Below, one piece after another: positions 1-63,084 of a stretch of DNA of 63,084 nt. Within the stretch, counting starts at the first letter, position 1. Each line of letters starts with the position of its first letter. The notes beneath the pieces are model-generated. The model was given only the letters and a program-made list of their open reading frames with translations. It had not been told where the DNA came from and searched no databases. The stretch covers positions 1 through 63,084 of the forward strand of contig MHQR01000020.1 in NCBI GenBank assembly GCA_001820725.1, in the 5' to 3' direction. Both the position numbers and the translations under genes were made by a program. This DNA comes from Candidatus Sungbacteria bacterium RIFCSPLOWO2_01_FULL_54_21 (GTDB taxonomy: Bacteria; Patescibacteriota; Minisyncoccia; Sungbacterales; HO2-52-23).

Positions 1-42
1 CGCAAAAAAATCCGCCTTCTCGGCGTTCGCATAGAAAAACTC

Positions 43-88
43 TCATAGGTTCACATAAAACGCTCGAGCGTATTAGATGAACCTATGA
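43..88. repeat. nested inverted repeat: arms TCATAGGTTCA / TGAACCTATGA enclosing the palindrome ACGCTCGAGCGT
   Basis: Arms 43-53 and 78-88 are exact reverse complements. Inner 12-bp palindrome at 60-71. Confidence 0.7.
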
Positions 89-105
89 TCTTGAGCATGA
101 AAAAG

Positions 106-130
106 GGCTCTATCCTGGATGGATAGAGCC
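106..130 (-). terminator. rho-independent terminator candidate downstream of the 159..371 gene
   Basis: 10-bp perfect stem GGCTCTATCC/GGATAGAGCC with a 5-nt loop. On the - strand it is followed by a T-run (complement of A100-A104). Confidence 0.5.
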
Positions 131-158
131 AAACTGCGATACGCGCAAAGAGCTTGTA

Positions 159-371
159 CTAGTCAATGTAGCGGATACCTATAACTCGGCTGTCCGCCTG
201 CGGATACCGGGTATCACTCACAATCCTGAACCGATTTCCCTGATAAGAAATTATTTGATTCAGAAGGATGCCGTTCTCGTTGGCACCAAGAATGTTTTCC
301 ACCTGTGCGGTAATGTGAAGGATTTCTCTTCCGGGCCACTCATGCGGATCAACACAAACGCGGATATTCAT
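159..371 (-). CDS. hypothetical 70-aa protein
   Basis: ORF with a strong SD (GGGAGGAATGTC before the ATG), a structured leader upstream and a terminator downstream. No family recognised. Confidence 0.5.
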   Translation of the reverse strand: MNIRVCVDPHEWPGREILHITAQVENILGANENGILLNQIISYQGNRFRIVSDTRYPQADSRVIGIRYID

Positions 372-480
372 GACATTCCTCCCTTGTAATGTTGCCGGTA
401 CTGCCAGCGAATTTCGCCCATGCGGGTTCGCGAGCAGTAGCCGGCAACCTTGATGCGTGAATTTTCAAAGACCTGACAAA

Positions 481-509
481 GAACGCCTTCGCTTGTGGCG
501 AAGGCGTTC
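481..509. terminator. hairpin, terminator-like (12-bp perfect stem)
   Basis: GAACGCCTTCGC-TTGTG-GCGAAGGCGTTC. T-rich on the + side (GGGGATTTTCTTTCTT), TTTG on the - side. Lies downstream of the - strand coiled-coil gene. Confidence 0.45.
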
Positions 510-674
510 GGGGATTTTCTTTCTTCGGTCGTTTACCGCATATCCCAATACCGCCTTCGCTGTGAAGACATCTCACGCATCATCATGCCCATCATCATAG
601 AGGGCATCATGTGAGCGGCTTGGTTTGTGGATACATTGGACATAATCAATACGTAGTACAAAATGGAAACCTTG

Positions 675-998
675 TCAAGCGGCAACACCAGCATTGCGCT
701 CCAGACGGCCAAGCCGTTTTTCATGATCTTCCACCGCTTCACGCATGTCGGGAACATCGGATATTTCTTCGTGCATGAGATCAAGGCGCTTGTTCACCGC
801 CCGGAAGCCATCATCCATTTTTTGCTCCAGCCGACGGACATCTCCTTTTAGGCCTCCTATCTCTTCCTTGACTCCTCTAATCTCATCTCCCATATCTCCG
901 ATTTGTTGCCTTACCCCCCCGATCTCTTCAGTAACCCCGCCAAAACCGCGCTTTACCATCAGCGCCAAATCATCAATAATCATTTGTTTCTTCGGCAC
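675..998 (-). CDS. coiled-coil repeat protein, paralog of 36018..36361
   Basis: 107 aa with repeated EEIGG/DEIRG heptad-like units and tail DGFRAVNKRLDLMHEEISDVPDMREAVEDHEKRLGRLERN. Aligns along its length with the ORF at 36018. Confidence 0.65.
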   Translation of the reverse strand: MPKKQMIIDDLALMVKRGFGGVTEEIGGVRQQIGDMGDEIRGVKEEIGGLKGDVRRLEQKMDDGFRAVNKRLDLMHEEISDVPDMREAVEDHEKRLGRLERNAGVAA

Positions 999-1390
999 CC
1001 GTCCAGTATATGTCTCTCTCCCGATATGTCAATCCACTGTACTTTTCCCCAGCCGCGGCCGCTTGACACCAACGTAGCGCCCATGCTACCATTCCAGCAA
1101 CGATATGATATCTGCTTACCTTTCGGCAAAAATAGCAACATGGTGGTGGACTTTGCACACAGCGCAAAGTCCGCATTTGGCGATTCGATAAGCAAGCAAA
1201 ACATCGAATCCCCCGTAAACGATCGTTTACGCCCTCTGGACTTTGCCGGAGGGTATTTTGTTTGTGTTGCAGGGCGGCCGTTTATCTCTGAGAGATAAAT
1301 TGCCGGCCGCCAGCACAAGGCGTGTTGGCAATACCGCTCTTTGACAATGAGAGCTGTTGAGCAACCCAAAATCGGTTGAAAGGAAACACG

Positions 1391-2461
1391 ATGCACGGCT
1401 TCATGTCTAACCCTATTCGCCCACTGGGTTCCGTGAGCGACTTTGTCGTTGACGAGTTCCCGCTTCTGCTCGCAAACGTACGGCAAAACAGAATGACCCC
1501 TGACGATCTCGCGCAGCGTTGCGAGGATAAACTTGGCGCCGTCTCTGTTCCATATCTTTTGGAGCACTTTCGTGGACACCATGACATAGCGCTTCTTGAT
1601 ATGCTATTCATGGAATCGGGAATCGTGCATTCCGGGGGAAATCCTGGCACTTTGCTTCAGAGCATGGTAGATCGCTCCGCTCAATCCCTTGGAAGAATTC
1701 CTGCAATGACGTATGAGGATTTAATTTTTGCCAATCCCAAAGGTGATATGCGTGTGTTCTGTGAGGGCACTATTGGAGTGTCCGAGAAGAAATTCTATCG
1801 GAATCAGATGCGCGCCGAAAGGCAACTCAAGCAAGCCGCGATATTCTGTCGGACGGCTATTGAGGAACTCGCCAAAGCGAACGACCAGGTTGCTTTGCGG
1901 GATATGGTATGCAGTACATTGAAGGCGGCAGCCAGCGAGACCTATCACATGGCACAGGGTGTCACGGCAATGAACGCGGAATTGCCGGTCGAGCATTTCG
2001 CCGTGATCCGGCAATATTTTGCGGCTCATCCGTTCCGCGGATTCAAGGGCCCCAGCGGAGTATTTTCACTCGGACTGTTCAATCTAGAATTGCTTCTTGC
2101 CGGAGATCGACTGTTAGCAAGCAATCCTGAGTATTTGGCCTATTATCTAGAGGAGAATGTACCGTATTTGCCGAGGGTCGACATGCAAGAAGCCAGAGAT
2201 CTGTATACAAGAGCCGCAAGCGGAAGAACCGTTTTTGCGCTTTTGGATAGGATCTCTGGTAGCGGCATTGATGCTGATCTCGCAGGCAAGTGCAGGGATG
2301 CCGCGATTGAGATTGGTCTCGCGATCCGTCTTTTTCGCGGAAATCATTACAAGGCCGTTAAGCATCAAATCCCCGATGTTTTGGCCGGATCTACGCCAGG
2401 CACAGGAGAAGCAGATGCAGGAAATCTACTGATTGAACGTATGAAAATCAGACACGAATAG
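1391..2461 (+). CDS. hypothetical protein with distant tryptophan 2,3-dioxygenase (TDO/PrnB) superfamily-like motifs
   Basis: ATG at 1391 preceded by AAGGAAA. FRGFKGPSGVFSLGLFNLELLLAG resembles TDO FR..LGPSSGFQS.Q.R.IEFLLG. LFRGNHYKAVKHQI...GTGEADAGNLL resembles WRFRH...V.R.IG...GTGGSSG..FL. Confidence 0.55.
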   Translation: MHGFMSNPIRPLGSVSDFVVDEFPLLLANVRQNRMTPDDLAQRCEDKLGAVSVPYLLEHFRGHHDIALLDMLFMESGIVHSGGNPGTLLQSMVDRSAQSLGRIPAMTYEDLIFANPKGDMRVFCEGTIGVSEKKFYRNQMRAERQLKQAAIFCRTAIEELAKANDQVALRDMVCSTLKAAASETYHMAQGVTAMNAELPVEHFAVIRQYFAAHPFRGFKGPSGVFSLGLFNLELLLAGDRLLASNPEYLAYYLEENVPYLPRVDMQEARDLYTRAASGRTVFALLDRISGSGIDADLAGKCRDAAIEIGLAIRLFRGNHYKAVKHQIPDVLAGSTPGTGEADAGNLLIERMKIRHE

Positions 2462-2472
2462 GAGAGAAAGCT

Positions 2473-3534
2473 ATGCCCATTCCTCGCGTTGAACTGACCG
2501 ATGGGTATGAAATTTCCCGCATCCTCAAAGGTGGGTGGCAACTCGCTGGAGGACATGGCTCTGTTGACCGCGCAGTAGCGATCAGAGACATGTTCGCCTT
2601 TCTGCAAGCCGGAATCACAACATTTGATTGCGCCGACATATACACAGGCGTGGAGGAGATGATCGGTGAATTTCGAAAGACGTTTCTCAAAGAGCATGGC
2701 ATCATTCCTGCGCAAATCTGGTTTGAACAGATGTTCAAGATTCATACGAAATTCGTACCGGATCTTGACGTACTGCCGCGCGTCAATCGCGCTTACGTTG
2801 AGAGTGTCATTGACCGCTCGCGGTCGCGTCTCTGCGTTAATTGTCTGGATCTCGTACAATTCCATTGGTGGGATTACGAGATACCGCGGTACGCCCAAAC
2901 CGTGCTTCTGCTCGCTGAAATGCAACGAGCAGGGAAAATTCGTCATATCGGAGTTACAAACTTCGACGTGCCTCACCTGTCTGAAATTATCAATGTCGGC
3001 GTTCATGTAATTTCAAACCAGGTGCAATACTCCTTGTTGGACCATCGTCCGGAAAACGCCATGGTGAAATTCTGCCTCGGTCATGACGTCAAGCTCCTCT
3101 GCTACGGTACCCTTGCCGGAGGATTCATTTCCGAAAAGTGGCGTGGCGCAGAGGAGCCGCAGGAGCCACTGGAAAATCGTTCCCTGGCGAAATACAAGCT
3201 GATCATTGATGAGTTTGGAGGATGGGAGTTGTTTCAGGAACTGCTCACTGTCCTTTCGATGATTGCCCGCAAACACGACGTGAGTATTGCGAACGTCGCA
3301 ATGCGCTATGTTCTCGATAAGCCGCTCGTCGCTGGCATCATCGTAGGCGCGCGGAACACCGCGCACCTCAATACACTGGCAAAGACGTTTTCGTTTGAAC
3401 TCGATCGTGAAGATCAGGGGGCTATACACGGCGTCCTTGATCGCTCGATCGAGCCCCGCGGAGACGTATACGATCTCGAACGGGCCCAGGGAGGCAAGCA
3501 TGCCTCAATCATGAAATACACCCTCAATAAGTAG
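2473..3534 (+). CDS. aldo/keto reductase family oxidoreductase
   Basis: GITTFDCADIYTGVEEMIGEF, HIGVTNFDVPHL, IIVGARNTAHL are typical AKR blocks. 353 aa. Confidence 0.9.
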   Translation: MPIPRVELTDGYEISRILKGGWQLAGGHGSVDRAVAIRDMFAFLQAGITTFDCADIYTGVEEMIGEFRKTFLKEHGIIPAQIWFEQMFKIHTKFVPDLDVLPRVNRAYVESVIDRSRSRLCVNCLDLVQFHWWDYEIPRYAQTVLLLAEMQRAGKIRHIGVTNFDVPHLSEIINVGVHVISNQVQYSLLDHRPENAMVKFCLGHDVKLLCYGTLAGGFISEKWRGAEEPQEPLENRSLAKYKLIIDEFGGWELFQELLTVLSMIARKHDVSIANVAMRYVLDKPLVAGIIVGARNTAHLNTLAKTFSFELDREDQGAIHGVLDRSIEPRGDVYDLERAQGGKHASIMKYTLNK

Positions 3535-3632
3535 GGGGTGAGTCGGAGGGGGACACCACCACGGTGCTCCCTCATTTTATTTTCAATAGAATCATACTTG
3601 AAACACCATCATGGATACGGTATTATCAGCGT

Positions 3633-3998
3633 ATGATAAATAATGAAAATCCAAACGACACATTCATGCTCTACGATCTGAAAGTAGATGTCGTAGCGCC
3701 GCGCGGGAACATGATCTGCAATCACATTATAGGGGATTACTTTGAATTGAAAGGAGAAAATCTATCCATCCCCGCCGGAAAAAGCTTCTCCATTTATGCG
3801 CTAGCCGCATTACTGCCATTGCTTCCGGCAAAACAGCGCCCAACGGACAAAAACGACTGGATGACGACTGACCAAGAAGTCGCATGCCCCGATCCCCACT
3901 GCGGAGCGCTTTTCCGTATTACGCGAACAAAAGAGCACGTTTTTCGCCATTCAGAAGTAACCGCCATCCCGCTCAAAGAGACAGATACATTTTCTTGA
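3633..3998 (+). CDS. TIGR04076-like small Cys-containing protein
   Basis: MLYDLKVDVV...ICNHIIGDYFELKG...ALAALLPLLPAKQR...DWM...VACPDPHCGALFRITR matches the pattern I recall for TIGR04076. Start moved to the ATG at 3633. Confidence 0.7.
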   Translation: MINNENPNDTFMLYDLKVDVVAPRGNMICNHIIGDYFELKGENLSIPAGKSFSIYALAALLPLLPAKQRPTDKNDWMTTDQEVACPDPHCGALFRITRTKEHVFRHSEVTAIPLKETDTFS

Positions 3999-4032
3999 CA
4001 TTGGATCACAGAGGAGTATCTTGGAGGAAACT

Positions 4033-4218
4033 ATGCTTTCGGATTCCCAGTTGCGCATCGTGACCAGCGTATTGGTTTCCAGCGGAGAGGTATTTCTTGC
4101 GTCACTGGTGGTGCCTTTTTTCACCAGAGAGTTCAGTCCTATTGCATTCGTTCTCGGTATTATGTTCACCGCAGGCGCATGGTTCATCGCTTTAATCATC
4201 GGTAAATATATTTCTTGA
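4033..4218 (+). CDS. small two-TM membrane protein (cassette copy A)
   Basis: GGAGGAAACT before the ATG at 4033. Two hydrophobic spans (VFLASLVVPFF, FVLGIMFTAGAWFIALIIG). Homologous to 36431..36625. Confidence 0.6.
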   Translation: MLSDSQLRIVTSVLVSSGEVFLASLVVPFFTREFSPIAFVLGIMFTAGAWFIALIIGKYIS

Positions 4219-4220
4219 GT

Positions 4221-4316
4221 ATGACCCACTTAGCCATCTTTTATCTTGCAGGCGCTATTCTGCTTTTGGCGATTGCCATCGTGGTATATCCCACGCTTCG
4301 GCATCGTTCCCAGTGA
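4221..4316 (+). CDS. 31-aa single-TM micro-protein (MTHLAIFYLAGAILLLAIAIVVYPTLRHRSQ)
   Basis: ATG 2 nt after the stop of the upstream gene. Hydrophobic core plus basic tail. Paralog at 4414..4512, analogous pair at 36632..36828. Confidence 0.5.
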   Translation: MTHLAIFYLAGAILLLAIAIVVYPTLRHRSQ

Positions 4317-4413
4317 TAGGAGCATAGAACAGACAACGCCTATCATGTTTCCGTATCCCTATGCTTGAGATGTGGATCTTCGCCATGACGCTGGCAAAAG
4401 ACATCCAAACAGT

Positions 4414-4512
4414 ATGAACCAACTCCAACTTTTTTATCTTACCATCGCGATTTTTCTCCTTGCCGTTGCGATCGTTGTCCACCCGACACTTCGCAAAAAG
4501 TCAGGGCGATGA
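4414..4512 (+). CDS. 32-aa single-TM micro-protein (MNQLQLFYLTIAIFLLAVAIVVHPTLRKKSGR)
   Basis: Shares FYL..AI.LLA.AIVV.PTLR with 4221..4316. The conserved reading frame argues for translation. Confidence 0.5.
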   Translation: MNQLQLFYLTIAIFLLAVAIVVHPTLRKKSGR

Positions 4513-4533
4513 TTTCATGGGGCTACCCACATC

Positions 4534-4561
4534 TTGACACGATGGGGGTATCTGATAAGAT
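4534..4561 (+). promoter_or_regulatory. sigma70-like promoter candidate
   Basis: TTGACA (4534-4539), 16-nt spacer, TAAGAT (4556-4561). Confidence 0.3.
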
Positions 4562-4688
4562 AGTCATACTGTTATGAATCATTGTATTTCGCCCACAACT
4601 TCATATTTCTTCGGCTTTACCTACTTTACCCAACGGAGTTGGCGGTCTTGAAATATACAGTGAAGTAAAAGCGTAAATGACCGGCCGA

Positions 4689-4712
4689 CTCCTCAAGAAA
4701 GAGGGGTTTTTT
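4689..4712 (+). terminator. terminator-like hairpin plus T-run
   Basis: CTCCTC-AAGAAA-GAGGGG followed by TTTTTT. Confidence 0.4.
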
Positions 4713-4933
4713 GTTGGCACATTGTCTTTTGACGCCGCGCACGGAATCAGTAGTTCCGCGCCCGACGCCAGAGGATAACAGGTATCCTGCTGGAGATCGT
4801 CAGTACGAGATCTTTGATAACCAAATAATCTCAAGGGGTTAAAGGAGACATCGGCCCATGTGCAGGCAATGTTTGATGCGCTCGGCAGATTAAGATTAGA
4901 AAACCCGACCATACTTCAAGTGAGGAGAAAGGC

Positions 4934-5140
4934 ATGTACGAGCACGGAGGTATTGAGAAAAATGGTGGAGTGCAGGAAAGGGCCGAAGAGCCGAACTGCC
5001 TTCACGAGGGACCGTATACAAGGATACACATCGTTTCTACGGGGGTTGTGACGCAGTTTTGTGCTCGTTGCGTGGCACAAGTCACGGCCTTTCATAAGCA
5101 GGCGGGGTCTTCTATTCAAAACCTTGGCCCGGCGGAATAA
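4934..5140 (+). CDS. hypothetical 68-aa Cys/His-containing protein
   Basis: GAGGAGAAAGGC before the ATG. C-x-H ... C-x2-C arrangement (NCLHEGP...FCARCV). Confidence 0.4.
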   Translation: MYEHGGIEKNGGVQERAEEPNCLHEGPYTRIHIVSTGVVTQFCARCVAQVTAFHKQAGSSIQNLGPAE

Positions 5141-5156
5141 CATTCAGGAGATTGGT

Positions 5157-5417
5157 ATGCAGATAATGTGCATGGAGCCGGAGAGGAAGGCCGCGGAACA
5201 TCTCAACAGCCAACGAGGAGCTCGTTCAACGATCGTTCTCTGCGGTTCTGTCTCCGAAGTGCTCGCCAGGATCACGGAGGAAGGAGGAGACCCATATAAA
5301 ATTGGGGTCATTCCCAAGACCGAGATTACACAGGATTTTCTCTTTGTTCTGGAAGAATCCGCAACTCTGCAAATTGTCTGCGAGTGGCGGCTTCCCTTGA
5401 GGGTACACCTCGCATAG
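5157..5417 (+). CDS. hypothetical 86-aa protein
   Basis: CAGGAG 6 nt before the ATG at 5157. A strong terminator follows at 5448. Confidence 0.45.
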   Translation: MQIMCMEPERKAAEHLNSQRGARSTIVLCGSVSEVLARITEEGGDPYKIGVIPKTEITQDFLFVLEESATLQIVCEWRLPLRVHLA

Positions 5418-5447
5418 GGTGTGCCGAAGTCATCTGATCATCAGCAC

Positions 5448-5483
5448 GGGAGTGTCGCCATGCGACACTCCCATTTTCTTTTT
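5448..5483 (+). terminator. rho-independent terminator
   Basis: 11-bp perfect stem GGGAGTGTCGC/GCGACACTCCC followed by ATTTTCTTTTT. Confidence 0.7.
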
Positions 5484-5497
5484 CAACCGCCAAGGGA

Positions 5498-5527
5498 TTG
5501 ACGCTTCTTTCGACTCCGTGCTACTGT
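5498..5527 (+). promoter_or_regulatory. sigma70-like promoter candidate
   Basis: TTGACG (5498-5503), 18-nt spacer, TACTGT (5522-5527). Confidence 0.3.
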
Positions 5528-5647
5528 ATCGTCATCATGAAAATCGTGCGACAAAGCCATGGTCTGCATCTCGGACTTCTCCTTACCAAGAGGGCGGGCT
5601 TTGTTGGAGCGCATCAGTAGATGTACAGAAGCAAAAGAACTCCGGCA

Positions 5648-5679
5648 ATCCTTCCCCAGCGCGGGAGGGATTTTTGTTT
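5648..5679 (+). terminator. terminator-like hairpin plus T-run
   Basis: ATCCTTCCC-CAGCGC-GGGAGGGAT (one G-U pair) followed by TTTTTGTTT. Confidence 0.5.
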
Positions 5680-5778
5680 ACATGGGCATCCGCGTGTCTA
5701 AGGCATGTGCGACCCACAGAAAAAGAGCACTCGTTCTTTGGACATCATTTCATGTTTCGCTGGATGGGGGGATCAGTG

Positions 5779-5958
5779 ATGGCAGATACAAGATTTCTAA
5801 ACGCCCTTTCAGACCAGGTGTTGATTCAGAGATTCAAACAGTTCAGTGGTATAGATCGCGATCTCGTCCTGCGTGTCCTCAAGCAAAGATTCAATAGAGG
5901 GTCATTGAAAGCTGACCTGCCGAGCAGTCTCCGTCAAGCACTTAAAGATAAGGTTTAA
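5779..5958 (+). CDS. hypothetical 59-aa protein
   Basis: GGGGGG-rich SD before the ATG at 5779. Only the last third of track ORF 5419..5958 is kept, because the upstream part crosses a terminator and a promoter. Confidence 0.45.
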   Translation: MADTRFLNALSDQVLIQRFKQFSGIDRDLVLRVLKQRFNRGSLKADLPSSLRQALKDKV

Positions 5959-5983
5959 TGTCTGATCATTACGGGTTCATCTC

Positions 5984-6018
5984 GGGCGGATCCTTTAATG
6001 GCCGCCCATTTTCTTTTT
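5984..6018 (+). terminator. rho-independent terminator
   Basis: GGGCGG...CCGCCC stem followed by ATTTTCTTTTT. The CCCATTTTCTTTTT tail is identical to the terminator at 5448. Confidence 0.6.
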
Positions 6019-6049
6019 GCCACTAACGAGGTTTAACCTCGTTAGTGGC
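6019..6049. repeat. 31-nt perfect palindrome (15-bp arms)
   Basis: GCCACTAACGAGGTT-T-AACCTCGTTAGTGGC read directly. It immediately follows the previous terminator. Confidence 0.75.
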
Positions 6050-6127
6050 GCTTGACTATTTTTATGCTATCGGACACACTAGTGCTAATAAAATCTCATT
6101 TTTTATTCACCTTTATCCTACTTTTTT

Positions 6128-6685
6128 ATGATGGAGCCGCTTAAGAAGAGCTATCCCACGCTCATCATTGTATTCGTCATCGCGTTTCTTCTGGGCTATG
6201 GGACATCGGCCAGGATCATAAACAAGAATAAGACGGCGGACGGCGGTAAGACCGCCGAATCCGCAGGAGCGGCAGGCGAAACCGGCACGCAGGGAGAGGC
6301 ACAGACCGCTGAAAATGCGGAGGAGGAAAATCCGGCATCAGCCCTTGCCCAGATTTCGGCAAGCATGGGCGGCATCAGCACGGTATCTGCCGACAATCAA
6401 ACCGCAGGGACCATGGTTGCCCTTACGGTAAAAGCGGAAAAGGACACGTGGGTAGCCATCCATGAAGACAAGAACGGCAAGCCGGGCAATATCCTCGGTG
6501 CGCAACTCTTCGCCAAGGGCACGCATACGGGCAACGTGGAATTGCTTCGCTCCACGACGGCGGGCATGAAATACTATGCCATGCTCCACGCGGACAACGG
6601 CGACAAGAAATTTGACTACGCGGCGGATATGCCGCTCGCGGCCTCAACCGGAGGCATGATCGCCGCAGAATTCATGGCGCAATAG
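6128..6685 (+). CDS. membrane-anchored extracytoplasmic protein, unknown function
   Basis: N-terminal TM (LIIVFVIAFLLGYG), low-complexity linker, then a beta-rich domain (WVAIHEDKNGKPGNILG...YYAMLHADNGDKKFD). Confidence 0.7.
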   Translation: MMEPLKKSYPTLIIVFVIAFLLGYGTSARIINKNKTADGGKTAESAGAAGETGTQGEAQTAENAEEENPASALAQISASMGGISTVSADNQTAGTMVALTVKAEKDTWVAIHEDKNGKPGNILGAQLFAKGTHTGNVELLRSTTAGMKYYAMLHADNGDKKFDYAADMPLAASTGGMIAAEFMAQ

Positions 6686-6750
6686 TATCTTCCATTTGAC
6701 GTCGAGAAATCCGGCTTCCAAAATGGAAGCTGGATTTCGTCTATACTCGT

Positions 6751-7554
6751 ATGCGACCCTCGCCCGAACAACTTTCCGCGTTCAAACGGGCCATCTGGAG
6801 CCACTACCACCGACTGGGCAGAACAATGCTGTGGCGGCGTACGCGCGATCCCTATCGCATCCTTGTTTCCGAGATCATGCTCCAACAGACACAGGTTGAT
6901 CGCGTACTGCCAGCATACACCGCGTTCATAGAAAAATTTCCTAATTTTGCCTCGCTTGCGCACTCACCCGTCGCTGACGTACTGCGCACATGGCAGGGAC
7001 TTGGCTACAATCGCCGCGCCGTGTGGCTCAAACGGCTTGCCGAAATTGTAATCGCCAAGCACGGCGGCCGTTTGCCGCAAGACACAGACGCGCTCCGGCG
7101 CTTGCCCGGCATCGGGCCAGGGACCGCAGGAGCCATTGCGGCGTTCGCGTTTCAAAAACCCGTCGCGTTTATCGAAACCAACATCCGCCGCGTGTACATT
7201 CATTTCTTTTTCCCCAAAGTAGCCGGCGTGCCGGACGTGCGCATTTTGCCCCTCATCACCGCAACCGTAAGCAAGCAGAACCCCCGCGAATGGTATTATG
7301 CCCTCATGGACTATGGTGCTATGCTTGGGCTAAAGAAGGGGATGGCCAACCCCAACCGCCGGAGCAAGAACTACACCGTACAATCACACTTTGAGGGATC
7401 GAACCGGCAATTGAGAGGCAGAATCCTGGCCGCATTGCTCGCCGATCCATCCCACACCCTGCCCCTGCTGGCACAACAGCTCAACGCACCGATAGCCAAA
7501 ATAGAAGCCGCCCATAACGCCCTTCGCAAAGAAGGCCTGATTCCTTACGATTAA
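6751..7554 (+). CDS. HhH-GPD DNA glycosylase, MutY/EndoIII-like, without the Fe-S cluster loop
   Basis: SEIMLQQTQV, GLGYNRRA and LPGIGPGTAGAIAAFAF present. No C-x6-C-x2-C-x5-C motif. The C-terminus looks winged-helix-like. Confidence 0.8.
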   Translation: MRPSPEQLSAFKRAIWSHYHRLGRTMLWRRTRDPYRILVSEIMLQQTQVDRVLPAYTAFIEKFPNFASLAHSPVADVLRTWQGLGYNRRAVWLKRLAEIVIAKHGGRLPQDTDALRRLPGIGPGTAGAIAAFAFQKPVAFIETNIRRVYIHFFFPKVAGVPDVRILPLITATVSKQNPREWYYALMDYGAMLGLKKGMANPNRRSKNYTVQSHFEGSNRQLRGRILAALLADPSHTLPLLAQQLNAPIAKIEAAHNALRKEGLIPYD

Positions 7555-7631
7555 ATCGCAAATGATGCAACATCGGCGCAACGATCGGCACAGGCGCCGA
7601 GGGTATCGGGGACAGGGTAACCCGTAGGCAC

Positions 7632-8540
7632 ATGAGTATCCTATCCGTATCACGCCTTACCAAACAATTCGGCACATTCACCGCCGTGGACGATCTTTCG
7701 TTTTCCCTGAAAGGGGGGGAAATCCTCGGCCTCCTGGGCCCCAATGGCGCGGGAAAGACCACGACCATCCAAATGCTGTTGGGCGTGCTGACCCCGACAC
7801 TCGGCGCCATAAAATATTTTGGCAAGGATTTTACCCGGCACCGCGAGGACATCCTTGAAGACGTAAACTTTTCCTCCACATATACGCATTTGCCGTGGGG
7901 ATTGACCGTGCAGGAAAATCTACGCTTTATTTCTTTTTTGTACAAGATCGCCGACCGCCCGGCGCGCATCAGCAAGGTCGTCTCGTTGTTTCGTTTGGAA
8001 GAATTACTGTCGCGTCCCTTGATTGAACTCTCGGCAGGACAGCTGACACGCGTGAATCTGGCAAAAGCATTTATCAATTTCCCCAAAGTATTGCTCCTGG
8101 ACGAGCCCACCGCATCGCTCGACCCCGAAGCCGCAAAATACATCCGCGAATTCCTGCTCAACGAGCGCAATCAATTCCAAGTATCTATTATCCTCACCTC
8201 GCACAACATGGCCGAAGTAGAGGAAGTATGCGACCGCGTTATTTTCATTGACCACGGACGCGTCATCGCCGACAACACGCCCACGGAACTTGCGCGATCG
8301 GTGGAGACGTGCCACATCGAATTACTGATCAAAGAAGGCACGGAGCGCGCTATGCGCTATGCTACGGAGCGGGGCAACGGCTCTCGCGTCGAGGGGAAGC
8401 ATATCATCATTGACGTAAAGGAACGCGACATACCGGGATTCCTGCACGGACTCATGGACCGGGGCATTGCCTATGACGAAATTTCCATTGAAAAGCCAAC
8501 GCTGGAAGATTATTTCCTTGCCGTGACCAAAAAAGAATGA
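7632..8540 (+). CDS. ABC transporter ATP-binding protein (ABC-2 type)
   Basis: Walker A GPNGAGKTT, signature LSAGQLTR, Walker B LLLDEPT. Confidence 0.9.
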   Translation: MSILSVSRLTKQFGTFTAVDDLSFSLKGGEILGLLGPNGAGKTTTIQMLLGVLTPTLGAIKYFGKDFTRHREDILEDVNFSSTYTHLPWGLTVQENLRFISFLYKIADRPARISKVVSLFRLEELLSRPLIELSAGQLTRVNLAKAFINFPKVLLLDEPTASLDPEAAKYIREFLLNERNQFQVSIILTSHNMAEVEEVCDRVIFIDHGRVIADNTPTELARSVETCHIELLIKEGTERAMRYATERGNGSRVEGKHIIIDVKERDIPGFLHGLMDRGIAYDEISIEKPTLEDYFLAVTKKE

Positions 8541-9325
8541 ACCTCTACCGCGTCTGGGGCATGACGCTCCGCTACATCTACGCATTCCGCCACAACATCG
8601 ACAAGATGGCGGACGCTTTCTATTGGCCGAGTATTGATTTGCTCCTTTGGGGCCTGACCTCCACCTATCTCACCTCGCTCAATCCCGATGGCGGACAAAC
8701 GGCCTTCTTTGTGGTGCTGTCCGGCATTCTTCTCTGGCTCATCGTCTGGCGCGGTCAGGGAGAAATTACTATGAACGCGCTGGAAGAATTCTGGGAGCGC
8801 AATCTCATCAATCTCTTCGCGTCTCCGCTCATGTTCCGCGAATGGATGGCATCCCTTTTAGCGCTGGGCTTTGTAAAAGCCGTCATGAGTTTTGCCTTTG
8901 CCGTCACTCTTGCATGGGTGCTGTACGCAGTTAATCTGTTTCGATTCGGCTTTCTTCTCATTCCGTTCGGCCTTTTGCTCATCATGACCGGATGGTGGTT
9001 CGGGTTTCTCGTCATGGGGCTCATCCTGCGCTTTGGCAGAAAAGTGCAGGCGCTCGCGTGGACATCCATTTTCGTCATCTCCCCGTTTTCCGCGGCATTT
9101 TATCCACTCTCGACCCTGCCGCACTGGGCGCAGACGATCGGGAAGTGCATCCCCATCACGTATGTGTTCGAGGGAAGCCGCGAAGTGATCGCAACCGGGA
9201 AAATAGACCCGCAAAAATTGCTCATCAGCTTCGTCCTCAATGTCGTGTATCTCACCCTTGCCGGATGGTTTCTGCACCGCAGTTTTGAGAAACTCCGCGA
9301 GCGGGGATTGGAGAAAATAAATTAA
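8537..9325 (+). CDS. ABC-2 type transporter permease
   Basis: 4-nt overlap with the upstream ATPase. Multiple TM spans. Confidence 0.85.
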   Translation: MNLYRVWGMTLRYIYAFRHNIDKMADAFYWPSIDLLLWGLTSTYLTSLNPDGGQTAFFVVLSGILLWLIVWRGQGEITMNALEEFWERNLINLFASPLMFREWMASLLALGFVKAVMSFAFAVTLAWVLYAVNLFRFGFLLIPFGLLLIMTGWWFGFLVMGLILRFGRKVQALAWTSIFVISPFSAAFYPLSTLPHWAQTIGKCIPITYVFEGSREVIATGKIDPQKLLISFVLNVVYLTLAGWFLHRSFEKLRERGLEKIN

Positions 9326-9355
9326 CGCCTCACAGGGATCGGATCCCTGTATTCT

Positions 9356-10071
9356 ATGGTCCGTATTGTTAAAAAAGATGAGCATACCCGCGCACGTGTG
9401 GGAATGCTAGAAACGCCGCACGGCATGGTGGAGACGCCCGGCTATGTGGTCGTGGGCACGCATGCAAAAGTGCGCGCGCTGGACGCCGACGATCTGAAGC
9501 ATACCGGCACCCAGCTCATCATTGCCAACACATATCACCTGTGGCAGACACTGGGCGAGGAAGGACTCACGCGATTTCCCGGGCTTCATGCCGCCATGGC
9601 GTGGCAGGGGCCGCTCATGACCGATTCCGGCGGATTTCAGGTGTTCAGCATGGGAGCCATGCGCGAGCATGGTGTCGGCAAAGTCACGCGGCATGTTCAA
9701 CACTCGGTGTTTAACACTATTATTGTTAAACACCGAGTGTTGAACATCGGTTTAAGTCCTGCGAGCAAAGTCTTACGAATCACCAAAGATGGCAAGAAAT
9801 GTATCGCGACGACAGAACCGTTTTAGATCCAACATGCGCGTGCTATGTCTGCGCGGAACTAAAGACGGAAAAAAGCGCTCTACATGCCCTGTTCAAAGAA
9901 AAAAATCACGAAGCCGGACGCCTTGCCATCATTCACAATGTCTCCTTTTTCAATACGTTGATGTCAAAGATTAGAGATGCTATCCGCCAGGGAACGTTTA
10001 GCAAACTGTCGGCAATATACGTGTCACGCGCAGAGAAACCGTCTTGGAAAAAGATGGAAAAGATACTATAA
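9356..10071 (+). pseudogene. tgt: tRNA-guanine transglycosylase (tgt) remnant with the TIM-barrel core deleted
   Basis: The N-terminal ~115 aa (ETPHGMVETPGYVVVGT...TDSGGFQVFS) and the C-terminal Zn-site ~90 aa (LDPTCACYVC...IIHNVSFFNTLMSKIR) lie in different frames. The ~190 central residues of a normal Tgt are absent. Confidence 0.7.
9693..9747. repeat. perfect 24-bp inverted repeat with a 7-nt spacer, inside the tgt remnant
   Basis: ATGTTCAACACTCGGTGTTTAACA-CTATTAT-TGTTAAACACCGAGTGTTGAACAT verified base by base. Confidence 0.95.
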
Positions 10072-10138
10072 GAGAATGAGTGAGGGCGTTGTGCTCTTTT
10101 GACAATTTTTCAACCTCCCGACAGAAAGGGATGCACTC

Positions 10139-10708
10139 GTGCACAAAACGGGTTGGACGGTGGAACGCACCGCAGGGTTGCTATTTTTAACCATCGGCTG
10201 TCTCCTCTTCCTCGCGTTGAAATCAAGCGATCTTGTGCAGAAGGGGCCACAAAAGCCGCGTTACGCTATGTATGTCACAGGTGGCGCATTCACTATGCTG
10301 GGTGGTGTAATCCTATACCAATCTGTGCACTGGCGTTGGATAGGGATGCGGCTGTGCATGATACACAGACGATCCAAGCCGCCTAAACAACACCGTGCCG
10401 CAACCATACGGGAACGCACTCCGCCCCTGCGGCACATACCGTCGCTTGGAGACGGGTTTGTGCCGCCCCCCGCCAGTCGTAGCGCCCCAGAGCATTGGCA
10501 AGATCTCCCAAAGCCGATCAATCCGGAATGGACACGGCTCTTTCAACAAGTCGCAGACATGCGCTCGCGTGAAGAAGATCCGGGGAGAAAGGCGGCACTC
10601 CGAGATATTGAGGCGCGACTGCAAGGTATGCCAAACCGCAAGCCGGGAACCGCGCGCTATTGGCACAGCAAAGCGCGTGGGATCGCTAGACGAGAAGAAG
10701 CCGGATGA
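10139..10708 (+). CDS. hypothetical membrane protein (two N-terminal TM, Pro/Arg-rich tail)
   Basis: GTG-start ORF filling the gap before the atp promoter. No family recognised. Confidence 0.4.
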   Translation: MHKTGWTVERTAGLLFLTIGCLLFLALKSSDLVQKGPQKPRYAMYVTGGAFTMLGGVILYQSVHWRWIGMRLCMIHRRSKPPKQHRAATIRERTPPLRHIPSLGDGFVPPPASRSAPEHWQDLPKPINPEWTRLFQQVADMRSREEDPGRKAALRDIEARLQGMPNRKPGTARYWHSKARGIARREEAG

Positions 10709-10780
10709 ATCCCCATATTTTATTTACAGTACCGCCTCCTGGGGGACACCCTGCACGGAGGCATTTTCAATGGCGCACAC

Positions 10781-10809
10781 TGGACATTTCGCCTTTTTTG
10801 CGCTATACT
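10781..10809 (+). promoter_or_regulatory. atp operon promoter candidate
   Basis: TGGACA, 17-nt spacer, TATACT, ending 10 nt upstream of the atpB ATG. Confidence 0.5.
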
Positions 10810-10818
10810 CAAGCGATT

Positions 10819-11583
10819 ATGCCGCGTATTGAAATTGCCGCAGAAAAACTATTTCATATCGGGGGGTTTGACATCACCAACACGCTCATTACGAGCTGGG
10901 TCGTCGTCGCCCTCCTGGTTGCCGCCGCCGTCGTGGTGCACAAGCGCCTCACTATCGTGCCCGGCGGCTTGCAGAATGTCTTTGAATTTTTCATTGAGCA
11001 GCTCATCTCTCTCATGCAGGGCGTGCTGGCTTCGCGCGCCACGGCAGAGAAATATTTCCCCGTGGTCGGCACGGTGTTCATTTTTATCCTCACGTCAAAC
11101 TGGCTTGGTATCATGCCCGGCATCGGCTCTATTGGTTTTTTCGAAACCATTGACACTCGAGAAAGATTCATCCCTTTGTTCCGCTCGGCCGCCAGCGACT
11201 TGAACGTCACGCTGGCGCTCGCCACGGTTACGGTCTTCATTATCCACGCCCTTGCCATCGGCGCCATTGGTTTCAAAGCCCATATATCCAAATTCCTCTC
11301 GTTTCGGGGCCCTATTGAGTTCTTTGTGGGCATACTTGAACTTATCTCGGAATGTGCTAAGATTACATCGTTCTCGTTTCGCCTCTTTGGCAACATATTT
11401 GCCGGCGAGGTTCTGCTCGTCGTGACCGGCTTTCTCATGCCGTTCGGGGGGCCGCTCCCGTTTCTCATGCTTGAGATATTTGTCGGATTCGTGCAAGCGC
11501 TAGTGTTTGCCATGCTGACCACGGTGTTCATCAGCATCGCCGTCAGTACTCACGACACGGCAGAAGAAGTCGCGCGTCATTAA
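10819..11583 (+). CDS. atpB: F0F1 ATP synthase subunit a
   Basis: SFSFRLFGNIFAGE contains the conserved Arg. Multi-TM. Start set at MPRIEIAAEK, downstream of the promoter. Confidence 0.9.
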   Translation: MPRIEIAAEKLFHIGGFDITNTLITSWVVVALLVAAAVVVHKRLTIVPGGLQNVFEFFIEQLISLMQGVLASRATAEKYFPVVGTVFIFILTSNWLGIMPGIGSIGFFETIDTRERFIPLFRSAASDLNVTLALATVTVFIIHALAIGAIGFKAHISKFLSFRGPIEFFVGILELISECAKITSFSFRLFGNIFAGEVLLVVTGFLMPFGGPLPFLMLEIFVGFVQALVFAMLTTVFISIAVSTHDTAEEVARH

Positions 11584-11592
11584 AAATATTAA

Positions 11593-11674
11593 AGCTGGTA
11601 GCTTGTAGCTGGTAGTTTGTAGGAAATACCACATCGCATTCCTACAACCTACAAGCTAATTCCTACAAGCTAAT
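11593..11674. repeat. imperfect hairpin built from TTGTAGG / CCTACAA units (atpB-atpE spacer)
   Basis: Left part AGCTGGTAGCTTGTAGCTGGTAGTTTGTAGG. Right part CCTACAACCTACAAGCTAATTCCTACAAGCTAAT. Confidence 0.7.
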
Positions 11675-11678
11675 CACT

Positions 11679-11906
11679 ATGGATGTAGAATCAATCAAGC
11701 TATTATCTACTGCCGGCGCGATTGTCGGCGGAACCGCGGTGCCAGCCGCTGCCATCGCATTTATCGGCGTGAAGGGCCTGGAGGCCATCGGACGCAATCC
11801 CGAAGCCGCGGCAAAAGTGCAGACCGCGATGATTCTTGCGATCGCATTCGCAGAAGCCATCGCGATTTACGCGCTAGTCGTGGCACTCGTCATCAAGTTC
11901 GTATAA
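11679..11906 (+). CDS. atpE: F0F1 ATP synthase subunit c
   Basis: 75-aa hairpin protein. AFAEAIAIYALVVAL contains the carboxylate Glu. Confidence 0.95.
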   Translation: MDVESIKLLSTAGAIVGGTAVPAAAIAFIGVKGLEAIGRNPEAAAKVQTAMILAIAFAEAIAIYALVVALVIKFV

Positions 11907-11912
11907 GCCACG

Positions 11913-12413
11913 ATGGAGGAGCTTATCCGACATTTCGGGATTGACTGGAGAATGCTGTTGGCACAGGCAGTCAATTTCGGCGTTCTCCTCTTTATTCTCT
12001 GGAAATTCGCCTACCGCCCGATTCTCGGCGTTCTGCATGAACGCCGAGAAGGTATTGAGCGGGGCCTGGCGCTCACCCGCAATGCGGAAAAGCGCATGGC
12101 GGATATTGCGGTATTGCAGGAAGAAAAGCTCTCCGCGGCCCAGCAGACAGCGCTGGCCATCGTGAGCCGCGCGGAAGCAGTAGCCAAGGAACAGCGCGAA
12201 CTGCTGATTGCCGAAGCCGGAAAAAGGGGTGAGCACATGATCACAGAAGCCAAGCGCGTCATCATGGAGGAGAAAGGCAAATTGCGCGAAGAGTTGAAAC
12301 ATGAAGCCCGCGAGCTCATCCGCGACGGCATTGCGGCCGCCCTCATGAAGATGCCGCCGACAGCGCGCGACCGCGAGCTGATTGATGCGGCGGTGGCCGC
12401 AATGAAAAAATGA
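11913..12413 (+). CDS. atpF: F0F1 ATP synthase subunit b
   Basis: N-terminal TM followed by a long charged helix. Operon position. Confidence 0.85.
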   Translation: MEELIRHFGIDWRMLLAQAVNFGVLLFILWKFAYRPILGVLHERREGIERGLALTRNAEKRMADIAVLQEEKLSAAQQTALAIVSRAEAVAKEQRELLIAEAGKRGEHMITEAKRVIMEEKGKLREELKHEARELIRDGIAAALMKMPPTARDRELIDAAVAAMKK

Positions 12414-12787
12414 AATACACGCCCGCACAATATGCCGCCGCGCTCGCCGAAGTCCTGCAGGGCAAGACCTCTGCCGAACTCAAGCACATTGCCGCCAATC
12501 TGTTCACGCACATGACCAAGGCGCGGGCAACGAAGGATATTGATCGGGTCGTGCGTGAAGCCGGACGCAGGATGCGCCGCAAAGAGGAAATTTCTGCGGC
12601 AGATGTGGAAAGCGCCGCGCCCTTGAGCGCAAAACATCTGCACAGCATCAAACGCATGTTGGGGCCAAAGTCGGCGATCATCGAAAAAGTGAATCCGCAT
12701 TTGCTCGCAGGCACGCGGATTATCATTGACGAAGAGACGCTGATTGACGCGACCGCGCTGCGCCGTCTTACGACATTGTTTCCATAA
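12410..12787 (+). CDS. atpH: F0F1 ATP synthase subunit delta (short, 125 aa)
   Basis: Operon position between b and alpha. C-terminal LLAGTRIIIDEETLIDATALRRL resembles the OSCP tail. Confidence 0.75.
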   Translation: MKYTPAQYAAALAEVLQGKTSAELKHIAANLFTHMTKARATKDIDRVVREAGRRMRRKEEISAADVESAAPLSAKHLHSIKRMLGPKSAIIEKVNPHLLAGTRIIIDEETLIDATALRRLTTLFP

Positions 12788-12814
12788 CTTTTCATTTTGA
12801 TTTTTGCATTTGAT

Positions 12815-14347
12815 ATGACTTCTCCTATCATTGAGGGACTTAAAAAAGAATTGGAAGGACTTGCCAAAGACGTAAAGCCCGAGCGTATCGGGCGCGTTTT
12901 GGAGATAGGCGACGGCATTGCCCGTATTTACGGCTTGTCAGGAGTCGCATCCCAGGAAATGCTTTCGTTTGAGACGGCGCAGGGCACGGTAGAAGGCATT
13001 GCGTTCAACCTGGAGGAAGACACCGTGGGCGCCATCGTGCTGGGGGATTATACGAAAATAAAAGAAGGGGACGTCGTGCGGCAAACCAACCGCGTGCTGT
13101 CCGTGCGCGTGGGGGACGCGCTGATCGGCCGAGTCGTTGGCGCACTGGGTGAGCCACTCGACGGCAGAGGCCCCATTTTTAAAGAACGTGAAAAGGAAGT
13201 TTTTTATCCTGCCGAGCGTCCGGCGCCGTCCGTTACCGACCGCGAGCCTGTAAACATACCCTTGCACACCGGCATTATGGCGATTGACGCCATGATTCCG
13301 GTGGGCCGCGGCCAGCGCGAACTTATCATCGGCGATCGGCAGATCGGCAAGACATCCATCGTGATTGACGCCATTTTGAATCAAGCGCGCGACAGCCGCT
13401 ATCCCACGCCGGTCTGTATTTACGTCGCCATCGGGCAGAAAGAATCCAAAGTCGCCAAAATAGTAGCCACCCTCAAAGAAAAAGGAGCCATGGACTATAC
13501 CATCGTGGTGTCGGCTCCCGCGTCCGCGCCAGCGCCGCTCTGGTATCTGGCTCCGTACAGCGCCGCGGCAATCGGCGAATATTTTATGCATCAAGGCCGC
13601 GACGCTTTGGTTATTTACGACGACTTGTCCAAGCACGCGTGGGGCTACCGCGAAATTTCGCTCCTACTCCGCCGTCCGCCGGGACGCGAGGCGTACCCGG
13701 GCGACATTTTTTATCTCCACTCGCGGCTTCTGGAGCGCGCGGCAAAATTGAGCAAAGAAAAAGGAGGCGGTTCGCTCACCGCGCTCCCTATTATAGAGAC
13801 GCAGTTGGGAGACGTATCAGCATACATCCCCACCAACGTCATCTCCATTACTGACGGACAGATTTATTTGGAGCCGGAATTGTTTTATCAGGGCGTGCGC
13901 CCGGCGCTCAACGTAGGCCTCTCGGTGTCGCGCGTGGGATCGGCCGCGCAGACCAAAGCCATGAAAAAAGTTGCGGGCCGTCTACGCCTTGAACTTGCCC
14001 AGTTCCGCGAGCTCGCGGCATTCGTCCAATTCGCGTCCGAACTGGACGAAGGAACGAAAAAACGCATTGAGCGCGGACGTGTGCTGACCGAATTGCTCAA
14101 ACAGTCGGAACTCGACCCCATCCCGTTTGAAAAACAAGTGATCGCGATTTATGCCGGCACGCACGGATACTTCGATGATGTCCTGTCCGCCGATGTGCCA
14201 GCGACCTGTGCCGCACTTTTGGACTACATCGAAAAACTCCACCGCGCCGACATCCTGGACACTATCCGCGAAACCGGCGACCTCACCAAAGAAACCGAGG
14301 AAAAATTAAAAACCGCGATTGATGATTTTAAGAAATTATCTATATGA
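12815..14347 (+). CDS. atpA: F0F1 ATP synthase subunit alpha
   Basis: Walker [10 protein letters not shown]. Alpha-specific blocks throughout. Confidence 0.95.
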
Positions 14348-14748
14348 TTTCTTCAAAACTTAAAAATATTTTTTGCATTTCCATACCGTTTTTTATAGCG
14401 CACGGTTTGGAGGAATATTTCACCGATTTTTATAATATTGATTCTTACTCCCTTTTTGTCTTCCGCCCATTTGTGGAGATGTCGGTGAATCAAGCGACAT
14501 TTCTTCTTTTTCAAATTATGATATGGTTGCTCTTCGGTATTACTTTTCTTTTCCTCTCCGGCCCCAAATGGCAGTTGCGCCTTATGATACTGCCCGGACT
14601 GGTGTATTTCTTCGAACTACATCATGTCATAAAAGCCATTTCTGTTGGCGGTTATTACCCCGGCCTCATCACCGCTTTAGGATTTCCGATCATCGCGTTC
14701 TTTTTCTGGAGAGAGTTATGGAAAGAACTTCACCATGTTCAAAGGTGA
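14344..14748 (+). CDS. HXXEE-motif membrane protein inserted in the atp operon
   Basis: AHGLEEY (HXXEE) near the N-terminus and four hydrophobic spans. ATGA overlap with the atpA stop. Visibly AT-richer than the flanks. Confidence 0.7.
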
Positions 14749-14834
14749 TGAAAACCAAAATTCCAGCGTGAACGGGACTTTCGAACTTTAGTAATTGATG
14801 GATCAGATTGGTGCTGTCCCAGGAATAGTACACT

Positions 14835-17488
<2,654 letters not shown>

Positions 17489-17492
<4 letters not shown>

Positions 17493-17956
17493 AGATCATC
17501 ACGACATCCCTTCGCGGACAACACATTTTAGCATCGCCCAGTTCTCTAGATCACTACACAGCCCAGGCATTCGTGCTCCGGTGTTTTGATGACCGCTTTT
17601 ACGCGGCATTTAAGAGTTTTCTGAAATCGCAGAGTATCACCTCGCTGGATCACTCGTCCGTCGCCGGCGGCGCCAAGATCATCGCGTCTCCCGAAAAAGA
17701 GGGCGACCGAGATTTTATTCTGCGGGAAATAGAAAAATCCGTCATGCTCCACGGCACAACGCGCGTCATGCTCTTCACTCACTACGACTGCGGCGCGTAC
17801 GGGGGCCTCGTTCGCTTTGACGGAGACGAAGCGCGTCAGCTTGCATTTCATGAAAAAGAGTTGAGCCGCGCCGCAGGCATTATCAAAGAGAGATTTCCAA
17901 ATCTCGCCTTAGAGACGTATTTTATAGACAAAGAGGGGATCGTACGGGTGAAGTAG
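17489..17956 (+). CDS. beta-carbonic-anhydrase-like protein (tentative)
   Basis: C32-F-D-D-R36 and H98-Y-D-C101-G reproduce the CxDxR ... HxxC zinc-ligand pattern at about the expected spacing. ATGA overlap with atpC. Confidence 0.5.
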
Positions 17957-17996
17957 CGCTATCGCCATCCTCCGTGGCATACACGGAGGACTTTTC

Positions 17997-19355
17997 ATGC
18001 TCGTTGAAAAGAGGGGCAAAGAGGTATATCCTGCCTATATGGAGCACGTCCATTTTATAGGCGTCGGGGGTATCGGGGTATCTGCCCTTGCCCGTTATTA
18101 TCTCTCTATCGGAGCCACGGTCAGCGGCTCGGATTTGGTTGCCTCGGAAATCACCCGCGCTCTTGCCGAAAAGGGCGCGACCGTCATCATCGGCAATCAC
18201 GCTGCCCTCAATCTTCTTTCAGGCGCGACACGAGTTATTTACACCGCCGCAACACCCCAAACAAACCCCGAACTCAAAGAGGCAAAGCGCAGGAAACTCT
18301 CAACACAGACATACGCCGAGGCAGTGGGGGACTTAACGCGCCAATACCGCACGGTTACCATTTCCGGCTCGCACGGCAAAAGCACGACCACTGCCATGAC
18401 ATCGCTGGTGATGGAAGCAGGGTATCTTGACCCTACGGTTATCATCGGCACCAAAGTGAGAGAATTCGGCGATTCTAATTTTCGATCAGGAAAAGGAAGT
18501 CATCTCGTTCTTGAGGCGGACGAGTGGAACAAGTCATTCCTTCATTACTCGCCGCATGTGGCCGTTGTCACCAACATTGACGCGGAACATTTGGATACAT
18601 ACAAAACTGTGGAAGCGGTGGAGCAGGCATTTTCCGAGTATCTGGGCAAGGTGCCGCAGGACGGCACAATCATCGCGAATGCCGACGACTCGCGCCTTGC
18701 GGTTGTCGCAAAAAAGTTTGGCCCCAAGGTCGCCTGGTACTCGGTAAAGGACATGGAAGCCAAGAAGGTCAAACCTCTCCTCAAAGTGCCGGGGACACAC
18801 AATCTTTCCAACGCCTTGGCGGCGCTCACCGCAGGGCGCGTACTCGGCGTGTTAGAGCCCGACATTCTGCGTGCGCTCTCGCAATTCCGCGGCACCTGGC
18901 GCAGATTTGAAATGAAAGGACTTTATAAAGGTGCGCATCTGGTCAGCGATTACGGCCACCACCCTCGCGAAATCATGGCAACGCTTTCCGCCGCGCGCGA
19001 GCATTTTCCCATGCGCCGCATCTGGTGCGTGTTCCAGCCGCACCAATATCAGCGTCTCAAATATCTGTGGAATGATTTTCTCTCCGCGTTTGACATGGCC
19101 GACCGCGTAGTGCTCCTGCCCGTCTATGACGTTGCCGGACGCGAAATCCTAGCCGCAAAGAAAGCGGTCAATTCACTCTTGCTTGCCGAAGGACTTCAAG
19201 AAAGGGGCAAAGACGCATGGCACAGCGCCTCATTCCCCGAAGCAAGGCAATTCTTGGATGAGGGATTGCGCCGTGGAGACGTGCTCCTCGTCATGGGCGC
19301 AGGAGATATTTATGACTTGACGACAGACCTCGCGAATCATACGATAGAGGCATGA
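17997..19355 (+). CDS. murC: UDP-N-acetylmuramate--L-alanine ligase
   Basis: GVGGIGVSALA and ISGSHGKSTTTAM. GGAGGA SD upstream of the ATG at 17997. Confidence 0.95.
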   Translation: MLVEKRGKEVYPAYMEHVHFIGVGGIGVSALARYYLSIGATVSGSDLVASEITRALAEKGATVIIGNHAALNLLSGATRVIYTAATPQTNPELKEAKRRKLSTQTYAEAVGDLTRQYRTVTISGSHGKSTTTAMTSLVMEAGYLDPTVIIGTKVREFGDSNFRSGKGSHLVLEADEWNKSFLHYSPHVAVVTNIDAEHLDTYKTVEAVEQAFSEYLGKVPQDGTIIANADDSRLAVVAKKFGPKVAWYSVKDMEAKKVKPLLKVPGTHNLSNALAALTAGRVLGVLEPDILRALSQFRGTWRRFEMKGLYKGAHLVSDYGHHPREIMATLSAAREHFPMRRIWCVFQPHQYQRLKYLWNDFLSAFDMADRVVLLPVYDVAGREILAAKKAVNSLLLAEGLQERGKDAWHSASFPEARQFLDEGLRRGDVLLVMGAGDIYDLTTDLANHTIEA

Positions 19356-19600
19356 ATCAGGTGATTACTATCCCAAAAAGGATGGCGCAGAGAGGCGATT
19401 TGGTCGTCATACCGCGATCGGAGTATGAAGCCATGCGCCGCTCCCTGAAGGGACGAACAGTAAAAAGCGCTGAAAGCGATCTTGATGCGAACATAAAAAA
19501 GTCCCTCGCCGAATATCGCGCCGGAAAATACTACGGGCCCTTTGATACCGCCGATGAAGCGGTGGCTTTTCTTACATCCCGTCGTAAAACAAAGAGGTGA
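19352..19600 (+). CDS. small antitoxin-like / AbrB-like protein (tentative)
   Basis: ITIPKRMAQRGDLVVIPRSEYEAM N-terminus. 4-nt overlaps with both murC and the next gene. Confidence 0.45.
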   Translation: MNQVITIPKRMAQRGDLVVIPRSEYEAMRRSLKGRTVKSAESDLDANIKKSLAEYRAGKYYGPFDTADEAVAFLTSRRKTKR

Positions 19601-20193
19601 AGCCCGTATTCTCCAAGGGATTTGTTGATGAACTGGAATCGTTCGATCCCGCAGGATCGCAGTATGCGTTTCGTTGCGAATGGGACGGCAACCCTGCATC
19701 TTTAAGCAGTTGGGATGCGCACACTGCCAATGGCTGGACTGACATTGTCCATCGTCCCGACGGGAACACGGGTTTCCTGGTGGGAGTAGGAGTAGTACCA
19801 AAATATCGCGGTGACTTTTTCCGCCATAACCATCTTGCTCCTGCTTATCCCTGGGGCGGGAGACGATTGGAGAAACGAGGCGGACCAGGGTGGGAGAAAC
19901 CCATGCGGGTATCAGAGCTTCTCATTGCCGTCACGCTCGATAACCTCTTCCGGCTGGGTGTGGTGCAGATCATTGGAAATGCTCGCATCCCCGGATATCA
20001 TCTGCACGGGGCGCTTACTCCGCAGGAATACTGCCGACTCCGCAGAGAGGACGGAAAACTCCAAGACCCTGTTCTGCGCTTCCATGAGCGCATGGGCGCG
20101 GAGATCCTGAAACCGGTTCTTTATTCAATGGAGGATCCAGAATCCTGCAATGCGGGATGCTGGGTGATATACCGGCATCCGTTTGCCGGTTAG
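19597..20193 (+). CDS. GNAT-like acyltransferase fold protein (weak call)
   Basis: VGVVPKYRG...LIAVTLDNLFRLG...FHERMGAEI resembles GNAT motifs A/B, with an insertion. Confidence 0.4.
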   Translation: MKPVFSKGFVDELESFDPAGSQYAFRCEWDGNPASLSSWDAHTANGWTDIVHRPDGNTGFLVGVGVVPKYRGDFFRHNHLAPAYPWGGRRLEKRGGPGWEKPMRVSELLIAVTLDNLFRLGVVQIIGNARIPGYHLHGALTPQEYCRLRREDGKLQDPVLRFHERMGAEILKPVLYSMEDPESCNAGCWVIYRHPFAG

Positions 20194-20244
20194 CTAAACA
20201 GGGAGGGGCGCACCGCGTCCCTCCCGCATCACATCCATTAACCT

Positions 20245-20958
20245 ATGAAGGATTGCTTCAAAATAGAAAAAATAGTGGCTGATATCTATCTCGTAACCGA
20301 GCCGTACTTCCGCGGGCACGCGAATCTATTTCTTTTAACGGGGCTTCCTTTTGATCTCCTGGTTGATGCCGGCCTAGGGCTTTGCGACCTAAAAAAATTT
20401 CTTACATCACGCGGATTCCGCCCCAAAGTCGTCATTACGCACGGGCATTTTGACCATATTGGTGGTCTTTCGCATTTTACAGATGAGGATGTTCTTGTCT
20501 CACCACTGACGGCCGCAAATATCGTTGAGAAACGTCTCTGGGGACTTAATTTTCTCAAGCCAGAATACTTTGATTCTCAACATACTCGCGAGGTGATCGG
20601 AAAATCTCCGCCGGAGGTGTGTGCGGATTTTGCCATCCGATTACCAAAGATGACTCCGTCCGAAATATCGGAGATATCTATAGGTGAGCGTCTGTTGCGC
20701 ATCATTTCGCTCCCCGGACATACGGATGACTCCATCGTATTGCACGATGAAAAAAATCGAATGTTGGTAACGGGTGATATGCTCTATGACGGTGGCATAT
20801 ACGCGGACTTTCCGAACTCGGATAAAACAGCTTTTAAGCGTTCGCTTAATCATCTTAGAACCCTTGATTTTGAATATGTACTGCCGGGGCATAATGAAAT
20901 TCTCTCAAGAGCCCAAGCCATGCGCGTAATCGACCGGTGGCATTCATGGCTATGCTAG
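20245..20958 (+). CDS. MBL-fold metallo-hydrolase
   Basis: VVITHGHFDHIGG (HxHxDH) and a downstream His/Asp pattern. Confidence 0.9.
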   Translation: MKDCFKIEKIVADIYLVTEPYFRGHANLFLLTGLPFDLLVDAGLGLCDLKKFLTSRGFRPKVVITHGHFDHIGGLSHFTDEDVLVSPLTAANIVEKRLWGLNFLKPEYFDSQHTREVIGKSPPEVCADFAIRLPKMTPSEISEISIGERLLRIISLPGHTDDSIVLHDEKNRMLVTGDMLYDGGIYADFPNSDKTAFKRSLNHLRTLDFEYVLPGHNEILSRAQAMRVIDRWHSWLC

Positions 20959-20983
20959 TGACCTGGCGCCATATAAGGTCGTG

Positions 20984-21012
20984 TTGACCTTCTGCCGAGG
21001 GTCTGCAATAAT
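20984..21012 (+). promoter_or_regulatory. promoter candidate giving a leaderless or near-leaderless mRNA
   Basis: TTGACC, 17-nt spacer, AATAAT, ending 6 nt before the GTG/ATG at 21019/21022. Confidence 0.45.
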
Positions 21013-21018
21013 GCATAG

Positions 21019-22254
21019 GTGATGTTTGCTGTTCAATGGAGAAAATACACGAAGGCCGCCGTTATCGTCGCCTCCGTTTTTGTTTTGGGCGCGTCTTTTT
21101 CCCTGGGCGCGTGGTACGGATACGCCAACCGGCCTGCTGTGGAAAAGGTGCTCAAGGTGACGGGGCAGAAGCCGCCGCAGGAGTTTGAAGCAACCGATTT
21201 CAACCTTTTCTGGGAAGTGTGGTCGCAATTGGAGGATAAATTCGTGGACAACGACAAGATTGACCGCAAGCAAATGGTGTACGGCGCCATCGCCGGACTC
21301 GCGCGCTCGCTCAAAGACCCGTATACCGAATTCCTCCCGCCCGCCGAATCCAAGCAATTCCAAGAGGATATCAAGGGCGCTTTCGGCGGCATCGGCGCGG
21401 AAATCGGCATCCGCAAAAACGTGATCACCGTGATAGCGCCGCTCAAGGGCAATCCCGCGGAAAAGGCGGGCATCAAGGCAGGAGACAAGATACTCAAAAT
21501 TGACGACACGACGACCAATGATCTGGCGCTGGATGAGGCCGTGCGCCTCATCCGAGGAGAGCCTGGCACCAAGGTTCGCCTTGCCGTGTTCCGCGACGGC
21601 GCTGATCGCACCCAGGAATACACCGTCATCCGCGACATTATCAAAATCCAAATCGTCAGTACGGAGAAACTGCCCGACGGCATCTTTGTCATCAAACTCA
21701 ATCACTTCACGGAAAATGCTGCGTTTGAATTCCGCAAGGCCGTACAGGAATTCTTTGATTCCGGGTCAAAAAAGATCATCCTTGATCTGCGCAACAATCC
21801 CGGCGGATTCCTGACCGTAGCCGTAGATATCGGCAGTTGGTGGGTGCCTGCCGGAGAGGCAATCGTGCGGGAACGCTACGGCGATGGCAAAGAAGATGTC
21901 TATCGTTCGTCTGGTTACAATGTCCTGGGCGCCGTTCCTACCGTACTCCTCGTCAACGAGGGCTCGGCTTCCGCGTCAGAAATCGTCGCCGGAGCTTTGC
22001 GCGACCACCGAAATATCACACTCGTCGGCGCAAAGACATTCGGCAAGGGCTCGGTGCAGGAAGTGGTGCAATTACCCCAACAGGCATCGTTGAAGGTGAC
22101 GATAGCCAAATGGCTCACGCCCAAAGGCACGGAAATAGATGGCAAGGGCTTGGAACCGGATGTTGCTGTAATCCCGCCGGAATCAGCGCAGGAAGGAGAC
22201 GGGATAAAAGATTTGATGCTGGAAAAAGCCCTTGAAGTCATCAAGAATCAATAA
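21019..22254 (+). CDS. S41 family C-terminal processing peptidase
   Basis: PDZ block GNPAEKAGIKAGDKILKID. Catalytic region LVNEGSASASEIVAGAL and GKGSVQ. Confidence 0.9.
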   Translation: MMFAVQWRKYTKAAVIVASVFVLGASFSLGAWYGYANRPAVEKVLKVTGQKPPQEFEATDFNLFWEVWSQLEDKFVDNDKIDRKQMVYGAIAGLARSLKDPYTEFLPPAESKQFQEDIKGAFGGIGAEIGIRKNVITVIAPLKGNPAEKAGIKAGDKILKIDDTTTNDLALDEAVRLIRGEPGTKVRLAVFRDGADRTQEYTVIRDIIKIQIVSTEKLPDGIFVIKLNHFTENAAFEFRKAVQEFFDSGSKKIILDLRNNPGGFLTVAVDIGSWWVPAGEAIVRERYGDGKEDVYRSSGYNVLGAVPTVLLVNEGSASASEIVAGALRDHRNITLVGAKTFGKGSVQEVVQLPQQASLKVTIAKWLTPKGTEIDGKGLEPDVAVIPPESAQEGDGIKDLMLEKALEVIKNQ

Positions 22255-22258
22255 TCAT

Positions 22259-22702
22259 ATGAAAGTCATTCTGCTGGAGGACGTGCGGCATCTCGGAAGG
22301 AAAGGCGATACCAAGGACATCAGCGAAGGATACGGCCGGAATTTCCTCATCCCCAAAAAGCTCGCAGTTATCGCCACTGACGCCGTCATGCAGGACGTAG
22401 CGCAGAAAAAAGCGCGCGAGGAAAAGGAGATCGCGGGAGAGCAGCAGCGCTGGGCAGAAGCCGCGAAAAAAATGGGGGATATAACGCTCTCTTTCAAGAT
22501 GAAGATGGGAGAGAAGGGCAAGACCTTTGGCTCCGTAAGTAGCGCCAAGATTACGGAAGCCCTGCACAAGGCGAGCATTGTCGTGGAGAAGGAGTGGATA
22601 GAGCTCGAAGATCCCATCAAAACCACTGGCGAGCACGCGATTATCGTACGTTTTCCCCATGAGATTGCGGCAAAAATAAAAATAGTCGTAGAACCGGAAT
22701 AA
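22259..22702 (+). CDS. rplI: 50S ribosomal protein L9
   Basis: MKVILLEDVRHLGRKGDTKDISEGYGRNFLIP. Confidence 0.9.
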   Translation: MKVILLEDVRHLGRKGDTKDISEGYGRNFLIPKKLAVIATDAVMQDVAQKKAREEKEIAGEQQRWAEAAKKMGDITLSFKMKMGEKGKTFGSVSSAKITEALHKASIVVEKEWIELEDPIKTTGEHAIIVRFPHEIAAKIKIVVEPE

Positions 22703-22722
22703 CCGTAAGCCGAAAATCTTTT

Positions 22723-24411
22723 ATGACGCGTTATATTTTTGTAGCGGGAGGCGTGATGTCGGGTATTGGCAAGGGCGTTACCACGGCCTCCATCGCCCGT
22801 ATTCTCAAATCAAGGGGGTTTCGCGTGACTGCGGCTAAAATTGACCCGTACGTCAACGTGGACGCGGGCACCATGAATCCCATCGAGCACGGCGAGACGT
22901 TTGTCACCGACGACGGCATGGAGTGCGATCAGGATGTGGGAAATTACGAGCGATTCTTGGGTGAAGACATTCCGCGCGAGAATTATATGACCACGGGCGC
23001 GGTGTATCAGGAAGTCATCCGCAAGGAGCGCAACCTGGAATACGGGGGCGCGTGCGTGCAGGTCGTACCCGCGATTCCGCAGGAAGTGATTGAGCGGCTG
23101 GAAACCGCAAGCAAAAAAGCACAAGCGGATTTTACGCTGGTTGAGATCGGCGGCACGGTAGGGGAGTATGAGAATATCCTTTTTCTCGAAGCGGCGCGCA
23201 TGATGCGCCTCGCGCGGCCCAAGAACGTCCTCTTTGTTCTTGTCTCATATTTGCCCGTGCCCAGCATGATCGGGGAAATGAAGACCAAACCGACCCAGCA
23301 CGCGGTGCGCGCCATGAATGCCACCGGACTCCAGCCCGACTTTATCATCGCGCGATCCACCGTTTCCATCGACGAGCCACGCAAGAAAAAACTCGCCGTG
23401 TTCTGCAACGTACACGAGGAGGACGTAATTTCCGCGCCCGACGTTACTTCTATTTATGAGATACCGCTCAATTTTGAAAAAGATATGCTTGGCGACCGCG
23501 TGCTCGAGAAATTTGGCATGAAGCGCTCCGTGTCCGACATGGCGGATTGGAAAGACCTCGTAACACGCATCAAGGGAGCGAAGAGGCAGATGGGTATCGC
23601 AATCGTAGGAAAATATTTCCAGACCGGCGATTTCGTGCTCGCTGACTCCTATATCTCCGTCATCGAAGCGATCAAACACGCGGCCTGGGCCGAAAGAATC
23701 ACGCCAGAAATCGTATGGCTCAACGCCGAGGAGTACGAAAATGATCCGCAAAAACTACAGGAACTCGACGCATACGACGGTATCATCGTGCCGGGCGGCT
23801 TTGGCCCGCGCGGCGTGGAAGGCAAGATACTCGCGATTCAGTACGCGCGCGAGCGCCAGATACCGTATTTCGGCCTTTGCTATGGCATGCAGTTGGCGAC
23901 CATTGAATTCGCGCGCAATGTCTGCGGGCTCAAGGGCGCGAACACCACCGAAGTAGATCCTCAAACCGCCCATCCCGTCATTACCCCCATGGAAGAACAG
24001 CAGTCGCTTATCCAGGAAAAGCACTTCGGCGGCTCCATGCGCCTGGGCGCGTACGATTGCCGACTGACGCCCGGCTCTCTCTCCATGCGCGCGTATGCAA
24101 AAGACAAATCAGGCACGCAAAAAAACGGCGTGATCAGCGAACGCCATCGCCACCGCTATGAATTCAATAACGCGTACCGAGAGACGCTGACAAGGAAAGG
24201 CCTGGTCGTCGCGGGATGCAATCCCCAACGCAACCTCGTCGAGATTATCGAGCTGGCGGATCACCCGTTCTTCGTGGGCACCCAGTTCCATCCGGAGTTC
24301 AAGTCGCGCCCGCTCTCGCCCCATCCGTTGTATCGGGCGTTCATTCAAGCGGCTTTGGATACTAAAAATAAAAATGCCTCCAACAACGGCGTGACCGATG
24401 ATGGGGGCTGA
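22723..24411 (+). CDS. pyrG: CTP synthase
   Basis: GGVMSGIGKG at the N-terminus. GATase GLCYGMQ and HRHRYE. Confidence 0.95.
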   Translation: MTRYIFVAGGVMSGIGKGVTTASIARILKSRGFRVTAAKIDPYVNVDAGTMNPIEHGETFVTDDGMECDQDVGNYERFLGEDIPRENYMTTGAVYQEVIRKERNLEYGGACVQVVPAIPQEVIERLETASKKAQADFTLVEIGGTVGEYENILFLEAARMMRLARPKNVLFVLVSYLPVPSMIGEMKTKPTQHAVRAMNATGLQPDFIIARSTVSIDEPRKKKLAVFCNVHEEDVISAPDVTSIYEIPLNFEKDMLGDRVLEKFGMKRSVSDMADWKDLVTRIKGAKRQMGIAIVGKYFQTGDFVLADSYISVIEAIKHAAWAERITPEIVWLNAEEYENDPQKLQELDAYDGIIVPGGFGPRGVEGKILAIQYARERQIPYFGLCYGMQLATIEFARNVCGLKGANTTEVDPQTAHPVITPMEEQQSLIQEKHFGGSMRLGAYDCRLTPGSLSMRAYAKDKSGTQKNGVISERHRHRYEFNNAYRETLTRKGLVVAGCNPQRNLVEIIELADHPFFVGTQFHPEFKSRPLSPHPLYRAFIQAALDTKNKNASNNGVTDDGG

Positions 24412-24430
24412 AGTTTTGCTCAACGAAAAC

Positions 24431-24787
24431 CTACACGTTTGGGGCGCGTCGCGCCATCTGCCTCATGTGCGCCATGTAGCTGAGGCCGTAAATGATGAGG
24501 TGAACTTGCCCGGCATATTCCCGGCTGAAGCCGAAATAATCGGCAATCTCCTGGAGTGCGGCACGGCCCTGCACCATGATATCCAATTGATCCAGCGCAT
24601 CCGGGCCGTACTTTTCCTTAAAGTTCCGGCTGAATTTATCAGACGGCTTGATATTAAACTTGTTACGCCAGTGCGACACCGTGGAGGTACCTACATCAAG
24701 CAAAACGGCAATCTGTCGGTCAGTAAGCGCCTCCGTTTCTACTTTCCCACGGATAAACCCCTCAATATAGCGCTTATCAATTTTCAA
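24431..24787 (-). CDS. HTH domain protein (119 aa)
   Basis: TTG start preceded by GGAGGTGTACA. LTDRQIAVLLDVGTSTVSHWRNKF looks like an HTH. The N-terminal extension in the track has no support. Confidence 0.55.
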   Translation of the reverse strand: MKIDKRYIEGFIRGKVETEALTDRQIAVLLDVGTSTVSHWRNKFNIKPSDKFSRNFKEKYGPDALDQLDIMVQGRAALQEIADYFGFSREYAGQVHLIIYGLSYMAHMRQMARRAPNV

Positions 24788-24864
24788 TGTACACCTCCAG
24801 AGAAGAGAGATCGCATGACCAGCACCGCCGCACACGAACATCGCGCACAGCGGTCTGCCCACGC

Positions 24865-25149
24865 CTATGTCCCTACAGCAACGACACTCACTTGCTTTGC
24901 ATGACGCCATGTCCCGTCAAATCGCTCCTTGCGAATAGTGCGGAATTTGACTACGCCTTGGCGGATGGCATACAGCGTATCGTCGCCGCCGCGGCGCGTA
25001 CCCTCCCCGGGGACGAATTTGGTCCCGCGCTGGCGAATGAGAATATCGCCCGCCTCTGCCGGCATATTATCGTATTTTTTTACGCCGAGATACTTCGGTT
25101 GCGAGTCGCGGCCGTATTTGCCGGCACCCGCTGATTTTGTATGCGCCAT
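24865..25149 (-). CDS. rpmA: 50S ribosomal protein L27
   Basis: MAHTKSAGAGKYGRDS...LIRQRGTKFVPG. Confidence 0.95.
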   Translation of the reverse strand: MAHTKSAGAGKYGRDSQPKYLGVKKYDNMPAEAGDILIRQRGTKFVPGEGTRRGGDDTLYAIRQGVVKFRTIRKERFDGTWRHAKQVSVVAVGT

Positions 25150-25181
25150 ACAAGGAAAATACTTGTTAAATTGTACTGGTT

Positions 25182-25210
25182 ATGATAGGGCACTATCGGG
25201 AAAAAGTCAA
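25182..25210 (-). promoter_or_regulatory. rpmA promoter candidate
   Basis: On the - strand: TTGACT, 17-nt spacer, TATCAT. The -10 element overlaps the ATG of the divergent gene at 25182. Confidence 0.5.
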
Positions 25211-25589
25211 CGCATGGGCAGGGGAGCGTAAGAACGACCTGTTTATCGCGGCCGTCATCTTTCTTGTTGGCCTGGGGAGCTTTGGCCTGGGCCGCTTATC
25301 AGCCATCATGCCCTCAAAACCGCCTATAAAAGTGACCTCGCCCCAGATCACAGACATCGCTGCCCAGGACGCTTCTTCAGCCGCTGTGGGAGCGGGGGGA
25401 CTTGCGGCAAAAGCCGCCGCAACATCTGCAGCGGGGCGATACCTTGGCTCCGTATCGGGCACCGCATATCATCTTCCGTGGTGCCCAGGCGCCCAGCGCA
25501 TCAAAGAACAAAACAAGATATGGTTCCAAACCAAAGAAGAGGCCGAGAAAAAAGGATACAAGCCCGCAGGCAATTGTCCCGGCCTCTGA
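25182..25589 (+). CDS. membrane-anchored protein with a C-terminal sunset/Ada-like Cys motif
   Basis: TM (LFIAAVIFLVGLGSFGL). C-terminus YHLPWCPGAQRIKEQNKIWFQTKEEAEKKGYKPAGNCP. Confidence 0.65.
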   Translation: MIGHYREKVNAWAGERKNDLFIAAVIFLVGLGSFGLGRLSAIMPSKPPIKVTSPQITDIAAQDASSAAVGAGGLAAKAAATSAAGRYLGSVSGTAYHLPWCPGAQRIKEQNKIWFQTKEEAEKKGYKPAGNCPGL

Positions 25590-25595
25590 CGCGGT

Positions 25596-25631
25596 GTGTG
25601 ATAAAATATGCTATAGCATATTTTATCACAC
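25596..25631. terminator. bidirectional terminator, 36-nt perfect palindrome
   Basis: GTGTGATAAAATATGCTA/TAGCATATTTTATCACAC between convergent genes. Confidence 0.75.
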
Positions 25632-25644
25632 AAAGAATATGACT

Positions 25645-26886
25645 CTATAGTTCGGTGGGGAGAGGGGATTCGGTGGCCGCGTCTTCCGGGCCTTTGATCT
25701 TTTTGAGCGATGCCGTGAGCACGGAATATTCTTTTGCAACCGCGCGCGCTTCTTCCACGACAAGACGCACATCTTCGGGTACTTCGTACAGTATCTTACG
25801 CAATTTTGTCGCGTCTGCCGTCAGAATGTCCTGCCATTTCCCAAGAGGGGAGAGGAGCGCTTCTATTTTTTGATAATCGTATTCAAATCGCTGTTGCGTC
25901 CGCTTGGACACATACCCCTCGTCGCCAAATACCCGCGTCAGACCCTCGCGCTCCATGTATTCGCGTATCTGCGCCTGCAGTTCCTCCATCCGCTTTTTCA
26001 AGCGGTCTTCGTTCTTTTTCAAACCCAGATATTCATTGATGGCGCCGTTGGCATCGGCCTCATTTTTAATCGCCGGGTCTTGTTTTTTATACAGATGCTT
26101 CCACGCAGGGCACATCGGCCGATACCCGCACCAATTGCAGAGGATCGACGGCATGGGATCAAAATTTTTTCCGCCCTGTATTTTATCCTGAATGTCGGCG
26201 ATAGTTTTTAGAATGTGCGTCTGGGTTTTTTTCGTGTTCTCCGCAGACGCCTGCGTGGAGAGTTTTACCCCGTGTTTTACGAAATACAAAGACAGTTTGA
26301 TTTCCTCCGGCTTGATGTGCGGCCAGCGATTTTGCAGACCCAGAGAATAGAGCGAGAGCTGAAGGTCGCGGTTGATCGCGTCCTGCGAGGGCATACGCTT
26401 GGCGGTCTTGTAGTCAATGATTTCGTACGTCTCATCCGACAGTTTGTCTATCCGATCAATAATACCCGCCAAAATGTGTGTTTCTCCGGTTTTGGGGTCT
26501 GCCAAGACGATTTCAAAGCGCGATTCTAAATCCACAACCGCGAAATTCCACGGCGCGTTTTTCTCATAAAATTTTTTGAGCATCGCAACACCATCCTCAA
26601 AATACGCCTTTTCCTCCTCGGGGGTCCACGCGCGCTTAAGCGGATCGTTTTTTTCTTCCTGCAAAAAGACCTCGCGCAGGGGCCAATGCTCGCGGAAATG
26701 CGCTATCACTTCGTCGAGCGTGGGAAAGAGGGGAGTGCGCTCGAACATAAAATGGAGCGTGTCATGAATCAGCGACCCGAAGATCGCCTCTTTTCCTTTC
26801 GGCGCCCGGATGCGGTCAACCTCTTGAAACTTATACCGCTGGGGACACTGCAAATATGTATTAATTGCCGAATACGATGTGCGCAT
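25645..26886 (-). CDS. PD-(D/E)XK nuclease (Cas4/AddB-type Cys cluster) with a long C-terminal helical extension
   Basis: QCPQRYKF, IIDRIDKL...YEIIDYKT, CNWCGYRPMCP. Start trimmed to MRTSYSAINTY, because the longer ORF overlaps the xer promoter and gene. Confidence 0.8.
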   Translation of the reverse strand: MRTSYSAINTYLQCPQRYKFQEVDRIRAPKGKEAIFGSLIHDTLHFMFERTPLFPTLDEVIAHFREHWPLREVFLQEEKNDPLKRAWTPEEEKAYFEDGVAMLKKFYEKNAPWNFAVVDLESRFEIVLADPKTGETHILAGIIDRIDKLSDETYEIIDYKTAKRMPSQDAINRDLQLSLYSLGLQNRWPHIKPEEIKLSLYFVKHGVKLSTQASAENTKKTQTHILKTIADIQDKIQGGKNFDPMPSILCNWCGYRPMCPAWKHLYKKQDPAIKNEADANGAINEYLGLKKNEDRLKKRMEELQAQIREYMEREGLTRVFGDEGYVSKRTQQRFEYDYQKIEALLSPLGKWQDILTADATKLRKILYEVPEDVRLVVEEARAVAKEYSVLTASLKKIKGPEDAATESPLPTEL

Positions 26887-26946
26887 AGCACTCTTCACTA
26901 TACCCTTGCACGCCCGCCCTACAAGGGGACTGTGGATAACCATAGA

Positions 26947-26975
26947 TTGACCACGTTGTTTGGATGAAATAGAAT
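26947..26975 (+). promoter_or_regulatory. promoter candidate for the recombinase gene
   Basis: TTGACC, 17-nt spacer, TAGAAT, with a second TATAAT 4 nt downstream. Confidence 0.45.
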
Positions 26976-27008
26976 TGAGTATAATATCCCTATGGATGAG
27001 TTTTATAA

Positions 27009-27950
27009 ATGCAAAATATGTTGCCTCATTTTGATGAGTTTCTTTTAAGTTTGAGATCGAACCAGTATTCGCTGGAGACAATCTACAACTATGAACACGA
27101 CCTCATGGTCTTTGATTTATTCCTTGAGAAAGATGCGAAAATACCATTTGATGGGATGTCCAAAAAAACCATTGACCTTTATAAGGCATTTCTTATCTCC
27201 AAAGATCGCAAAACACCTAAAAAACTAATGCGGGGACGGGTTCAATTATCAGCAGGATCCATAAATAGGATGCTCTCAACGCTTCGCCGATATTTGGCTT
27301 ATCTCGGAGATAACGATTATCCCGCACCCATATATCCAAATGATATCAAACTCGTTAAGATGCCGCGGCCGCATGCGCGAGTGGCAGAATTTCAACAGCT
27401 CGTAGAACTTATAGAATCCCCCGTGCATTTTGAAAAAAATAAGAACATAGCAAAGCGCAACCGCGCGATGCTGGAAACATTGTTTGCGACGGGCATGCGC
27501 ATATCCGAACTTTTATCTCTCAACAAAGACCAACTGGATAGATCAGGAAAGATATTTATCCGCGGAAAGGGGAAGAAGGAACGATTTGTCTATCTTACGG
27601 AACGCGCAAAAAATTGCATCAAGAAATATCTGGATACCCGCACCGACGAATATCCGGCCCTTTTCATCCCCTATCGCGGGCAAAACGCGGGGACGACCAG
27701 GGCGCGTATTTCGCCCAATTATCTGCAGATGAAAATCAAACGCTACAAGGAACAGCTCGGCATCAATGTCCCGACATCCGCGCATTCATTGCGCCACGGC
27801 TTTGCGACGTATATGGCGGAGCAGGGCGCCAACCCCGCGGCCCTGCAAATACTCCTCGGCCATGAATCCCTCCATACCACTACGCGCTATGTGCATGCTT
27901 CGGACAAGTACGCCGAGAGAACGCACAAAGAATTCCATCCGCTGAAATAA
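27009..27950 (+). CDS. tyrosine recombinase, XerC/XerD family
   Basis: ATGMRISELLSL (Arg), HSLRHGFATY, LLGHESLHTTTRYVH (catalytic Tyr). Confidence 0.9.
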   Translation: MQNMLPHFDEFLLSLRSNQYSLETIYNYEHDLMVFDLFLEKDAKIPFDGMSKKTIDLYKAFLISKDRKTPKKLMRGRVQLSAGSINRMLSTLRRYLAYLGDNDYPAPIYPNDIKLVKMPRPHARVAEFQQLVELIESPVHFEKNKNIAKRNRAMLETLFATGMRISELLSLNKDQLDRSGKIFIRGKGKKERFVYLTERAKNCIKKYLDTRTDEYPALFIPYRGQNAGTTRARISPNYLQMKIKRYKEQLGINVPTSAHSLRHGFATYMAEQGANPAALQILLGHESLHTTTRYVHASDKYAERTHKEFHPLK

Positions 27951-27969
27951 AAAAGCGCATCCTCAAATT

Positions 27970-29301
27970 CTATAAATAATCAAGGGGGTTGAGGTAGGCG
28001 TTGACGGCGGAGATCGGCACGGTCATGGTCGTGCCGCACACGCGCGAGCGGATATTTTCCACGCGCACGCCCTGCGTCGCGAAGACGGAAAAATGGAGAT
28101 GCGGGCCCGTGGCATATCCTGACATGCCGGAAGACCCGATGCGGCCGCCGCGCTCGACCGTATCCCCCGCGGATACGCCGATCGAGGAGAGATGCGCATA
28201 GAGGGTTGAAAGGTTGTTGGGGTGGCGCACGAGAATCCATTTGCCATATGATGCCCTGCGGCATCCGATATCAGTATCCCCGATCGCCGTCACCGTTCCT
28301 TTTTCCGCCGCAAAAACCGTGGTGCTGGTATCAGCGCGAAAATCAACGCCGTTGTGCCCGCTTCCGTTATATCCCCCACTCGCCGCAAACGATGTGTACC
28401 CAAAGTATTGCGTGAGGCAGTTGGTTGCTCTGTCCTGGGTCATGGTTTTCGCGCACGTGGCAAGAATCGGCTTCGGCAAGGGACTGGCGAATACCCCACT
28501 CCCGCGCGACGGCAGGAGCGACGGGTCGATGGTAATCCGTATCTTTTCTTCGATCGTATGGATTTCCTGCTCCAATGCCGCGCGCTTTTTCTCCGCTTCC
28601 TGCACCAATTCTTGATATTTTTTCTCCTGATTTTTGGTCGCTATCAGCAGTTCGGCGCGCGTGCGTTTCTCCCCTTCCTGCGCGACTTTGCGATCGCGCA
28701 GTTCGAATTTCAAGTCCTCCAGTAGGACTTTTTTCTCCTCGGCTTCTCCTTTTTGGGCTTCTAACTCCTGACGCACATCGCGCAGAGCATCAATAGACCC
28801 TAACATCTTTATTTCCAAAGACGAGAAGTGATCGAGCTCCTGCAGGAAGTCCGAGAGCCGCGGCCGCTTTGCCAAGACGCGCACCATCGGCTCCTCGTCG
28901 CGCTGTGATACGACGCGCAGTGCCGCGCCAAGCCCCAATTGCAGGCGGTCAACAGATATCTCCTTTTCCTTTATCTCGCTCCCCAACACTCCTATTTCCA
29001 ACGCACGCGCGGAGATCTTGCGTTCGGTGAGCGTGATGTCGTTTTTCAGCCCCCCGATGAGGCGATCAATGCGCACCAGCTCGCCACTTAATGTCTTTGC
29101 GCGGCCCTGTTGGACCGTGATCTCATCGCGGAATTTTTTTGCCGCTTCTTCAAGATGTTTTATTTCGTCGTTGCGCTCTCGAATCGAACGCTTCAGCTCG
29201 TCAATCGTTTCTCCGCGCACGGCCAGGGGAAACGCAATAATCGCGGCAGGGATTGCCACACAAAAAAATATATCCCTGGCCAGGCGTGCAGGCATCCTCA
29301 T
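27970..29301 (-). CDS. M23 family metallopeptidase with N-terminal coiled coil (EnvC-like)
   Basis: GHNGVDFRA and GPHLHFSVF. About 250 aa of coiled coil after an N-terminal TM. Confidence 0.9.
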   Translation of the reverse strand: MRMPARLARDIFFCVAIPAAIIAFPLAVRGETIDELKRSIRERNDEIKHLEEAAKKFRDEITVQQGRAKTLSGELVRIDRLIGGLKNDITLTERKISARALEIGVLGSEIKEKEISVDRLQLGLGAALRVVSQRDEEPMVRVLAKRPRLSDFLQELDHFSSLEIKMLGSIDALRDVRQELEAQKGEAEEKKVLLEDLKFELRDRKVAQEGEKRTRAELLIATKNQEKKYQELVQEAEKKRAALEQEIHTIEEKIRITIDPSLLPSRGSGVFASPLPKPILATCAKTMTQDRATNCLTQYFGYTSFAASGGYNGSGHNGVDFRADTSTTVFAAEKGTVTAIGDTDIGCRRASYGKWILVRHPNNLSTLYAHLSSIGVSAGDTVERGGRIGSSGMSGYATGPHLHFSVFATQGVRVENIRSRVCGTTMTVPISAVNAYLNPLDYL

Positions 29302-30749
29302 GCCATCTTTTTGAGCGCGCCCCGAATGCGCGCGAGCGATTCTTCTTTACCTAATATCTCCATGATTTCAAACGGCCCGGGGGACGCCTTCTTACCCGAC
29401 AATGCCACCCGCACGGGCCATAGCAAGGATCCCCTATCCCCTCCTCCTATTTCGTCAAGAAACACTCTTTCCAGCTTTGCCTTCGCGGCTTCATCGGAAA
29501 TGCCTGAAAGCACTTTTTCCGCGCGTTCCAGCGATGTCCGTATATCCGCATCTGTCACTTTTTTCCACCGCAGTAATTCCTTATCATATTCCGGCTCACT
29601 GAAGAAATAACCCACGCGCTCCGCGATTTCCGAGAGTTTTTTAAGCCGCGGCTGTTCAAGGGCTATGACTTTTCCAAGATATGCGCGATCTTTTTCGGAG
29701 GTGACACCTCCGAAAAAAGGCATGCACAAGTCAACCAATTCTGTCACTGATTTCCTGCGGATATATTCGCCGTTCATCCAATCGAGTTTTTGCACATCAA
29801 ATACTGCCCCAGATTTCTGTACCTTTTCAAGCAGGAAGTCGCGGATCAGTTCCTCTTTGCTCATAATTTCCCGATCATCCCCGGGATTCCATCCCACTAG
29901 CGCCATGAAGTTGAACAACGCTTCGGGCAAATACCCTTGTGCACGATATTCGTCTATGGATGTCGCGCCATGTCGCTTGGACAACTTTGAACGGTCAGGG
30001 CCGAGGATAAGCGGGAGATGCGCGTACTCCGGCATGGGAAAGCCGAGGGTCTCGGCAATGAGCATTTGCTTGGGTGTATTGGTGATGTGGTCTTCTCCGC
30101 GGATGACATGCGTGATTTTCATTTCATAGTCATCCGCGACAACCGCAAAATTATAGAGCGGCACGTTAGGACGCTTGGCAATGGAAAAGTCGCCCAAAAG
30201 ATCGGACTCAAATGCGACCGTGCCCCGGATAAGATCAGTGAATTCAATCCTTCTTCCCGCAGGGGTCTTGAAGCGAATGATAAAGTCGGATGTTTCTGCG
30301 GCGCGGGCATGCGCTTCTGCAGGCGCCGTATCGCGATGTGTGCATGAGTGAAGTAAGACGCGTTTTTCCGCCATCATGCGCCCCTTTTCTTCGGCCAATT
30401 CTTTTTCCGAATGAAAACAATAGAACGCCTTGCCCTCGGCAAGCAGTTGGCGGATGTATTTTTCGTACGTTTCGGTGCGCTCGGTCTGGCGGTAAGGCGC
30501 GTACGGCCCGCCCTGCTCCGGCCCTTCATCCGGGTCAATGCCGAGCCACCGCAGACCGTCAAAGATACTCTGTTCGTATTTTTTGTCCGATCGCTCAATG
30601 TCCGTGTCCTCGATGCGGAGGACAAATACTCCGTTCTGGTTCTTGGCGAAGAGATAATTAAAGAGCGCGACGCGGGCGGTGCCGATGTGGAGATTGCCCG
30701 TAGGGCTTGGAGCTATACGAACGCGGGGAAGAAGCATAGTGAGACGCAA
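29298..30749 (-). CDS. gltX: glutamate--tRNA ligase
   Basis: APSPTGNLHIGTAR (HIGH) and KLSKRHG (KMSKS). Confidence 0.95.
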   Translation of the reverse strand: MRLTMLLPRVRIAPSPTGNLHIGTARVALFNYLFAKNQNGVFVLRIEDTDIERSDKKYEQSIFDGLRWLGIDPDEGPEQGGPYAPYRQTERTETYEKYIRQLLAEGKAFYCFHSEKELAEEKGRMMAEKRVLLHSCTHRDTAPAEAHARAAETSDFIIRFKTPAGRRIEFTDLIRGTVAFESDLLGDFSIAKRPNVPLYNFAVVADDYEMKITHVIRGEDHITNTPKQMLIAETLGFPMPEYAHLPLILGPDRSKLSKRHGATSIDEYRAQGYLPEALFNFMALVGWNPGDDREIMSKEELIRDFLLEKVQKSGAVFDVQKLDWMNGEYIRRKSVTELVDLCMPFFGGVTSEKDRAYLGKVIALEQPRLKKLSEIAERVGYFFSEPEYDKELLRWKKVTDADIRTSLERAEKVLSGISDEAAKAKLERVFLDEIGGGDRGSLLWPVRVALSGKKASPGPFEIMEILGKEESLARIRGALKKMA

Positions 30750-30766
30750 ATGCTCGAGACATACTG

Positions 30767-31885
30767 TTAATGGAGACCCAATTTTAGGAGTTCTTGGGCC
30801 ACGGTTTGGGCTGAATCCGGGCGGGCGAATTTCAAGGCCGCCTCGCTCATCTTGGCACGTTTTTCAGGATCGTCAATGAGCTTCTTTATCTCGGCCAGCA
30901 GGATGTGTGGCGTGACATTCCCCTCTTCCAGAATCATGGCGCCGCCCTCCGCGGCATAGGCAAACGCGTTTTCCCACTGATGATTTTGCGCCGCATGGGA
31001 CAAAGGCACTAGAATGGACGGCTTGCCGCGCGCCGCGATCTCTAAAATGGAAGATGCGCCCGCGCGGGAAACGATCAGATCGCATACTGTGTAAAAATCA
31101 CGAATGCCCGTCTCATCCATAAATCCTACAGGATGATATCGCTCCTTGTGTCCGGATGCGAGTACCACGCTGGCTTCGGCTTGTACATTCGCAAAATTCT
31201 TTTCTCCTGTCTGATGGACGACTTCATATTCTGCGGTGAGTTCTTTCAAAACGCCGAGCACCGCGTTGTTGAGGAGTTCGGCTCCTTGCGACGCGCCGAT
31301 GAGGCCTATGACGGGCACGGCGGAATAGAGATCAAACGCTTCGCGCGCTTCTTCGCGATTGCCATAGAGAATGCGACTGCGCAGGGGTATGCCGACGAGG
31401 GCTGTTTTTCCGGCGGGGAAATGCTTGGCTGCGGCGGGAAACGCGATGCCGATGCGCGATGCGAATCGCGCGGAAAAGCGATTTACTTTTCCGGGCACGA
31501 CGTCGGATTCATGGATGATGAGCGGGATGCGAAAGACCGCAGCGGCGAGCACCGCAGGCAAGGCCCCGTATCCGCCCTTGGAAAATACGGCGTCGGGCAT
31601 GATGAGGAACATATTCCATAGTGCCTGCAGAAAGCCAAGGGGGATACGCACTATATCGAGCGCATTTTCCAAGGAGCCGTACCGCCGCCATTTTCCAGCA
31701 AGCACACGTATGGGTACCACATCCTCGTCTTTGAGGAGCGGCAGGCCAAAGTCATCCGGCCCCATGTAGTAGCATTCCAAATCCAATATCCGTTCTTCCT
31801 CGGCAATGCGCTTTACTTCGCGCACCACCGCGAGGATGGGGAAAAAATGCCCTCCGGTGCCGCCGCCCGTGAAAAGTATCCTCAT
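30767..31885 (-). CDS. murG: UDP-GlcNAc:lipid I GlcNAc transferase
   Basis: MRILFTGGGTGGHFFP, C-terminal GASSILE...HQ..NA. Confidence 0.95.
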   Translation of the reverse strand: MRILFTGGGTGGHFFPILAVVREVKRIAEEERILDLECYYMGPDDFGLPLLKDEDVVPIRVLAGKWRRYGSLENALDIVRIPLGFLQALWNMFLIMPDAVFSKGGYGALPAVLAAAVFRIPLIIHESDVVPGKVNRFSARFASRIGIAFPAAAKHFPAGKTALVGIPLRSRILYGNREEAREAFDLYSAVPVIGLIGASQGAELLNNAVLGVLKELTAEYEVVHQTGEKNFANVQAEASVVLASGHKERYHPVGFMDETGIRDFYTVCDLIVSRAGASSILEIAARGKPSILVPLSHAAQNHQWENAFAYAAEGGAMILEEGNVTPHILLAEIKKLIDDPEKRAKMSEAALKFARPDSAQTVAQELLKLGLH

Positions 31886-31889
31886 GTTG

Positions 31890-31946
31890 GCTGTAGGGCT
31901 AGTAGGGCTAGTAGGGCTGTAGAAAACTACATCCTACTATCCTACC
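31890..31946. repeat. imperfect hairpin of GCTAGTAGG / CCTACTA units (murG-ftsW spacer)
   Basis: GGCTGTAGGGCTAGTAGGGCTAGTAGGGCTGTAG-AAAA-CTACATCCTACTATCCTACC. Confidence 0.7.
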
Positions 31947-31959
31947 GCCTGCGTTCCTT

Positions 31960-33072
31960 TTAGGTATGTCTCGATATATTCATCAGAATCCCTGTGCCAG
32001 CCAGCATGACCGCCAGCGACGTGCCGCCATAGCTGACGAACGGGAGTGGTATGCCGGTGAGCGGAAGTAGGCCCGAAATCGCCGCCATGTTGACGAACGC
32101 TTGTGTCATCATACCAATCGCAATACCTGCGGCCAAGAGCTTGCCAAATACGTCAGGGGCACGGCGCGCGATCATGCACCCTTTTAGGAATAAAAAGAAG
32201 AACAGGGCGATTAGCGCCGCGGCGCCCAAAAAACCCATTTCCTCTGTGAATATGGCGAAAATGGAGTCCCCCATCGGCTCCGGAAGGTATTGGTATTTTT
32301 GAAGCCCTCTGCCAAAACCAAGGCCGAAAAATCCACCCGAGCCGATAGCAATGGATGCCTGGGTGATTTGATATCCCGCGCCCTGCGGATCGAGTCCCGG
32401 ATTGAAGAACACGCGCACGCGGTCAAATCGGTACGGCGCCAATTGAATGAGGAGATAGAACATGGCAACGCCGAGCAACACCAACGTTACCACTTGCGAT
32501 TTCTTGCCGCCGCCGAGAAAATACAAAAGCCCCGCGGTGACGACAATCACAAACAGCGTTCCCATGTCCGGTTGCATGAGAAGGAACACGCCGACCACGG
32601 AGAGCATGATGACAAAAGGAATCATGCCGTAGGATATGCTCGCGACTTCCCGCCGCCGCGCATCAAGCCAGCTCGCTAGATACAGGATAAACGCGAGCTT
32701 GAGTAACTCTGACGGTTGAAACATCAACGCCCCCAGGCGTAGCCATCGCGTAGCGCCTCCGGCGGAAAAACCAAGCTGGGGCACAAAGAGCAATGCAAGC
32801 AGGACAAAAGAAATCAGCAACAGAGGCAAGGACCACGCGCGCCACGCGCGGTACGGTATGCGCGACGTTACGGCCATAAACACGAGTCCCAATCCGCCGC
32901 CAAGGATCAACTGGCGCAGGGCATAGCCGCCGATGGATCCGAAATTTTTGTACGAGAGCGTCATGGACGCAGAAGTCAGAATCAAAAGTCCCATAACAAA
33001 AAGCCCAAGTACCAGGAAGAGGAGCTGACGATCAATGGGATGCGCTATCGCAGAACGGTTAGCGTTTGGCAT
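31960..33072 (-). CDS. ftsW: FtsW/RodA/SpoVE family peptidoglycan glycosyltransferase
   Basis: Ten TM spans. PEPMGDSIFAIFTEEMGF and LPLTGIPLPFVSYGGTS blocks. Located between murD and murG. Confidence 0.9.
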   Translation of the reverse strand: MPNANRSAIAHPIDRQLLFLVLGLFVMGLLILTSASMTLSYKNFGSIGGYALRQLILGGGLGLVFMAVTSRIPYRAWRAWSLPLLLISFVLLALLFVPQLGFSAGGATRWLRLGALMFQPSELLKLAFILYLASWLDARRREVASISYGMIPFVIMLSVVGVFLLMQPDMGTLFVIVVTAGLLYFLGGGKKSQVVTLVLLGVAMFYLLIQLAPYRFDRVRVFFNPGLDPQGAGYQITQASIAIGSGGFFGLGFGRGLQKYQYLPEPMGDSIFAIFTEEMGFLGAAALIALFFFLFLKGCMIARRAPDVFGKLLAAGIAIGMMTQAFVNMAAISGLLPLTGIPLPFVSYGGTSLAVMLAGTGILMNISRHT

Positions 33073-34405
33073 GTTTCGCTTTCAGCTTTTGCACGGCTTT
33101 GACAAATTGCGCTCCTCGGTCAAATTCATTAAGGAACAGGCCGAAACTCGCGCACCCGGGCGAGAGCACGACATAGTCGCCGGAAGATGCCAGAGTATAT
33201 GCGCGCTTGACCGCTTCTTGCATATTCCGTGCGTTTTGCACAGACACGCGCGTATTTTTGAGGTGCGGTATGAGCACGTCGGTGCCGGTGCCAGGCAAGA
33301 GCACCACCGTATCCGTTGATTTTCTGATCTCGCGCGCAAAATCCGCGAATTTTAACTTTTTGTCCTGCCCGCCCGCAATCAAGATCAGACGGCGTTGGTG
33401 TCTGTCCGCGAGTACGCGGAATCGCCTGATCGCCGCAATCGCGGCGTCCGGAATCGTAGCGGTCGTATCATTTACAAAATGCACGCCGCCTGTTGAGCTG
33501 ATGATTTCCTGGCGTGACTCAAGGCCCGTAAACTCGCGAATCACCTGCGTAATTGCGCGATCAGATACCTTGAAATACTGTGCGACAGCGTAGGCAAGAG
33601 CCACGCTGGACCGGTAATGCTCGCCTAGATTCTGGTCTACGATCGGAATAAGTACGCGCGGCAGGACAGCTTCGCGCACCCGCCCGGGGGCTGATCGCGC
33701 AAGCGCGCGGAGATCTTTGTCCCCTGCGGGGATAAACAATACATCGTCTTTGCGCTGGTAGCGAAAGATGACGGATTTTGCCTCGCGGTATTCACGCATA
33801 TCGCGATGCCAGTTCAGATGATCACGCATAAGATTGGTGAACACAGCAACTCGGGGACTTTTGCGCCCCATAGCCACGTCCTGTAATTGAAAACTGGAAA
33901 GCTCCAGCACGACCAGATCGTCTTTTTTTATTTTTGGCAGAACACCGAGCACCGATCGGCGTATGTTGCCGCCGTAGTGTACGCGCGGATACTTTGACGA
34001 CAGCATTTTCCAGACCAGATGCGTCGTGGTGGACTTGCCACGCGTTCCTGTGATGCCGATGATCCGCGCCGGACATGTCTGAAAGAAGATGCCGACATCG
34101 CTGGTTGCATGGACACCGCGCGCGATCGCCTTGCGAAGAAAGGGGTTGTCGCGTCGCACCCCAGAATTTTTTATGATTAGGTCTGCCGCAAGAAAATCCT
34201 TTTCATCGTGCCTGCCCAGGACATAACGGATATTTTTGAACCGTGCAAGAGCGCGCAGAGACGGCGCAAGATCGCGGCGCGACCGCACATCAGTAACCGT
34301 AACCCGCGCACCGCGCCGTACAAAAAATTCTGCGGACGCTACTCCCCCGCCATGCAGGCCAAGACCCATGATCAACACTTTTTTTCTTTTGACATCAAAA
34401 TCCAT
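33059..34405 (-). CDS. murD: UDP-N-acetylmuramoylalanine--D-glutamate ligase
   Basis: VLIMGLGLHGGG and ITGTRGKSTTT. Start set at MDFDVKRKK, because the longer ORF overlaps the upstream gene. Confidence 0.9.
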   Translation of the reverse strand: MDFDVKRKKVLIMGLGLHGGGVASAEFFVRRGARVTVTDVRSRRDLAPSLRALARFKNIRYVLGRHDEKDFLAADLIIKNSGVRRDNPFLRKAIARGVHATSDVGIFFQTCPARIIGITGTRGKSTTTHLVWKMLSSKYPRVHYGGNIRRSVLGVLPKIKKDDLVVLELSSFQLQDVAMGRKSPRVAVFTNLMRDHLNWHRDMREYREAKSVIFRYQRKDDVLFIPAGDKDLRALARSAPGRVREAVLPRVLIPIVDQNLGEHYRSSVALAYAVAQYFKVSDRAITQVIREFTGLESRQEIISSTGGVHFVNDTTATIPDAAIAAIRRFRVLADRHQRRLILIAGGQDKKLKFADFAREIRKSTDTVVLLPGTGTDVLIPHLKNTRVSVQNARNMQEAVKRAYTLASSGDYVVLSPGCASFGLFLNEFDRGAQFVKAVQKLKAKHAKR

Positions 34406-34409
34406 AGTG

Positions 34410-35987
34410 TTAGGCGTGCTTGCGCAATACTTCCCCCGCGCGCACCTCGGTGTGGCGGCCTTCGGCAACCGCGATTTTTCCGTTGATGATGACCCACTCC
34501 ATGCCCGCCGGATACCGGTATGGATTTTGATAGGTCGCCCGATCGCGGATGAGGCGAGGATCAAAAATAATAATATCGGCGAAATTGCCCTTTGCAATCG
34601 TCCCCCGTCCCGTGATGCCCAACAAGCGCGCCGGTCCCCCGCTTGCTTTCACGATGGCTTCTTCCGGCTTCAAAACGCGCAGGTCATTAACAAAGCGGTG
34701 CCAGAAATGCGGAAATGCGCCGAAACACCGCGGATGCACCAGTCCTCCGGCGCTTTCCGCCGCTTGCGCCATGCCAAAGCCGTCAGAGGCCATCAGCGAG
34801 TGGGGATTCTGCACCGCCAACTCCATATTCTTTTTTGAAATGGTGCGGCCGAGAATAGTCACCCTGCCCTCGTTGCCGCGAACGATTTCCAGCAGGGCTT
34901 CTTCCGGCGGCAATCCCATACCATTGGCGATCTCGGCAATGGTTTTGCCTGCGATGGATGCGTGCTTGGCCGAGATAACTCGGATGCGGTCGTAGTGCAG
35001 GGTGCGCTGTGCCAAACCTTCCAAAATCCGCTTCTTCTCCGCCTGCCGCCCCATGCGATCAAACAAGTCCTTCAGCCCGCCCCTGCGCGCCCACTCCGGA
35101 ATCAACAGATACAACGGCGAGCCAGTCGTGCGATACGGCGAGACATCAAACCAGATTGCAACGCCACTCAAGCGCGCATACGCAATGAGGTCGAGCGCTT
35201 TTTTAGCGAGCGGCCATGATTTGCGGCCGATAACTTTCAAGTGACTAATCACGACGGGTATGCCTATCTCTCGGCTGATTTGGATTGCTTCGTTGATCGC
35301 GCCCAGCACTTCGGGACCCTCCGAACGCAAATGTATTTTTAAAATGCCCCCCGTGCGGGACAGGGGCCGCGCCACGTCCATAAGTTCCTCGGTCGCGGAC
35401 AACCGCTCATGCCCGTACGCAAGGCCGAAAGAAAGGCCAAATGCGCCCTCCTGCACCGCGCGCTCGGCAAGCAGAGCCGCTTTGGCGCGATTTTCAAGCG
35501 AGAGCGGGCCTGTATCATTGCCTGCGACTCCCCGCCGCAGGGTACCGAATCCGGCAAACGCGCCGAAGTTCACGCCAGGCCGCACTTTCTCAACCGCAGT
35601 CAGAAATTCACCCATGCCCGTCCAGTTGATGCCCATGTCCGACAGGTCCGCCCACTTGCTCACGCCCTGAATGGACTCGCGCGACACCAAGGGAGCCAGC
35701 GATGCGCCGCAATTGCCGCCGATGATCGTCGTAACGCCCTGCATGACCATACTTTCCTGCAGAGGATATTTGAAGAGCGTGAGGTGCGTATCCGCGTGAT
35801 TAGTAATATCAATAAAGCCCGGAGCCACGATCTTGCCAGACGCGCTGATTTCCGTCTTGGCGCTTACCCGCGGCAAGGCCCCAATGTGGACGATCTTGCC
35901 CCCGTCTATAGCAATATCATTGACCGCCGCGGGATTCCCCGCGCCATCCAGCACCGATCCGCCTTTGATGACGATGTCATACATCAT
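34410..35987 (-). CDS. D-aminoacylase (N-acyl-D-amino-acid deacylase) family amidohydrolase
   Basis: GGNCGASLAP, HLRSEG, ISHLKV and SDG match the beta-site metal ligands of D-aminoacylases. The first His of the HxH motif is replaced (ITNH). Confidence 0.8.
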   Translation of the reverse strand: MMYDIVIKGGSVLDGAGNPAAVNDIAIDGGKIVHIGALPRVSAKTEISASGKIVAPGFIDITNHADTHLTLFKYPLQESMVMQGVTTIIGGNCGASLAPLVSRESIQGVSKWADLSDMGINWTGMGEFLTAVEKVRPGVNFGAFAGFGTLRRGVAGNDTGPLSLENRAKAALLAERAVQEGAFGLSFGLAYGHERLSATEELMDVARPLSRTGGILKIHLRSEGPEVLGAINEAIQISREIGIPVVISHLKVIGRKSWPLAKKALDLIAYARLSGVAIWFDVSPYRTTGSPLYLLIPEWARRGGLKDLFDRMGRQAEKKRILEGLAQRTLHYDRIRVISAKHASIAGKTIAEIANGMGLPPEEALLEIVRGNEGRVTILGRTISKKNMELAVQNPHSLMASDGFGMAQAAESAGGLVHPRCFGAFPHFWHRFVNDLRVLKPEEAIVKASGGPARLLGITGRGTIAKGNFADIIIFDPRLIRDRATYQNPYRYPAGMEWVIINGKIAVAEGRHTEVRAGEVLRKHA

Positions 35988-36017
35988 TACGTTTATTATA
36001 GAGGAGTTGACAGCATC

Positions 36018-36361
36018 ATGGCAACCGATAAAATGAATCTGATGGCAAAGAAAATAAGCACAATTGGAGAGCTTGCCGCAATGATCCAGTGGACCATGGC
36101 AAGTAAGGAGGATCTTAAAGCCCTCAAGGTTGAACTCAAGGGAGATATTGCGGGGGTGAGATCGGAACTCAAGGGAGATATTGCGCAGATGCGGGAGGAA
36201 ATGGCGACGAAGACCGAGATGCGGGACGGATTCTATGCGGTCAATCGCCGCATAGACCTCTTGCGGAAGATATCCCCGACTTGCCTGACATCCGCGAGGA
36301 AGTAAAGGATCTCGGTGAGCGCCTCACGCGCGTAGAGCGGAAAGTCGGCACCGCGCGATAG
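36018..36361 (+). pseudogene. frameshifted paralog of the coiled-coil protein at 675..998
   Basis: The frame from 36018 ends at 36305. The homologous tail EDIPDLPDIREEVKDLGERLTRVERKVGTAR continues in another frame (36266-36361). Confidence 0.65.
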
Positions 36362-36430
36362 GGAGTTTTCGCTTCTTGACATCTCGGTTTTGACGCGGTT
36401 ATTATAGAAGTTGAAGGAATTGATATTTTT

Positions 36431-36625
36431 ATGTACCTTGATCATCAACAAATCGAGACGCTTTCAAAATATTTCGGTGATGCTTCAAAACTGCTCGTCG
36501 GATCCGTTGTCATAGGGTTCTTCATTCCCAACGAGGCAGAACCGCTTTCTCTCCCTGTATTTTTCTCCGGAATCTTTGCTGCCTTGTCTTTCTTATACAT
36601 AAGCATCGCGCTCGCGAGAAAATAA
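36431..36625 (+). CDS. small two-TM membrane protein (cassette copy B)
   Basis: GSVVIGFF...GIFAALSFLYISIALARK aligns with ASLVVPFF...GIMFTAGAWFIALIIGK of 4033..4218. Confidence 0.6.
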   Translation: MYLDHQQIETLSKYFGDASKLLVGSVVIGFFIPNEAEPLSLPVFFSGIFAALSFLYISIALARK

Positions 36626-36631
36626 AAACAT

Positions 36632-36733
36632 ATGCCCCTCCATCAAAAAATCATCATTGTATATCTGACCCTCACCCTGATAGGCACGGTGTTGTATATT
36701 GTTGGCATGCGGTCTAAAAACAGCAGTATATGA
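36632..36733 (+). CDS. 33-aa single-TM micro-protein (MPLHQKIIIVYLTLTLIGTVLYIVGMRSKNSSI)
   Basis: Starts 6 nt after the upstream stop. Hydrophobic core plus polar/basic tail. Confidence 0.45.
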   Translation: MPLHQKIIIVYLTLTLIGTVLYIVGMRSKNSSI

Positions 36734-36828
36734 TCGGCGATGCAGTATTTTACACTATCACGGCCGTTCTCTTTGCTCTCATGTTTGCCGTGCTGATTTT
36801 CTACAATCCGAAGCCACGCAAACGTTGA
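36730..36828 (+). CDS. 32-aa single-TM micro-protein (MIGDAVFYTITAVLFALMFAVLIFYNPKPRKR)
   Basis: ATGA overlap with the previous micro-ORF. Resembles the 4221/4414 peptides (FY..., basic tail). Confidence 0.5.
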   Translation: MIGDAVFYTITAVLFALMFAVLIFYNPKPRKR

Positions 36829-36880
36829 TGATTCTGCAACACAAAGCTCCCGCGTTACGCGGGCGCTTTTTAGCTCCGCG

Positions 36881-38623
36881 TCATTCCACCACGGCGCGGA
36901 TGCGGCGCACGCCTGCGGAGCTGGCTTCTTCTTTGACGATCTTAAACTTCCCCACTTCGGCGGTATGCTGAACATGAGGCCCGCCGCAGAATTCGCATGA
37001 CACGATCTCCCCGCTCGCGGGGTCGTGCATGGTATATATCTTCACGCGCGGCGGATATTTCTCGCGGAAAAATCCGAGCGCGCCTTTCTGTATCCCCTCC
37101 TCGCAGGGCATTTCCTCCCATTTCACCTGATAGTCGTGCCTGATTGCGTCATTCACCCAGTCCTCCACTTTTTTGATCTCTTCCGGAGTTACTTTGCGCG
37201 GAAAGCGAAAGTCAAAACGCGTGCGCTCCACGGTGATGTCCGACCCGTCCTGCCGCACTTCCGGGCCCAGCACCGCACGCAATCCTGCATGGAGCAGGTG
37301 TGTTGCCGTGTGCAGACGCGTTACTTTTTCCACTTCGGATTCATCCCGGATCGTCACCTCGCCGGTCTTCATATACAGCCCGTGCCCGCCGAATTTTGCC
37401 GATGATCCCGCGCGTGATACTTCCTGATGCTTTTTGAACTCCTCGTCAAATTGCTCGCGCGTGAGATGAATAGCCCTCTTTCCTCCGTCATAATCTTTGA
37501 TCACTTCGTACGGCAGGCCGAAACTCTCGTACAAATGAAACGCGGCCTTCGCGTCTCCGGACGGCATACGCTCCATTTCTTTGAGGCCGTGGCGGAGCGT
37601 TTTCATGAACTTTTCTCTCTCGTCAGAATATGCCGAGACGATACTGTCTTTCTCACGCACAAGTTCAGGATACGTCGGGCCGTACTGTTCAATCGTCCGT
37701 TCAATGAGCGGTCTGACATCGTGCATGACGATCGCGCGCCGGAGCAGACGGCGGAGAACATATTCGCGGTCTTTATTTGACGGTCTTACACCGTCAGCAA
37801 GGAGAAACACGGCCGCCCGTGCGTGATCAGCAATTACCCGCTTCTGCGTATCGGTAAAATCAGAAGGCACCAGGTCCATGAGAGGCGCGTAAAGATCCGT
37901 TTCAAAAATATCATTTTTTCCTTGCACGCACATCGCAAGCCGTTCCAGCCCCATGCCCGTGTCTATGCCTTTGGTCGCAAGCGGCTCCAATGTCGCATTG
38001 CCCGCGAGCAGTTCCTCCCGACTGCCCGAGCAGAAAAACTCATTGAACACGATGTTCCAAACTTCAATATCCTCTCCCGCGCTGTTTTTGCAGTAAATCT
38101 CCGTGGTTGGACCGCAGGGGCCTGATGCCCCGGTCGGCCCCCAAAACACGTCATCCATCCCTTCCTCGCGGATGTCGGTGATACCGAGAGACCGCCAGAT
38201 ACGCGCGGATTCCTCGTCCTTTGGCACACTGATACCCTCTTTTCCCTGAAAGATGGTTACATATGAAATGGCGAGTCCCATTTCTTTTGTCAAAAAATCA
38301 AAAGCGTAGGTAATCGCTTCTTTTTTGAAATATCCGCCGAATGAGAAATTCCCCATCATTTCAAAAAAGGTGAGGTGTCGCCCGTCGCCCACTTCGTCAA
38401 TATCAGAGGTACGAAAGGATTTCTGGATTGATACGGTATTGCGCGAGCCGAAATCACGATCCGCCATTTCAGGATTGGTGTAATACTTTTTGAACTGTTG
38501 CATACCAGCGGTCGTCAAAAGCACCGACGGATCGTCGGGTATAAGAGAAGACGACGGCACGGCGGCGTGCCCGCGTGCCGCAAAAAAATCGAGGAATTTT
38601 TTCCGTAATGCCGCGGAGTCCAT
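36881..38623 (-). CDS. alaS: alanine--tRNA ligase, short form without the C-Ala domain
   Basis: TTAGMQQFK, editing-domain HTATHLLH and CGGPHV. Ends right after the editing domain. Start at MDSAALRKKF. Confidence 0.9.
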   Translation of the reverse strand: MDSAALRKKFLDFFAARGHAAVPSSSLIPDDPSVLLTTAGMQQFKKYYTNPEMADRDFGSRNTVSIQKSFRTSDIDEVGDGRHLTFFEMMGNFSFGGYFKKEAITYAFDFLTKEMGLAISYVTIFQGKEGISVPKDEESARIWRSLGITDIREEGMDDVFWGPTGASGPCGPTTEIYCKNSAGEDIEVWNIVFNEFFCSGSREELLAGNATLEPLATKGIDTGMGLERLAMCVQGKNDIFETDLYAPLMDLVPSDFTDTQKRVIADHARAAVFLLADGVRPSNKDREYVLRRLLRRAIVMHDVRPLIERTIEQYGPTYPELVREKDSIVSAYSDEREKFMKTLRHGLKEMERMPSGDAKAAFHLYESFGLPYEVIKDYDGGKRAIHLTREQFDEEFKKHQEVSRAGSSAKFGGHGLYMKTGEVTIRDESEVEKVTRLHTATHLLHAGLRAVLGPEVRQDGSDITVERTRFDFRFPRKVTPEEIKKVEDWVNDAIRHDYQVKWEEMPCEEGIQKGALGFFREKYPPRVKIYTMHDPASGEIVSCEFCGGPHVQHTAEVGKFKIVKEEASSAGVRRIRAVVE

Positions 38624-38749
38624 AACACCGACATTATAGCCGAATGCGCCGTTTCTTTCTATCTTTCTCAAACTTAGTCATACGCAAAATCATCGGCGAG
38701 CGCAAGCCCGCCAGTGGTAACGCGGTGAAATTCTCTTTTCAGAGAGACG

Positions 38750-39799
38750 CTACAGCGACACCACCTCTTCCCAGGGAAAGCCATCCCGGCCAAAGTGGCC
38801 GTACGCGGCGGTCCTGGCATAGATGGGGCGGCGAAGATTCAGCCGCTCAATGATGGCCTTGGGCCTGAAGTCAAATTTCTCTTTGACGATCGCGGACAAA
38901 TCCCTGCCGTCGTCTGCTTCGGCATATACCATGAGGGGATCGGCGCGGCCGATGGCGTACGCCACCGTGACCGTACATTCCTTGGCCACGCCATTGGCCA
39001 CGATATTTTTTGCCGCAAAGCGCGACATATACGCCGCCGAGCGATCCACCTTTGTAGGATCTTTGCCGGAAAACGCGCCGCCGCCGTGAGGCACGAGACC
39101 GCCATACGTATCCACCACGATCTTTCTGCCGGTAAGGCCGGTGTCTGCCGCAAAGCCGCCGATCGTGAATTTGCCCGTCGGATTTACCAACACCTCCACG
39201 CCGTCGAGGTCGCCCACGACCGGACGGATAAGTTTGCGCACCAGCGTATCTTTGATCTGTTCCTGACTCACGCTATCCGCGTGCTGGCAGGAAATGAGTA
39301 CCGTCGTCACTTTGCCGTCCTGCATGGTAACTTGCGATTTGCCGTCCGGCCCGAGCCACGCGCATTCGGGGTCAGTGCGGCGCAATTGTTCCAAGCCCTG
39401 CGTCAACTTGTGGGACAATGCCACGGCACGCGGCATGAATTCCGGCGTCTCGGCGGTCGCATAGCCGTACATTATGCCCTGGTCGCCAGCGCCTCCCGTA
39501 TCCACACCCTGCGCAATATCGGGCGACTGTTGGACGATATTGGTCATGATCTGAAGATCATCGGTATAGCCAAGCGAACGATAAAACGCGCGGCCGATTT
39601 TGCCCGCATCAACGACGCCCTTGCTCGTAACCTCGCCGCCGATGACCAGAAGTCCGTGCGAGCCAAACGTTTCTACTGCCACGCGCGAGTGCGGGTCAAC
39701 AGCCAAAAACGCGTCCAGCACTGAGTCAGAAATAGCATCGCACACTTTGTCCGGGTGCCCGGACGTAACGCTCTCTACGGTATGGATAGTATGCTTCAT
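38750..39799 (-). CDS. metK: S-adenosylmethionine synthase
   Basis: ESVTSGHPDKVCD, GAGDQGIMYGYA, GGGAFSGKDPTKVDRS. Start at MKHTIHTVE. Confidence 0.95.
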   Translation of the reverse strand: MKHTIHTVESVTSGHPDKVCDAISDSVLDAFLAVDPHSRVAVETFGSHGLLVIGGEVTSKGVVDAGKIGRAFYRSLGYTDDLQIMTNIVQQSPDIAQGVDTGGAGDQGIMYGYATAETPEFMPRAVALSHKLTQGLEQLRRTDPECAWLGPDGKSQVTMQDGKVTTVLISCQHADSVSQEQIKDTLVRKLIRPVVGDLDGVEVLVNPTGKFTIGGFAADTGLTGRKIVVDTYGGLVPHGGGAFSGKDPTKVDRSAAYMSRFAAKNIVANGVAKECTVTVAYAIGRADPLMVYAEADDGRDLSAIVKEKFDFRPKAIIERLNLRRPIYARTAAYGHFGRDGFPWEEVVSL

Positions 39800-39811
39800 A
39801 ACATTTCTAAA

Positions 39812-39980
39812 AGTAAAAAATAAACCCCTTCGCACGGAGGGATGATAAATACTCTTTATCTTCCCCAAGACGTGGGTCGGATGGGGCACCATCCCTAGAT
39901 ATATCAATAGGTCGAAATATCCAGTTGGTTGCCGGCAGGATCACGGGGCCGATTCCCTCCCCTGCGCTCGTGATAATATT
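39812..39980 (-). promoter_or_regulatory. SAM-I (S-box) riboswitch with expression platform, in the metK leader
   Basis: The - strand reads UUAUCACGAGCGCAGGGGAGGGAAUCGGCCCCGUGAUCCUGCCGGCAACC...GGUGCCCCAUCC...GAAGAUAAAG, matching SAM-I core conservation. It is followed by CCCUCC...GGGGUUUAUUUUUU. A possible promoter (TTGTCC, 18 nt, TAGTAT) lies at 40001-40030. Confidence 0.85.
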
Positions 39981-40105
39981 ATTCAATTGTACGTTTTTCT
40001 ATACTAGCATGTGCAACGCCGCGCGGACAAGCATGGTTTCGTCCCACCCTAAGAAAAGAAAATGGAGCGCTGGAACACGCTCCTGATATGAGCAGATGAG
40101 ACGCA

Positions 40106-40294
40106 TTATGAAGAAATGCCAGGCATCTTATACCCGAAACGCTTGCCTTGCTCATACGCACGGAGTATTGCTCGAAGACCTTCTTCGTCACACTCCCTAT
40201 GAAAAGGTATACCGGCTACCACAACCGGATCACCCTTGATCCGTTGGTAACACCGGCCGCATGTCTTTTCTTCTGTATCGTCTGGCGTCGGCAT
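40106..40294 (-). CDS. hypothetical 62-aa Cys/His protein
   Basis: AAGGAGAGCAGA before the ATG. CGRC...HREC arrangement suggests a small zinc-binding fold. Confidence 0.4.
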   Translation of the reverse strand: MPTPDDTEEKTCGRCYQRIKGDPVVVAGIPFHRECDEEGLRAILRAYEQGKRFGYKMPGISS

Positions 40295-40369
40295 TCTGCT
40301 CTCCTTTGCGCTAAAGGAACTCCCTAGAATTCCCTGTGAGTATACGTGGCGATAAACCAGCCGTCAATA

Positions 40370-40972
40370 CTACAGTTCCTTCTTTTGAAACACGAAAAAC
40401 TTGTAGCCCAGGAAGTTAACGGCCAGTGAAATGGCCGTGGCAAGGAGTTTGCCGATGTTGAGGGCTATGTTGGGCGCCATGCCCGATGAGGGCGCGACAT
40501 ACGTCGTGAAGAAGATAACAATCGCGCTGTTGGTCAGAAGCCCCGCCAGCGTCACGGCAAAAAACCTGGGAAATGCGGCAAAAAGATTCTGTGAGCCCGT
40601 TTTGAATACCCATAGCTTGTTCCAAAGATAACTGTTGATCACGGCGACCAGAAAACCAGGCACGTTCACGCCGCCGAGCAAAAACCCTGCCGCAATACCC
40701 GTAGATCGGCTTAAAAGATTCAAAATCCCGAAATCTATCACCGTGTTCAATACGCCCACGGCAAAGAAACGTCCGAATTGGGCGAGCACGGGCATCTTCC
40801 GCGCGAAAAAATATACGGTCCAGATGCCGACCAGGCCCCCGACAGCTCCGGCCCACGGAACCGCAAGCAGAATCATCGCGCTTTTTATGCCGAGGTTATA
40901 GAATGTGGGAATCGCGAAAATTCCCGCGAAAAACCCTATCAACGACCCGATTGCATAGTCCGTCTTTGGCAT
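40370..40972 (-). CDS. GtrA family membrane protein
   Basis: FFAVGVLNTVIDFGILNLL and FLGYKFFVF are typical GtrA blocks. Extra N-terminal TMs. Confidence 0.8.
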   Translation of the reverse strand: MPKTDYAIGSLIGFFAGIFAIPTFYNLGIKSAMILLAVPWAGAVGGLVGIWTVYFFARKMPVLAQFGRFFAVGVLNTVIDFGILNLLSRSTGIAAGFLLGGVNVPGFLVAVINSYLWNKLWVFKTGSQNLFAAFPRFFAVTLAGLLTNSAIVIFFTTYVAPSSGMAPNIALNIGKLLATAISLAVNFLGYKFFVFQKKEL

Positions 40973-41043
40973 ACAAATGTATGGTTAACGTATAACGACT
41001 AACGTAAAATGACAAACGATCACCGTCCGCTTATCGCTTTATG

Positions 41044-43518
41044 TTATACGTTCGTCGTTGTTCCAACCTTTTCCGTATGCCGCGCCGCGATTTCCGCTTC
41101 GATCTCGGCGCGGGGACGTCCGTATTTGACGCGCGATATTTCTTTCACCACCGCCGCCATCTCCGCGTCCCCCCGTTCCGGCACATACGTCTTCATACTA
41201 AAAGGAGAGACGGTCGCGCCGTTGATGAGGAGTTTCAGATATGCGTTGTAATTATCCACGTTGAGCATGTCCTGCGCGCCGAACACAGGCGCATACTGCT
41301 TGGCCATGAATTCCGCGTCCTCCGAGCCGATGCGGAATGCGGCTTGTGAGCCCACATTGCCGAACACGGCCTTTTTTATCTCGTCTTTCAGCTGTCCGAT
41401 GAACTGGTGCGCAATCACCATGTCTAGACGGTATTTCCTTGCCTCGGACAGAATGGTCGCAATGGAATCGGTTGTAACGTTCTGAAACTCGTCAATGTAC
41501 AGATAAAAATCCTTGCGCTTTTCCTCTGCCATATCCGTGCGCGAGAGCGCGGCCAGCGACAGCTTGCCCACCAGAATAAGGCCGATAAGCGACGAGTTCA
41601 ATTCTCCCAGGCGGCCCTTGGAAAGGTTGACGAACAGCAGTTTGCCGCTGTCCATGACCTCGCGGAAGTTGAACGCGGACTTTTCCTGCAAAATAATCGG
41701 ACGCATGACATCATGCGAGATGAAGCCGTCAAATTTGGATGCGATATACGGCACCATGTCTTTGAGAGACGCTTCGCCCCCCGCTTTTTCCGCGATCTGG
41801 GTCCAAAAATTATTGACCACAATATTTTTTGACCGCGAAAGTTTGAGATCGCGGAACGGCTTTTCCGCGAGCACACGTTCAACCTCATAGAGCGTGTTGC
41901 CAGACGCCGGATCTTCCATGACGAGCAACGCCGCATTGCGGAAATATTGCTCAAAGATAGGTCCTCCCGCGACCGACATGTTGAAAAGTTTGTTGAAAAT
42001 GCCGATCAGGTCGTCTACCACGAGCGACTTCTGTTCCGGAAATCGGGGGTCGTATTCGAGCATGTTCAACCCCATCGGTCGGTCAATGTCGCCCGGATTG
42101 AAATACACCACGTCCTGCACGCGATGGCGCGGCACCAGCCCCAGCAAGCGCTCTACGGTGTCGCCGTGGGGATCTATAAAGCACATGCCCTTGCCGTCCT
42201 TGATGTCCTGCACCGCAAGATTTTGGATAAAGGTCGTTTTGCCGGTGCCCGTTTGCCCGATCACATAGAGATGCCGTCGTCGGTCTTCGTCGTGCATGCG
42301 TATTTCGCGCGTCTCCCCGCGAAATACGTTGTAGCCCAACAGGATGCCTTCTGCCGGAAGGTTGGGCGGGGGCGGCGCTTCCCGCGCTTTCACGCTTTTT
42401 ACATTGGGGGTGGTCATCGGCACGCTCGGGAAATGAAACACCGACGTAAGTTCTTCGCTCCCCAGCACCATCATCGCGCGCTCGTCAAACATGCGGAACG
42501 AGAAATCAAGCGTGAGCGCCTTGAGGGACGCGCCGGTCGCCTGACGCACATAAAAGCTGTTGCTGTTGGGGTCGGTGAATTGCGCAAATGCCAATTGCAG
42601 GCCCTGCAAAATCGCTCCCGCGCGCTCGCGCGTGCCTGCGGATGCGACAAGGCGGATGTTGGTTTCAAAAAGCGATTTGGACGCCTTGTTTTCCAGCGCC
42701 CGCACCATCTCTTCTTCTGATGGCGTGAGCCGAACCATGGGCACGGGACTCCCTGATGGCGATTGTCCGACGGCAGGACCCGTAGGAGAAGCGATCAACT
42801 GCGTAATTGCGTCAACCGTTTTTTCTAATCTATCTTTGGGCCGCTTTCCCTCAAACCGCGTCTTTGCGTGCTCCTTGATCCTCATCTGCCACTTGATACG
42901 CGCGGGGCGCGCAATAATCTGCAATGCCGCGCCCTCGCCTGTACCCGCCAGCTTGGTGAACACGTTGGTCAGCTCACGCATGGGATCGGTCTCGAGCTTC
43001 TGATATGTGCGAATAGGATAAAAACGGCTACGGGAAAGGGTAAGGGATGCGGCCGCCGTACTGCCTGTGGGATTGAAAATATTGTAATCCTTGGCGCGCT
43101 CCACCGATGCGTCCGAAAAGATGCCCTGCACGGCTTTTTCAACCGCGGCAGACAGGCGGCGCGGCACTGCAATATAGAAGATGAGTTCCTCGCCAATATG
43201 GGGAACAGTCAGCTCCAGCGCGAACATGGCGGGACCGTAGAAAAAACTGCGAAAGCCGGCATCGCGGATATCGTGGAGGTTGGCGTACAACTGCTCCATG
43301 TGAGAGATGCGCTCGCGCATAACCGCCTGCGTCATCTCCGCATTGCCTTCCTGGAGCACCGGCGGCAGACGGACGGCCAGAAGTGCTAGATTGAGCGAGC
43401 GGGAAATCAGACCCTTGCGCCGCAGGACCAGCCGCATGAAAAAAATGCCGCCCACAGCCGCGACAAGGACGATGAATCCGAAATAGAGATATACGATAGT
43501 ATAGTCCCCCATTACCAT
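41044..43518 (-). CDS. membrane-anchored TraD/VirD4-like (type IV coupling protein-like, FtsK/HerA superfamily) ATPase
   Basis: N-terminal TM. Walker A GQTGTGKTT, DPHGD, Walker B FYLYIDEFQN, VIAHQ. Confidence 0.8.
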   Translation of the reverse strand: MVMGDYTIVYLYFGFIVLVAAVGGIFFMRLVLRRKGLISRSLNLALLAVRLPPVLQEGNAEMTQAVMRERISHMEQLYANLHDIRDAGFRSFFYGPAMFALELTVPHIGEELIFYIAVPRRLSAAVEKAVQGIFSDASVERAKDYNIFNPTGSTAAASLTLSRSRFYPIRTYQKLETDPMRELTNVFTKLAGTGEGAALQIIARPARIKWQMRIKEHAKTRFEGKRPKDRLEKTVDAITQLIASPTGPAVGQSPSGSPVPMVRLTPSEEEMVRALENKASKSLFETNIRLVASAGTRERAGAILQGLQLAFAQFTDPNSNSFYVRQATGASLKALTLDFSFRMFDERAMMVLGSEELTSVFHFPSVPMTTPNVKSVKAREAPPPPNLPAEGILLGYNVFRGETREIRMHDEDRRRHLYVIGQTGTGKTTFIQNLAVQDIKDGKGMCFIDPHGDTVERLLGLVPRHRVQDVVYFNPGDIDRPMGLNMLEYDPRFPEQKSLVVDDLIGIFNKLFNMSVAGGPIFEQYFRNAALLVMEDPASGNTLYEVERVLAEKPFRDLKLSRSKNIVVNNFWTQIAEKAGGEASLKDMVPYIASKFDGFISHDVMRPIILQEKSAFNFREVMDSGKLLFVNLSKGRLGELNSSLIGLILVGKLSLAALSRTDMAEEKRKDFYLYIDEFQNVTTDSIATILSEARKYRLDMVIAHQFIGQLKDEIKKAVFGNVGSQAAFRIGSEDAEFMAKQYAPVFGAQDMLNVDNYNAYLKLLINGATVSPFSMKTYVPERGDAEMAAVVKEISRVKYGRPRAEIEAEIAARHTEKVGTTTNV

Positions 43519-43949
43519 GCGTCTATTTTGCGTAGCGCTACCAGCTTGTCGTAGTACTCGTCCACCAGACGGTCGTGCAGGGCATCAAGCAGATACGGAC
43601 TTTCGCGGTACGCCTTGTCCACGGCATCGGCAATACTGCCGGACAGCGCCCGCGCGACCAAAGCGTGAAGTTCCTCCTCATGCTTTGCCGCTTCCTGCGA
43701 CATGCCGCTTTTTTTCGCAATATCGGCAGTCCCGTGGTTCGTAAAACTGCGGTCTGCAATATCGGCACCGGAATGTTCAATATGCTCGCGCACCACCTCG
43801 CGGAACACTTCCTTTTCCGGCTGTGCGGCACCGCCCTGCTCCGCCAAGGCGCGCTTTTTTTCCTCGAGCCGTTGTTCCAGCACCCGAATCTCCTGCTCCG
43901 CCGCCATACCGCCAGCGCCAAGCCCTTCCTGTTGCCGTTCTTCTGCCAT
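43512..43949 (-). CDS. hypothetical helical protein coupled to the T4CP-like ATPase
   Basis: 145 aa. 7-nt overlap with the downstream ATPase start. Confidence 0.6.
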   Translation of the reverse strand: MAEERQQEGLGAGGMAAEQEIRVLEQRLEEKKRALAEQGGAAQPEKEVFREVVREHIEHSGADIADRSFTNHGTADIAKKSGMSQEAAKHEEELHALVARALSGSIADAVDKAYRESPYLLDALHDRLVDEYYDKLVALRKIDAW

Positions 43950-44016
43950 ATGCGCCTATTATAGTAAAGAAGCGGCAAAGCCACAATCTCGCACGCACGC
44001 CTAAATCCATTATATG

Positions 44017-45060
44017 CTATGCCGAAAGCGCTTTGGCGACCTGAAGTGCCGCCCGCGCAAGCTCTGCCGTCTTTATCAGATGCGGGCGATCCAGATCGCT
44101 GTGGTAGAAAGCCATCATCTTTTGCATATCGCCGATGACCAAACGCGTGCGCCCGATGATGCGTCCGAGGCCGCGTACGGGAAAGCCCAGCCGCACCGCG
44201 GTTTCATCTTTCACAAAGTATGTTTCGCTGAATCCGATGCAGTCGAGCACCAGTATCTTTTCCGCCCGCGCGAGCAGGGCGCGGTGCCGTTCCTCAAAGA
44301 CGCGATATCCGTGACCCCAATAAATCGGCTGATCGTAGGACAGCTCTTCATTGCCGCCGAAGACAAAAAGCGTATAGCGGCGCAGTTGCGGATATGCGGC
44401 GGCAAGATACAGCGTGAGCGCGGTGCCGCTCGCATTGTCCACCGCGCCGCCAAAGAGCGAATCATAATGGGAAAATACGAGGTAGCGGGGATTGACGCGG
44501 TTGCCGACCAGGATATTGGCCGAGCGGTGCGCGGTTTTGCGCACGTTGACAGCGCCGCGCACGGTTTTCGCGTGCATGATCCACGGCACTATATCCCGCG
44601 CCACCGCAAGCGACGGAGCGAAATAGTGATTACTGCGGGAGATGACGGCACACAACGGATTGAAATTGATATTTTCCGTCGTGAGAAAGTTTTGCGAACT
44701 CGTGAGCGAACTGATGAGATGGTTTTGATTCCTGATGATGCCGCCTTGAAATGATGTTGCCATGCACGGCACCCGCCGCCCGTCGAGGACGAGATCCGCT
44801 CTTGTCACGCGCGGCAGATGCGTCACAAATTCCTCGACGGCGTAGGGAACGCCCTCGCGCTGAAGTGATGCCTCGATTATACGCCGCGTTTTTCTTTCTC
44901 CAGCGAACTGCCGCTCGCCGAGATCGTATAACGCCGTAATAAAATTCTTGGTGTCTTGTATGTTCATAATGCAGATGACCAATAATACTAGGGGGATCAA
45001 AGAAAGGGAGGCGGCAGATGTCGGATATGCCGCCGCCTCCTGATGATACGATATGAGCAT
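44017..45060 (-). CDS. M28 family metallopeptidase, probably membrane-anchored
   Basis: VFSHYDSLFGGAVDNASG. The N-terminal hydrophobic LSLIPLVLLVICI supports the long start at 45060; an alternative start is at 44967. Confidence 0.8.
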   Translation of the reverse strand: MLISYHQEAAAYPTSAASLSLIPLVLLVICIMNIQDTKNFITALYDLGERQFAGERKTRRIIEASLQREGVPYAVEEFVTHLPRVTRADLVLDGRRVPCMATSFQGGIIRNQNHLISSLTSSQNFLTTENINFNPLCAVISRSNHYFAPSLAVARDIVPWIMHAKTVRGAVNVRKTAHRSANILVGNRVNPRYLVFSHYDSLFGGAVDNASGTALTLYLAAAYPQLRRYTLFVFGGNEELSYDQPIYWGHGYRVFEERHRALLARAEKILVLDCIGFSETYFVKDETAVRLGFPVRGLGRIIGRTRLVIGDMQKMMAFYHSDLDRPHLIKTAELARAALQVAKALSA

Positions 45061-45840
45061 CTACTGAAGGAGGTGCTTGAGAATGCTCCGATCCGTGCGC
45101 CATTGGTCGGCACGGTGATGAGCCACATAATAGCCGAGTTCACGCCACCATGGAAGCGGTACGAGCATGGGCGCTACGCCAAAGGTCGCCGCCACCGCGT
45201 CAAACGCGGGCTCGAAGACCTCGCGCGTAAAGCGCATCAGCCCCTCGCCCGTTTCGCCGCCGTGGAAATCCTCGAACAGCACGCCGTGCGCCACCGCCAG
45301 CGACAAGAGCAGAGGATAATAGCCCTTGGCCCAGCCGCGCGCGAGATACATGTCCGATGGATCGGTGGTCCACGCTCCCGGATATACCGCCTGCAAGAGA
45401 CGCCGGTGCCATGCAACCATGGCCTCGCCACTGCCGAGAAGTATTCGGTCCAGCGGCGTCCGCTCCTTTTCGCAGATCTGTGAATCCGCGAGCACTATCT
45501 TGCGGATTTCAGGAAACCCGCGGGGGCTAAATCCCCCCACGACCTTGGGCGCCACATAAGACGCCTTGACCGGTGAGTGCGTCACGAACCGATCGCGTAA
45601 ATATGTGGACCACACCGGACATAGCCCTGCTCGCTCGGCCAGCAGGATAAACGCGCAGTCCTCATAGCGCGCCGTCGCAACGTGCCTGCTCACAAACCCA
45701 ATGCGGGCTCGGCGGGCAAAGGCCGAAGGAAATACGAATCCCTGTGCCGCCCACCACTGCTCCACGCTCTCACGCAAGACAGCGCGCCCTTCCAACATCC
45801 CGCGCGCGTGCGCCATCGGTATGTAGAATCGCTGTGCCAC
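45061..45840 (-). CDS. hypothetical protein (about 260 aa)
   Basis: GTG at 45840 preceded by GGAGGAGGCATC. No family recognised. Its stop abuts the M28 start. Confidence 0.5.
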   Translation of the reverse strand: MAQRFYIPMAHARGMLEGRAVLRESVEQWWAAQGFVFPSAFARRARIGFVSRHVATARYEDCAFILLAERAGLCPVWSTYLRDRFVTHSPVKASYVAPKVVGGFSPRGFPEIRKIVLADSQICEKERTPLDRILLGSGEAMVAWHRRLLQAVYPGAWTTDPSDMYLARGWAKGYYPLLLSLAVAHGVLFEDFHGGETGEGLMRFTREVFEPAFDAVAATFGVAPMLVPLPWWRELGYYVAHHRADQWRTDRSILKHLLQ

Positions 45841-46092
45841 GATGCCTCCTCCTCTGCCGTATGAGTGAAAGATCGATGTTGCCGCGCGGTGCGCGCGGCA
45901 ACGAAAAAGCCCTTTCTGAGGAAAGGGCTTTTTGAGGTACCTACTCTGGGGGATAACTAGGAGACGCCGCAAAAAACACCTTCCTCGGAAAAGGTCTTTT
46001 TCGTGCACTTCGTCGCCCGTATGATGTTGGAGAAAAAAGATTGCGGCATATGGTCAATCCACTATAGCACAGGCAGATACCGTGTCAACCGC

Positions 46093-46626
46093 CTACTCAT
46101 CCCGCATGGCGAGGCGGCGGATGAGGATGAGGAGTACGGCGGGGGCGACCAGCCACCACAGGTGCACCGCAGGATCCACAAAGACACGCCGTGTCAGAGG
46201 CGACAGAAATGCGGTCTGCGCAGACGGCAGAAGAGACAGAATAATATGCGTCAGCAGGCCTACCTGCGCCACACTCAAGAAAAATACCTGCCACCACGGC
46301 GCGCCCGGCGCAAAAGGCCGGCTTCGCCGCGCGCCGAGCAACCACACCATTAGAATAAAAAGAATGAGGAAGATACCGATGGTTCCGAGAAACTGATCGC
46401 GAATGCCCATCATCGCCGTAAGCCGAGCCGCAGGAATCGCGGGAAAAATGGCGAGCGCGATATAGGTCACCATGATCGTAGATACGATCTTGCGCCGTCC
46501 GGCCAGAAACGACCAAAACAAACTGCCGCCAACGAGCAAAACTGTGAGCATCACATCCCATGTGGGATTTGAAAAAAGCGCGGAGGCACCCTGCAATGAT
46601 TTCAGTGAAAAAGAAGGAATCTGCAT
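46093..46626 (-). CDS. hypothetical polytopic membrane protein
   Basis: Start at MQIPSFSL with GGGGGAC SD and an upstream TATAAT. Five or six hydrophobic spans. Confidence 0.6.
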   Translation of the reverse strand: MQIPSFSLKSLQGASALFSNPTWDVMLTVLLVGGSLFWSFLAGRRKIVSTIMVTYIALAIFPAIPAARLTAMMGIRDQFLGTIGIFLILFILMVWLLGARRSRPFAPGAPWWQVFFLSVAQVGLLTHIILSLLPSAQTAFLSPLTRRVFVDPAVHLWWLVAPAVLLILIRRLAMRDE

Positions 46627-46802
46627 GTCCCCCATTATACTCGCATGCTTCCCAGCCACAATCCCCAGTGATTTTCTCTCCCCGCCTCCCTCTCCGCTCA
46701 CGCGTTACGGCACGGACAAACACTACTCGCTCGTTCGGAGGGTCCCGCAGTGTTCTCCGCCTGCGGTAATGCCGTATTCCGTTTGCCCTCCATGCGCTTC
46801 TT

Positions 46803-46988
46803 TCATTGAAATACCTCCTTATGATTGCCACTTGTTTTAACCTCAATAGTAATAATTCTCCTTCCTCTTTGTGCAGTTAAGTCACTGCCCTTACCAGATA
46901 GCTCTACGCTGTATCCTTCTTTGCGCAACAGTTCTTCAACAAATTTTTCTCCAATGGAACCCCTAAAAATATTGCTGATAGTTTTCAT
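46803..46988 (-). CDS. mini PD-(D/E)XK nuclease-like protein (61 aa, possibly truncated)
   Basis: GSIGEKFVEELLRKEGYSV...GSDLTA...IITIEVKTS gives the G-E, D and E-x-K core in the order seen in Hjc/YraN-type nucleases. AT-rich segment. Confidence 0.45.
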   Translation of the reverse strand: MKTISNIFRGSIGEKFVEELLRKEGYSVELSGKGSDLTAQRGRRIITIEVKTSGNHKEVFQ

Positions 46989-47073
46989 ACTACCTTTTTC
47001 TATAATACTATGCCTTTAAACTTCTTTCTAAGTATAGCACAGGTGTCCCCGCGTAAGATGAAGCTTGCTGTCC

Positions 47074-47100
47074 GCTGTTTGAAGTCGGACTTCAAACAGC
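47074..47100. repeat. 13-bp-arm palindrome GCTGTTTGAAGTC-G-GACTTCAAACAGC
   Basis: Read directly. Same core as 59698..59718. Confidence 0.9.
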
Positions 47101-47122
47101 TTTACAATAGAGCGTCGCGGTC

Positions 47123-47258
47123 GCGGCGTTTTGCTTTTCGCGGTACTTGCCGGAAAAGTTTGCTTGGTCTGCGTCCATCCGGACGCAGAAACTTTTTCGG
47201 CAGGTAGCGAGGCCGCCGCAGGAGCGGCCGAAGCGTGCCGCGAAAAGCAAAACGCCGC
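47123..47258. repeat. 136-nt nested inverted repeat / long rod-like hairpin downstream of groEL
   Basis: Outer 24-nt arms GCGGCGTTTTGCTTTTCGCGGTAC / GTGCCGCGAAAAGCAAAACGCCGC (1 mismatch). Inner arms TGCCGGAAAAGTTT / AAACTTTTTCGGCA. Apical TCTGCGTCC-ATCC-GGACGCAGA. Confidence 0.85.
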
Positions 47259-47299
47259 GTAAACCGCGGCGCCTGCCTTATATAGCGTAGCTAGAGAGA

Positions 47300-48964
47300 T
47301 TAATAATCCTCGTGTGGCATCGCGGGGGAGGATTTTTCCTCCTTTTTGGGAAGATCGGCGATTGCCACTTCCGTCGTGAGGAACATGGCGGCAACCGATA
47401 CTGCGTTCTCCAGCGCCATGCGCGTTACGCGCACTGGATCAATAATCCCCTCTTTGAGCATATCGTTGACGATCACATCGCGGCGCGCGTCGTATCCGGC
47501 GTTGGATTTGCCGTCGCCGCCTATTTTCTCCCGAATGCGCGTAGTAATCTCGCCCGCGCGCTTGCCCGCGTTGGCAGCAATTTGCGCCAACGGCTCCTCA
47601 AGCGCATTGAGCAACATGGTGTAGGCGGCCTGATATTCCGGACTTGCCTGCTCGGACGCGCCGTCCGCGCGCCGCTTCCACCGGTCAGCTACTAGCGTTG
47701 CGGCTTTGAACAGCGCCATGCCGCCGCCGGGCACAATACCTTCGGCGAGCGCGGCCTTGGTCGCGGCCACCGCGTCTTCTATCTTGAGCTTGATATACTT
47801 CATTTCCGTCTCGGTCGCGGCGCCCACCTTTATGACCGCCACGCCGCCGGAGAGTTTGGCAAGCCGCTCTTGCAATTTTTCTTTGTCGTATTCGGAATTG
47901 GATTTTTCCTTCTGTACGCGGATTTGGGCAATGCGCTTTTCAATTTCGTCTTTCTTGCCTTTGCCGCCCACGATCGTGGTGTTGTCTTTGTCGGCCACGA
48001 CGCGGCGGGCTTTGCCCAGCATCTCAATCTCCACATTCTCCAATTTCAATCCCAAATCCTCGGTAATCACTTTTGCACCGGTCAGTACGGCAATATCCTC
48101 GAGCATTTCCTTTCTGCGATCGCCGAACCCGGGGGCCTTTACGGCAAGCGCATTGAAAGCGCCGCGCAAACGGTTGACCACCAGTGTGGCCAATGCATCG
48201 CCGTCCACATCTTCGGCAATGATCACGAGTTCTTTCTTGCCCGAGCGCGCGAGCTTTTCGAGCAGAGGCAAAATGGTCTGAATAGAGGATACTTTCTTGT
48301 CCGTGACCAGGATAAAAGGATCCTCGATCACGGCCTCCATGCGCTCGGCATTGGTCATCATATAGGGCGACACATAGCCACGGTCAAACTGCATGCCTTC
48401 CACAATTTCTTTTTCAATGCCCGTGCCCTGTGATTCCTCCACCGTTACTGCGCCATCCTTGCCCACCCTTTCGATCGCTTCTGCGATGATAGTGCCGAGC
48501 TCCTCTGATTCTGCGGAAATGGTCGCTACTTGTACGATTTCCTCTTTTTCCTTGATCGGCTTTGCGATTTTCTGCAGTTCTTTTACGATTTCCTCCTGCG
48601 CTGATTCCAATGCCTGTCGAAGGCCGACGGCGTTGACGCCTGCCGCGGCATATTTCAAGCCCTTGCGGATAAGCGCCTGCGCCAGCACCACCGACGTGGT
48701 CGTGCCATCGCCCACGGCGTCATTGGTCTTGGACGCGACTTCCTTTACGAGCTCCGCGCCCATATTCTCAAACTTGTCTTCAAGTTCTATTTCTTTGGCG
48801 ATCGTCACGCCGTCATTGGTGATCTGCGGCGCGCCAAAACTCTTGTCGAGAATGACATTGCGCCCCCGCGGCCCCAGCGTCAGCTTGACCGCTTCGGCGA
48901 GTATATCCACGCCGCGCGCCATCGCGTGCCGAGCTTTTTCGTGAAAAATAATTTGTTTTGCCAT
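47300..48964 (-). CDS. groL: chaperonin GroEL
   Basis: [11 protein letters not shown]..., [16 protein letters not shown]. Confidence 0.97.
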
Positions 48965-48968
48965 AGTA

Positions 48969-49262
48969 CTAACCGATTATGGCGAGGATATCTTCCTCCC
49001 TCGCGATCAGATATTCTTTGTCATCAACTTTTATTTCGTTCGGACCGTATTTCGTGAAGAGCACCGTATCCCCTTTTTTGACGTGCATGAGAATGCGTTT
49101 GCCCTCATCGTTTACGCGGCCGGGACCCACAGCCACCACTTTGCCCTGCTCGGGCCGCTCCTTATCGGCGGTCTCGGGCAGATAGATTCCCGACTTGGTC
49201 CTGCCCGCCTCTTTTTTGTCTGGCTCAATGAGCACGCGGTCTCCCAATGGATTGATCTTCAT
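48969..49262 (-). CDS. groS: co-chaperonin GroES
   Basis: [14 protein letters not shown]...GIYLPE...GKVVAVGPG. Confidence 0.97.
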
Positions 49263-49286
49263 AAAAAATAAAGAGTTTTAATGCGT

Positions 49287-49313
49287 TTAGCACTCGCGAC
49301 CTATGAGTGCTAA
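49287..49313. promoter_or_regulatory. CIRCE operator (HrcA binding site)
   Basis: TTAGCACTC-N9-GAGTGCTAA, a perfect match to the consensus, between the promoter and groES. Confidence 0.9.
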
Positions 49314-49315
49314 TC

Positions 49316-49344
49316 ATAGTAATTCAACGCGGAAGATAAGTCAA
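49316..49344 (-). promoter_or_regulatory. groES-groEL promoter
   Basis: On the - strand: TTGACT, 17-nt spacer, TACTAT, immediately upstream of CIRCE. Confidence 0.6.
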
Positions 49345-49378
49345 TAGTTCCGCTCTGCAGAGCCCCCCGCACGCCCTA

Positions 49379-49407
49379 TTGACTTATTAAACTAGGTATG
49401 TTATCAT
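49379..49407 (+). promoter_or_regulatory. divergent promoter for the 49468 gene
   Basis: TTGACT, 17-nt spacer, TATCAT. Confidence 0.5.
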
Positions 49408-49467
49408 TCTGACATCGCTCTTAGAAAGTGCTTCGGCACATCGAAACCCTCCCTACAGGAGTAGCCC

Positions 49468-49962
49468 ATGAAGAAGCTGTTTGTGTCCGTAGTTGTCTGT
49501 TTTCTTGCCCTAACAGCCGTTGCGGCGTACGCCCAAAGCAACCTCGCAGACATCGAAAAGATGATCCGCGAGCAGGAGGCGAAGCACGCCACCGTCCGGC
49601 TCACTCTCCTCCATTTCGAGATAGCGGAGGCAGTAGACAGCGCCATACGCGCCGCTCGACAGTTTCAGCGCCTGAATGAGAAAGTGCAAAAACTTTCTGG
49701 CGACCATCAACTGCTCTGCGCCCAGCTTCCTGCGATACCGCACCTGCGCGCGTTGCGCGAGATGGAAACAAGCGCGGCGCGCGTCGTTGAACTCATCGGC
49801 AAGGTCACCGCCCTCGTCAAAGCTGGCGGTACGCCGTCAGAGGGAATGCAGAAACTCATGGCGGGCGATCTCGCGCAACTCATGCAGACGATCGTCGCGG
49901 ACGGCGCAAAACTGCATGCACTGTTTTCCGATCTGGAAACGACTTGCGCCAAAGAGGGTTAA
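49468..49962 (+). CDS. secreted helical protein, unknown function
   Basis: Signal peptide MKKLFVSVVVCFLALTAVAAYA/QS. CAGGAG SD. Confidence 0.65.
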   Translation: MKKLFVSVVVCFLALTAVAAYAQSNLADIEKMIREQEAKHATVRLTLLHFEIAEAVDSAIRAARQFQRLNEKVQKLSGDHQLLCAQLPAIPHLRALREMETSAARVVELIGKVTALVKAGGTPSEGMQKLMAGDLAQLMQTIVADGAKLHALFSDLETTCAKEG

Positions 49963-50010
49963 GAACTTCCATCGCCCGGTGGCGATAAGTAGTTCCGGAC
50001 AATAGCAGCC

Positions 50011-50043
50011 AGAGGCAAGGAAACACCGTCCTTGCCTCTTTTG
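50011..50043 (+). terminator. rho-independent terminator
   Basis: 11-bp stem AGAGGCAAGGA/TCCTTGCCTCT followed by TTTT. Confidence 0.7.
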
Positions 50044-50046
50044 AAC

Positions 50047-51492
50047 TTACTTTTCCAAATCCAGGACCTGATCAATGCGCACATGCGCGACGAAGTCGCG
50101 CATGTGGCTCACGAGAATCATGGCTCCCTGGTAGCTATCAAGCGCCCTGGCAATGACCGGTATGTGGCGAAAATTGATGTGGTTGGTCGGCTCGTCCAAA
50201 ATCAGCAAGCCCGGCTTTTGCAGGACCAGGCGCGCGAAAGCTACCAGGCCCTTCTGCCCTTCCGAAAGCATGCCGATCTTCATGCGCATCATGTCGCCCG
50301 TGATCAAAAAACCCGCGGCAGACGAACGCATCTCCTGCTCCGCCGCGTGCTCCATGACGCCCATGAGCGCGTCATGCACGGTATCTTCAAAATTCAGCGT
50401 GGAAAAGTCCTGGCGACAGTAGCCGATCCTGACGCCCGGCGCTATGGATACGCCCTTTGCCATGCCTCCGGCGATCGTCTCAAGCAAGGTCGACTTGCCG
50501 ATGCCATTGGGTCCGGAGAGGAGCAGATGCATATTTCGCTTCAGTAAAATATCTACCGTACGCGCGACCGGCTTGTGATTTTTCATCACGGACAGCGAGC
50601 TGATTGCCGCGATTTCGCCGACCAGATCCGGCTGATGGGGAATCCTGAAAGGCCGTATCGTCTTGTCTTCCATGCGCACATCCACTTTTTCCTCTTCCAA
50701 TTCAGCGGCTTTCTCGCGCATGCGCTTGGCGACCATGCGCATCTGCCCGCCTTTGTGCGCGAACACGTTCGCTTTGTCTTTTTTCTCCTGAATTTCCTTG
50801 GCAAGCTGGGCGTTTTTTCTGTTTTCTTTCTCGATTCTCGCCGTGATCTGCGCTACTACGTCAAAATAATCCCCCGCGTACTGTTCTATTTTTTTGGTGA
50901 ACACGTCCAGATACAATACCCCATCGGTAAACGCGTTGAGAAAATCCGCATCGTGCGAGATAACAATGCACGTTTTTTTATAGCCGATGAGGAACCTTGT
51001 CAGATGCTCAATGCCCGCGCGATCAAGATTATTAGTCGGCTCGTCTAGCAGGAGCACATCGGGCTGTTGGATCAGGGCTGAGGCGAGCAAGAGGCGCGCC
51101 TGCTGGCCCCCGGAAAATGACCGTATGATCCGGTCATGAGGCGCGTGGAGATTGACGATCTCAAGCGCTTCATCGATTTTCGGATCTATATCATATATCT
51201 TTTTTGCAAAACACCGTTCGAAAAATTCCCGTACGGTGAGCGGCATTTCCTCGCGCGGAATGACCTGCCGGGCGGTTGCTGTCGCAAGCCCCTTGGGGAT
51301 ATTGATGGCTCCCTCGTCGGGCTTCAATGCGCCGGTGATGAGCTGGAAGAGCGTTGATTTGCCGGCCCCGTTCTGCCCCATCACCGTGAATTTTGCCCCC
51401 CGCCGCACGGAAAAGCTCCCTTCGCGAATAATGGGTTTTTGCGATCCGTATTCAAATGATACGCGGTCAAAGCGTACGATCGCATCAGCCAT
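50047..51492 (-). CDS. ABC-F family ATPase (two ABC domains, no TMD)
   Basis: GQNGAGKST and GPNGIGKST. Signatures FSGGQQ and LSEGQK. Charged linker between the domains. Confidence 0.9.
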   Translation of the reverse strand: MADAIVRFDRVSFEYGSQKPIIREGSFSVRRGAKFTVMGQNGAGKSTLFQLITGALKPDEGAINIPKGLATATARQVIPREEMPLTVREFFERCFAKKIYDIDPKIDEALEIVNLHAPHDRIIRSFSGGQQARLLLASALIQQPDVLLLDEPTNNLDRAGIEHLTRFLIGYKKTCIVISHDADFLNAFTDGVLYLDVFTKKIEQYAGDYFDVVAQITARIEKENRKNAQLAKEIQEKKDKANVFAHKGGQMRMVAKRMREKAAELEEEKVDVRMEDKTIRPFRIPHQPDLVGEIAAISSLSVMKNHKPVARTVDILLKRNMHLLLSGPNGIGKSTLLETIAGGMAKGVSIAPGVRIGYCRQDFSTLNFEDTVHDALMGVMEHAAEQEMRSSAAGFLITGDMMRMKIGMLSEGQKGLVAFARLVLQKPGLLILDEPTNHINFRHIPVIARALDSYQGAMILVSHMRDFVAHVRIDQVLDLEK

Positions 51493-51537
51493 CCGCCCAC
51501 CCTACGCTATACGCCGGGAAATAGAAAGATGCCGATC

Positions 51538-53328
51538 TTACGCGATGGGAAGCGTGAAGGAGAAGATGGTGCCCTTGCCTTCTTCGCTTTTTACGTCAAT
51601 GGCGCCATCGTGTTTTTCAATGATATTTTTGGCAACATAGAGACCCAGACCCGTGCCGGACGTGTGGAGGCGAATGGCATTGTCTGCGCGGAAGAATTTG
51701 GTGAACACGCGGTGCAGTTGCGAAGGCGTGATGCCGATGCCGCTATCCTGCACCGAGACCGCAATGCGTGCATGGTCCTCGATGGCCCGCATGACGACCG
51801 TGCCGCCCGGCTCGGTGTATTTGAGCGCGTTGTCCAGGAAATTGTCGAGCACCATGGCAATGCGCTCTTCATCAAATACCAAATCCGGCAGGGGCTTGTC
51901 TTTTGGAAGTTCAAGCGCGAACGATATGCCCTTCTCCTTGCCGAGCATAGCATAGCGTGTAATAAATTGCTCCAGAAGGGGCGTGATGGACTGCGTGCGC
52001 AGGCGTATGCCGAATCGCCCCTCTTCAATGCGGGCGACGCTCAAGAGATCATTGACCAGGTCTATCATGCGCAAGGTAGCGCCCAGCCCCGAGGTCAGGA
52101 GGCGGCGCTGTTCAGGTGTCAACGAAGCACCGTCCCGATCGAGAATGGTCTGATACGACCATCGGACGCCCGTAAGCGGGGTGCGCAATTGATGCGCGGC
52201 AATGGAGACGAATTCTGATTTGATGACGTCGAGTTCTTCCAGGCGCGCATTGGCGCGGGACAGTTCCAGATCGCGGCGCACAAGCATCTTGCCCACGCTT
52301 TCCAATTCCAGCAGGAGGTCGCGCAGACGCGCGTTTGCCGCGACGAGCTCGCGGTCGCGGCGAACGAGAATTTTCGCGCTCACGACACTTTCCTGGTTGC
52401 GCTCTTCAAGCACGGTATTCAGGCGCGTGAGACGCATATTGGCGACAATCACCACCGCCGCGATGACCGCTCCCAAGAGGACCGTGATGCCCGCAAGAAA
52501 AATCATCTGCCGCTGACCCGCCAGCGCAATGCTCCTCGGCTGTTCAAAGAAGATGCTCATGTCCGCGATACCCACCGGCATGCCCACGGCAAACATGTGC
52601 TCACCCACTTCACTGCGATACCCATCTTCGGGAGCGAGGCCATGTGCGGTGACCGCGCCGTCAATCACCCTGCGTACGATGGCGCGATCGCCAAAATACG
52701 GCCGGCGCAAGAGTTCGCTCAAGTCCGGATGGATGATTTGGTTTCCTTCGCGGTCTACCACATAAATATCTCCCGTACGCGTGGGGGGCGCATGGATCGC
52801 CGAGACAAGCCCGCGCACGTTGAGATCGCCGATGAGCGCCTGCGCCACGCGTCCCCCGCGTCGCACCGGCACGGCAAGCGTCATGTGCGGCTCAAGTTCT
52901 GGAGAGACAAAAATGTCACCAAAGCTTGCAGAGCCGTCGCGCGCCTCGGTGAAAGAGCGCTCCTCTGCGTACACGCCCAGATCCGCCGGAGAGACAAACC
53001 GGAACCGGTCAATGCGCAGGATTTCTTTGCCATCGCCTCCCGCAATACCGACACTTTTTATCGCCGGATTGTGCTTGAGCAGGCGGTCAATGACGGTTCT
53101 TCCGCGCTCCGGCTCCACGCCAATTTCTTCAGCCGCCTGCTCCATCTGCTTTTGGAGTGTGGCGAGCGATCCGCTCACATCGCTCCTTGCCCGCTCCAGC
53201 ACTTGAAGCGCCAGGACCGATGCCGCCGCTTCAATGGCACGCAAGGCCGGAACCAGCCAGGTAAGGTTTACAATGATAAGTACCGCCGCAACAACGGCAA
53301 AGATGACGGATGTGCGCCAAATGGTCAT
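51538..53328 (-). CDS. sensor histidine kinase with an extracytoplasmic sensor domain
   Basis: Two TMs flank a ~270-aa domain. H-box SIAAHQLRTPLT, coiled-coil linker, G-box GTGLGLYV. Confidence 0.9.
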   Translation of the reverse strand: MTIWRTSVIFAVVAAVLIIVNLTWLVPALRAIEAAASVLALQVLERARSDVSGSLATLQKQMEQAAEEIGVEPERGRTVIDRLLKHNPAIKSVGIAGGDGKEILRIDRFRFVSPADLGVYAEERSFTEARDGSASFGDIFVSPELEPHMTLAVPVRRGGRVAQALIGDLNVRGLVSAIHAPPTRTGDIYVVDREGNQIIHPDLSELLRRPYFGDRAIVRRVIDGAVTAHGLAPEDGYRSEVGEHMFAVGMPVGIADMSIFFEQPRSIALAGQRQMIFLAGITVLLGAVIAAVVIVANMRLTRLNTVLEERNQESVVSAKILVRRDRELVAANARLRDLLLELESVGKMLVRRDLELSRANARLEELDVIKSEFVSIAAHQLRTPLTGVRWSYQTILDRDGASLTPEQRRLLTSGLGATLRMIDLVNDLLSVARIEEGRFGIRLRTQSITPLLEQFITRYAMLGKEKGISFALELPKDKPLPDLVFDEERIAMVLDNFLDNALKYTEPGGTVVMRAIEDHARIAVSVQDSGIGITPSQLHRVFTKFFRADNAIRLHTSGTGLGLYVAKNIIEKHDGAIDVKSEEGKGTIFSFTLPIA

Positions 53329-53351
53329 GGTGTTGCGCGATACATTTCCTG

Positions 53352-54362
53352 TTATTCCACGCTCTCATCAGCTTTTGCGGCAAAGGCGGGATCTATGGCG
53401 ATGCCAAGCGCGTGTGCAGTCCGGAGATTGATTACCAACTCAAGTTTTTCCGGCAGTTCAATGGGTAGATCCGCCGGCCGAGCGCCTTTAAGAACAAGAT
53501 ACGCAAGACGCGCCGCCTGCTCGCCTACATTATAGTAGTTTGCGCCGTAACTCATGAGCGCTCCTGTGCGCGCATCATCGGCATTGGTTCCAGCAAGAGG
53601 GACTTTTTTCTTGAGCGCAAAATCGCTCATGTACGCCGAAAGCCCTCCGCTCACGGAATCAGTCGCGCGCACCAGCCCATCGCTCGGGCGAAACGAAAAT
53701 TGCTCAAGAAAATCCCGCATTTCATCCCGATCCGCCACCTGCCGTTCTACAAGGACAAGGCCGAGTGATGCGGCAGTCGTCCGCACGTTTTCAATACCGG
53801 CCGTTTTGCCGTCGGACCACACAAATATGACGCGCGTAACCGAGGGCACCATTTCCCGGAAGAGCTCGAGTCGCTTTGATACGATCACTTCATTGTGGGG
53901 AGTAACGCCGGTAAAATTATTGCCGGAACTCGCCATACTCGCCACGATTCCAGACCCTATGGGATTTGAAACCGCGCCGAATACAACCGGTATATCCTGC
54001 CGTTCGGCGGTCGCCTCCTTGGCCGCCCGGGCACCCAACACACCCATGATATAGAGAAGATCAATATTCTGGTTGATGAGCCCTTCGACAATGCGTTTGC
54101 TTTCAGGAATGTCTTTACCGACGGGCTCCACGATGTAGCGAATCGTCTTCCCCTCCTCATAGCCGCGCTCTGCCATGGCGGCGCGGAAGCCCTCCCATGC
54201 TGGCATGAGCGATGGCGGATTGGTGATGACACCGACAGTCAGCATCTTTGCAGGCATCGGATGTTCCCGTAGCCCCCCCACGTCAAGATATCGCACGGCA
54301 TATACTCCCACCGCAAGCAATACCGCGCATCCCACGATATACCATGATGTTTTTTGAGACAT
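53352..54362 (-). CDS. ABC-transporter-type substrate-binding protein (ABC_sub_bind-like), membrane-anchored
   Basis: Start at [26 protein letters not shown]...YEEGKTIRY...NIDLLYIMG resembles periplasmic binding proteins found next to kinases. Confidence 0.7.
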
Positions 54363-54381
54363 AAAAGTGCGGCCGGAGAGG

Positions 54382-55593
54382 TTACGCTCCGACCCCGAAT
54401 AGGACGACCGTCTCGTTATGAAATCTCGGATCGCATTTTTCAAGGTTGCGCACTTCCCCGCCGAGCGGCGCCTGCTCGCCATACGTGTAGAAGCCCAGCA
54501 ACGGCACGTCCGGGCCGATAATATTCATGACCGCGCGGATTTCGTCGCCCGCTTTCTGCGCAAAAAGTTTTTCGCGGGCAATGCAATTGAATATGAGCAC
54601 GAACGCGGGTCGGGTGCGGTCGATTTCAAACTCGCGCATCAGGTGCCGAGCCGCATCCTCGGCCGCCTCCACGGCTTTTTCTTTGGAGCCGATCATGAGC
54701 CGCACCTCACTGCCTTCGGGTATCTCTGCCGCACACGTGATCGAGCCGTCGTCGTTTACGGTGATGGGGTCGCGGATGAGATATTCCTCCGGATACTCCG
54801 GAATCTTGAGCCCCAAGGGGTAGGTAATCGCAAGCCGCGCAAGCGCTTCTTTCCGAAGTTCCTCGGCGCGCGCCCCGAAATAATCCTCGTAGACGGAAAT
54901 GGCCGGCTTGCCGTCAAGTTCGGAGAGCACCGCGCCCTGCGCTTTGGTCACCCGCATGGGCATGCCAATGGGTACCCAGCCGTGGCGAACGCCAATGCCG
55001 ATCGTCATATCGCCCGCAAGTCCCACGCCCGCAATTGCTCCGGACACTACTTCGTCGTCGCGATACTCATATGTTTTTTTAAACATAAAATCATCGCCCG
55101 CGGCGCCGCCGACGATGGGAAAATGCGGCCCCAGCACATCGGACACGCCGCGCACGATGTCGGCTCCGTTGCCGGTCAGCACATCCGGCAACATAATAAA
55201 CGCGCGGAGTGATGCGGGCGGAGTGCCCGCGGCGGCCTTGCCCTGCGCTTCGCGCGCCGCGGCGCGTCCGGCCTCGCGCGCGTCTTGCTTGATATCCCGC
55301 CCCATACCCGAGTAAAAAGAGAGCGTATCCGAACGGATAGCCATGACGCCGACCGATCGCTGGGTTGGTCCGTCATTGGTGATTTCCCCCGCCGTACTGC
55401 ACCCGAGCAGAGGCGCGTGCCCCGAGGCATCCCTGACGCCGCGCACCACATCCTCCTGCCGCAGAAACGACGATGCAAACACAAATACAAATTCCGGCTT
55501 GCCGCCGGCACGCTCAACAGCGCTCTTACCTGCCGCGTATCCCGCCTGATACGCGTCACTGCCTGCGCCCGTTCCTACACCCGCATGAATCAT
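54382..55593 (-). CDS. FIST domain signalling protein
   Basis: [10 protein letters not shown] plus the C-terminal FIST_C-like [12 protein letters not shown]. Confidence 0.75.
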
Positions 55594-55605
55594 AGCGACA
55601 ATGCG

Positions 55606-56427
55606 TTAACGCTTTTCAAGAATATACCCCGCTTTTTCAACAATTTCCACCGGCGAAACATTGGCCTTCACGATGTACGCGGCCGCGCCCATCTGGAGAC
55701 CTTTATCAATTTCCTCGCGCTGGCCGAGATTGGAAATGACCATCACTGGCACCGTGCGCCACGTTTCGTGCTGTTTCAGCTCTCCGAGAAATGAGAAGCC
55801 ATCCATCCCGGGCAGAACCATGTCGAGCAGGATAAGGTCGACCTTGTCCGTTTCAAGCGCGCGGCGCGCTTCCGCAGCATCCACCGCCTTGATCACCCGA
55901 TATCCTTCGGCAAGGAATTTGCGCTCGAGCAATCCGACCAGAAGGAAATCGTCCTCAACCACCAGGACCGTGCGGTTCGCCCCCGACGGCTTTCTTTCCT
56001 TTTCCTGTTCGTGCGGCAGACCCGCCTTTTCCGTATGCAAAATATTCTCGACGCGCGCCAGCACCTCGCGCGGATCAAAGTTTACCTTGACCAAATAATC
56101 GCGCACGCCCAACTGCAGGGCGCGCTCAAGCTCGATGGGCTGGCCAGAATTGGAAATAATGAGCACGGGCGTTGCAGGCAGGAGACCCTCTTCCTTCATC
56201 TTTTGCAAAATCTGAAACCCGCTCATGCCCGGCAACATCATATCGAGCAATACCAAATCAGGCCGAATCTCTTTCACCAGCGCCAAACCGGCAATGCCGT
56301 CGCGAGCCACGGCCACGTCATATCCCGAAGCCACCAGCCGCGCGCGCAAGAGCTCCAGGAGCACCTCCTCGTCCTCGATCAACAGCAAGCGTTTCTTGCC
56401 TTCTGTGTCTGCCTTTTCCTCCCTCAT
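55606..56427 (-). CDS. tandem-receiver response regulator (REC-REC, no output domain)
   Basis: LLIEDEE...DLVLLDMMLPGMSG and VLVVEDD...DLILLDMVLPGMDG. Confidence 0.9.
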   Translation of the reverse strand: MREEKADTEGKKRLLLIEDEEVLLELLRARLVASGYDVAVARDGIAGLALVKEIRPDLVLLDMMLPGMSGFQILQKMKEEGLLPATPVLIISNSGQPIELERALQLGVRDYLVKVNFDPREVLARVENILHTEKAGLPHEQEKERKPSGANRTVLVVEDDFLLVGLLERKFLAEGYRVIKAVDAAEARRALETDKVDLILLDMVLPGMDGFSFLGELKQHETWRTVPVMVISNLGQREEIDKGLQMGAAAYIVKANVSPVEIVEKAGYILEKR

Positions 56428-56604
56428 AGTGTCCTCATTCTACTCCAGCCCAGCCCCAGGCACCACGCCGCATTGTGGATAACTGTGCATACCGCTGCCG
56501 ATGTTGCGCGTCGTTGAGAGCATGGAACCCGTCCCGTTGCGCCTTGTCCCGATGTCCCACAGGTGACATGCTGGCAACCTCACGCAACATCTGCAGCGGG
56601 ACGA

Positions 56605-57804
56605 TTAATACCCCTCCAGTTTCTTGGCCATGCGGTGGGTGCGTATCCTTTCCAATGACTTTGCTTCAATCTGGCGGATGCGCTCGCGCGTAACACCAAA
56701 TTCGCGGCCAACTTCTTCCAGGGTATGCGTAATGCCGTCCTCCAGCCCAAACCGCATGGAAAGTATTTTCTGCTCGCGGGGCGTCAGTTCCCGTATCACA
56801 CTCATCAGTTGGTCGCGCAGGAGGCGGCGCGCCGCGTGCTGTGCTGGAGAAATCGTTTTTTCGTCCACGATGAATTCGCCCAGCACCGAGTCCTCGTCAT
56901 CCTCGCCCACCGGTGCTTCGAGCGACACGGTATCTTGGGCAATTTTCTCTATGTGCCGTATTTTTTCCACCTCCAGCCCCATCTCCGCCGCGATTTCCTC
57001 ACTCAATGGCTCGCGCCCCAAGTCCTGCAGGAGGCGGCGCTTCATCTGCTGGTATTTGGAGATCGTCTCCACCATGTGCACGGGAATCCGGATGGTGCGC
57101 GCCTGATCAGCCAACGCGCGCGTAATGGCTTGCCGTATCCACCACGTCGCATACGTGGAGAATTTGTACCCGCGGCGATAATCAAATTTCTCCACGGCCT
57201 TGAAAAGACCCACGTTGCCCTCCTGCACCAGATCGAGCAATGTAAGATGCGGCGAGCGGCCCACATAGCGTTTGGCAATGGACACCACGAGCCGCAAGTT
57301 GGCTTGTGTCATTTTTTTACGCGCTTCCTCGTCCCCTTTTTCAATTTTCCGCGCCAGGTCTTTTTCCTCGTCCGCGGAAATCAGCGGAATTTTCCCGATC
57401 TCGCGCAAATACATTTGCACCGAATCCTGGGCCAATTGGTCAAAATCCATAGATTCCTCGCGACTGCGCTTTTTCGAGGAATTCTTGTCCTTTCCCCCTT
57501 CGCCGATAAATTCCTTGGACTCCAGCACCTCAATGTGCTCTTTTTCAAACCGCTCGTAGAGATCTTCAAGGAGCAGGACGTCGTCCTCGATCATCGGGAA
57601 ATAATAAAGAATCTCTGCGTATGTCACAAATCCGCGCTCGCGGCCGCGCCCGAGAAGTCCTTCAATCTTCTGCTCCGCTTCTTTTGCCGCGCTCTTTTTT
57701 GAGGAAGATGCGCCCGCAGTCGCCGGGCGCTTGGCCGGCGCTTTTTTTGCGGTGGTTTTCTTTTTTGACGCTCTTTTCTTTTGGTTTTTCTTTGATGTCG
57801 CCAT
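56605..57804 (-). CDS. rpoD: RNA polymerase sigma factor RpoD
   Basis: Lys-rich N-terminus. Region 2 [12 protein letters not shown]. Region 4 [19 protein letters not shown]. Confidence 0.95.
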
Positions 57805-57813
57805 ATGAAAATG

Positions 57814-59649
57814 TTAGGAAAGATGACGGAGACATTCAACAGTCGCCCGATATTCTTGCTGGAGCGTAGCCCCGACGTCATGCCCGCTCTCCGCGATTTT
57901 TCGTCCCAAGACGGCGAGCCGCTCCCGCACACACATCAGCTCTAGCTCTCGGCGCGCGACCATAAATTCTTTTTCCATGTCCGGCACGATCTCGCGCAGA
58001 ACTTCCCCCCTAAAGCGCACGCTTTCCACATGGGGAGCGAGCTCGGCCACTGCGGTGGCGCCGTCTGCCATCAGCGCCCGGAATATTTCTCCAGAAAGCG
58101 CGGTTGAAAATTCTATCTGGCGCTCGGCCAATTCCCGCTTTCTCACCTCGTCCGGCATCAGGGCAAGTACGGCGAGGAACCGCTCCTCCACGAGATCCCG
58201 CCGCGTTGGCACCGCGATCTTTTCCTCTGCAGGTTTCGCGGGAGGTGGGGCCGGCGCCCCCTGCTTGCGCAATTCTTTCCACGTCGCTTCTTCCGCAACG
58301 CCCAGCCGCTCCGACAACTGCGCGATCCAGTGGGCTTTTTCAATTTCGTCGGTGAGTTCAGCCACCAACGGAAGCAGTGCCTGCGAAATTCGTTTCTTCC
58401 CCTCGGCCGTATCGCGGTTTTCCGCCCGAAACACTTTGTCAAAATAGAACGCGACCACAGGCCGAGCATCTTCCACGGCCGCGCGCCAGAGCGCGGGGTC
58501 TTCAGCCACGGCGTCCGCCGGATCCTTACCCGAAGGAATCACCGCAATACGCCTGCTGAAATCAAACTGCGCGGCGAGCGCTAGCGACCGTCGGGTAGCC
58601 GAATCACCCGCGGCATCGGCGTCAAACGAACAGATCATCGTGTCGCATAAGCGCCGCAATATGGATAGTTGCGGAACCGTGAGCGCTGTCCCCGACACCG
58701 CGATGGTCTGCGTCACTCCTGCCTGATGCGACATGACGCAGTCCATATATCCTTCGGTTACAATCACTTGGTTTTTCGCGCGAATCACCTGCTTGGCCTT
58801 GTCGAATCCATACAGCGCGCGCGATTTGTCATAAATCAGGGTCTGCGGCGTATTGATGTATTTTGGCGTACCACTGCCGCGCCCCGCTACCGAAGTTGCC
58901 GCTTCGTTCAACGGCATGGCACTTGTCCCGCTATCCCCTTGTCCCATCAGGGACTTTGATGGCGTAGCACGGGCAACATCGGCATCGGGTAATGCGCGCC
59001 CGCCAAATCCGATCACCCGTGCGTTGGCATCGGCAATCGGGAACATGACGCGCGAGCGGAACCGGTCGTGCAGACGGCCACTGCCATCGCTGGAGCGCAG
59101 AGCAAGACCGACTTTTTCCACCGCATCGGCGCCAAATCCCTTTGCCGCAAGCCCGCGCAGGAGCCAGTCCCACTGGTCCGGCGCCCATCCGATTCTGAAT
59201 CCCCGCGCGGTCTCCTCGGTAATGCCACGCGAGCGGACGTATTCTTTCGCCGCATCGGTCATGAGCAAATTTCTCTCGAACAGTTTGGCTGCGGCCTCCG
59301 CGACATCGTAGAGATGGTTGCGCTCCGAGCGGATGCGCGGGTCTTCTCGTTTTAGCTCAATGCCCGCGCGTCCTGCAAGCAGACGCAGGGCTTCGGGGAA
59401 ATCCAGCCCCTCGATCTTCATCACGAAGGTAAAAATGTCTCCGCCCTCGCCGCATCCGCCAAAGCAGTGCCAAATCTGACGCGAGGGAGACACGAAAAAC
59501 GAAGGGGTCTTTTCGCTATGAAAAGGACAGGGCGCTTTGTAGTTGGTCCCCGCCTTGTCGAGGCGCACATACGACTGGATGAATTCCACGATATCCAGCC
59601 GCGCTTTTATGTCCTCCACTGGCGATCCCATAGACCCAATTATAACCAC
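57814..59649 (-). CDS. dnaG: DNA primase
   Basis: CPFHSEKTPSF...HCFGGCG zinc finger. TOPRIM VTEGYMD. Alternative ATG start at 59631. Confidence 0.95.
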   Translation of the reverse strand: MVIIGSMGSPVEDIKARLDIVEFIQSYVRLDKAGTNYKAPCPFHSEKTPSFFVSPSRQIWHCFGGCGEGGDIFTFVMKIEGLDFPEALRLLAGRAGIELKREDPRIRSERNHLYDVAEAAAKLFERNLLMTDAAKEYVRSRGITEETARGFRIGWAPDQWDWLLRGLAAKGFGADAVEKVGLALRSSDGSGRLHDRFRSRVMFPIADANARVIGFGGRALPDADVARATPSKSLMGQGDSGTSAMPLNEAATSVAGRGSGTPKYINTPQTLIYDKSRALYGFDKAKQVIRAKNQVIVTEGYMDCVMSHQAGVTQTIAVSGTALTVPQLSILRRLCDTMICSFDADAAGDSATRRSLALAAQFDFSRRIAVIPSGKDPADAVAEDPALWRAAVEDARPVVAFYFDKVFRAENRDTAEGKKRISQALLPLVAELTDEIEKAHWIAQLSERLGVAEEATWKELRKQGAPAPPPAKPAEEKIAVPTRRDLVEERFLAVLALMPDEVRKRELAERQIEFSTALSGEIFRALMADGATAVAELAPHVESVRFRGEVLREIVPDMEKEFMVARRELELMCVRERLAVLGRKIAESGHDVGATLQQEYRATVECLRHLS

Positions 59650-59697
59650 CTTTCAGACAAAAATGGAAGTTTGCCATTCATCATCACGACTCAAAGT

Positions 59698-59737
59698 GTT
59701 TGAAGTTCCACTTCAAACAGAAGTTCCACTTCAAACA
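59698..59737. repeat. palindrome GTTTGAAGT-TCC-ACTTCAAAC overlapping a tandem 18-mer (GAAGTTCCACTTCAAACA x2)
   Basis: Read directly. 18-mers at 59702-59719 and 59720-59737. Confidence 0.9.
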
Positions 59738-59802
59738 GAATTGGCGTGGAAAACCGCGCACGGGCGGGTTTACAGACATACGGATGATGTGTCATACTTT
59801 CG

Positions 59803-60297
59803 GTGATGGCAAAGAAGGGCAGAATTGAAACCGGCGCGGTGGGCGCCACGCGGTGGATCGGCACCACCGAGTCCTTGATCGCGCATACTATTATATTCGC
59901 GGCGTCTTTCACGTTTATCTTCGCGGGCGTTTCGGCCGATACCGTTCTGCTCGTGCTCACGACCATTGTCTCGCTCGAAGCGATTTATCTCTCCATCTTT
60001 ATTCAGATGACGGTCAACCGCAACACCGAATCCCTGCAGGAGGTGGAAGAGGACATTGACGAGATTCAGGAAGACGTGAAGGAACTGGAAAGCGGGGTAG
60101 GCGAAATATCGGAAGATGTGGAGGAGATCTCCAGCGACATTGACAAGATTCAGGAAAAAGACGCGGAGGAGACCCAGCAGGAAACCGACACGCGCAAGGC
60201 CATGGAGAACATAGAGCAGACCATGACGCGCCTGCGCGAAGACATCGCCGCGCTCAAACAGACACAGCAATCCGCTACCGATATTGAGCGGCGGTGA
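59803..60297 (+). CDS. DUF1003-like membrane protein with an acidic C-terminal coiled coil
   Basis: Two TMs with SLEAIYLSIFIQMTVNR. Tail rich in E/D heptads. Confidence 0.7.
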   Translation: MMAKKGRIETGAVGATRWIGTTESLIAHTIIFAASFTFIFAGVSADTVLLVLTTIVSLEAIYLSIFIQMTVNRNTESLQEVEEDIDEIQEDVKELESGVGEISEDVEEISSDIDKIQEKDAEETQQETDTRKAMENIEQTMTRLREDIAALKQTQQSATDIERR

Positions 60298-60480
60298 GCG
60301 CATGTCACCCGTACCCGATGTGTCCTGTCCCACGGGTGCCGTGCTTGGCGACATCGGGCAATTTTGGCAATGGAACGATTGGTAAGAAAACATCCTTTGT
60401 GCTATCTTCATGCATAGAGACCATTTCAAAGGTCGCGTAGGAGATATGATGATTTGTACATCTTCCGCTATTGAATTAAT

Positions 60481-60891
60481 ATGGAAAACCTCAAAGAAAT
60501 CGTAAAGCCGTTTTACACCGACTGCCTGACCGTCAACACCCATGCGGATCCTGGGGCGGTTATGTCTCGCGTACTTGCCGACGGCTTCCAGTCCATCGGC
60601 AGCGTGGATACAAAATCCAAGGAGAAACTCACGGGCGAAGTTCTGTTTTTCTGGAAACTCATCCCCGATATGAAGTGGGGCATTCAGGAAATGTTCCAGG
60701 ACGGCAATCGAGTCATCGTGCGTAGCATCGCCTCCGGCTCGCCGAAAGGCGACTTCATGGGCATGCCGATGGACGGCTCCGCATCGTTCAAGATCATGAC
60801 TATAGACATCCATACGGTAGAGAACGGCCAGATCGCCAAAGTATATCATCTGGAGGACTGGGCAACGGGGATGAAGCAGTTGAAATCATAA
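60481..60891 (+). CDS. SnoaL-like / ester cyclase (NTF2 fold) protein
   Basis: 136 aa. FQDGNRVIVRSIASGSPKGDFMGMP...GQIAKVYHLEDW is the typical predicted-ester-cyclase pattern. Confidence 0.75.
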   Translation: MENLKEIVKPFYTDCLTVNTHADPGAVMSRVLADGFQSIGSVDTKSKEKLTGEVLFFWKLIPDMKWGIQEMFQDGNRVIVRSIASGSPKGDFMGMPMDGSASFKIMTIDIHTVENGQIAKVYHLEDWATGMKQLKS

Positions 60892-60912
60892 ACGCGCATG
60901 CCGTTTCCATTC

Positions 60913-60938
60913 AAAAACTCCCTGTGCCGGGAGTTTTT
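60913..60938. terminator. bidirectional terminator
   Basis: AAAAACTCCC-TGTGCC-GGGAGTTTTT between convergent genes. Confidence 0.75.
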
Positions 60939-60957
60939 GAAGTGAGATTGGGTCACC

Positions 60958-61593
60958 TTACTTTTGCGCATTGTCCGCGACATGCCATACCGCGAGCGAG
61001 CCGTAACTGCGGTACGGCGCCCACGCCATGGTGATCCGGGCGATGCTCCGCGGCGTCGCTATTTTTCTTTTGCCGTATATCGCGGCAAGTCCTTTCCGCA
61101 ACCCCAAATCGCCAAACGAAAACACGTCTTCGCGCCCCAGCGTGAAGATAAGGAACATCTCCGCGGTCCAGCGGCCGATGCCTTTTACTTTCATGAGTTC
61201 CGCGATCGCGGCTTCGTCGCCGAGAGCGGGGATCATCTGCAAGTTCAGTTCTCGCGCCGCGGATTTGGCGGCAAGGTCGCGCACGGACCGCGCCTTGGCC
61301 CACGACATGCCGACATTACGCAATGCGTGCTCGGAAAATCCCAGCACATTCTCTGGGGTTGCGCGCTCTCCCGGGAATAGCGCAGAAAAGCGGCCCACGA
61401 TCGCGGCCGCGGCTTTGCCGCCGAGTTGCTGGGAAATAATCTCGCGGCATAGTTTGGAAAAGTAAATATCGGTCTTTTTCTCCTTTTGCAGAAGCTCCAG
61501 TGGCATACCGGAGAGCACAGAAAAAAGCACAGGGTCGCGCTCCTCAAAATGCCGGTATATCTTATTGAGCGTCTTTTCCCTTTTCATGTTCAT
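60958..61593 (-). CDS. DNA-3-methyladenine glycosylase II-like HhH-GPD glycosylase
   Basis: VKGIGRWTAEMFLIF and FSFGDLGLRKG (catalytic Asp). Start at MNMKREK. The longer track ORF overlaps the upstream gene. Confidence 0.85.
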   Translation of the reverse strand: MNMKREKTLNKIYRHFEERDPVLFSVLSGMPLELLQKEKKTDIYFSKLCREIISQQLGGKAAAAIVGRFSALFPGERATPENVLGFSEHALRNVGMSWAKARSVRDLAAKSAARELNLQMIPALGDEAAIAELMKVKGIGRWTAEMFLIFTLGREDVFSFGDLGLRKGLAAIYGKRKIATPRSIARITMAWAPYRSYGSLAVWHVADNAQK

Positions 61594-62071
61594 CTTCTGC
61601 GATGCGCAGACGGTCAATACCGTGATTGGCAAATTCGTCCTCGTACCGATCAATACTTTCGTGGTGCCGGTGCATAGACTCGTCCTCGGCCATGCCCGCG
61701 GCCATTTCCTCGGTGTGCATGGCATGAAAGTCCCGCTCGCCGAGACGTTCTGCCAATTCTTCCCAAAATACCGCGTCCTCGTGCGCATCCAGCACGGCGC
61801 GCACATCCGTTCCTTCCTCAAACAGGCGCGTGGGATGATGCGCGTCATCTGATCCGGGCTCGCGGCTCGCATATTTTTCCAAACCAAAACGCGGCGCCTG
61901 CGAAAAAACCAGATGCAAAATCCCCTCGTATTCTTCAGCCAAAGGGTCTAGGGGTCCGCCGTCTCGGTATGCGTTGGCAACCCAATTGCCCAGATATACG
62001 GCTTTGAGGAGCGCCAGAAACTGCCTGCGCGTCAATACTATGGATGCTTTGGGGATATCTTTTCCGGTCAT
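61562..62071 (-). CDS. hypothetical acidic, His-rich protein
   Basis: 169 aa. 32-nt overlap with the glycosylase start. No family recognised. Confidence 0.55.
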   Translation of the reverse strand: MTGKDIPKASIVLTRRQFLALLKAVYLGNWVANAYRDGGPLDPLAEEYEGILHLVFSQAPRFGLEKYASREPGSDDAHHPTRLFEEGTDVRAVLDAHEDAVFWEELAERLGERDFHAMHTEEMAAGMAEDESMHRHHESIDRYEDEFANHGIDRLRIAEDEHEKGKDAQ

Positions 62072-62168
62072 TCCTGCATCATACCCCCCTCGCTACCTCG
62101 CAGGCAACGCCTGACCTACCCGTGGGGCAAATACTTTTTCTGCACGCATGCGGGACAGGGAAAAAGAT

Positions 62169-62726
62169 TCAAGCATTTTTGAGCGCCTTCCTTATATCAC
62201 GATAGTTAGGGACGGCAAGAGAGACCAAATCCCAAAATTTTTGGGAATGATTCATTTCTTTCAAATGACACAGCTCATGCACCACGATGTAGTCGGCATA
62301 GCGCGGCGGCAGGAGGGCAATGCGATAGCTAAAGCTCACATTCCCCTTTTTTGAACAACTCCCCCATCGTGTTTTCTGATTCCCGATCGTGACAGAATGG
62401 AACGCAAGCCGGTATATCACATTGAAAAAGGCAAGGCGCTGGCGCGCCAAGTCCAAAGCCGCATCTTTGTATTGCCGATAATCACGCTTGTTTGCAGAAA
62501 GCAAAAGGGGTTTGGGCTTGCGCTGAAAATAAGCGACTTTGTCCGCAATCCACTGGCTCCTCGCCTGCGCAAACCGCATGGCGTATGCCGGTGACATGCC
62601 CCGAGGCATAGTCACCACTACCCGTCCATCCGCATGCACGGTCAAGCGCAGCATCCGCGCCCGCCTGCTTTCCACCAGCATATACGGCCCCGTATCTCTA
62701 TACCCGTCTTTGCGCTTTGCGATCAA
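62169..62726 (-). CDS. M48/YgjP-like (DUF45) metal-dependent hydrolase
   Basis: VVHELCHLKEMNHS (HExxH). TTG start at 62726, or ATG at 62681. Confidence 0.85.
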   Translation of the reverse strand: MIAKRKDGYRDTGPYMLVESRRARMLRLTVHADGRVVVTMPRGMSPAYAMRFAQARSQWIADKVAYFQRKPKPLLLSANKRDYRQYKDAALDLARQRLAFFNVIYRLAFHSVTIGNQKTRWGSCSKKGNVSFSYRIALLPPRYADYIVVHELCHLKEMNHSQKFWDLVSLAVPNYRDIRKALKNA

Positions 62727-62739
62727 TGTCTCTTTGCCG

Positions 62740-63084
62740 TTAAACCCTTATCCCTATTGAAAAGCGTATCACATCGCCGTCCGATATATTCTCTTTCTTG
62801 CGCACCTCTGCTTTCAAAGGTAGCACATAGTTGCCACGGCGATTATCAAAAAATATGGATGTTCTCCATCTGGTCTTTCCCATCATAACAATCACCGGCA
62901 GAAACCGCCATCCGCAGAAACTTCGCGATTTGAAAGGGTTGCTCCGCGCGGCCGCGCCAGAGGCGCGGCACCATTCCGAGCTTACGCGCGAGGAAGTATC
63001 AATCTGCGGTGTCTGTTTGAAAATATCCGAACGGAACTGGCTGGGCCCCGCCTGCGTTGAAACTTCGGCGGGCAGGTCGGCGGG
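62740..63084 (-). CDS. DUF1905-like protein, 5' end outside the window or undetermined
   Basis: Open frame from the window edge to the TAA at 62740-62742. Tail GKTRWRTSIFFDNRRGNYVLPLKAEVRKKENISDGDVIRFSI resembles DUF1905. Not in the ORF track because there is no in-window start. Confidence 0.5.
   Translation of the reverse strand, partial: PADLPAEVSTQAGPSQFRSDIFKQTPQIDTSSRVSSEWCRASGAAARSNPFKSRSFCGWRFLPVIVMMGKTRWRTSIFFDNRRGNYVLPLKAEVRKKENISDGDVIRFSIGIRV

Follow-up and report, generated by a model that had tools for sequence, protein, structure and literature searches.

The window, the whole 63,084-nucleotide stretch of DNA analyzed here, contains two cassettes of very small membrane-protein genes, A and B, both on the forward strand. 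Cassette A begins with a promoter-like site (TTGACA-16 nt-TATCTT, positions 3995–4022) and a Shine–Dalgarno motif read directly from the sequence (GGAGGA, 4023–4028), which lies 4 nt upstream of the ATG of a gene for a 61-aa protein (P0001, 4033–4218). This protein, termed hairpin protein A, has two transmembrane (TM) helices and, from its charge distribution, is predicted to adopt an N-in/C-in topology. The start codon of micropeptide A1 (P0013, 31 aa, 4221–4316, predicted N-out/C-in and translationally coupled to the hairpin gene) follows the hairpin stop codon by 2 nt, and a 97-nt spacer leads to the paralogous micropeptide A2 (P0014, 32 aa, 4414–4512), which is 61% identical to A1. The original prediction had placed a 61-aa protein and two paralogous micropeptides here, and all three open reading frames (ORFs) were confirmed at these coordinates. 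A conserved sRNA-like element (4534–4712) lies 3′ of the cassette, and an ABC transporter is encoded 3 kb away, beyond other genes (7632–9325). The sRNA-like element had no Rfam match and was not unusually structured (z = −0.13); it showed no excess complementarity to the cassette mRNA, with a duplex energy weaker than that of 98% of shuffles, which speaks against an antisense regulator of cassette A. No minus-strand promoter-like site was detected within 3800–4900.

Cassette B is likewise preceded by a promoter-like site (TTGACA-18 nt-TATTAT, 11 of 12 consensus matches, 36376–36405). Its first gene encodes hairpin protein B (P0101, 64 aa, 36431–36625), assigned by the family profile to the same two-TM superfamily and weakly DUF6722-like. 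Micropeptide B1 (33 aa, 36632–36733), of a type ending in ..IVGMRxK, starts 6 nt past the hairpin stop codon, and micropeptide B2 (32 aa, 36730–36828), of a type ending in ..FYNPK plus basic residues, overlaps the stop codon of B1 in an ATGA. A terminator-like GC hairpin (36849–36863) with a T-run (36849–36872 in all) closes the cassette; this terminator is bidirectional and common to the convergent alaS gene.

A1 and A2 both belong to a family, here called YPTL, of ORFs of ~30–45 aa in which a core of the form F-Y-x3-A-x2-L-L-A-x-A-I-x2-Y-P-T-L is followed by a K/R-rich tail. Against the family profile they scored about 70 and 66 bits, respectively; the next of the 2,539 small ORFs in the window reached 6.5 bits. 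Following the original suggestion to look for relatives by profile, we built a profile from A1, A2 and four relatives and searched 5.8 billion sequences, which returned 84 protein clusters with E values down to 5e-18. Nearly all members are 29–50 aa long and unannotated, with the core FYLxGAILLLAIAIVVYPTL[RK] ahead of the Lys/Arg-rich tail. Pattern scans yielded 70 loci, 20 from GTDB species genomes and 50 from metagenomes, spread over several phyla of the Candidate Phyla Radiation (CPR, Patescibacteria); these relatives were retrieved by exact five-residue words and the pattern LA[IV][AS]I[VL][VA]YPT. Genomes carrying such loci are named as Sungbacteria, Levybacteria, Gottesmanbacteria and Amesbacteria, and protein names add Blackburnbacteria and Woesebacteria, while a few source MAGs bear, as deposited, the labels Gammaproteobacteria, Pseudomonadales or Saccharibacteria. 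Two members depart from the usual ending: the peptide of locus L029 has neither a tail nor a stop codon of its own and continues in frame into glgA, and that of L034 ends in YPTCQ directly before its stop codon. An intein reading of the ‘YPT-C...’ residues in these two loci was dropped, the first being the in-frame continuation into glgA and the second the YPTCQ terminus.

Evidence for translation came from the 21-codon core, compared across the DNA of 24 distinct relatives. There were no indels and no stop codons in frame 0, whereas stops interrupted every one of the remaining five frames, in 3 to 24 of the 24 sequences. Identity by codon position was 0.71, 0.90 and 0.33 (first, second and third, respectively; 24 sequences), and the ratio of pN (0.19) to pS (0.79, saturated) was 0.24. 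The lack of frameshifts and of nucleotide conservation without codon-level constraint indicates that the YPTL family is protein-coding and under purifying selection at the protein level. Judged by their sequences, the cassette ORFs are translated and under purifying selection, and the claim that they are hard to explain unless translated thus withstood the frame-conservation and selection check. Eleven peptide positions are ≥90% conserved, and in the sampled set appreciable variation within the helix is confined to positions 10, 11, 14, 18, 21 and 22, most of which form a single narrow stripe along the helix (10, 14, 18 and 21/22); these conservation figures are inflated because relatives were found through words and a pattern. 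A helical periodicity of the conservation was not significant, with 492 of 5,000 shuffles reaching the observed value.

The peptide genes of cassette A are easily overlooked by annotation. The identical 61-aa hairpin protein occurs on at least 23 contigs, two GenBank assemblies among them, where it is named hypothetical protein of Candidatus Sungbacteria bacterium RIFCSPLOWO2_02_FULL_54, and A1 and A2 were called in just three of ten annotations of the strain set that carries it. This match identifies the source of the window as a member of the CPR/Parcubacteria. A2 differs from A1 in several respects. It has a His at the near-invariant Tyr position, which is unique among 74 members, it lacks a Shine–Dalgarno motif and coupling to the preceding gene, and its nearest relatives are peptides paired with hairpin proteins of the type found at locus L020. 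For these reasons, A2 may be an orphan or decaying copy, left behind by a duplication after the hairpin gene that went with it was lost.

The hairpin proteins form a larger and more divergent family. An exhaustive profile search retrieved 885 clusters (50% identity, E ≤ 1e-3), 144 of them with E ≤ 1e-10; among the best 150 of the 885, almost all proteins are 59–90 aa long and none is fused to another domain. Shared hallmarks are an N-terminal helix with L-[NS]-x2-Q-[LIV]-x2-[LI]-[SA]-[ED], a Pro closing TM1 and a Gly opening TM2. With a profile built without sequences from the window, exactly two ORFs of the 63-kb window were detected, hairpin proteins A (E = 1.8e-15) and B (E = 3.1e-13), and both are family members.

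An AlphaFold2 model of the hairpin protein based on the family alignment (pLDDT 93.3) contains two helices, at residues 4–31 and 36–57. Lys and Arg residues average 1.8 in the N-terminal region and 1.6 in the C-terminal region of the hairpin proteins, compared with 0.39 in the loop. In the peptides, the N-tail of 3–12 residues is uncharged or acidic (0.27 Lys and Arg on average) and passes directly into the TM helix, while the C-tail averages 4.3. By the positive-inside rule, this charge distribution predicts an N-in/C-in hairpin and an N-out/C-in peptide. A natural fusion protein (P0059), in which helix 1 of the hairpin is joined directly to the peptide, is consistent with such complementary topologies.

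Across loci, the two kinds of gene are tightly associated. Among 67 assessable peptide occurrences, a set of loci not fully dereplicated, 57 have a hairpin gene immediately upstream on the same strand. Most of the gaps that separate a hairpin gene from its peptide gene measure −16 to +10 nt; the stop codon of the first gene overlaps or abuts the start codon of the second, which implies translational coupling. An upstream same-strand hairpin gene is absent for the other ten peptides, including that of L033, where the hairpin gene is divergently encoded. Loci reached from the hairpin side (L093, L095 and L096) have an equal gene arrangement, which also recurs in Blackburnbacteria and at further divergent loci. 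Only two of 62 assessable loci, one in this genome and one in Gottesmanbacteria (L036), encode another TM micro-ORF behind the first peptide; L096 provides a third case beyond that count, and an 84%-identical relative (L011) carries two complete tandem pairs. Since a hairpin gene precedes the peptide at 57 of 67 occurrences and their stop and start codons usually overlap, what is conserved is a two-gene pair, one hairpin and one peptide, to which a third gene is occasionally added. The two genes diversify together, as hairpin and peptide distances correlate (Mantel r = 0.46, with none of 2,000 permutations as high).

The surroundings of the pair are variable. Relatives of the 61-aa protein are flanked by an aldo-keto reductase gene, by BtpA and sugar kinase genes or by M50 peptidase and rpsL genes, and hairpin gene and peptide are kept together despite these differing flanks. 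A census of 104 flanking ORFs yielded 84 Pfam families, each found at three loci or fewer, and no consistent neighbor. Of 49 hairpin genes of the family, 16 have a near-consensus promoter-like site (TTGAC[AT]..TAnnnT) in the 150 nt that precede the gene, compared with 2 of 49 on the control strand. Promoter-like and terminator-like sites at the cassettes and the lack of a conserved neighbor indicate that the module is self-contained. A genome can contain more than one copy, as exemplified by the two cassettes in the window and by L022 and L033, which originate from one MAG. This patchy, multi-copy distribution in CPR is more in keeping with an accessory than with a core role.

The peptides of cassette B stand apart from the YPTL family, with scores of 0.9 and 1.9 bits against its profile. 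Counterparts of both types were found in locus L093, with MGLFITYVVIGIFATILFIVGMRGKE at the position equivalent to B1 and MNETIVYVVGFILLSIMLGVAFFYNPKKKSDQ corresponding to B2. Hairpin protein B is 41% identical to P0183, for which a precomputed annotation lists Pfam DUF6722. The micro-ORFs 3′ of the P0183 gene end in ..ILFIVGMRGKE and ..FFYNPKKKSDQ; the corresponding ends in the window are ..VLYIVGMRSKNSSI for B1 and ..LIFYNPKPRKR for B2. Between copy B and its relative (two genomes), identity decreased from second to first to third codon positions. The recurrence of both B-type peptides behind a copy-B-like hairpin gene in one relative indicates that copy B is a conserved three-gene variant of the same hairpin-and-peptide theme. 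By their sequences, B1 and B2 are peptide types of their own, analogous to A1 and A2 without demonstrable homology. The original prediction that the three-part architecture of cassette A recurs at 36431–36828 with homologous sequences accordingly holds for the architecture and for the hairpin proteins, and no homology was detectable for the peptides.

Searches for characterized relatives in Pfam, NCBIfam, PHROGs, PADLOC, PDB sequences, Foldseek and the full-text literature returned no significant match, in line with the initial impression that no described system has this composition. All six window products and the family alignments gave only weak, generic TM matches in Pfam and NCBIfam (FeoB_associated, the CcmI N-terminus, KPN_two_small, FixQ and MgtS-like). 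The PDB sequence search with the hairpin profile retrieved nothing relevant, and Foldseek comparison of the AlphaFold2 hairpin with the PDB produced generic helical hairpins only, none at E ≤ 0.001. Literature on DUF6722, on the motif and on small membrane proteins of CPR/Patescibacteria contained nothing specific. A defense-system reading was ruled out, as there were no PADLOC matches. On these searches, the hairpin and peptide families appear to be previously undescribed and, as far as named records show, CPR-specific.

We slightly favor the view that hairpin and peptide constitute a self-contained, co-translated small membrane hetero-oligomer that acts autonomously in a channel-like or membrane-organizing capacity. 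Translational coupling would supply the two proteins in fixed proportion. Following the positive-inside rule, the hairpin would insert N-in/C-in and the peptide N-out/C-in, and the two could then pack into a three-helix unit that probably oligomerizes further. The complex would act alone rather than as a subunit of a neighboring machine. With low confidence, we suggest a small channel-like or membrane-organizing bundle as its specific activity. Among the functions originally offered, a small membrane complex is the best fit, a holin/antiholin set is disfavored and a toxin/immunity module persists as a minor candidate. A bolder and rather doubtful extension is that the pair forms a minimal CPR-specific membrane machine of a new class, whether a hetero-oligomeric channel for ions or lipids or a membrane-organizing complex for lipid scavengers. 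If this were true, the 20-residue peptide helix would rank among the most strongly conserved proteins of <35 aa in the radiation.

The strongest competitor to an autonomous complex, in itself unlikely, is that the peptide, with or without the hairpin, serves a conserved membrane machine encoded elsewhere in the genome, for instance a translocase, transporter or protease, as one of its regulatory or accessory subunits, in the manner of CydX, KdpF, AcrZ, MgtS or sarcolipin. This possibility gains from the far stronger conservation of the peptide TM helix: mean pairwise identity is 0.56 for the peptide and 0.32 for the hairpin, the peptide value being inflated by word and pattern sampling, and peptides are still 0.54 identical where the hairpin proteins share <40% identity. 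Such an excess of peptide conservation points to a partner under tighter constraint than the hairpin. At one locus (L019), moreover, the peptide gene lies directly behind that of an NRAMP-type transporter, and a hairpin gene is missing. Against such a role, no large gene is consistently adjacent in the flanking census, the distribution is patchy with several paralogues per genome, and the weak database matches (FeoB_associated, CcmI N-terminus; E ≥ 0.003) reflect only a generic TM helix plus basic tail.

Less probable again is a toxin/immunity or addiction-like module in which the peptide is a membrane-damaging toxin neutralized by the upstream hairpin. In type II toxin–antitoxin operons, the antitoxin gene comes first, and the gene order and overlap seen here match that organization. 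Two genes that overlap in ATGA fashion behind a promoter of their own make the operon type II-like, a likeness that concerns organization and not toxin activity. The peptide also has the size and shape of a type I toxin (TM helix, charged tail), the module is multi-copy with contexts that differ even among relatives of 77–84% identity, and HicB-, BrnT-, PIN- and RHH-type genes adjoin several loci. However, ten of the 67 peptides occur without a hairpin gene, which counts against this reading because an orphan toxin should be lethal. Strong purifying selection across phyla, with saturated synonymous sites, would be unusual for fast-evolving toxins, PADLOC gave no matches and toxin–antitoxin genes were not enriched in the neighbor census. 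The antisense RNA antitoxin that defines type I systems was likewise not found, with no antisense promoter and no excess complementarity of the sRNA-like element.

A holin/antiholin lysis cassette or prophage remnant is highly improbable. N-in/C-in two-TM hairpins with charged C termini do resemble class II holins and pinholins, and one family member weakly matches Phage_holin_2_3 (E = 0.013). However, relatives were absent from 2.9 million viral contigs and, by tblastn, from 50,697 phage genomes, and no PHROG matched at E ≤ 0.01, which together rule out a phage origin. The neighbors are housekeeping genes (such as alaS, rpsL, smpB, dprA, pnp and tsaD); endolysin or other phage genes do not occur among them. 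The phage lysis module, the endolysin neighbor and the phage homologues expected of a holin cassette were all missing. Finally, that the micro-ORFs are untranslated and similar through a DNA or RNA repeat or by chance could be argued from the missing Shine–Dalgarno motif of A2 and from most gene callers having passed over both peptides, but has next to no probability in view of the codon-position pattern and stop-free state specific to frame 0, the profile E values down to 5e-18 against 5.8 billion proteins, the lack of Rfam matches and the absence of any extended DNA repeat between copies A and B beyond coding similarity.

A large part of bacterial diversity belongs to the CPR, and many CPR proteins lack an assigned function. 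Peptides of <35 aa are routinely dropped by gene callers, and the pair provides concrete, testable families for this small-ORF blind spot. Should it prove to be a channel, a membrane organizer or a toxin/immunity module, hundreds of genes now ‘hypothetical’ or uncalled would be annotated at once, and small-ORF-aware profiles would be needed for CPR genomes. Both hairpin and peptide are short enough for chemical synthesis and reconstitution.

Several known systems share features with the pair. CydX, KdpF, AcrZ, MgtS, sarcolipin and phospholamban are accessory micropeptides of ≤50 aa, each made up of a single conserved TM helix and a short tail of charged residues; such peptides share an operon with their membrane partner and act by helix–helix packing. 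The YPTL peptides resemble them in their single TM helix, charged tail and partner in the same operon. They differ in that the co-encoded partner is only ~60 aa long and no large complex is linked, whereas CydX and KdpF are encoded in the operon of the complex that they bind, an arrangement not seen in the flanking census. Sequence similarity to these peptides is not significant, the MgtS-like and FixQ matches being isolated and weak.

Small membrane toxins such as the type I toxins Hok, TisB and Fst, as well as GhoT and entericidin A/B, offer a second parallel. Like them, the peptides are hydrophobic, ~30 aa long and multi-copy, with charged tails and tandem paralogues, and the overlapping gene order is type-II-like. 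In contrast to type I systems, the partner here is a protein rather than an antisense RNA; furthermore, the peptide is under purifying selection across phyla, orphan peptides are tolerated and no toxin–antitoxin or defense model matches. Class II holins and pinholins with their antiholins likewise combine a small N-in/C-in two-TM hairpin with a second small membrane protein, but a phage context and viral homologues are absent here.

Class IIb (two-peptide) and leaderless bacteriocins with a small membrane immunity protein are resembled by cassette A, where two paralogous ~30-aa peptides are encoded beside a small membrane protein. Unlike class IIb bacteriocins, these peptides have no double-glycine leader, are fully hydrophobic and carry a tail that, by the positive-inside rule, would retain them in the membrane. 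The flanking census contained no ABC exporter or C39 peptidase nearby, so that neither the leader-bearing or secreted peptides nor the dedicated exporter of a class IIb system were found, and the usual unit here comprises one peptide rather than two.

The closest database relative is DUF6722 (PF20482), an uncharacterized family of small proteins for which an attached micropeptide is nowhere recorded. No other Pfam family recurs among the hairpin proteins; DUF6722 matches eight of 136 members at E ≤ 0.1 (best E = 3.1e-6) and leaves 128 without a match. Neither hairpin protein of the window reaches the 27-bit gathering cutoff, as hairpin protein A has no match and hairpin protein B scores 18.2 bits (E = 0.003). 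Residues 11–58 of the latter nonetheless align to positions 1–46 of the 49 in the profile, and through P0183 a relationship between the hairpin proteins and DUF6722 at the superfamily level is plausible.

A natural fusion is present in two metagenome proteins, P0059 and P0054, where a hairpin protein's N-terminal half continues in frame into a peptide resembling A2, the second micropeptide of cassette A. The hairpin-derived half reads MLSDSQMKFVADVFVTIGEVSLAS and the A2-like portion MQLFYLTIAILLLALAIGVYPTLRKRSGK, the latter replacing helix 2 of the hairpin. The topology of the fusion is consistent with that proposed for the separate proteins, an N-in hairpin accompanied by an N-out/C-in peptide.

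At two loci, the YPTL-family peptides are truncated immediately after YPT. The ORF at L029:2480–4189 lacks both the basic tail and a stop codon and reads through in frame into glgA (glycogen synthase), and the peptide at L034:2471–2563 has the C-terminus YPTCQ*. Inteins were searched for in both peptides and none was found.

HicB-like, BrnT-like, PIN and RHH genes adjoin several modules (flanks of L020, L021, L024, L028, L037 and L038); across the 104 flanking ORFs of the module loci, no family was enriched. The record titles of four module-carrying metagenome-assembled genomes (MAGs; L018, L019, L034 and L035) give Gammaproteobacteria or Pseudomonadales, and those of several more give Saccharibacteria. 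Module sequences from MAGs with these labels closely resemble the Amesbacteria, Levybacteria or Sungbacteria versions, and the titles likely reflect mislabelling or mis-binning.

Directly 3′ of cassette A, on the plus strand, lies a candidate small RNA or cis element (window 4534–4712). It comprises a promoter-like site that carries an extended TG (TTGACA-16 nt-TAAGAT), ~145 nt of sequence and a terminator-like hairpin (4687–4708) with a T-run. Within it, a 52-nt block (4603–4652) shares ~98% identity with the relative at L011/L017, which is 84% identical at the amino acid level, compared to ~70% in the flanks of the block. An Rfam search of the element returned no match, its fold stability was unexceptional (z = −0.13) and no excess complementarity to the cassette A mRNA was detected.

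Elsewhere in the window, a PF01702 domain (TGT, queuine tRNA-ribosyltransferase) is divided between two overlapping called genes of 156 and 90 aa (gene calls at 9356–9826 and the following ORF; L003:11324–12039), a pair that may represent a frameshift, a pseudogene or a split gene. A SAM riboswitch (RF00162; 39853–39979, minus strand) scored 49.1 bits, exceeding the gathering score, and is located upstream of the minus-strand ORF at 38750–39907. Convergent with cassette B, the minus strand also encodes an alanyl-tRNA synthetase (36881–38671), which at 596 aa is short compared to typical bacterial AlaS.

Follow-up and report, generated by a model that had tools for sequence, protein, structure and literature searches.

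Cassette B lies on the plus strand of the window, by which we mean the whole 63,084-nucleotide stretch analysed here (Candidatus Sungbacteria bacterium RIFCSPLOWO2_01_FULL_54_21, contig MHQR01000020.1), and is built of three small genes. Gene 1 (36431..36625), beginning with ATG, encodes B64, a membrane hairpin of 64 aa and two helices. It is followed by gene 2 (36632..36733), whose ATG start is located 6 nt past the B64 stop and is preceded by no Shine-Dalgarno core of its own; the product, B33, is a single-TM protein of 33 aa with a basic C-terminal tail and is assigned to the family named here micro-1. Gene 3 (36730..36828) encodes B32, a single-TM protein of 32 aa assigned to the micro-2 family and carrying an FY-N-P motif and a KPRKR tail. 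The stop of B33 and the start of B32 are joined in an ATGA overlap. A preliminary description, made from the letters of the DNA, had placed three ORFs here, and their coordinates, ATG starts and the B33/B32 overlap were all confirmed. Hydropathy analysis gave two hydrophobic helices in B64 and one each in B33 and B32, with the positive charge gathered at the C-terminal ends, where both micro-proteins have their basic tails.

The three genes are flanked by predicted transcription signals. Upstream, a sigma-70-type promoter-like site (36376..36405, plus strand; TTGACA-18 nt-TATTAT, 11/12 consensus matches) is placed 25 nt 5' of B64. Downstream, a GC-rich, intrinsic-terminator-like hairpin (36849..36875; CCCGCG-TTA-CGCGGG) with T-runs on both strands is bidirectional and common to cassette B and the convergent alanyl-tRNA synthetase gene, closing both. 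The locus is carried by eight near-identical strain-level contigs, among which a single SNP falls within cassette B, too little variation for tests of selection. In a protein search, a hypothetical protein from ‘Candidatus Sungbacteria bacterium RIFCSPLOWO2_02_FULL_54’ had the same sequence as B64.

Gene 1, the micro-genes and their conservation

A word-indexed search with B64 alone returned no match besides B64 itself. The exhaustive phmmer comparison with 1.84 billion cluster representatives yielded 33 relatives at E<=0.001 (each a cluster at 50% identity), nearly all of 61-70 aa, and a profile search of a 5.8-billion-sequence collection gave 120 B64-family clusters at 90% identity. All named hits among these 120 clusters belong to Patescibacteria (Sungbacteria, Berkelbacteria, Portnoybacteria, Giovannonibacteria, Parcubacteria). 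The distribution of the family within Patescibacteria looks patchy and not universal, which, at about 120 clusters at 90% identity, fits an accessory function. The family alignment reveals the motif x-x-D-x-S/A-K-I-x-F-x-S-x-V-V-G-F-F-I-P, after which a conserved Gly is found in the second helix. Among 104 aligned sequences, D17 and K20 are 99% conserved, and G29, F30, F31 and P33 reach 93-99%; the VVGFFIP motif is near-invariant across the family, as are Asp17 and Lys20. A B64-type protein was defined by a length of ~61-68 aa, by D-x-x-K and S-x-V-x-G-F-F-x-P on one long helix and by a second helix with Gly, and B64 itself has D17, K20, S25, V27, G29, F30, F31, P33 and G47. AlphaFold2, supplied with the family alignment, predicts B64 to be a helical hairpin (H5-31 and H41-63, pLDDT 91.4). 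With these helix boundaries, D17 and K20 share one long helix with the first hydrophobic stretch.

The nearest described family is Pfam DUF6722 (PF20482), whose members are small membrane proteins of bacteria without a characterised function. B64 scores 18.2 bits against this model (E=0.003), below its gathering cut-off of 27 bits, so that formal membership is not reached; the alignment nevertheless spans nearly the whole model, pairing B64 residues 11-58 with model positions 1-46 of 49. The DUF6722 model recognises 16 of the 33 family representatives at E<0.01 (best 8.8e-7), and a precomputed PF20482 label is attached to about 20 of the 120 B64-family clusters. By these matches the B64 family is distantly related to DUF6722. 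The likeness concerns gene 1; the two downstream micro-genes of cassette B, in contrast, are covered by no family model that was searched. When all six small proteins of the two cassettes in the window were compared with Pfam, NCBIfam, PHROGs and PADLOC, the weak DUF6722 hit was the sole match, and nothing significant was obtained with PDB sequence profiles or with Foldseek and the B64 hairpin model. The possibility that the three proteins are pieces of a split known family was considered and rejected: the concatenated proteins gave sub-threshold hits that were inconsistent and differed between the cassettes. The literature library that was searched contained no paper on DUF6722/PF20482 and none on such a CPR operon.

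The recurrence of the trio was followed at loci obtained by exact-protein look-ups (L009, L010, L013), by scanning GTDB genomes at one per species (L014-L023) and by a metagenome scan (L029-L062). Groundwater at Rifle and Hainich is the source of the contigs. Two same-strand micro-ORFs of 27-38 codons are present directly 3' of gene 1 in 13/13 genome loci. The metagenome scan contributed 34 loci, 30 of them with enough downstream sequence to be assessed, and 28 of these 30 have both micro-ORFs (25 by HMM and 3 by eye, the latter being L029-L031, where the second micro-ORF is divergent). The two exceptions are L061, where gene 1 and the first micro-ORF are fused, and L046, without a second micro-ORF. 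The consensus of micro-1 is M-N-P-I-I-F-Y-I-x-A-x-x-L-G-L-V-L-F-F-I-G-x-K-x-x-x-K-K, and that of micro-2 is M-x-x-D-T-x-L-Y-I-I-F-x-V-L-V-x-x-x-F-A-V-A-Y-Y-Y-G-R/K, with L-F-Y-x-P-K at the C-terminus in the clade nearest to the window. The HMMs of both families were built from other genomes only, the window being left out. When 348 ATG ORFs of 20-60 aa in the window were searched with them, B33 matched micro-1 (27.3 bits, E=3.6e-8) and B32 matched micro-2 (25.9 bits, E=8.6e-8); no other small ORF gave a significant match, and both stand at the expected position in the gene order, which together with the profile match places them in the two families. Judged by these independent HMM matches, the arrangement of B64, B33 and B32 is far above chance expectation. 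The proposal that the cassette is a functional unit, and the frame conservation of the micro-ORFs elsewhere on which it hung, are thus both upheld, as frame, length, order and sequence are kept across more than 40 loci.

In codon alignments of the micro-ORFs, synonymous change approaches saturation and amino-acid changes are few. The comparison of L014 with L022 gave pS 0.61 and pN 0.03 for micro-1, and that of L014 with L021 gave pS 0.76 and pN 0.14 for micro-2; the pooled pN/pS is ~0.5. Variability by codon position is highest at the third position in both families (0.32/0.19/0.47 in micro-1 and 0.29/0.22/0.48 in micro-2), and the sense frame has the lowest pN/pS among the six reading frames. 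A 110-aa antisense ORF (36643-36975, minus strand) is present mechanically, but it was called by no gene caller on the eight strain contigs, and the conservation signal belongs to the sense frame. A structured RNA or riboswitch in 36626-36880 was rejected as well: the predicted fold of the RNA is not more stable than that of shuffled sequences (z = -0.85), and even relaxed thresholds brought no Rfam match. By their substitution pattern, the micro-ORFs are genuine coding genes under purifying selection. The exact B33 and B32 sequences were not found in a 15-billion-protein collection, which implies that no annotation pipeline ever called them; across the families, the two smallest genes are almost never annotated. 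With two of its three genes under the length limit of gene callers, the conserved operon is a concrete case of missing coding capacity, and three families with clear motifs and a fixed gene order are suited to annotation pipelines.

The genes are tightly packed. Among 36 distinct cassettes, the junction between gene 1 and micro-1 is a 4-nt ATGA overlap in 23 and that between micro-1 and micro-2 is an ATGA overlap in 17; the remaining spacings are <=18 nt, if two cassettes with truncated gene 1 are set aside. A Shine-Dalgarno core of at least 4 nt precedes 2/36 micro-1 and 5/36 micro-2 genes. Upstream promoter-like sites turned up in 14/36 loci and terminator-like sites in 6/36, and with such frequencies an autonomous transcription unit can be proposed for the window copy only and not in general. 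Nine of the 14 promoter-bearing loci have 4-10 nt between the end of the -10 box and the ATG of gene 1, a spacing suggestive of leaderless transcripts in those nine loci. Taken by its recurrence and gene order, cassette B is a real operon conserved in dozens of Patescibacteria (CPR) genomes. It is also worth mentioning that gene 1 is truncated or fused, next to intact micro-genes, in L019, L022, L060, L061 and P0141; either the second helix is dispensable or these loci are assembly errors.

Cassette A and the origin of the three-part layout

A second cassette in the window, copy A, has the same outline. Its gene 1 (4033..4218, plus strand) encodes a 61-aa protein that profile comparison makes a remote paralogue of B64, without the Asp17/Lys20 pair. 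Two micro-ORFs follow on the same strand: A33 (4221..4316; 31 aa, single TM), which is present also in the relatives of copy A, and A32 (4414..4512; 32 aa), a tandem paralogue of A33 situated inside a lineage-specific insertion. The preliminary description had called the two gene 1 proteins homologous and had explained the cassettes by duplication of the whole unit. The first part of this proposal depends on the method applied. In the pairwise comparison B64 and the copy A protein are not significantly similar (BLASTP E=0.47), whereas the comparison of the B64-family profile with that of copy A gave a probability of 92.6% (hhalign, E=4.5e-7), and a further comparison 95.9% (E=5e-9), so that homology is supported at the level of profiles and is not visible between the single sequences. 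Copy A gene 1 has no DUF6722 match and belongs to a small family of its own, with 50-84% identity.

The second part, duplication of the cassette as a block, stood only as far as the gene 1 proteins, which are remote paralogues. The four relatives of copy A with available DNA have ONE micro-ORF after gene 1, usually with an ATGA overlap, and the part of the window at ~4320-4531 (~210 nt), which holds A32, is an insertion in the alignment with L024 and L026. In frame, A33 and A32 differ by pS 0.71 and pN 0.29, and the other frames are without such a signal; this pattern indicates that A33 and A32 are paralogues diverged under protein-level constraint, with A32 arising as a local duplication. Neither of them matches the micro-protein profiles of cassette B: A33 and A32 score <=2.3 bits with the micro-1 and micro-2 HMMs, and the hhalign probability is <3%. 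Likewise, no significant similarity was detected between the copy-A micro-proteins and micro-1 or micro-2, or between micro-1 and micro-2, all of these sequences being so short and hydrophobic that a relationship might be missed. One micro-ORF in the relatives of copy A, the insertion that contains A32 and micro-proteins without significant similarity together argue that the three-part layouts are convergent and that there was no inheritance as a block. Copies A and B have an ancient gene 1 in common and three-part layouts of differing origin.

A candidate four-helix membrane complex and competing explanations

The genomes of Patescibacteria (CPR) are very small, and both the cell envelope and the membrane biology of these bacteria are poorly understood, the latter hardly at all. 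In the reading that we favour, with a probability of roughly 60%, the trio is a co-translated, self-contained operon whose products form one hetero-oligomeric membrane complex with four helices per protomer. It assumes that gene 1, micro-1 and micro-2 would be translated together from one mRNA, and that the micro-proteins would be made by termination-reinitiation coupled to gene 1. Such translational coupling would fix the ratio of the products, and for this reason the three proteins are probably subunits of one complex. According to the positive-inside rule, both ends of the gene 1 protein would be cytoplasmic and the micro-proteins would be oriented N-out/C-in; the hydropathy and the charge distribution agree with this topology. 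The extramembrane parts are tiny, so the activity presumably sits inside the membrane. The Asp17/Lys20 pair is located on the long first helix of gene 1, near the cytoplasmic face, every helix has small-residue motifs, of the form S-x-x-x-G in gene 1 and with G/A spacing in the two micro-proteins, and aromatic residues at both helix ends of the trio proteins form an aromatic belt. The pair, the small-residue motifs and the belt would fit ion or proton handling, or docking on the TM part of a larger partner. These features suggest, by inference, ion or proton conduction or sensing, or the modulation of a larger membrane protein. The fuller version, a hitherto unrecognised, Patescibacteria-specific three-subunit complex whose Asp/Lys pair would serve to conduct or sense ions or protons or act as the gate of a larger membrane machine, is offered tentatively and is more doubtful than the complex itself. 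If the complex is true, it would be among the smallest hetero-oligomeric membrane assemblies known, and if the ion/proton or gating function is true, Patescibacteria would have a micro-protein machine of a new kind. The trio is a small and tractable target for experiments.

The four-helix complex is favoured by purifying selection on all three genes, by their fixed order and by the finding that no other gene is consistently linked to them. Several observations weigh on the other side. Translational coupling is used also by pairs that do not form a complex, such as toxin-antitoxin pairs; the patchy distribution of the family fits an accessory role; loci with truncated or fused gene 1 keep intact micro-genes; copy-A-type cassettes work with one micro-gene; and there is no similarity to a characterised complex that would back a specific activity. 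The micro-subunits of large membrane machines are a further point of comparison. KdpF and AcrZ act only within a membrane complex and are routinely overlooked by annotation. They share with the micro-proteins a length of ~30 aa and a single TM helix, as does CydX, a ~30-aa single-TM micro-subunit that acts only within a membrane complex (PMC4325964). However, KdpF, CydX and AcrZ have an identified large partner, whereas no such partner is linked to the B-type trio in 47 loci. We rate the trio as lying outside every kind of characterised system, a rating that rests on absent relatives and not on a demonstrated mechanism. Its function might yet turn out to be ordinary.

The main rival to the complex is a membrane-toxin and immunity module, in which the micro-proteins would be membrane-disrupting and the two-TM protein would serve as immunity protein or antidote, the whole being an accessory or addictive element. 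The peptides would be akin to type I toxins such as Fst, Ldr or PepA1, or to a two-peptide bacteriocin. In general shape, type I toxins are short and combine a single hydrophobic helix with an aromatic/basic C-terminal end; such peptides are usually unannotated, and tandem duplication of them occurs. The micro-proteins, with 27-38 aa, one hydrophobic TM helix and an aromatic/basic C-terminal end, have this shape. The cassette is found in unrelated genomic contexts without a fixed neighbour, two divergent cassettes and a tandem-duplicated micro-gene coexist in one genome, and the family seems patchy. An immunity gene placed first and coupled would, moreover, prevent production of toxin without immunity. 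On the other hand, type I toxins differ from the trio, which comprises two peptide families, always downstream of and coupled to a two-TM gene, and in which neither similarity to any library model nor an antisense RNA or promoter was detected; specifically, the consensus scan, which could miss one, found no minus-strand promoter-like site over the micro-ORFs (36626-36850). The three-gene architecture and both micro-families persist, under strong purifying selection, in lineages that diverged deeply, and such deep stability is unusual for fast-turnover toxin or bacteriocin loci. PADLOC and PHROG searches gave no match. The micro-genes are intact where gene 1 is damaged, a state in which cells should not survive if gene 1 encoded an indispensable antidote.

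The bacteriocin variant of the same proposal has its own likeness and its own differences. Operons of class IIb bacteriocins contain an adjacent small membrane immunity gene, and the cassette resembles them in that one operon encodes two unlike small peptides, next to each other, together with a small multi-TM protein, and in that equal output of the two peptides is implied. Unlike class IIb peptides, the micro-proteins are uniformly hydrophobic, not amphipathic and cationic, and have no double-glycine leader; the alignments contain no leader of any family member and the loci no recurring neighbour family, such as a transporter, processing or accessory gene. The putative immunity gene would also stand first and not last. 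Considering both variants, a toxin and immunity module is unlikely; if it is true, no module of this kind would have been described before in CPR bacteria.

Class II holins supply the next comparison. An example is phage 21 S68, of ~68 aa and two TM helices, and the size of gene 1, its predicted N-in/C-in hairpin topology and a first helix rich in Gly, Ser and Ala are reminiscent of such pinholins. The cassette could then be a phage-derived lysis unit, in which the two-TM protein would be a holin of the pinholin kind, assisted by the micro-proteins in the manner of antiholins or spanins. The trio, however, is without phage context: neither tblastn against 50,697 phage genomes nor a search of IMG/VR contigs gave a relative, there is no significant PHROG hit, and the neighbours across loci are housekeeping genes (gyrB, secE-nusG, rpsO-pnp, alaS, map, nusA) with no endolysin. 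A lysis function is consequently highly improbable.

The location of cassette B directly downstream of a coiled-coil family gene (36018-36361) had led to the idea of a four-component system of a coiled-coil protein and three membrane proteins. In its favour, an intact paralogue of the coiled-coil gene (681-1013, minus strand) is found ~3 kb from copy A. However, the gene beside copy B has a frameshift near 36265-36272 relative to this paralogue, the same in all nine strain-level sequences, which may reflect a true pseudogene, programmed frameshifting or a consensus error, and the promoter-like site of the cassette itself lies past the end of the coiled-coil gene. When the repaired coiled-coil protein and the paralogue were used as tblastn queries (E<=1), homologues were present in 0/47 B-type loci (153 kb) and in 0/4 A-type loci, the only ‘hits’ there being matches of 19-21 residues with E of 0.4-0.65. 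The proposed co-occurrence of coiled-coil genes and cassettes across genomes is therefore not borne out. Clustering of all flanking ORFs across the loci disclosed no universal neighbour; the contexts comprise alaS with an amidohydrolase gene (in the window), an NYN-domain gene with pnp, gyrB with secE-nusG, map, and nusA. The coiled-coil gene is a chance neighbour of cassette B, and the four-component system, refuted at the level of locus co-occurrence, is scarcely credible.

Finally, it might be argued from the very short length of the micro-ORFs, their lack of Shine-Dalgarno motifs and their being missed by gene callers that they arose by chance within a 3' UTR or a non-coding RNA, or that the 110-aa antisense ORF is the real gene, but this has a negligible probability in view of their conservation across loci, HMM E-values of ~1e-8, the unexceptional RNA fold, the uncalled antisense frame, and pS far above pN in the sense frame only.

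Promoter-like sites and the 5' ends of the cassettes

Among the 14 cassette loci with a promoter-like site upstream of gene 1, which encodes the two-TM protein, nine (L013, L020, L021, L032, L033, L043, L045, L047, and L052, from other genomes or metagenomes) have just 4-10 nt between the end of the -10 box and the start codon (ATG) of gene 1. This spacing suggests that these cassettes are transcribed as leaderless mRNAs, a reading that agrees with the scarcity of Shine-Dalgarno motifs, which are nearly absent from them. In the window, the near-repeat TTATTATAGA(G)G(A)GTTGA is located both 5' of the coiled-coil gene adjoining copy B (35994-36011) and 5' of B64, gene 1 of that copy (36398-36413), where part of it coincides with the -10 region of the promoter-like site. 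The near-repeat may be a promoter or 5' UTR element common to both genes.

The split coiled-coil gene and strain variation

The coiled-coil gene itself (36018-36361, + strand) is divided by a 1-nt frameshift near 36265-36272, with 95 N-terminal codons in one frame and 30 conserved C-terminal codons (DIPDLPDIREEVKDLGERLTRVERKVGTAR) in another; its paralogue (681-1013, - strand) is a single uninterrupted ORF. The same frameshift is found in eight further strain-level contigs, and the split gene could be a pseudogene, a case of programmed frameshifting, or a consensus error common to the contigs. Comparison of the nine strain-level sequences, the window included, revealed a sole variable site within the cassette, position 36743, which is C in the window and T in all others, changing Ala5 to Val in B32, the product of the second micro-ORF.

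Gene 1 damage and an upstream repeat protein in related loci

Four loci, L019 (2501-2650), L022 (2501-2602), L060 (1362-1526), and L061 (2495-2635), together with protein P0141, have a gene 1 that lacks its second helix through truncation, a frameshift, or fusion to micro-1, and the micro-ORFs are intact. The damage reflects either indels introduced by error in low-coverage assemblies or a genuine decay of this helix that has recurred. In one subclade, the cassette is directly preceded by a single-TM protein of ~115-125 aa with tandem LTDAQKAEILKSL-type repeats (L014, 2124-2498; L015, 2105-2491; L018, 2140-2490; L022, 2156-2491; also L049, L055, L057, and L062). Its copies share at least 38% identity, and it was not found in the remaining loci.

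Other elements in the window

A TTGACA-16-TAAGAT promoter-like site lies 3' of copy A (4534-4655 region), followed by a ~90-nt stretch strongly conserved in comparison with the copy-A-type locus L024 and containing a possible 25-aa ORF (MNHCISPTTSYFFGFTYFTQRSWRS). The surrounding ~1.6 kb (4520-6100) holds neither a long ORF nor an Rfam match. The conserved stretch may encode a small RNA or a small protein, or may act as a leader. A SAM riboswitch (39853-39979, - strand), which matches Rfam RF00162 at 49.1 bits and so exceeds the gathering score, is placed immediately 5' of the S-adenosylmethionine synthetase gene (38750-39907, - strand), an ordinary arrangement.
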